Shown piece by piece: positions 1-35,166 of a DNA stretch of 35,166 bases. The DNA comes from Eledone cirrhosa (lineage: Eukaryota). The DNA lies in assembly GCA_964016885.1 (NCBI GenBank), contig CAXHJY010000169.1, positions 1 to 35,166 of the forward strand. The letters run 5' to 3'. Made by a program: the position numbers and the translations under genes. Numbering within the stretch: position 1 is the first letter of the stretch; each line of letters begins with the position of its first letter. Below the pieces are notes generated by a model. It searched no databases and was not told the DNA's origin. It saw nothing but the letters and a program-made list of their open reading frames with translations.

Positions 1-455
1 TCGGCTTTCTATTCGTATAATTTTTACATATCCTGGTATTTAGGGTTTGGCTATACTGGAATTTTGCGTCCGCGTGAGTGTGCAGGTTCGTACGTATGGT
101 GTGTGTGTGTATATGTGTACTTCTTGTTTTAGTTGACTTACGTCTCCGAACATTCGTGTATTTATATGTAGGTATGCGTGTGCGCTTGTTATATACGTAT
201 TTATTTACTTATATACGTTTATATAATTATTTATTTGTTTGTACACAAGCATACACACACACACATATTTATATGTGCGTGGTTTTGTATACCCATGGTA
301 AGATTTTGCGTATGCTTGTGTATGTACGTATCTGTTTGCGTGTATGTATTTATTTGTTCCTATTACTTCTGTATTGTATTTATTTACTTTGTTCTTAACT
401 CTGTAGCGGAGATTCATTCGGTCTCCTAGTTAGAATTTTAGTCTTCGATTTCTGC

Positions 456-715
456 TATACCATTTACGTGGTTTTGTCTTTGCGTGCTATTGTTCTCCAC
501 GCTCCACATATAACTTATTATCTTCGTTTTTTCGTTCATTGCCAGAGAACGTCTCTATGCACCACCTAAGAGAACATTAGTCTACGACCTCTTTTATACC
601 ATAAACGTGGTTTTGTCTTTGCGCGTAATTGTTTTTCACCGCTCCTATTAATGACGTATTATTCGTTTTTTCCCGTTCTTTGCCAGCGAACGTTACCACG
701 AACCAAAGTATCGTC
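456..715. repeat. Diverged tandem duplication, period 139 bp
   Basis: cgtggttttgtctttgcg at 467 and 606, each followed by similar ttcgtttttt...ttgccag.gaacgt. Confidence 0.8.
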
Positions 716-769
716 TTTCTGTCTTCCACCGGTTGCAACGTTTTTTGAAATATCCAGATTGACTTTGTT

Positions 770-820
770 AGTTTCAGAAGATCCTGTTAAGGGTGAAAGC
801 AGCGATTCTTTGCTTAAACT
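770..820 (+). ncRNA. Type I hammerhead ribozyme fold, variant core (U4A)
   Basis: Stem I AGTTT(770-774)/AAACT(816-820); core CAGAAGA(775-781); T; stem II CCT-gttaa-GGG; T; GAAA; stem III AGCA(798-801)/TGCT(811-814) with 9-nt loop; cleavage triplet CUU ending 815. Confidence 0.7.
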
Positions 821-836
821 TTAATCTGTTATTTTA

Positions 837-840
<4 letters not shown>

Positions 841-871
<31 letters not shown>

Positions 872-1094
872 GTATATTTATATATATATATATATAGAAA
901 AACCACAGACCCTCCATCTCAACTCACCTTTTGAAAAGCAGAAGAACTGCAAAACCGGTAAATGAACCAGATAAATATATATAAATTTTTTTAAATAAGA
1001 CTCCAGTTGAATTTTCGATTTCATCTCTTTTTCTTTATACTTTCGCTCGTGTAGGACACCTCGGTTATTTTTCAATTGGTAAAAAAAACCTCAC

Positions 1095-1135
<41 letters not shown>

Positions 1136-1145
1136 TATATATATA

Positions 1146-1207
<62 letters not shown>

Positions 1208-1210
1208 ATA

Positions 1211-1261
<51 letters not shown>

Positions 1262-1716
1262 TATATATATAATGTATATATATATATATATAAATATATA
1301 TATATAATGAAGATATATATATAAATAAATATATATATATAAATAAATATATATAATATATATATATATATATAAATATATATAAATATCTATATATAAT
1401 GTATATATATATATATAAATATATAAATAATGTATATATATATATATTTATATATATATAAATATATATATATATAATGTATATATATATAAATATATAT
1501 ATATAATGTATAGTAATAATAATAAAATGGAGACTAAAATCCAAAGAGGGCTCGATAAGGAAAATATATATCAAATATATAAGAACCGTAGAGCAAATAT
1601 TTATTAAAATAACAGATTAAAGAATCGCTGCTTTCACCCTTAACGGGATCTTCTGTTAAGGGTGAAACCAGAGATTCTTTGCTTAAACTTTAATCTGTTA
1701 TTTTAATAAATATATA

Positions 1717-1789
<73 letters not shown>

Positions 1790-1869
1790 GTATATATATA
1801 TATATATATATATATAAATATATATATAATGTATATATATATATATATATATATATAAATATATATATA

Positions 1870-1940
<71 letters not shown>

Positions 1941-2127
1941 TATATACATAATGTATATATATATATATATATATAAATATACATATATATATATATAAAT
2001 AAATATATATATATAATGTATATATATATAAATAAATATATATATATAATGTATATATATATATATATATATAAATAAATATATATATATAATTGTTTCT
2101 ATATATATATAATGTATATATATAATG

Positions 2128-2159
<32 letters not shown>

Positions 2160-2184
2160 ATATATATATATATAATGTATATAT

Positions 2185-2218
<34 letters not shown>

Positions 2219-2237
2219 ATGTATATATATATATATA

Positions 2238-2276
<39 letters not shown>

Positions 2277-2278
2277 TA

Positions 2279-2358
<80 letters not shown>
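841..2358. repeat. Compound (TA)n microsatellite arrays with AATG/AAAT interruptions, broken by short inserts
   Basis: Directly visible at 841-896, 1099-1512 and 1711-2358. Confidence 0.97.
1597..1712. mobile_element. Head-to-head inverted pair of fragments of the 770-843 hammerhead element
   Basis: 1597-1655 (-) reads cagaagatcccgttaagggtgaaagcagcgattctttaatctgttattttaataaa; 1653-1712 (+) matches 784-843; joined through 'ctg' overlap. Confidence 0.85.
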
Positions 2359-2359
<1 letters not shown>

Positions 2360-2593
2360 AGAGAGTATTGAAGATTGCTTGAAGCATTGTGGAATAATAA
2401 GGTATATTTCTTTAAGTCGTTTTGGAAGCCTTGACAATGCAGATGGGTAAATCTTAGGGTAAACAATCCGCTGGTGGAGAGAGAGATGGAAGTGAGTGTA
2501 CTTTGAGATGTGTAGCGTGTAGAAGAATGTAGGAAAGAGCGTAAAGGATAAAAATAATAACACGAGATAGAGTTACGTTGGGAGAGATTTAAT

Positions 2594-2631
2594 TGTCCCT
2601 ATATATTTCGGATTCACATCCATCAACTGGG
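2594..2631 (-). ncRNA. Degenerate minimal hammerhead motif
   Basis: Minus strand ccc-CAGTTGA-t-GGAT gtga ATCC-GAAA-tata-TA-ggg: stems I and II and palindromic stem III present, core has two substitutions. Confidence 0.45.
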
Positions 2632-2685
2632 GTTTTTTTCCGGGGGGGGGGGGTTGTCTGTTGGAAAGTTGCGAAACATTATTAC

Positions 2686-2720
<35 letters not shown>

Positions 2721-2721
<1 letters not shown>

Positions 2722-2992
2722 CAACATCCAGCCCTAAACCAATGAGGTCGTGTAGGTGTCACAACAAAAAAACATACAGTCCACGCTGTAATGTGGCCGT
2801 GTAGGTAACACGGTAAAAACCTCCCAGTTCCACACTGTAAATGTGGTTCGTGTTAGGAAGGGCATCCAGCCGTAGAAAACCCGCCAGACAGTCCTATGCG
2901 AGCAAGACAACCACTCTTGCTTCAAGTGGGAAAACTCCCGTCCAAACCCATGCAAGCGTGGAATATGGACGTTAAACGATGATGATGATGAT
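2721..2992 (+). mobile_element. RTE LINE 3' UTR fragment with (GAT)n tail
   Basis: Matches the 3' UTRs at 18007-18290, 20930-21207 and 34312-34611; ends gacgttaaacgatgatgatg. Confidence 0.9.
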
Positions 2993-3377
2993 TATATAAA
3001 TGGAATAGAATGAAACGAAATTTCATTTCTCACTCTTTGTTTGTTTACAAACAAATAAACCGAGCACTATAATAAATGTAAACCGATACGTGCATATATA
3101 TATATATATATATATATCTGTGCATGTGTGTATATACATACATACTACTGTACGTCTGTATACATATATGTATGTACGTTTACATACATACTTACATTTA
3201 AGTACGTGCCGTACTAAGAGTGAGAAATGAAATTTCGTTTCATCCTATTCCATTTATCGTTTTCGGTTTGCCCAGCCGACTGAACTCACTCGATGTGCAA
3301 ATTAGGCTGCTCGGCCGTTAATAAGAATTAGGAAAGTATATACTTTCAGAAGTTCAACCATCTGGCAGGAATGTATA

Positions 3378-3418
3378 CGATGCTGAGGATAGCTAATAAG
3401 CTTGAAACTAGTAGATCG
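3378..3418 (+). ncRNA. Minimal type I hammerhead ribozyme, copy 1
   Basis: cgatg-CTGAGGA-t-AGCT aata AGCT-t-GAAAC-ta-GTA-gatcg; palindromic stem III ACTAGT; one mismatch at the first pair of stem I. Confidence 0.75.
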
Positions 3419-3825
3419 ATCGTGTGTCAGTGTTGAACAAAAATGTGACGTGGTTGCCTAAACACTGTCTGGCGTAATTTGGGCTGTTTGTTTGTTTACA
3501 AACAAACAAATCGAGCATTATAATAAATGTTCGGTAAACCGATACGTGCATACATATATATGTGTGCATGTGTGTATATATATACATACTACTGTACGTC
3601 TGTATACATATATGTATCTACGCATACATATATACATACTTACATTTAAGTAAGTACCGTACTAAGAGTGAGAAATGAAATTTCGTTTCATTCTATTCCA
3701 TTTATCGTTTTCGGTGCGCCCGACCGACTGAACTCATTCGATATACAAATTAAGCTATTCAGCCGTTAATATGCATAAGGAAAGTATATACTTTTAGACG
3801 TTCAACCATCTGGCAGGAAGGTATA

Positions 3826-3866
3826 CAATGCTAACGATAGCTAATAAGCGTGAAACTAGTACATCA
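3826..3866 (+). ncRNA. Minimal type I hammerhead ribozyme, copy 2 (G5A, probably inactive)
   Basis: caatg-CTAACGA-t-agct aata agcg-t-GAAAC-ta-GTA-catc. Confidence 0.65.
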
Positions 3867-4084
3867 TTCCTGTGTCAGTGTTGAACAAAAAGGTGACGTG
3901 GTTGCCTAAACACTGTACGGCGTAATTCGAGCTGTTAGTTTGTTTACAAACAAACAAACCGAGCATTATAATAAATGTTCGGTGAACCGATACGAGCATA
4001 TATATATGTGTGTATATATATATACAAACTACTGTACGTCTGTATATATATATGTATGTAAGTATACATACATACCTACATTTA

Positions 4085-5648
<1,564 letters not shown>

Positions 5649-5650
<2 letters not shown>

Positions 5651-8600
5651 CATCTGCACCGTTTTACGTCCTTTCTTCCACGCTAGCATGGGTTAGACGG
5701 GTTGTCCTGTTGTGGGCAGTCTCTGGTCGGCTGACCATGCCTTGTCCATACAGGAACTGATTTGGCTTGATTTCTACAGCTGGATGCCCTTAATAACACC
5801 AACCTCATTTACACTGAGTGCTGGGTGCTTTTTCGTGGCGCCTACACGTCCATTTTACAGTGTGGGCTGGGTGCTTTTTTGCCTTGGTACCTCCACGACC
5901 ACCTTGCAGTGGGAGGGTGTGGGGGCATATTGTCTATATGCTTCAGCTTGTACCCATGGGAGGTTGGGTACTCTGTATTATGCGTGACACCAGAGGTCAC
6001 GGTCATGTGTCATCGCCTTGGAGACGTGTAATTGGGTAAGGTCGGCTTTATCACCTCATTCCATGTCATCTTGGGTCTCCCCACTCCGCGGTTTCCATCG
6101 ACTTCTAGTGCTCTGCACCTTTTTGTGCAGCTGTCATCCTTCGTACGCATCACATGTCCATACCAACGCAACCGCCTCTCCTGCACACAGAATTTGATTC
6201 CTCTCATGCTCAGTCTCTCTCTCAATTCATTATGCTTTGTCGGTCGCGTATATTACTATTACACATCCATCGGAGCATGCAGGCTTCGTTTCTCTCTAAT
6301 CTACGTAAGTCTTCCACCTTCAATACCCAGGTCTCACTACCATGTAACATTGCTGTTCGGATACACGCATCGTACAGTCTGCCTTCCAATTTGAGGGAGA
6401 AGCCTTTTGCAGCTAGCAGTGGCAGTAGTTCCCTGAACTTCTTCCATCCTGTTCTTACTCTAGTTATTGTACTTTCTGAACACCCACCTCCGCTGCTATT
6501 TCGGTCACCTAGGTAGCAGAAGCTGTCTACTGTCTCTACAGAGCCCTCCCAGAGATTGGTGGTACTTGTTTCCTGTGGCTGTTTGCTGCTTGCTGTCCCA
6601 GTACAGATGCTGCATGTGAAGCCTACATTCTTAATTACGCTTCCTGAGATCCCGCTACATCTCTTGTGTACCCATTGTTTGCATTTGGGGCAGAGAATGG
6701 AGTTCCTACCTACACCTTTCCTACATACTGAGCAAGGCCATATCCCTGAGGGGATCTGGGTTCTGTTTTCTCGTCTACTTACAAAGACCTTAGTCTTTGT
6801 CATGTTGACTTTGAGACCCTTTCTTTCTAGTCCCTGCTTCCAAGTTTGGAATTTCTCCTCTAGTTCTACCATAGATTCGGCTATAAGTGCGAGGTCATCT
6901 GCATACAGGAGTTCCCATGGGCATCCGGTCTTAAACTCCTCCCTTATTGCCTGCAGGACTATGATAAACAGGAGAGGGCTAAGAATAGAGCCCTGGTGGA
7001 CACCAACCTGTACGCTAAATTCCTCGCTATACTCATTGCTAATCCTAACTTTGCTGACGGCTCCCCTATACATGGCTTGTACAGCTTTCACAAGCCATTC
7101 ATCTACTCCTAGTTTTCTAAGAGCCCACCAGATTACAGCACGTGGAACTCTGTGAAAGTCTTTCTCGAGATCGACGAATGCCATGTAGAGTGGCTTACTT
7201 TTAGCTATGTACTTTTCCTGTAACTGCCTCACAAGGAAGAGGGCATCAGTGGTGCCTCTTCCTGGTACAAACCCAAATTGCATCTCATCTAGTCCCTAAT
7301 CAACTGTGCTATAACTCTTTCTGTTACTTTCATGACATGGTCCATCAGCTTTATGCCTCTATAGTTTCCTCTATTGAATGCATCACCTTTACCTTTGTAG
7401 CAGTTGACAATGATGCTACTGCACCAATCTTTTGGTATGGCCTCTTCTAGTATTACCTGGTTAACAATACGTGTGGTTATAGTGTGCCTACAGACCCAGA
7501 TGCTTTCAGCATATCGGCAGCTATACCTGATGGATCGGTTGCCTGCCTCATCTTCATATCTTTGATTGCCTTACTTACTACGCTGCTGCTGGCTTGTACT
7601 GCTGGCACCTCTATAGGGTCTACTTGGGGTAGGGTCTCTTCTTCCCATGCATTCTCCTCATTTAGTAATCTATCATAATGACTTTTCCATGCATCTTTCT
7701 TCTCAGCACTTGTGAGGCAAGCTCACCTTTATCATTCCGGATACACTTCTCTCCAATGACATCATAATTCTCTCTGACACACTGCCTCACAATCTTGAAC
7801 ACCTCCTGTTTCTGTTCCTCTCGTTGCAAAACATGCTTGAATTTTCTATCCTCTGCTTCCCTCCTAGCTAAGTATACTTGTCGCCTAGCTTCCTTCTTGG
7901 TCTCTATGCAATGTAACCTGCTCCCCCTCTTCTTCCATTCTTTCCATGCCGGTCTCTTGGCCTTAACTGCCTCATCTACCTTATTGTTCCACCACCAATT
8001 CACTTTCCTCCTGCTTGTGGTCTTACTCCAGCCACAGACCTCATCCGTCGCCTCTAGTAAGTTATGTTTTAGGAACTCTCAGTGCTCTTCTACGTTGAAT
8101 GTCTCTATCTGTTCTTCTCTACTGTCGTAGGCGTTGAGTAAAATATCTTTAAATCTGTTACTAGCTGAGGGGTCTTTCAGCTTCCAAATCTTTCTTCTCC
8201 AGGTTGGCCTCTGTTTCCAGGTTTGTCTAGTTCTGAACGTGAGGTTGCTGACAACTAAGCTATGTTGGGAGGTACATCCCTCACTAGGGAAGGCTTTTGT
8301 GTTTACGACCGTCCATCTGTCACGTCCTCTGATGAGGATAAAATCTATCTGACTGGAATTCTCCCCTGATCTATAGGTGATCAGGTGGTTGTCGGGTTTT
8401 TTGAAGTTTGTGTTACATATCGACATGTCATTGGCATCGCAGAATTCTAGAAGTCTGAATCCTTCTTCATTTCTTGTGCCAACCCCATGGCCTCCATGGA
8501 CTATATTGAAGCCATCACAGTGTTTACCTACGTGTCCGTTAAAATCTCCTGCAGTGATTAGGAAGTCATTGTCGTTTGTTAGAGCAGTAGTGTTCATTAG

Positions 8601-9135
8601 GGTCTCGTAAAATCTATCCTTAAGTTCGTCTGGAAACCCCGATTGGGGTGCGTACGCTGATATTATTGTGGTAATTGTTTTATTCAGGACTAGTCTGAGT
8701 TTAATGATTCTTGCATTTACCCTGTACACTGAGATTACTTTATCTACCCACTTGTCAGCTAATAGTATACCTACACCACCCATCCCATCGTCATTTACCA
8801 CCCAGAAAAATTTGAAGCACTGACTTTGTCCTAAAAGGACTCTAGCAGACTCTCCTCTCCATCTAGTCTTTTGCACACAGCATACATCAATTTCCTTTCG
8901 CTCTAGCATTTCTACGATTTCTCCTGCTCTTCCTTTCATTATGCTTACATTGATGGTACAAACTCGGAGTTTTGGGCATTTGTCGACACTCGTAGGGAAG
9001 GGTCGATTTTTGCAAGAGTGTGTGTGTGCTTCCTCTCTCTGGATTGGGGCTTCACATGGGTGCTTGGTAGCTCGCGGATTCATAATCATTTCATCTATTA
9101 ATTCAGAGTTGCTCCAATTTATTCTCAGCTCATCC

Positions 9136-9137
<2 letters not shown>
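5649..9137 (-). mobile_element. Near full-length decayed RTE-clade LINE (APE endonuclease, reverse transcriptase, PHD-like finger, 3' UTR)
   Basis: ORF pieces 8079-9137 (TINV, CCVQKT, AYAPQ, GDFN, QIDFIL), 7662-8003, 6222-7283 (QFGF, GVHQGSILSPLLF, LYADD, YLG), 6010-6225 ([18 protein letters not shown]); terminal stem-loop and GAT tail at ~5650-5700. Confidence 0.96.
6010..9137 (-). pseudogene. Disrupted RTE ORF (EN-RT)
   Basis: TGA at 8079-8081 where the second copy has Trp; frameshifts near 7700, 7490, 7290 and 6225; catalytic Glu of the QET motif reads Lys. Confidence 0.9.
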
Positions 9138-9168
<31 letters not shown>

Positions 9169-9263
9169 TATATGTATATATATATGTATATATATATATG
9201 TATATGTATATATATATGTATATGTATATATATATATACATATATATAAAATATATATGTATA

Positions 9264-9432
9264 AATGGACACACTAGAAGAGGAAGACCAAGGTTAACAT
9301 ATGTTGATGCCCTAAGGACAGACACTGGTCTGTTAGAGATGCAGGATATGGCAGCGATAATGAGGGACAGAGACCGCTGGAGAGGACTCGTCCATGGATC
9401 TCGGGAATTTTACCCGCCTTAGATAGATAGAT
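9264..9432 (+). mobile_element. C-terminal fragment of a different RTE-like LINE with (TAGA)n tail
   Basis: [22 protein letters not shown]...[11 protein letters not shown]...* is typical of RTE C-termini, followed by tagatagatagat. Confidence 0.75.
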
Positions 9433-12265
<2,833 letters not shown>

Positions 12266-12399
12266 CGTTATTCCGGGTTGAATCGGAGGTAACCACAGTA
12301 AGTAAGGTACTCAATACATAGCAGAGTATAACAGTTTTAATATAGATGAGATTCTACAGGACTAGAACTGTTTCATTCATTAGAAATCATCAGGAATCA

Positions 12400-12400
<1 letters not shown>
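12266..12400 (-). mobile_element. 135-bp hammerhead-bearing insert inside (TA)n
   Basis: Flanked by TA arrays on both sides; related rearranged copy at 29224-29345. Confidence 0.75.
12350..12398 (-). ncRNA. Type I hammerhead ribozyme, fully canonical core
   Basis: Minus strand GATTC-CTGATGA-t-TTC taat GAA-t-GAA-ACAG ttctagtc CTGT-A-GAATC: 5-bp stem I, 3-bp stem II, 4-bp stem III, GUA cleavage site (A at 12355). Confidence 0.85.
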
Positions 12401-13150
<750 letters not shown>

Positions 13151-15591
13151 ATCATCATCATCATCATCATCATCATCATTTTACGTCCGCTTTTCCCTGC
13201 TTGCAAGGGTGGTACGGGTCTTATTCAGCACAGCATCTCTCCACTCGTCACGGTCCCTCGTCATCTCCACCGTGAGCTTCAATGATCTGAGGTCTGTTCT
13301 CACCACCTCCGCCCATGTTTTTCATGGTCTACCTCTACCACGTCTTCCCTCAACTGACATTTCCTGGCACTTCTTCACCCATCGGTCATCCTCCATGCGC
13401 ATCACATGTCCATACCACCTCAGTCTCCTCTCCCGTACACTACATTCTATCCCTCTCAGACACAGTTTCTCTCCCAACACATTTATTCTGGGTCGTTCAC
13501 GCACATTTACACTGCACATCCAACGGAGCATGCTTGCCTCATTTCTCTCCAGCCGTCGCATATCCTCTGCGGTTGCTGCCCATGTCTCACTACCATGCAG
13601 CATCGCGCTCCTCACACAGGCATCATACAACTGGCCTTTCGTACGCAGGGAGAAACCCTTCTTCGTCAACAGAGGAAGCAGCTCCCTAAACTTCTTCCAA
13701 CCCGTCCTTATTCTAGATACTATGGCCTCGGAACACCCTCCTCCCATGCTAATCTGATCTCCTAGGTACCGGAAGCTATCCACCACTTCTATAGTGCCCT
13801 CTCGCATTTGAAAAATGTGTCTATCTGTGCGACTTCTACTGTCTAATTTCCCTGTACATCTACTGCATACATATTTCTCCCTACCTGTTAGTTTGCCTGC
13901 TATCCCGCTACATCTCTTGTGTACCCAGGACCTGCATTGTGTGCATTTTATAGAGTTTATGCCAGTTCCTTTTCTGCATATCGAACATGGCCATTTCCCT
14001 GACGGAATCAGGGTTTTGTCCTCTTTTCTACTCATCAACACTTTTGTCTTAGCTAGATTTACTCTCAGTCCTCTTGCTTCCAACTGCTGTTTCCATAGCC
14101 GGAATTTATTCTCTAGCTCCTCTACTGATTCTGCCATAAGAGCCAGATCGTCAGCATAGAGAAGTTCCCATGGACAGCCAGTCTTAAACTCCTCTGTTAT
14201 GGCTTGGAGGACTATAATGAACAAGAGCGGGCTGAGGACCGAACCCTGATGTACTCCTACTTGTATCTGGAATTCCTCACTAAACTCCATTCTTACCCTG
14301 ACTTTACTGAGAGTACCTCTGTACAAGTTTGCACTGTCCTCACAAGCCATTCCTCAACACCCAGCTTCCTTAGGGACCACCAGATGACAGATCGGGGTAC
14401 CCTATCAAAGGCCTTCTCTAGGTCAACAAAGGCTAAGTATAGTGGCTTATTCTTCTCTAAGAACCTCTCTTGCATTTGTCTCACCAAGAAGAGGGCATCT
14501 GTTGTACTCTTCCCAGGCACAAAACCAAACTGCATCTCATCTAGTTTGACCCTTTCTCTAATTAGTTGTGCTAAAATCCTTTCTGCCACTTTCATAACCT
14601 GATCTATCAGCTTTATACCCCTATAATTGCTCCTCTCCAAAGCATCCCCTTTACCTTTGTAGCAATTTATGAGAATACTGCTGCACCAGTCTTTGGGTAT
14701 GACACCACCATATATAGCCTGATTGATGATGCGTGCAACCAGTTTAGTGCCTACGTCCCCTGATGCCTTCAGCATCTCAGCAACTATTCCCGATGGTCCG
14801 GCCGCCTTACCATTTTTCATTTCCCTAATCGCCTCTTGGACCCTATATTCGTCAATCTCAATAGCTGGTCCCTCTGTCGGATCTACCAAGGGTAATTTCT
14901 CTCTCTCCCATTCGTTCTCCACATTCATCAGTCTCTCATAATGACATTTCCAGGCCTCCTTTTTCTGGTCATTCGTGACACTAAGTACACCGGCATCATC
15001 CCGGACACATTTATCACCAACAACATCCTGATTTGCATTGACACACTGCCTTGCAATGTGGAACACCGCACGCCTCTGATCTTCCCGTCGCAGAACATTG
15101 GCAAACTTCCTACTCTCTGCCTCCCTGCGATCTAAGTACACCTGACGTCTAGCTTCTCTCTTAGTGGCTGTATATTCTTCCCTACTCCCACCCTTTTTCC
15201 AAGCCTTCCATGCTAGTCTTTTGTCTCTAATAGCCTTATCTACTGTGCTGTTCCACCACCAGGTCACTCTCTGTCTGGTTGGAGCTCTGCTCCAGCCACA
15301 GGTTTCATCAGTAGCCTGCAGCAAGTTGTCACGTAAGAACTTCCAGTTATTATCTATGTCATACGTCTCTAAATCGTCTTCTTTTTCGTCATATACATCT
15401 TGAAGGGCTTTCCTAAATTTGAATTTTAGTGAAAGTTCTTTTAGCTTCCAGACCTTTCTTCTCCACACCTTCCTATATGTCTCATTCCATCTCTTGCTTA
15501 CTGAGATATCACTAACAACTAACCTATGCTGTGGGGTACATTCTTCCCCAGGATATGCCTTGGTATTAGACACTATCTGCCTGTCCCGCTG

Positions 15592-15592
<1 letters not shown>
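13151..15592 (-). mobile_element. 5'-truncated RTE-clade LINE, second subfamily (end of EN, RT, PHD-like finger)
   Basis: ORFs 14293-15592 ([30 protein letters not shown]) and 13322-14350 ([29 protein letters not shown]); frameshift near 14320-14350; stop at 13322; (GAT)n tail. Confidence 0.96.
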
Positions 15593-15650
<58 letters not shown>

Positions 15651-15652
<2 letters not shown>

Positions 15653-15710
15653 AACCCATGCAAGCGTGGAAGATGGACGTTAAACGATGATGATGATATA
15701 TATATATATG

Positions 15711-15800
<90 letters not shown>

Positions 15801-15919
15801 AACCCATGCAAGCGTGGAAGATGGACGTTAAACGATGATGATGATATATATATATATGTATATATATATATACAAACCCATGCAAGCGTGGAAGATGGAC
15901 GTTAAATGATGATGATGAT
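15651..15919 (+). repeat. Three tandem ~46-bp RTE 3' tips separated by (TA)n
   Basis: caaacccatgcaagcgtggaagatggacgttaaa(c/t)gatgatgatga at 15651, 15799 and 15873. Confidence 0.95.
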
Positions 15920-16056
15920 ATATATATATATATGTATATTTTAATGAAAGGAATACCAACTTTGCCTGATTTACTCGTTTTATTTACAATCCTTTATAAT
16001 TTATAATGGTATTGGAATGAAATAGTATGGTAGAATATTAAATGTTAAGTGTTAAT

Positions 16057-16095
16057 TGAACAAGTACTTTCATGCTTTCGCAATCTGCAGGTTCA
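16057..16095 (-). ncRNA. Minimal type I hammerhead (core CTGCAGA, A6C)
   Basis: TGAAC-CTGCAGA-t-TGC gaaa GCA-t-GAA-AGTACT-T-GTTCA. Confidence 0.7.
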
Positions 16096-16139
16096 ATTCT
16101 GTGGTGACAGTCAAGTTTGCAATTTTCAACCACAGAATA

Positions 16140-16178
16140 TGAACTTGAAGATTGCGAAAGCATGAAAGTACTTGTTCA
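16140..16178 (+). ncRNA. Minimal type I hammerhead (core TTGAAGA, C3U)
   Basis: TGAAC-TTGAAGA-t-TGC gaaa GCA-t-GAA-AGTACT-T-GTTCA; the two arms together imply an ancestral CTGAAGA. Confidence 0.75.
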
Positions 16179-16342
16179 ATTAACACTTAACATTTAATAT
16201 TCTACCATACTATTTCATTCTAATACCATTATACATTTTAAAGGATTGTAAATAAAACGAGTAAATCAGACAAAGTTGAAATTCCTTTTATTAATATAAT
16301 CTTCTATACACAATCTTACACACCCGTGTATATTTATCTATA

Positions 16343-16647
16343 TCATCATTTCATCATTTCAGTTTACGTCCGCTTTTCCCTGCTTGCAAGGGTGGGACGG
16401 GAACTGATTCTTCAACCTCATTTACAGTGAGTGCTGGGTGCTTTTTTTGCCGTGGCTCCTCCACGACCATTTTGCAGTGGAATGATATGGACCCAGTCCC
16501 TATCATCTCATTTCTACAGCTGAGTAAACTGGAGTAATGTGAAATAAAGTTCCCTGCTCAAGGAAACAACACATCACCCGGTCAGAATTGAACTCACAAC
16601 CTTTCGATTCCAAGGCCAATGCTCTAACCACTAAGCCATGTGCCTCC
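16343..16647 (-). mobile_element. tRNA-derived SINE with CORE-like central domain and RTE-derived 3' tail
   Basis: A box TGGCTTAGTGG, B box GAGTTCAATTC, gtttccttgagcaggga, tail cccttgcaagcagggaaaagcggacgtaaa plus GAT repeats. Confidence 0.85.
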
Positions 16648-16678
16648 ATGTATATATATATATATTTATATATGTGTG

Positions 16679-16709
<31 letters not shown>

Positions 16710-16738
16710 ATATATATATATGTGTGTGTGGGTGGGTG

Positions 16739-16769
<31 letters not shown>

Positions 16770-16799
16770 ATATATATATGTGTGTATATATATATATAA

Positions 16800-16831
<32 letters not shown>

Positions 16832-16871
16832 GTGTATATATATATATACATATATATGTTTATATATATAT

Positions 16872-16938
16872 ATCATCATCATCATCATCATCATCATCGT
16901 TTAACGTCCATATTCCACGCTTGCATGGGTTTGGACGG
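16872..16938 (-). mobile_element. RTE 3' tip with (GAT)n tail inside (TA)n
   Basis: ccgtccaaacccatgcaagcgtggaatatggacgttaaacgatgatg on the minus strand. Confidence 0.9.
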
Positions 16939-16980
16939 ATGTGTATATATATATATATATATGTTTATATATATATACAT

Positions 16981-17014
<34 letters not shown>

Positions 17015-17071
17015 ACTGTATATATATATATAGTTATATATGTGTTTATATGCGTATATATATATACATGT

Positions 17072-17410
17072 ATCATCATCATTTCATTTTACGTCCGCTT
17101 TTTCCCTGCTTTCAAGGGTAGGACAGAAACTGATTCTGGCTTCAATTCTACAGCTGGATGACCTTCCTAATACCAACCTCATTTTCAGTGATTGCTGGGT
17201 GTTTTTTTGCCGTGGCACCGCCACGACCACTTTGCAGTGGAATGATATGGACCCCAGTCCCTATCACATCAGTTCTACAGCTGAGTAAACTGGAGCAATG
17301 TGAAATAAAGTGTCTTGCTCAAGGAAACAACACATCACCCGGTCTGAGAATTGAACTCACAACCTTTCGATTGCAAGGCCAATACTCTAACCACTAAGCC
17401 ATGTGCCTCC
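17072..17410 (-). mobile_element. Second copy of the same tRNA/CORE-like/RTE-tail SINE
   Basis: Nearly the same as 16343-16647, with ~35 extra bp (ctacagctggatgaccttcctaatacc). Confidence 0.87.
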
Positions 17411-17610
17411 ATACATATATCAATAATATTAATAAATGGAAGCTATCTTTATAAACCTATTTTTATTTTATTATATATATTTCAAGGGTACCAACATTTT
17501 GGTACGATCTCATCAGATAAAATCCAAAAGTTGGTTTACAGATAGTGACATATTCAGACAAGAACTTAATGTTGTGAGTTCTATTTGAATAGTGTATGTA
17601 TACATATATA

Positions 17611-18290
17611 AGCATAAACGAACTAAGGAAAAAATTAGAAATAAGAGGGATCAGATGCTGTTTACTCGAGAGAAGGCTACGTTGGTATGGACACGTGATG
17701 CGCATGAAAGTCGATAGCTGTATAACAAAGTGCAGGGCAATAAAGATAGACGGTAACCACGGAATAGGCAGACCTAGAAAAACCTGGGACGAGCTGATAA
17801 ACTCCAACCTCACACACTTACACCTCTCCAAGACAATGTCACTGGACCAAGACCTTTGGCAGTACACAGTAATAGAGAAGACCCGCCTTACCTAAATACA
17901 TAGTAAAACCTACTCCAGCCAGTAGGCATCTCTAACAATATACACCCGTCCCACCACCCCCACCCCATCCACACCACCCCTTTCTATGTAAAGTTATGTT
18001 GGTGCCACACCATCCAGACCGAAACAAATGAGATCGTGTAGGTGTCACGACAAAAAAACACACAGTCCACGCTGTAATGTGGCCGTGTAGGCAACACGGT
18101 AAAAACCTCCCAGACCCACACTGTAAATGTGGTTGGTGTTAGGAAGGGCATCCAACTGTAGAAAACCTGCCAGACAGTCCTATGCGAGCAAGACAATCAC
18201 TCTTGCCTCAAGTGGGAATACCCCCGTCCAAACCCATGCAAGCATGGAACACGGACGTTAAACGTTGATGATGATGATGATGATGATGAT
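17611..18290 (+). mobile_element. 5'-truncated RTE LINE (C-terminus + 3' UTR), third subfamily
   Basis: SINELRKKLEIRGIRC...[12 protein letters not shown]...GRPRKTW to the stop at 17895; UTR; (GAT)n tail. Confidence 0.93.
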
Positions 18291-18308
18291 ATAAATATAT
18301 ATATATAT

Positions 18309-18512
18309 GCCATCGCCCTATTTTGACTAAAGAAATTAAAGAAATTATTTAGCCTGATAGTGCGGTTAAGAACCCTCGGAGAAATGGAAAAAGATGAGTA
18401 TTGACGTACATGTACCTCAATACTCATCTTTTTCCATTTCTCCGAGAGTTCTTAACCCCACTATCAGGCTAAATAATTTCTTTAATTTCTTTAGTCAAAC
18501 TACGGCGATAGC
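18309..18512. repeat. 204-bp near-perfect palindrome with no spacer
   Basis: Centre gtaca|tgtac at 18410/18411; arms complementary with a few mismatches. Confidence 0.95.
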
Positions 18513-18619
18513 TTACATTTCTAATAATTTCAAACCAACTCGCTGTCTCGAAAATATCCTTAATATATATATATATATAAGAGAGAAAGAGAGATAGTGA
18601 GATTCCACTCCTCACATTG

Positions 18620-18850
18620 CTGCTGAAATTTCTAAAGGCTCTCAATACACCCTGTAAGCTGGTAATGATGGTGGCACAAAAATCATCCTGTCAACCTCGT
18701 AAAGTGTTTGTGTAGATAACACGACAAAAACAAGCCAGAAAGAGTTTTGTATGAGCAGTACATGGTCATATGATCTGAATCGTCTCACATCTTGTCTAAA
18801 CCATACTAGCATGGAAAGTGAATGCTAAATGATGATGAAGATGAATGATG
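18620..18850 (+). mobile_element. Old SINE/RTE-tail relic
   Basis: Ends gtctaaaccatactagcatggaaagtgaatgctaaatgatgatg, a decayed form of the RTE terminal stem-loop and tail. Confidence 0.55.
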
Positions 18851-20091
18851 AGAAAGAGGGAACATGATTTTTCATATTTTCTTTTAACTGAGAAAAATAA
18901 TAAAAGACAAGAAAATCAAGACTTGATATAGTTTATGCTTGTCTATTTTATTCCTTAATTACCATGCTGCCCAGGTGATTGAGTAGGTCCTGTCAGAAGC
19001 AATCATCTCCAATTGATCCAGTTGGATTCCCAAGCAAGGCTATCTGGGTCTCCTCTAGTTGGTTCACCTGTAAAATATATCCAACGATTCCTTCCCGAGA
19101 CTTTCTAACCTCATGCTCATTGTATCGGAGACATGATCGCTTAATTTGAAAAAATAGCAGCTCTACCTGGTGCAACTGTCTGATCACCAAGCTATGCACT
19201 CTATTGAATAATGTTACTCCAATTGCGTAACGTTAATAGACAAATTATCAAAAATTTATGAATGATGGTGACATTTTCATGATCAATCCAATATGGACAA
19301 AACAGATAATCCTAGGTTATGCATGATTCCATTGGCAGATAATTACAAGCATGAGCAGTAAATTAACAATGACAAATATAAACTTTATAATGTGTTCTTT
19401 TGTATTAATAAAATATCTGCTGCATATTGCCAGAGTTATCCAGCCTACACCTCTCCCCAAGAAAGATCCATTTTAAGATTAATATATAAAAAAGGAATGG
19501 AAACAAGATAACAAAAGTGACAGCAAATATAAAATAGGTTTATTACTCATTGAAATGAAAGAAAAACTAATAGTACTAAACATCCAAATACCAAATATAA
19601 TTGCATCTTTTGGACAGTACTTTCAAAATAGAAATCACACCATTTAAATATTGATCAGAACTCAGCCTATTAAAGACATAATGACATAAAATTTTAAGAC
19701 ATTTCATATTTTTTGAAAGAATGTATGACAAATATTTCTAAATTTTTCAACCAGCAGCATTTAAAAATTAATTAGCTAAACAAGGATAATTGAATTACAT
19801 GTGAAAATCATTTATCATTGGTAAATCAATGATTTTAACAAGTCAGAAAGATTTAAGAATATTTTATCTTTGAGCAAATTATTTATCAATGTAATTAAAG
19901 GCACCAAAAATAATAAATGAGAATGTTGTTTTTTGTTTTGTGCTATTTCATATAAAATGCTTTGGATAATACTTTGTTCTTGTAAGAAAGGGAAAGTAGT
20001 TATGTTAGTTGAAAATAGTTGACTATGCAATGAGATATAAGAGATGATAAATTTATAGGCATCTAAGTATGGTATTAAATGTTATATGCAT

Positions 20092-20287
20092 TTAATATAA
20101 AGAATGATGGGCTTATGCTCAGAGATGTTATAAAATAGCTTATAAAATAGGGTGAAGACCCTTAAAAGATGGAAAAGAATTTAGTAGTTGTTAGCAACTT
20201 CTTTTTCTTTCTTTTAAGGGTCTTCACCCTATTTCATATGCTATTTTATTGCATCTCTGTGCATGACCCCATCATTCTTTATATTAA
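20092..20287. repeat. Inverted repeat (~90-bp arms); the arm sequence recurs at 32963-33061
   Basis: ttaatataaagaatgatggg...aaatagggtgaagacccttaaaaga versus tcttttaagggtcttcaccctattt...cccatcattctttatattaa. Confidence 0.88.
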
Positions 20288-20345
20288 CTCTATATTCATA
20301 GCGTTTAGAGTCTGAAACATCTGCTACATATATTTTTTGTTATAT

Positions 20346-21207
20346 AGAGAGCTTATACCACTATTGGCCGCTAAAGGGTTCTCTCTAAAAATGAAAGGCA
20401 GGCTGTATGATGCCTGCATACAAACAGCAATGTTACATGGCAGTGAGACCTGGGCATTGTGTGCAGAGGATATATGCAGACTGGAGAGGAACGAAGCTTG
20501 CATGCTCCGCTGGATGTGTAATAGTAATATACGTGAACGGCAAAGCATAAAAGAACTAAGGGAGAAATTAGGAATAAGAGGGATCAGATGCTGTTTACTC
20601 GAGAGAAGACTACATTGGTACGGTCACATGAAAGACGACAGCTGTATAAAAAAGTGCAGGGCGATAAAAATAGACAGTAGCCACGGTGTAGGCAGACCCA
20701 GAAAAACCTGGGACGACTTGATAAATTCCGACCTCACACACTTATACCTTTCAAAGACAATGTCACTGGATCAAGATCTTTGGCGCTACACAGTAATACA
20801 GAAGACCCGCCTTGCCTAAGTACAAAGCGAAACCTACAGTCAGTAGGCACCTCTAACAAAAATACACCCCCGTCCCACTACCCCCACCCCATCCACACCA
20901 CCCCTTCCTATGTAAAGTTATGTTGGTACCACAACATCCAGTCCGAAACAAATGAGGTTGTGTAGGTGTCACAACAAAAAAACACACAGTCCATGCTGTA
21001 ATGTGGCCATGTAGATAACACGGTAAGAACCTCCCAGTCCACACTGTAAACATGGTTGGTGTTAGGAAGGGCATCCAGCCTTAGAAAAACCGCCAGCCAG
21101 TCCTATACGAGCAAGACAACCAATCTTGCCTCAAGTGGGAAAATTCCCGTCCAAACCCATGTTAGCATGGAAGATGGATGTTAAACGATGATGATGATGA
21201 TGATGAT
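20346..21207 (+). mobile_element. 5'-truncated RTE LINE (same subfamily as 17611-18290)
   Basis: RELIPLLAAKGFSLKMKGRLYDAC...MLHGSETW...GRPRKTW to the stop at 20819; UTR; (GAT)n tail. Confidence 0.94.
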
Positions 21208-22004
21208 ATATTATTTCAAAATACACAACCATTCATTTACTTGATAAGTCCCAATAGCTTACAATTATTTAATGTTCAACAACATATCACAAGCAAGCTG
21301 AGGCCAGTTTCCCTGCTGAAGAAGGAAGTATCCTTGTAGAACACATGATAGGCCTTATGCCCATCATGGAGTCTTTTTTGAGGTAATATTTTACAGCTGG
21401 ATGCTGTTCTTAGTGCCAATACCTTTAGTCACCTGACGTTGTGTCTATTCCAAACCAGATACACACAGAAAACAGTCATATAAGATGTATTTCTGTAATG
21501 CAATACTAAGTTCAGGCAGACTAAATGTTTATCAGATATAATTCTTATGAAGTGTAAAAACAAAGTATGAATATATAGTGAATTTGTTTTCTATAAGTTG
21601 AAATTGAGTTAGCATTTATTATTTTCATCTATATTTAGTTCATGTCATATAAAGTTTATTTAATTGAACATTCAATCTTAATCAATAAATGCAAAATTCC
21701 AGTCATGATGGTATAAACATTTTCATAAGCTAAATAAAATTTGTCTAGTTTTATGAAAACAACTAAACTAGTTTATAAAACTTAGTCATAATACTAAGTC
21801 TGGGAAACAAATGCCCATAGTCTACCATTTAATATCGCTGAAAACGACTATAAAACTTGACAGTTTTCAACAGAATAGCAAATTTGAAATGCTCAAACTT
21901 AAAGTTCCTTCTAACAAATAGCAATACATAGAACAAGCATGACTTCAAAATTATTAGTATTTTTGTCTTAGCTTATCATTATAATAACTGTACAGAAGGG
22001 GGTT

Positions 22005-22230
22005 GACTGGCAGAAAGGATTTAATTACATCCCGTAATGCTCTGAGTTCAAATCCTGTCATTTATCATTCCAGGGTTAATGAAATAAGATCATAATTTTC
22101 CAGACTCAATATCATAAATACTGTGGTTTAATCTAATCCGCTGTTAGCTCCCTCCAAACTCTGTAGCTTTATTAGAAACCATCTTTCTCCCACCAAAACA
22201 TTTCTCACCTTGTGCCTATAGTAGAAATCA
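22005..22230 (+). mobile_element. Decayed tRNA-derived SINE (second family)
   Basis: ctggcagaa...ctctgagttcaaatcc...cttgtgcctatagtagaaa, similar to the copies at 22888, 25587 and 35058. Confidence 0.55.
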
Positions 22231-22887
22231 TTATTATACAATACAGTTTATTATATTTTTCAAGTAAAGTTACTATTTTTATTTTATTTATGTTAACATT
22301 TGATGTGGGTACTCAGTAATGAAGATAGAATGGCTAACTATTAGACCACAGATGGGAATATAAACACGTTTTTCTGATTTAATGTTTTCTCTCTTGTTAG
22401 AAAAATAATAAAACTATACAATTATTCCATTTAAAAAATGCATCGTTTTAGTTAATATAGAATTTGACTATTGGGTTGTTTCTGAAACATTTACATTTTT
22501 TATACATACTCTGAAACACATGAAAAATATTGAATTTAATTATTATAAATTTTAATATAAGAATAATAGATTATACATTGCAAAATCTATAAAATAATTA
22601 TGATGAATATTTATGACTGTATATTATAAATAATAAATAAATACATTTTTACAAATTTTCTGTTATTCAATTATTACATTTTATCAATAGTTTAATCATA
22701 TAACAAAACTAGTTTTTATCTTAAAAAGTTTTAATATGTTTTGGCTAATTTGTGCATTGAAAAGAGTTCTTGAGAAGTAATATCTCAAATCAGTTTTATT
22801 TCTAATGCTATATTGCTACATTGAGGATTATAAATAGTTTGAATGATTTGATTAAAAGAAATGTGTTTAGATATTATCATTTATCAA

Positions 22888-23118
22888 CATAAGGGCAGAA
22901 TTGTTAGAGCAGACATAAGGGCAGAATTGTTGGCAGAATTGTTAGAGCATCAGACAAAATGCTTTTTACTCATGTAGTTATGATTTCAAACCCCACTGAG
23001 GTCAATTTTGCCTTTCTTTCAAAATTGATAAAATAAAGAAACAGTGACATATTGGGTCGATGTAATCGATTTTACCATTCCAACAAATTGTTGGTCTTGT
23101 GCCTAAATTAGAAACCGT
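22888..23118 (+). mobile_element. tRNA-derived SINE (second family) with triplicated 5' end
   Basis: ggcagaattgttagagcatcagacaaaatgc...gaggtcaattttgcctttc...cttgtgcctaaattagaaacc. Confidence 0.7.
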
Positions 23119-23669
23119 TATTTATCACATGAGAAAAATCATACTTTTCACAATGCAGTTTTAAAAGCAATATACACAGATAAATAATTATACCATAGCC
23201 AAAGAGGTTCTGAATATTAAACATTTCTCAAAGTAATTTTATAAATATTCACAATCATTTGCATAACCCTATATAATCCATGTGAATAAGCTATCAGCAA
23301 ATTACACTGCATTTAATTAAATGGTATCAAATATATTTTGTGTATTTTATAGGTAAGAGTAAAGAGAACCATTTTATGTTTGTAGCATTACATGTTTTAT
23401 AGGTTTATATGATAACATGGAACTAACTTTAATACTAATCTATTTAAACGTTTCAAAATATTATTAGAATCTAATGAATATTAAAACTGCAACCAAAATA
23501 CCTATATATTATTCTTGAAAGCTTTTGTATAGTACATTTACGATTATTGCATGTAGGTGAAGGGATAATACAGGTTGACTTCCAACAAATAAAAATTCTC
23601 ATTTTTTTTTATAGATATGAAATATAATAGTAAGATTATCACATCAATAGTTTAAATATTATAGTAATA

Positions 23670-23920
23670 ATTTAATGGTAATGTTGTCAGGTTCATGATC
23701 ATAAGGTGATGAGCTCAATTCCCAAACCAGACAGCACATTGTGTCCATATATTGCTTTGTCACATTGTTCTATTCTACTCAGCAAGAAAACAAATGAGTT
23801 GTAATGACACAGTTATGCTATATTGGCCTTTACCGTTTCCTTGGACAACATCTTTGGTGTTGGGATGGAAGACTGGCATACAGGGCTAACTGCTGTTATT
23901 TACAGAATATCTTGCCCAGG
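23670..23920 (+). mobile_element. Old tRNA/CORE-like SINE
   Basis: gagctcaattccc...cattgtgtcc...cacattgttctattctactcagc resembles the head and core of the 17072-17410 SINE. Confidence 0.5.
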
Positions 23921-25586
23921 AGTAACTTACTAGATGATATGAAGACACAGGCAGACAGACAGATGTACAAGCACATACAATGCGTTTCCTCATAGTTTTC
24001 AGATAGCAAATAATTTTCATCTTTCTAAAATGTTCAAACAGTTGTTGATAAGTAAAATTAATGAAAATTTAGGAAATTATTTAGATACTGTAATCCTTTT
24101 GATGCAAAGAGCCCGAAATCACCCCTGGTCTCCAAACTTCCATTATAATTTATCTACAAACCTTTAGGTTCCAAAAGAACAACTTAATAATGAGAAGGTT
24201 TATTATACTTCTAAATCTCTCCTAAATCTTGATTGTTTCCAAATAAATTATTTTTCTAATCATAGTGTAATACATTTAAAATATTATAATGAAAGGTTTA
24301 AATATTAATGCTTAAGATGAGGAAATTTAGCCCTAAAGAAAAAAAAAAGTATTAGGCATCTGAAAACCAATTCAAATCATTCGCATTCTGACAAACTATG
24401 GGATTTCAAGTTCCTTTAATCTTGATTAAAATTATATTATTTTACCAGTGAAACATGTTTCTTTAAGGTCTGTGAAATAGTAAGTAGGGAATCAACTGAT
24501 ATTGGAAAAACTGAATAATAATGATTTGTCATAGTGAAAATTGTGCCAAACTATTGGTTTAAGATAATCAAAAATCTTACAATAAATAAATGATCAGAAG
24601 GATTTTTTCTGTAGATGCCTATTAGGTGGAATGAAGTATTTTCATTATAAAATCAATTTCTTTTAACTTGGCAGTTAGATATTGTAAATAGATAAAACAA
24701 ATTAAACATAAAACAAATAAAATATAAAACAAATAAAATATATAGATTTAAAAAGAGAACAGGAATTATTATTAACCTACATCAACTTTTTAAAGGTTCC
24801 AATTTTTTAAAATCTCTCTCGTATTGTATATTACTGTCTGCTTTATGTTTTTACTTGAAACAGTATAGAAAAATTCTGTTAAAAATATTGTTTCTTGTCA
24901 ACCAACCAAAATAAATAGCGAGGCTTTTTGGCATTGGAATAGTGAATATTTCAGGGGAAAATAATCTATGAAGTCAGTTGGTGGCAGAGAAATTGGCTCT
25001 AGTTGACAAGATATGCTCCAAAACATCTTCCAGATGACCTAATCACAGAGAAAATTAAGTAAATCAACCACTTTATAAACAGTAAAAGGGAATGTATTAG
25101 CAACCTGTCGATGGGATCAAACATCTAATATAATATTTTACCCTTGCTATAAAGTCATGTTATCGCTACTGAATAATAAAAAGCAGCTGGTTGATAAATG
25201 TGCATCAAACATTTTCTTTTTTCTGAATTCTAATGCATTACAGACATAGTAAATCTAAAACGAAAATAGGATAAAAGCATTTGCTTTGCACCTATGAATT
25301 TATCACTGAAGGAATGTTAACTAATAGATTTGATAATTCAAACATAAGGTTTTCTTCTTCAGTTTTAAATTTGCTGTATATAATGAGTGAGCTGGAACTC
25401 AGAAAGAATTATATATTCTAAGATTCTAGACTCTGGATGAAAAGTGATGTAAGCTAGTTTATTCATAAAAGTTCCATCTACATAAAACATAAACAGCTAA
25501 TACTAAATGGGAGTAAAGTTAACCAATGAGTTTCTCAAGATAATAAATGATGAAATATACAGTAAATAAAAAACATACATTGATAA

Positions 25587-25890
25587 TGGTTTCCAATTTA
25601 GGCACAAGACTAACACTTTTAGGAAAGGGTAAAGTCGATTAAATTGACCCCTGTGCATTGCTGGTAATTTATTTTATCAACCCCATAAGAATGAAACGCA
25701 AGAAATTTGAACTCAGAATATAAGGGATTGAAACTATATGCCATAAAGCATGTTGTCTGATTTTCAACTGATAATTGTTTCTACTTTTGGCACAAGGCCA
25801 GAAATTATCCCAGTGTGTTACTGGTACTCTATTTTATCGACCCCGTAAGGATGAAAGGCAAAATTAACCTCAGCGAGATTTGAACTCATG
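25587..25890 (-). mobile_element. Two adjacent fragments of the second SINE family
   Basis: Minus strand gagttcaaatctcgctgaggttaattttgcctttcatccttacggggtcgataaaatagagtaccagt...cttgtgcc, and a second copy ending cttgtgcctaaattggaaacc. Confidence 0.78.
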
Positions 25891-26499
25891 TTCAACTGAT
25901 AATGCCACTCCACCACCGTACTAAATACAGTAAAAGTGGTATTAAATATATTTAGAGCACAATGATATTCAGATATAAAACTGTAAAAATAAGGTATAAA
26001 TGACTGATGCATCAGCTTTGACAAGTGAAAGTTCCAGTTGTACAATCAATAAAGCCACCTGCTCATTTGTATTATAGTGTAAAATGGATAAGCATTCCAT
26101 AGACACTTCTACCAATAATTTCATATTCAGGTAAAAATCAATGTGATGCAGCATATGACTGGTCCTTTGAATTACAGGTGCAAATCATTTGCTGAGTCTC
26201 TACACAGATTCTATTGATTGAATTTCATTTCTGTGAAATGCAATTCAACAAAAGCTTCATGATTGTTAAACAAACTTCTTAACTTTTTTTTAATCTTCAA
26301 CCCAGGGATACAATGCTTTGCTTTTTTCTAATTATTACAAAGCAGTTAATACAAAAACAAAATAGACTATTAAAGTGAAGAAAACCCAAAGAAAAGGAGA
26401 TGAAAAGAAGAAAAAGAAAAAAAGAATCATGCAACAAAAGAAAGGGAGATATGGTAGGGACAGACACTACACCCCAGTCTGAGCAATGCCTCATCTAGT

Positions 26500-26720
26500 T
26501 TTGCAGACAAAATGGCAAAAGTGTTACTGGAGAGAATGGCCACAGACACCCACTGCAAGAGCCAACCCACCTCACGGGGCTCTCTTTTCAAGTGGGCAAG
26601 TGTCTTTCTAATTTTATGGATAAACTCAGCAGTGATGGAACCAAGGATATAAGAGGTTTTGATGGACACTGGTACAAAGAGGAAGTGGTCAGACAAGCCC
26701 TGGTGTTTAATGATCTTAAC
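26500..26720 (-). mobile_element. C-terminal relic of a restriction-like-endonuclease (CRE-like) non-LTR retrotransposon
   Basis: KIIKHQGLSDHFLFVPVSIKTSYILG...FIHKIRK...EPREVGWLLQWVSVAILSSNTFAIL fits the F.P.a.ET.G..G...F+..+...T.EPR...L.QR+S+A+.+GNA..+L pattern. Confidence 0.65.
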
Positions 26721-27939
26721 TATTTAATCATGTCTGAAACCACTAAAGTTAATATTGAATTAAACATTTTTCACATATATTCCTTTAACTCAGCACCTCC
26801 TCAATTATTTTACTCTAATAGAAATTAATCATTACTGTTATTAGTCACTTTATGTTAAGCTATTATAGATTTTATATTAGATAGCATGGTCCAAAGAGAA
26901 CATATATGCCAACATTTACAGATCTATCTAACAAATTGACATTGAAAATGACACATAAAATGTCAACCATATTACATGATTATACAATATATTTACCAAA
27001 ACTATGTAATGGGAAACCATTTTCAGATTTAATTTCTGAATGTTAGAGATTATTATTTCTATCAAATAAATTATTTACCTCTAAGAGAAAATGTTATTCT
27101 AAACAAACTCTATGTTAAACCAACTCCATATAAACTACTTTTGTTGGTTCTAGCATGATTTACAAAACAACATTATTAATAATTTAATATTATTTTAGAA
27201 TGATTGAACAGAATTAACTAAATACAAATGAAAACCTTACTGCAAACTCATTCATCATACAGCTGAGCTAAGAACAGTAGTTGACACTGATGATGGCAAT
27301 AACATTGACTATTATGATGATAGGGACAGCAATACTGGTGATATTGATAGTAAGAGTAATACAAATGTTAATAATTACAATTATAATAACAGATAAATTT
27401 TTAATAAAAAATAGTAGGTGAACCACAGGCTTTTTCAACGTTCACCTAAAATTAATGCATCTAAAGAGGAAAAGTTACTTAACCTTCTAATAATAAAATG
27501 TTTTAGTAAACGGTTTTCCTATAAGGATATTATTCAAACACGTCATTTAAGGTCTGATACAAATAAAAGTAACAAATATTACAAGCCATTTTAAAATCCG
27601 TTTTATGCAGGAGCTATTACTGCAATGTACTGGATTCCAATGCTTTCCTATTCCAGGTAATTTCCTCCTATCAATTAATAAATGTGTAATCATTATTTAA
27701 ACTTAATTCTATAGGATACTCCATAAATGCCTGATTAAATATAGCTTTGATAAACATAGCAGCAATATTTCTTGGGAATTTGGGAAATAAATTATCATTC
27801 CATATCATCAACCTAGCTAATAACTTCTGTAATCAATTTTCCAATAGGTTTCTCCAAAAGTGACCTTTATATCACTATACAAAATTTGTGCTATATTAAC
27901 ATTAGAAAACAAAGTTGAGGTTGACAGTATCATAATACA

Positions 27940-29108
27940 TCATCCTCACCATGGCTTGGCAAACGATGATTATGAAGTGTCTGTGTGTGTGGGGGAGGGG
28001 TCCACGTTGGCTGCAGGCATGCTCGTAGCTGTTCAAGCCAATATGGAACAGGCAGCCACTGGAGCTGAAGGTCTGGTCAGGGTTTGATGATTTGGTGTTG
28101 TGGTTCTTCCTCCTGTGCCTTGTGTCCTCAAGAGTGACTCTGTGAGTGTTTTCAAAGGAGGAGACAGCATGGCTGATGGTGAGATGCTAGATACCATGTT
28201 TCTCAGCAAAGGTGGACAACAGGAGACGGCCAATGTGACAGGCACCAAGGGATTTTTTCAAACAGTCCTTGTATCACTTCTTTGGTGTCCCCCTGACATG
28301 ATTGCCAGTGAAGTGTTCACCTTACAGCATTATCCTAAGCAAGTGATGACCCTTTATCCTGCAGATGTGCCCTGTCCAGTGCAGTTGAGACCTCAGCAAC
28401 ATGGCCCTGGTGCCATTTGGCAAGGACTTCAACATTGGTGACAAAATTTCTCCAGTGGATGTTGAGGATGGTGCAGATGTAGCACTGATGGAAGAGCTGA
28501 AGGTGGTGGTGATAAGTGATGCATGATTCTGAGCCATATAGGAGGGGGATAAGGACTATGGCTCTGTACACGCTGATCTTGGTACTCTTTAGATGTTTAT
28601 TGTTTGTACAGTCTGCCAAATACACTGCTCATATTTGCCAGCCTGTTGCTGATTTCCCTTTCTATCTTGGCATCTGATGTGATGGTGCACCCCAGGTAGG
28701 TAAATTGATGAACTAGTAATATGGTGGGGGTAATCACTTGAGGTGCAGGCTGGTGGCGTACCTTCATCTTCTTTAAGTTGACTTCGAGCCCAAAGAGTTG
28801 GACAGCTTCTGTGAAGTAGAAAGTGATGGGCTGCAAGGTTCTTTCTGTGTGGGCAACAAGGAAAGTATTGTTGGCAAAAAAGAGGTCCAAGGTCTAGATT
28901 CCACCCTTATCATCAAGATCTTCTGTGGAATGCTTGATCATCATGCTGAAGAAGAAGACGGTGAAGAAAGTGGATGCCCCGATGTAACTCTGCTCCACTC
29001 TGTTGCTGAATGGGCTCATAGAAGTGACTGTTGAGTCTAATGTGGTCATGCTGGTCTTCATGTAGCTGGATGACCATGTTGAGGAACTTTGCAGGACAAC
29101 CAAATCAT
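27940..29108 (-). mobile_element. Heavily decayed BovB-like RTE LINE fragment
   Basis: CPAKFLNMVIQLHED; LFFANNTFLVAHTERTLQ (degenerate LFADD); FGLEVNLKK; FTYLGCTITSDAKIEREISNRLA; TKISVYRAIVLIPLLYGSE; MLLRSQLHWTGHI, across frameshifts. Confidence 0.85.
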
Positions 29109-29131
29109 TCCATGATTATATATATATATAC

Positions 29132-29132
<1 letters not shown>

Positions 29133-29193
<61 letters not shown>
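29133..29193. repeat. (GA)n microsatellite
   Basis: Directly visible. Confidence 0.97.
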
Positions 29194-29194
<1 letters not shown>

Positions 29195-29223
29195 ATAATA
29201 TATTTATATGTGTGTGTGTAGTA

Positions 29224-29345
29224 GATCCAGAATTAAATTGGGAGTAATCACAGTAAATAAGGTACTCAATACACTAGTAGAGTGTAAACATCATTAATTC
29301 ATATAGAATGAAACTGTTCTGTTCCTGTAGGAGCCATTTCTAGAG
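29224..29345. mobile_element. Rearranged relative of the 12266-12400 insert with an inverted hammerhead 3' half
   Basis: cacagtaaataaggtactcaataca matches ~12295-12318 on the same strand, while gaatgaaactgttctgttcctgtag (29306-29330) matches the hammerhead strand of 12354-12378, i.e. is flipped. Confidence 0.75.
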
Positions 29346-30574
29346 TAAATATATGTATGTATATATATATATAGTATAAATAGAGTATTAAGAAACACTA
29401 GGCAAAAAGAGATATATAAATTTGATACGTTTAACACTTCTAATGTGCAATCTTCTTCATATTCTAGCGAGAAATATATCAGTGTCTAACTGTTAAATAA
29501 ATGGCAGGGAATTAACAGATGTTACTGTCTGAGATGTTGCAGAAGTGTATTCAAAGTTCCATGGTTTATTGACATAGTAGTGCTAATAATGATAAAATAA
29601 ATTTTGATAATATGAATGCTATCTAAATTGTTCTATTAACCAACTTTTAAGTACCACCAGATCTTGCCAGTAAATACATAAAACATCTAACTACTCAAAG
29701 ATTGTTAGTTCTTCTTAGCTGATTAAATGATGTAATCAATCATTGATATTTCTAGCCATAGACAGCCCCTTTTTATTTTCAGGAACACTAAACTAAGATT
29801 TAGGATTTTACCATATGATCTATATTTAAAAAATGGTCAGTTGTTTGTTAAAGGTGATTTGATTGCATCACAGATCATCACAGATCAGGTTATGCAATGA
29901 AACAAGAGCTGCATTGCATTCCTCATATTAGTTATATGTCAATATTTGGAAAGAATTATATCAACAATGATACAAAAGCATCAGACTTTTCAATTAAATG
30001 CAAAACTTTACTGCTGACAAAACCATAACATAAGGCAGTAGAAGTTATAAACATCAAAAATGGAGAATTTGAGAAATAATATTAGGCATACAAATCTCAA
30101 TTAATAATACATTTAATCTGTTCTGAGTTAAACTTGTGTCAAAAGAACGTGTGGATTTAAATTTCATTCTTAAAATACTACTTCAGGAGATATTGATGAT
30201 ACATACAACACATTTTTTTATAAGAAATCAATAGATTAACTAAAAGAAATCAAATTTACAAAATAACAACATAAAATTTAGTATCTCAGAAACAATTGAA
30301 AAATGTCTAGTAATCATGAAAGTAATTTTAGTTTTTAAAATGTAAAACATACCAATGAATGAAAACTATATTTAAACAGCATCCCATGTTCATTCATTCA
30401 CATACATATATAAGAACAGATGTTTATATTTAGAAAAACAAAGGAGAGCATATATTTTGTTTATATATATATATAGTGGTAGAACACTGGAAGGTAATAT
30501 CTGTAGTGGGAGAGCACTCATTCCATGGGACGAGTTAGGTAGAAGTGGTTACACAACAGCTAGTTCACCATACC

Positions 30575-30610
30575 GAGAACAATTGTTTCACCTTAGCGGA
30601 TCCTCAGCTC
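30575..30610 (-). ncRNA. Minimal type I hammerhead ribozyme, intact core
   Basis: GAG-CTGAGGA-t-CC gctaa GG-t-GAA-ACAATTGT-T-CTC. Confidence 0.8.
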
Positions 30611-30622
30611 ATAATGCATTAC

Positions 30623-30658
30623 GAGCTGAGGATCCGCTAAGGTGAAACAATTGTTCTC
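30623..30658 (+). ncRNA. Minimal type I hammerhead ribozyme, intact core
   Basis: GAG-CTGAGGA-t-CC gctaa GG-t-GAA-ACAATTGT-T-CTC; GUU site ends 30655; palindromic stem III. Confidence 0.8.
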
Positions 30659-30687
30659 AGTATGGTGAACTAGCTGTTGTGTAACCA

Positions 30688-30762
<75 letters not shown>

Positions 30763-31420
30763 ATATATACCTTGAGAGAGAGAGAGAATATGTTGTTGTC
30801 ATCTAACCACTCCTTCATGAGCACGTTTATGAGCCTATGTTTATACATGTATTCTTATTTCCATCTCGTAGATACAAAAATACATTAAGCTGAGAATTAC
30901 ATATTAATAAAGGCACTTAGAGCAACAAATGCACAATGATCACCACTGAAATATATTTTTATACACACATTAATTTATTTATTCGTATTTATAAATATGT
31001 TAGAATTTGAAAAATCTAAGTGAAGTGTGAATCACAACATGAATGAATGGTTATTTTTACGAAGACAGATTTAAATAGAAATATTTTTTCCCGTTTTAAT
31101 ACACTTTTCTATTCAAAAATGGAAACAGAATTTGTGAAATGGTAAAAATTCTTATTATTTATAGATAACTGGAATAAAAATGATGTTTTCTTTTATTTAA
31201 TTCTTTACCATTATGTTTCTTTTTTTTTCTGCAGAGGAAGGGGTAAAAATGAATGAAAATAATAAATATAAATGCAAACACATGAAATATGAGAGTCTAG
31301 AGGCAAACAAAATGAAATGTATCTTGCTTCAATGTGTGACATTAAACCACATTTCATAATAGAAACATACACTAATTATCTTTATATAATACTTATTATT
31401 CCCATAGAGATATGTCTAAT

Positions 31421-31493
<73 letters not shown>

Positions 31494-31897
31494 GGGAAAT
31501 GAATGTTTACGTACACATACACATATATTAATATAATATAATATAAATACATATAAATACATATTTATAATATAATATAATATATATATATATATATATA
31601 TATTCAGAAAAAAATGAATGATTACATACATGAACATTTTTAGGTTTATTGAATGCCCTTAGTTTAGATCTATGTTAATTCTAAGTCACTAACAATCTTG
31701 CTTAGTTCTGTAGTTCTGTTGCCAATATACATTTACCAACTTTTTATAATACGTTATCATCATATAACTATATTTTAAGAAACAACATTGGATAACAACG
31801 TTGTTACTTCTGAGATAGAAGTTCTGTTTAACAATGTTTTGCCTATATTTTGCATTTAGTTTGTTACAAGTTATGCCATATTTAACTACCTATATAA

Positions 31898-31960
<63 letters not shown>

Positions 31961-32435
31961 GCGAGAGACATGTATCTCAGAGAAGATAACATCCTCTGTA
32001 GAAGTATTCACAATTTCTTATTTTTTGATAAACTTTCACTGCCTGGCAGTAATAGAATCAGTTATTTAGCAGATGATTTGTCCTATTTTGCTTAGAGCAG
32101 TGTTTACATGTTATAAGCAAACACAATTGTATCAAATATTGCTTCCTCTCAAAAAGAATATTTTGCACTATTTACTTAGAAATATAATTTCAAACAGTTT
32201 AGTCAAATCTAGAATAACTATATATGCACTGCAGACATATGCATATACTGATTATTGTATACATACATTAATATCAGAAAATTAAGAAGAAAAAGATAAG
32301 GGAAGAAAACAGATGGAAAAAATAAGTAAACTTTATAAGTACTGTAGAATTTAGCAGGTGTTCATTTATTGAAATGAATATTATGTTTGAAGTATTGTGT
32401 GTGTGTGTATATATATATACATATATATATATATA

Positions 32436-32476
<41 letters not shown>

Positions 32477-32962
32477 ATAAACACATGTCTGTGTGTGTGT
32501 AAGTAGATTCCAATACAATCTGCTCCAATTTATGCAAGCATAAATTTGAAAACATGAAGCAGTGACTGCACAAATAATATGCAGCCTCCAGTGTATTGTG
32601 TATATGTGAATGTTTACATGCATGAATTTCTGCGCAAACATCTGTGTATTAGTGAGGAGTAACTAATATATTTGATATTTTCTGCCATCATAACCAGAGC
32701 AAGCATGGAATTTTGTAGTAATTCAAATTGCCACCATAGTAGACAGGCAGCAATCTCCTCAATGAATAAGATTTCAGCAAGATAACAACATATTCACAAA
32801 TGAAAGCAATAAGCAAAATCAAATAGGAGAAGAAATGCCTAATTGCCAGCATAACTTAAGACACAGCATTGGTGTGAATATGCAATATGGACAAAATATA
32901 ACAACATTCCACAAATACAGTTACACATTTTGAGTTATTCATTGTAAAAAAATATTGCTACG

Positions 32963-33135
32963 GTTAATATAAAGAATGATATGCTTGTGCACAGAGATGA
33001 TATAAAATAGCTTATGAAAATAGAGTAAAAGCCTGTAAAAGCCAGAAAAAGGAGTTGCTATTGGCCAGTATGAGGAATTGAACCCATACCTTCCAGATAT
33101 TGGCTAGGTACTTTTAATCATTATGATAAGGGACC
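32963..33135 (-). mobile_element. tRNA-headed element whose body matches the 20092-20287 arms
   Basis: 33135-33062 is a ~74-nt tRNA-like head (ggtc...GGGTTCAATTCCT...ggcca), then tagcaactcctttttct...gctattttat..catctctgtgca...tcattctttatattaac. Confidence 0.6.
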
Positions 33136-33487
33136 AAAACAACACTCAATCATCTTTTAAAATAAATACCTAGCTATATAAGAGCTTTCATAGCAATGAA
33201 GAATTATATACAATATATGTTTTTAATATAAAACTAACATAGCTGTAACAACTGTATACTGTCTAAAAGGAATTAAATTTCTTAAACAGAACTATGAAAT
33301 ATTATAATATCATGAATCCATAAATGAAGGAATGTATTTAAGGAAGGTATTTTTCAAAAGAGTTCATTTTGAAAAGCAATTCCTACTTAATGTTTTCTAT
33401 AATCAGGGTTTACAGTTTTCTGAAATGTTTGTACAAATCAAAGATAAATCTTGGGTTAATTAACACACATTATATGTCTAAAAACTC

Positions 33488-33760
33488 TAAAGTCTGCCTT
33501 AAGCCCTGAGGCTCATCAGGCTTATCCTAGTTTCCATTGTGACTAAGAGTACATGACTGCCCCTGGATAGAACACCAGTCCATTGCATGTTTAAACCCTC
33601 AGCTACTGCTGATACTCATTTTCAGCTGAGTATACTAGAGTAACATGAAAGAAATTGTTTTACACCAGAACACAACACCCAACCGTGTCCAGGAATCGAA
33701 CCCACTACATTATGATTGTATGTCCAATACCCTTAGCATTAAACCATGTAACCCCACACT
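33488..33760 (-). mobile_element. tRNA-derived SINE with a different (non-RTE) tail
   Basis: B box GGGTTCGATTCC, tactcagctgaaaatgagta core, tail gcaatggactggtgttctatccagggg...aggcagacttta. Confidence 0.65.
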
Positions 33761-34311
33761 TTATAGGCTAGAAAATAATTTTAGCCAGTGTTTCAAAACA
33801 TTATCATTTTCATCTTTTATCTGTAATGTTCTCAAGTGCATATTTCTCTTTTAGGATAATACTGTCAGCCGGGGCCATTTGGTATGTGCACAGAGACAAA
33901 CTCTTCAGAAATACATAGATGGAGTGTTCCAAATATTGATGTCACACGGATTTCGGTTGAAAAGCTGTTATTTCTTGTATAACAAATACAACTATCAATT
34001 TAGTCTATCATGAGGATCATTCTGCCAAATTACCTTGTTTAAGAAGTGGAAGAGATAATTGATGCTGTATTGCATCTTTGGCAAAAGAGAGTATATGGTG
34101 TAAAGAGAAGTACTTTCTTCTTCAGCTAAGTCCTTGTCAAACTCTTCAAATTTCACTTGGAAAAGAAGGTAAGATATACAAAAATAACCAACAGGAACAG
34201 ACCTACTCACAACATACATATACAGACTAGAGAATACAATAATGAGATGGCACTTTGACAACTGTGTTAAGAGTGCATGGGTTTGTGGAATACTCAGCCA
34301 TTTACACATTG

Positions 34312-34611
34312 ATGTAAAGTTATGTTGGTGCCACACCATCCAGGCTGAAACAAATGAGATCGTGTAGGTGTCACGTCAAAAAAACACACAGTTCACGTTG
34401 TAATGTGGCCGTGTAGGCAACACGGTAAAAACCTCCCAGACCCACACTGTAAATGTGGTTGGTGTTAGGAAGGGCATCCAGCTGTAGAAAACCCGCCAGA
34501 TAGTCCTATGCGAGCAAGATAACCACTCTTGCCTCAAGTGGGAAAACCCTCCGTCCAAACCCATGCAAGCGTGGAACACGGACGTTAAACGATGATGATG
34601 ATGATGATGAT
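34312..34611 (+). mobile_element. RTE 3' UTR fragment with (GAT)n tail
   Basis: Very similar to 17986-18290. Confidence 0.92.
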
Positions 34612-35057
34612 AATTTCATGAGCAGACAGTTCTGCTGATTGAATTAACTGGAGCCATTGTCAGAATCGATGGACGTCCAACAACTATTTAGAGGGAATAG
34701 GTGTTGCAGCAAAAAAATGTTGTTGTATAACAAAAGAATAATCCGTGGATTTACTAGACACTCAGTTGTATTAATTTCAATTAATACTCTTCAGACAACA
34801 CTGTGACTGTAATTAGGTTCTGTTGTGTAAAACGGGTGTTTCTATTTATGTCACGATACAAAAGAAAAACAAAAATAAAATACAGATGAATATCATTGTA
34901 AATGACAGGTGACAAACATTTCAAGTAAATCAGCTTCCATGATGCAAATGCAAAATGAATAGTTGTCACCTAATGTGCAATACAGAAACATTTAAATAAC
35001 GAACAGAACGGTATGACAATAAATGTCATCAATTTATCTATCTCACATCCATTATTT

Positions 35058-35166
35058 ATTGGCAGTATTGGTAGAGGGTCGGACGCCATGCTTTCCAGCA
35101 TAGTTACGTCCCTTTACGATCTGAGTTCAAATTCCGCCGAGGTTAACTTTGCCTTTCATCCTTACT
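35058..35166 (+). mobile_element. SINE (second family), cut by the window end
   Basis: tggcagtattggtagag...ctgagttcaaattccgccgaggttaactttgcctttcatcct. Confidence 0.8.

Follow-up and report, generated by a model that had tools for sequence, protein, structure and literature searches.

A hammerhead motif in a TA-rich array of Eledone cirrhosa probably marks a promoterless 5'-end copy of a Hydra-type Penelope-like element

Results

A type I hammerhead in an island of a TA array

The window analysed here is a stretch of 35,166 nucleotides from Eledone cirrhosa (contig CAXHJY010000169.1). A 135-bp island at 12266-12400, lying inside a (TA)n-rich array, carries a hammerhead motif on the minus strand. 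The features of the locus are as follows.

9423..13152, no strand: (TA)n-rich array and insertion target; 3,730 bp, 94% A+T outside the island
12266..12398, minus: 5' end of a Hydra-type Penelope-like element, with hammerhead and leader/tail; spans +2 to +134 of the element and matches locus L184 at 132 of 133 bases
12399..12400, minus: 5'-terminal junction bases of the copy, absent from the parent, which has A+1 there; aligned with L184 by eye
12331..12340, minus: internal end points +60 and +69, where in sister copies the short partner arm meets (TA)n
12350..12398, minus: type I hammerhead, from sequence, fold energies and family variation
12398-12394 and 12354-12350, minus: stem I, 5 bp, GAUUC/GAAUC, from sequence
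12393-12387, minus: core CUGAUGA, from sequence
12374-12372, minus: core GAA, from sequence
within 12350..12398, minus: stem II, 3 bp (UUC/GAA) above a U·U, loop UAAU, from sequence
12371-12368 and 12359-12356, minus: stem III, 4 bp, ACAG/CUGU, with the 8-nt loop UUCUAGUC, from sequence
12354..12355, minus: predicted cleavage site after A12355, GUA triplet, element +45/+46, from sequence
12356..12371, minus: helix III segment, an imperfect 16-nt palindrome with central CUAG, from duplex energy

In minus-strand order the motif reads GAUUC, CUGAUGA, U, UUC-UAAU-GAA, U, GAA, ACAG-UUCUAGUC-CUGU, A, GAAUC. Since a strict descriptor (stem I of at least 5 bp, stem II of at least 3 bp, stem III of at least 4 bp) matched once in the window, against a mean of 0.0 in 200 shuffles of its 25,482 non-microsatellite bases, the hammerhead is not a chance occurrence. 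It has the CUGANGA, GAAA and UH core around three helices, with helix I open, which places it in type I. Rereading the sequence confirmed what an earlier sequence-only reading had reported, namely the intact core, the GUA site with a cut after minus-strand A12355, a true 4-bp stem III with an 8-nt loop, and an island within about 3.7 kb of (TA)n. Stem III is longer than in the neighbouring minimal motifs. That reading had also called the motif canonical, which does not hold. A canonical animal type I hammerhead has a helix I of 6 bp, a helix II of 4 bp, a G10.1-C11.1 pair and a contact between loop 1 and loop 2, whereas here stem I has 5 bp and no partner loop for such a contact, and stem II has 3 bp and stands on a U·U in the place of G10.1-C11.1. 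Rfam returned no hammerhead at gathering score in the window and none at E<=10 in 171 bases; the sole Rfam match in the window was a SINE-like tRNA at 16581-16638.

Neighbouring elements and host gene context

Other hammerheads occur in the window. The one at 3383 has the perfectly palindromic helix III ACUAGU and a U·U as in the island; the copies at 3383-3420 and about 3829-3870 lie in a 448-bp two-copy tandem (3110-4079) with retrozyme-like spacing, the second core being damaged. Two hammerheads at 30626 (plus) and 30607 (minus) have the perfectly palindromic helix III ACAAUUGU, the U·U of the island and a UU site, and lie in a second family (30481-30690) with a long and a short arm head to head between TA runs and a 12-nt spacer at the joint. 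A hammerhead-like motif with a 6-bp stem II and a near-palindromic AGAUUU helix III was found beside a TA run at 5197-5240, and an old, rearranged relative of the island at 29220-29345 combines the tail and a partial hammerhead in opposite orientations. Further head-to-head inverted stubs without obvious hammerhead, at 18370-18500, 20110-20280, 16060-16290 and 30586-30690, suggest more Penelope-like families.

Two decayed minus-strand LINE copies with reverse transcriptase (RT) frames, at 5650-9130 and 13150-15590, each lie beside TA arrays, and the one at 13150 adjoins the array that holds the island; we take both to be RTE-like. tRNA-like SINE heads are present at 16581-16638 (Rfam tRNA, 29.3 bits) and about 17340-17410. 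Elsewhere in the genome, a 969-codon frame (L154:1526-4432, minus) belongs to an RT + YIG element other than the island's, Asn-rich in its N-terminal part and inserted between two arms of the island's family. At L047:1400-1680, a 102-bp hammerhead unit is present three times head to tail and could be the start of a retrozyme-like array derived from the island's family.

Host genes were sought around the motif. The 87 open frames of at least 55 codons outside the two LINE bodies had no Pfam match, and a splice-signal scan gave nothing convincing. A possible host exon on the minus strand at 34034-34162 has signals resembling an acceptor and a donor, and an open frame of 43 codons; no relative was found. 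None of the sequencing runs listed was of RNA. Cutting of a host pre-mRNA by the window hammerhead is thus far unsupported. In Xenopus, retrozymes are depleted from genes according to the cited part of a preprint that concerns tandem retrozymes (10.64898/2026.07.22.740005), which suggests that active motifs can matter there.

The island is the 5' end of a Penelope-like element

The sequence-only reading had described the hammerhead as isolated and overlooked that the island is the 5' end of a retroelement; the island belongs to a repeat present in thousands of copies. Locus L184 (the parent) differs from the island at 1 of 133 bases and continues into an ORF of about 2.1 kb of the RT + GIY-YIG type, frameshifted like those of the other parent copies examined, L185 and L153. 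With the A of AGATTCC numbered +1, L184 has CCAAT at -84, TATA at -30 and the first ATG at +182. The hammerhead repeat is continuous with the RT + GIY-YIG ORF in both L184 and L185, with YRDD and YIG motifs, and sister copies show the inverted 5'-truncated partner and optional tail of Penelope-like elements (PLEs), the window copy having no partner. Two natural copies carry the Hydra motifs, RWR and DKT in L185 and CxCX5C, CxxC and CxH in L151. DKT, the CxCX5C linker, CxxC/CxH near the end, the lack of CCHH, an ORF region below 3 kb and the (TA)n target agree with the Hydra clade, RWK being RWR here. The ORF has 684 homologues, many of which carry PF26215, and a profile comparison relates it weakly (E 7e-4) to a second RT/YIG ORF in the same genome; it matched nothing in Pfam or in the PDB. 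On motifs, not on a tree, we assign the element to the Hydra clade of PLEs. The Neptune clade, suggested by the cysteine linker, was dropped for Hydra on the same motifs.

Variation within the family follows the hammerhead fold. Among 70 distinct variants the core is kept and the U·U is present in 65, stem II is UUC/GAA in 51, and loop II varies over 19 forms. The two sides of stem I covary from one subfamily to another, with AGAUUC/GAAUCU in 13 variants and GGCUUC/GAAGCC in 6. Loop III is the same in 58 of the 70, a figure partly built in because the search pattern fixed loop III in 30 loci. Judged from sequence, the motif is a genuine hammerhead with family-level support, whose self-cleavage is a prediction.

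Many copies of the repeat end at stem I, and none of 100 at the cut

The 3.0-Gb genome contains 688 candidate matches to the island (all of the 40 scored were 99-100% identical) and 218 occurrences of an exact 33-mer. We also counted 5,592 sister-subfamily hammerheads, 5,101 places where the element tail is joined to TATA, 3,463 copies with a promoter + hammerhead pattern (a TATA-like motif upstream) and 1,260 head-to-head joints lying no more than 14 nt from stem I. Short copies mostly come as head-to-head pairs. At the loci examined, the usual order is (TA)n, a short arm to about +60/+69, the joint where stem I starts, a long arm to +134 and (TA)n again. The window copy is a single long arm without partner and without promoter; 8 of 36 start-bounded copies, assessed by eye among 100 tail-anchored ones, are single as well. 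Its partner was either lost or never present. In a search for an alternate haplotype with an empty site, the unique window stretch fully matched this contig only. Contigs of four sequencing runs of unknown kind, placed on the parent 5' region, were deepest over the stretch of hammerhead and leader and had many loose ends near its start; contig depth gives no copy number and carries no weight here.

The 5' ends of the first 100 of the 5,101 tail-anchored copies, all on one chromosome and with a few duplicates (L213/L215; L285-L288), were mapped against L184. Twenty-nine copies keep the promoter, 5 end at -20 to -4, 36 at -3 to +5, 19 at +6 to +40, 2 at +44 with identical joints and 9 further in, and none ends at the cut (+46). 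Since 36 of 100 start at stem I and none at the cut, the copied RNA appears to start at stem I and to be uncut. Start site, cap and lack of cleavage are in this way read from footprints in DNA, and cut RNA may exist but go uncopied. The 3' ends of the copies lie at +134 or about +60/+69 and are joined to TA; the latter end points are likely a second priming site.

At the close joints (within 14 nt of stem I), 2,520 arm ends were examined. A G precedes AGATTCC at 788 ends and GATTCC at 253; 94 ends continue with the genomic CC, 42 have A or T, and the rest, mostly with a single T/A centre, are unclassed. The 788 ends are ambiguous, as either a cap or fold-back onto the 3' strand of stem I would give them. 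The G before GATTCC at the 253 ends is neither genomic nor explained by stem I fold-back. In the sister subfamily, a hand count among 100 rows listed, with 5 rows set aside as direct joints, found an extra G in 16 of 25 informative arms, the genomic base in 5 and another in 4. Furthermore, at least 8 of the 100 copies (L191, L198, L199, L205, L235, L249, L262 and L266) have a partner arm that extends past the long arm's 5' end into upstream sequence, which favours separate priming of the two arms, a pattern that later deletion can mimic.

The hammerhead is predicted to favour a dimer

Folding was evaluated with ViennaRNA nearest-neighbour energies, which are computed without Mg2+ or tertiary contacts. 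Helix III reaches -1.4 kcal/mol as a hairpin versus -12.8 as a two-strand duplex, 12 of the 16 positions of the segment pairing with a second copy. For the isolated 49-mer, the active monomer has -3.7 kcal/mol versus a minimum of -5.6 and takes up about 1% of the ensemble. With 30 or more native 3' bases, its probability is about 1e-5, because ACAGUU pairs with a downstream AACUGU and buries the cut site; for an equal length of the parent L184, which has A at that position, it is about 1e-3. As an active dimer, the 49-mer has -17.4 kcal/mol versus -11.2 for two folded monomers. When loop III was permuted, 12.5% of 840 permutations dimerised equally well, the loop palindrome alone being not significant. 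When 3' flank is included, the active dimer lies 4-6 kcal/mol above the unconstrained one, and in the window copy the flanked active dimer (-40.8) does not improve on two monomers in their minimum-energy folds (-41.4), so that even activity as a dimer is not certain. These energies predict that the hammerhead favours a dimer over a monomer.

The sequence-only reading had proposed that the longer stem III makes the hammerhead monomer-competent, so that it would cut any minus-strand transcript through it. Stem III indeed has 4 bp versus 1-2 bp in most animal type I hammerheads, and the isolated 49-mer is just 1.9 kcal/mol from its minimum-energy fold. In the literature, animal PLE hammerheads are described as cleaving weakly and as dimers, and fungal ones with a large helix III as monomers (in the cited parts of PMC4209133 and the review PMC6765202), and an axolotl hammerhead with U·U is reported to cleave by 22% in 1 h as a monomer and far more effectively as a dimer (PMC7229834, as cited). 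We nevertheless regard monomer cutting of transcripts through the window motif as improbable: the hammerhead fold is never the minimum-energy one in any context folded, with an active-fold probability of about 1e-2 alone and 1e-5 with native flank; stem I has 5 bp versus 6 in the parent and no partner loop; none of 100 copies starts at the cut; and no host exon was identified. Weak monomer cutting of trimmed RNA might occur, the energies being computed as stated above.

Discussion

Origin of the island

Our data suggest, with a probability that we put at roughly 80%, that the island, which sits in (TA)n, copies about the first 134 bases of a Hydra-type PLE without its promoter, that reverse transcription was likely primed within the RNA leader and proceeded to the 5' terminus of an uncut transcript, and that the hammerhead, a predicted dimer, is likely idle here. 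The pile-up of 5' ends at the first bases of stem I would mark the transcription start, 30 nt below the TATA. Both nicked strands of the target could then prime on sense RNA, at +134 and at +60/+69, and reverse transcription would run off at the start site of the uncut RNA. The two cDNA 3' ends would be joined head to head; in the case of the window copy, the long cDNA alone would have been fixed and joined directly to the target. Reverse transcriptases are known to add an extra C to the cDNA at a capped end, and the extra G's at the joints may be cap-templated or untemplated additions. A 3' splice site, CCCAG|ATTCC, was considered as the source of the fixed 5' end (cf. the D. virilis Penelope in the cited part of PMC4209133); this is less likely, since the G of that AG is retained in the copies, often along with the A, and since the TATA lies only 30 nt upstream. 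The start-site and run-off reading was not found in the literature searched, subscription papers and bioRxiv supplements being outside its coverage.

Two other origins of the short copies were weighed. They could be a self-propagating non-autonomous family, SINE- or retrozyme-like, in which stubs are re-transcribed from flanks or from promoter-bearing truncated copies and the island descends from another stub. Copies with promoter, hammerhead and tail and without ORF are common and would yield RNA with an identical 5' end, many of the stubs show 100% identity, and there is one head-to-tail 102-bp tandem (L047). We consider such a family unlikely, however: joint sequences vary from copy to copy and were thus formed at insertion, stubs have no TATA box, and retrozyme-type tandem arrays are rare among the loci examined. 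Transcripts of truncated copies that retain the promoter would, as templates, fit run-off at the start site too.

Alternatively, head-to-head pairs might arise by self-priming, with a single template, possibly antisense, folding back on itself, and the window copy would be a pair from which one arm was later deleted. Palindromes are prone to deletion, and some joints run into post-cut sequence, as stem I fold-back would give. Fold-back has been proposed for Penelope palindromes, the head-to-head repeats having been read as self-priming on an antisense template, with TATA/Inr motifs in the pLTRs (in the cited part of PMC3846280); the D. virilis Penelope was reported to be TATA-less (PMC2377424, as cited). 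Fold-back cannot copy sequence upstream of the long arm's 5' end, as seen in at least 8 of 100 partner arms, unless a later deletion is added, and the fixed TA-joined sites at which both arms stop and the extra G's at the joint also speak against it, which leaves it a rather small share of the probability. Priming of both strands on uncut sense RNA has a precedent in PAc, for which in vitro both strands are cut and extended and uncut RNA is used, with two internal priming sites delimiting the tail (in the cited part of PMC11167929).

Meaning of the stubs

The window locus, a single retroelement stub among thousands, is likely inert. More broadly, the stubs may be a fossil record of Penelope-type insertion, in which both strands were primed on sense RNA at two fixed leader sites, copied to a capped 5' end located exactly at helix I and joined head to head with the ribozyme uncut; we hold this wider reading tentatively, at somewhat less than an even bet. 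If true, it would account both for single hammerheads scattered through animal genomes and for head-to-head repeats ascribed to antisense self-priming, and the 5'-terminal hammerhead would be a dimer-gated switch that takes the cap off RNAs which are not serving as templates. The family is young and abundant, so that insertion joints can be counted, and such counts bear on how PLE head-to-head copies form and on hammerhead cutting before copying. The 8-nt loop III offers a natural test of the boundary between monomer and dimer. The hammerhead itself is real and its origin ordinary, and the joint statistics are the part worth following.

Comparison with known systems

Non-LTR retrozymes resemble the stubs in having a type I hammerhead in a short non-coding repeat, with a U·U in one axolotl family (PMC7229834, as cited above). 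Unlike retrozymes, which in that description are head-to-tail tandems of 150-400 nt made into circles, the stubs are single or head to head and match the 5' end of an ORF-bearing element; the window copy is single and its sister copies mostly head to head rather than in head-to-tail units. A further parallel is found in the hammerheads of metazoan PLE pseudo-LTRs, as presented in the cited sections of Cervera and de la Pena 2014 (PMC4209133), which share the type I topology, the palindromic helix III, the predicted dimer and the occurrence as dispersed singles and close opposite-strand pairs. They differ in that the hammerhead here has no G10.1-C11.1, a short stem II and a helix III that can close as a 4-bp hairpin.

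A loop III like that of the island may already be described by Lunse et al. in work on dimeric PLE hammerheads.

The green anole Poseidon element PAc (Frangieh et al. 2024, PMC11167929, in the part cited) would be similar in its AT-rich target, in the extension of both strands, in the use of uncut RNA and in two internal priming sites just downstream of the hammerhead. It belongs to a different clade, and its ORF starts within the hammerhead, whereas here the first ATG is at +182 and activity is a prediction.

The closest known systems are the Hydra-clade elements (Craig et al. 2021, PMC8557442, in the part cited), which have the short single ORF, the C-terminal GIY-YIG-type nuclease, DKT, RW(K/R), CxCX5C, CxxC and CxH, the (TA)n target, the inverted 5'-truncated partner and the optional tail. 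In the supplement (File S2), about 15 of the listed families have the ctgatgat...tgaa U·U under stem II, and Hydra-1_aMil, Penelope-1_NV and Penelope-1_SK have the acag/ctgt stem III; the hammerhead of Hydra-1_oBim, from Octopus bimaculoides, differs in sequence from the window one. Stem II has only 3 bp here and the tail 65-75 nt, not 30-40, and loop III, of 0-3 nt in the listed families, has 8 nt with a CUAG palindrome. As far as motifs tell, the element is a new Hydra-type family member with a loop III longer than in the listed families.
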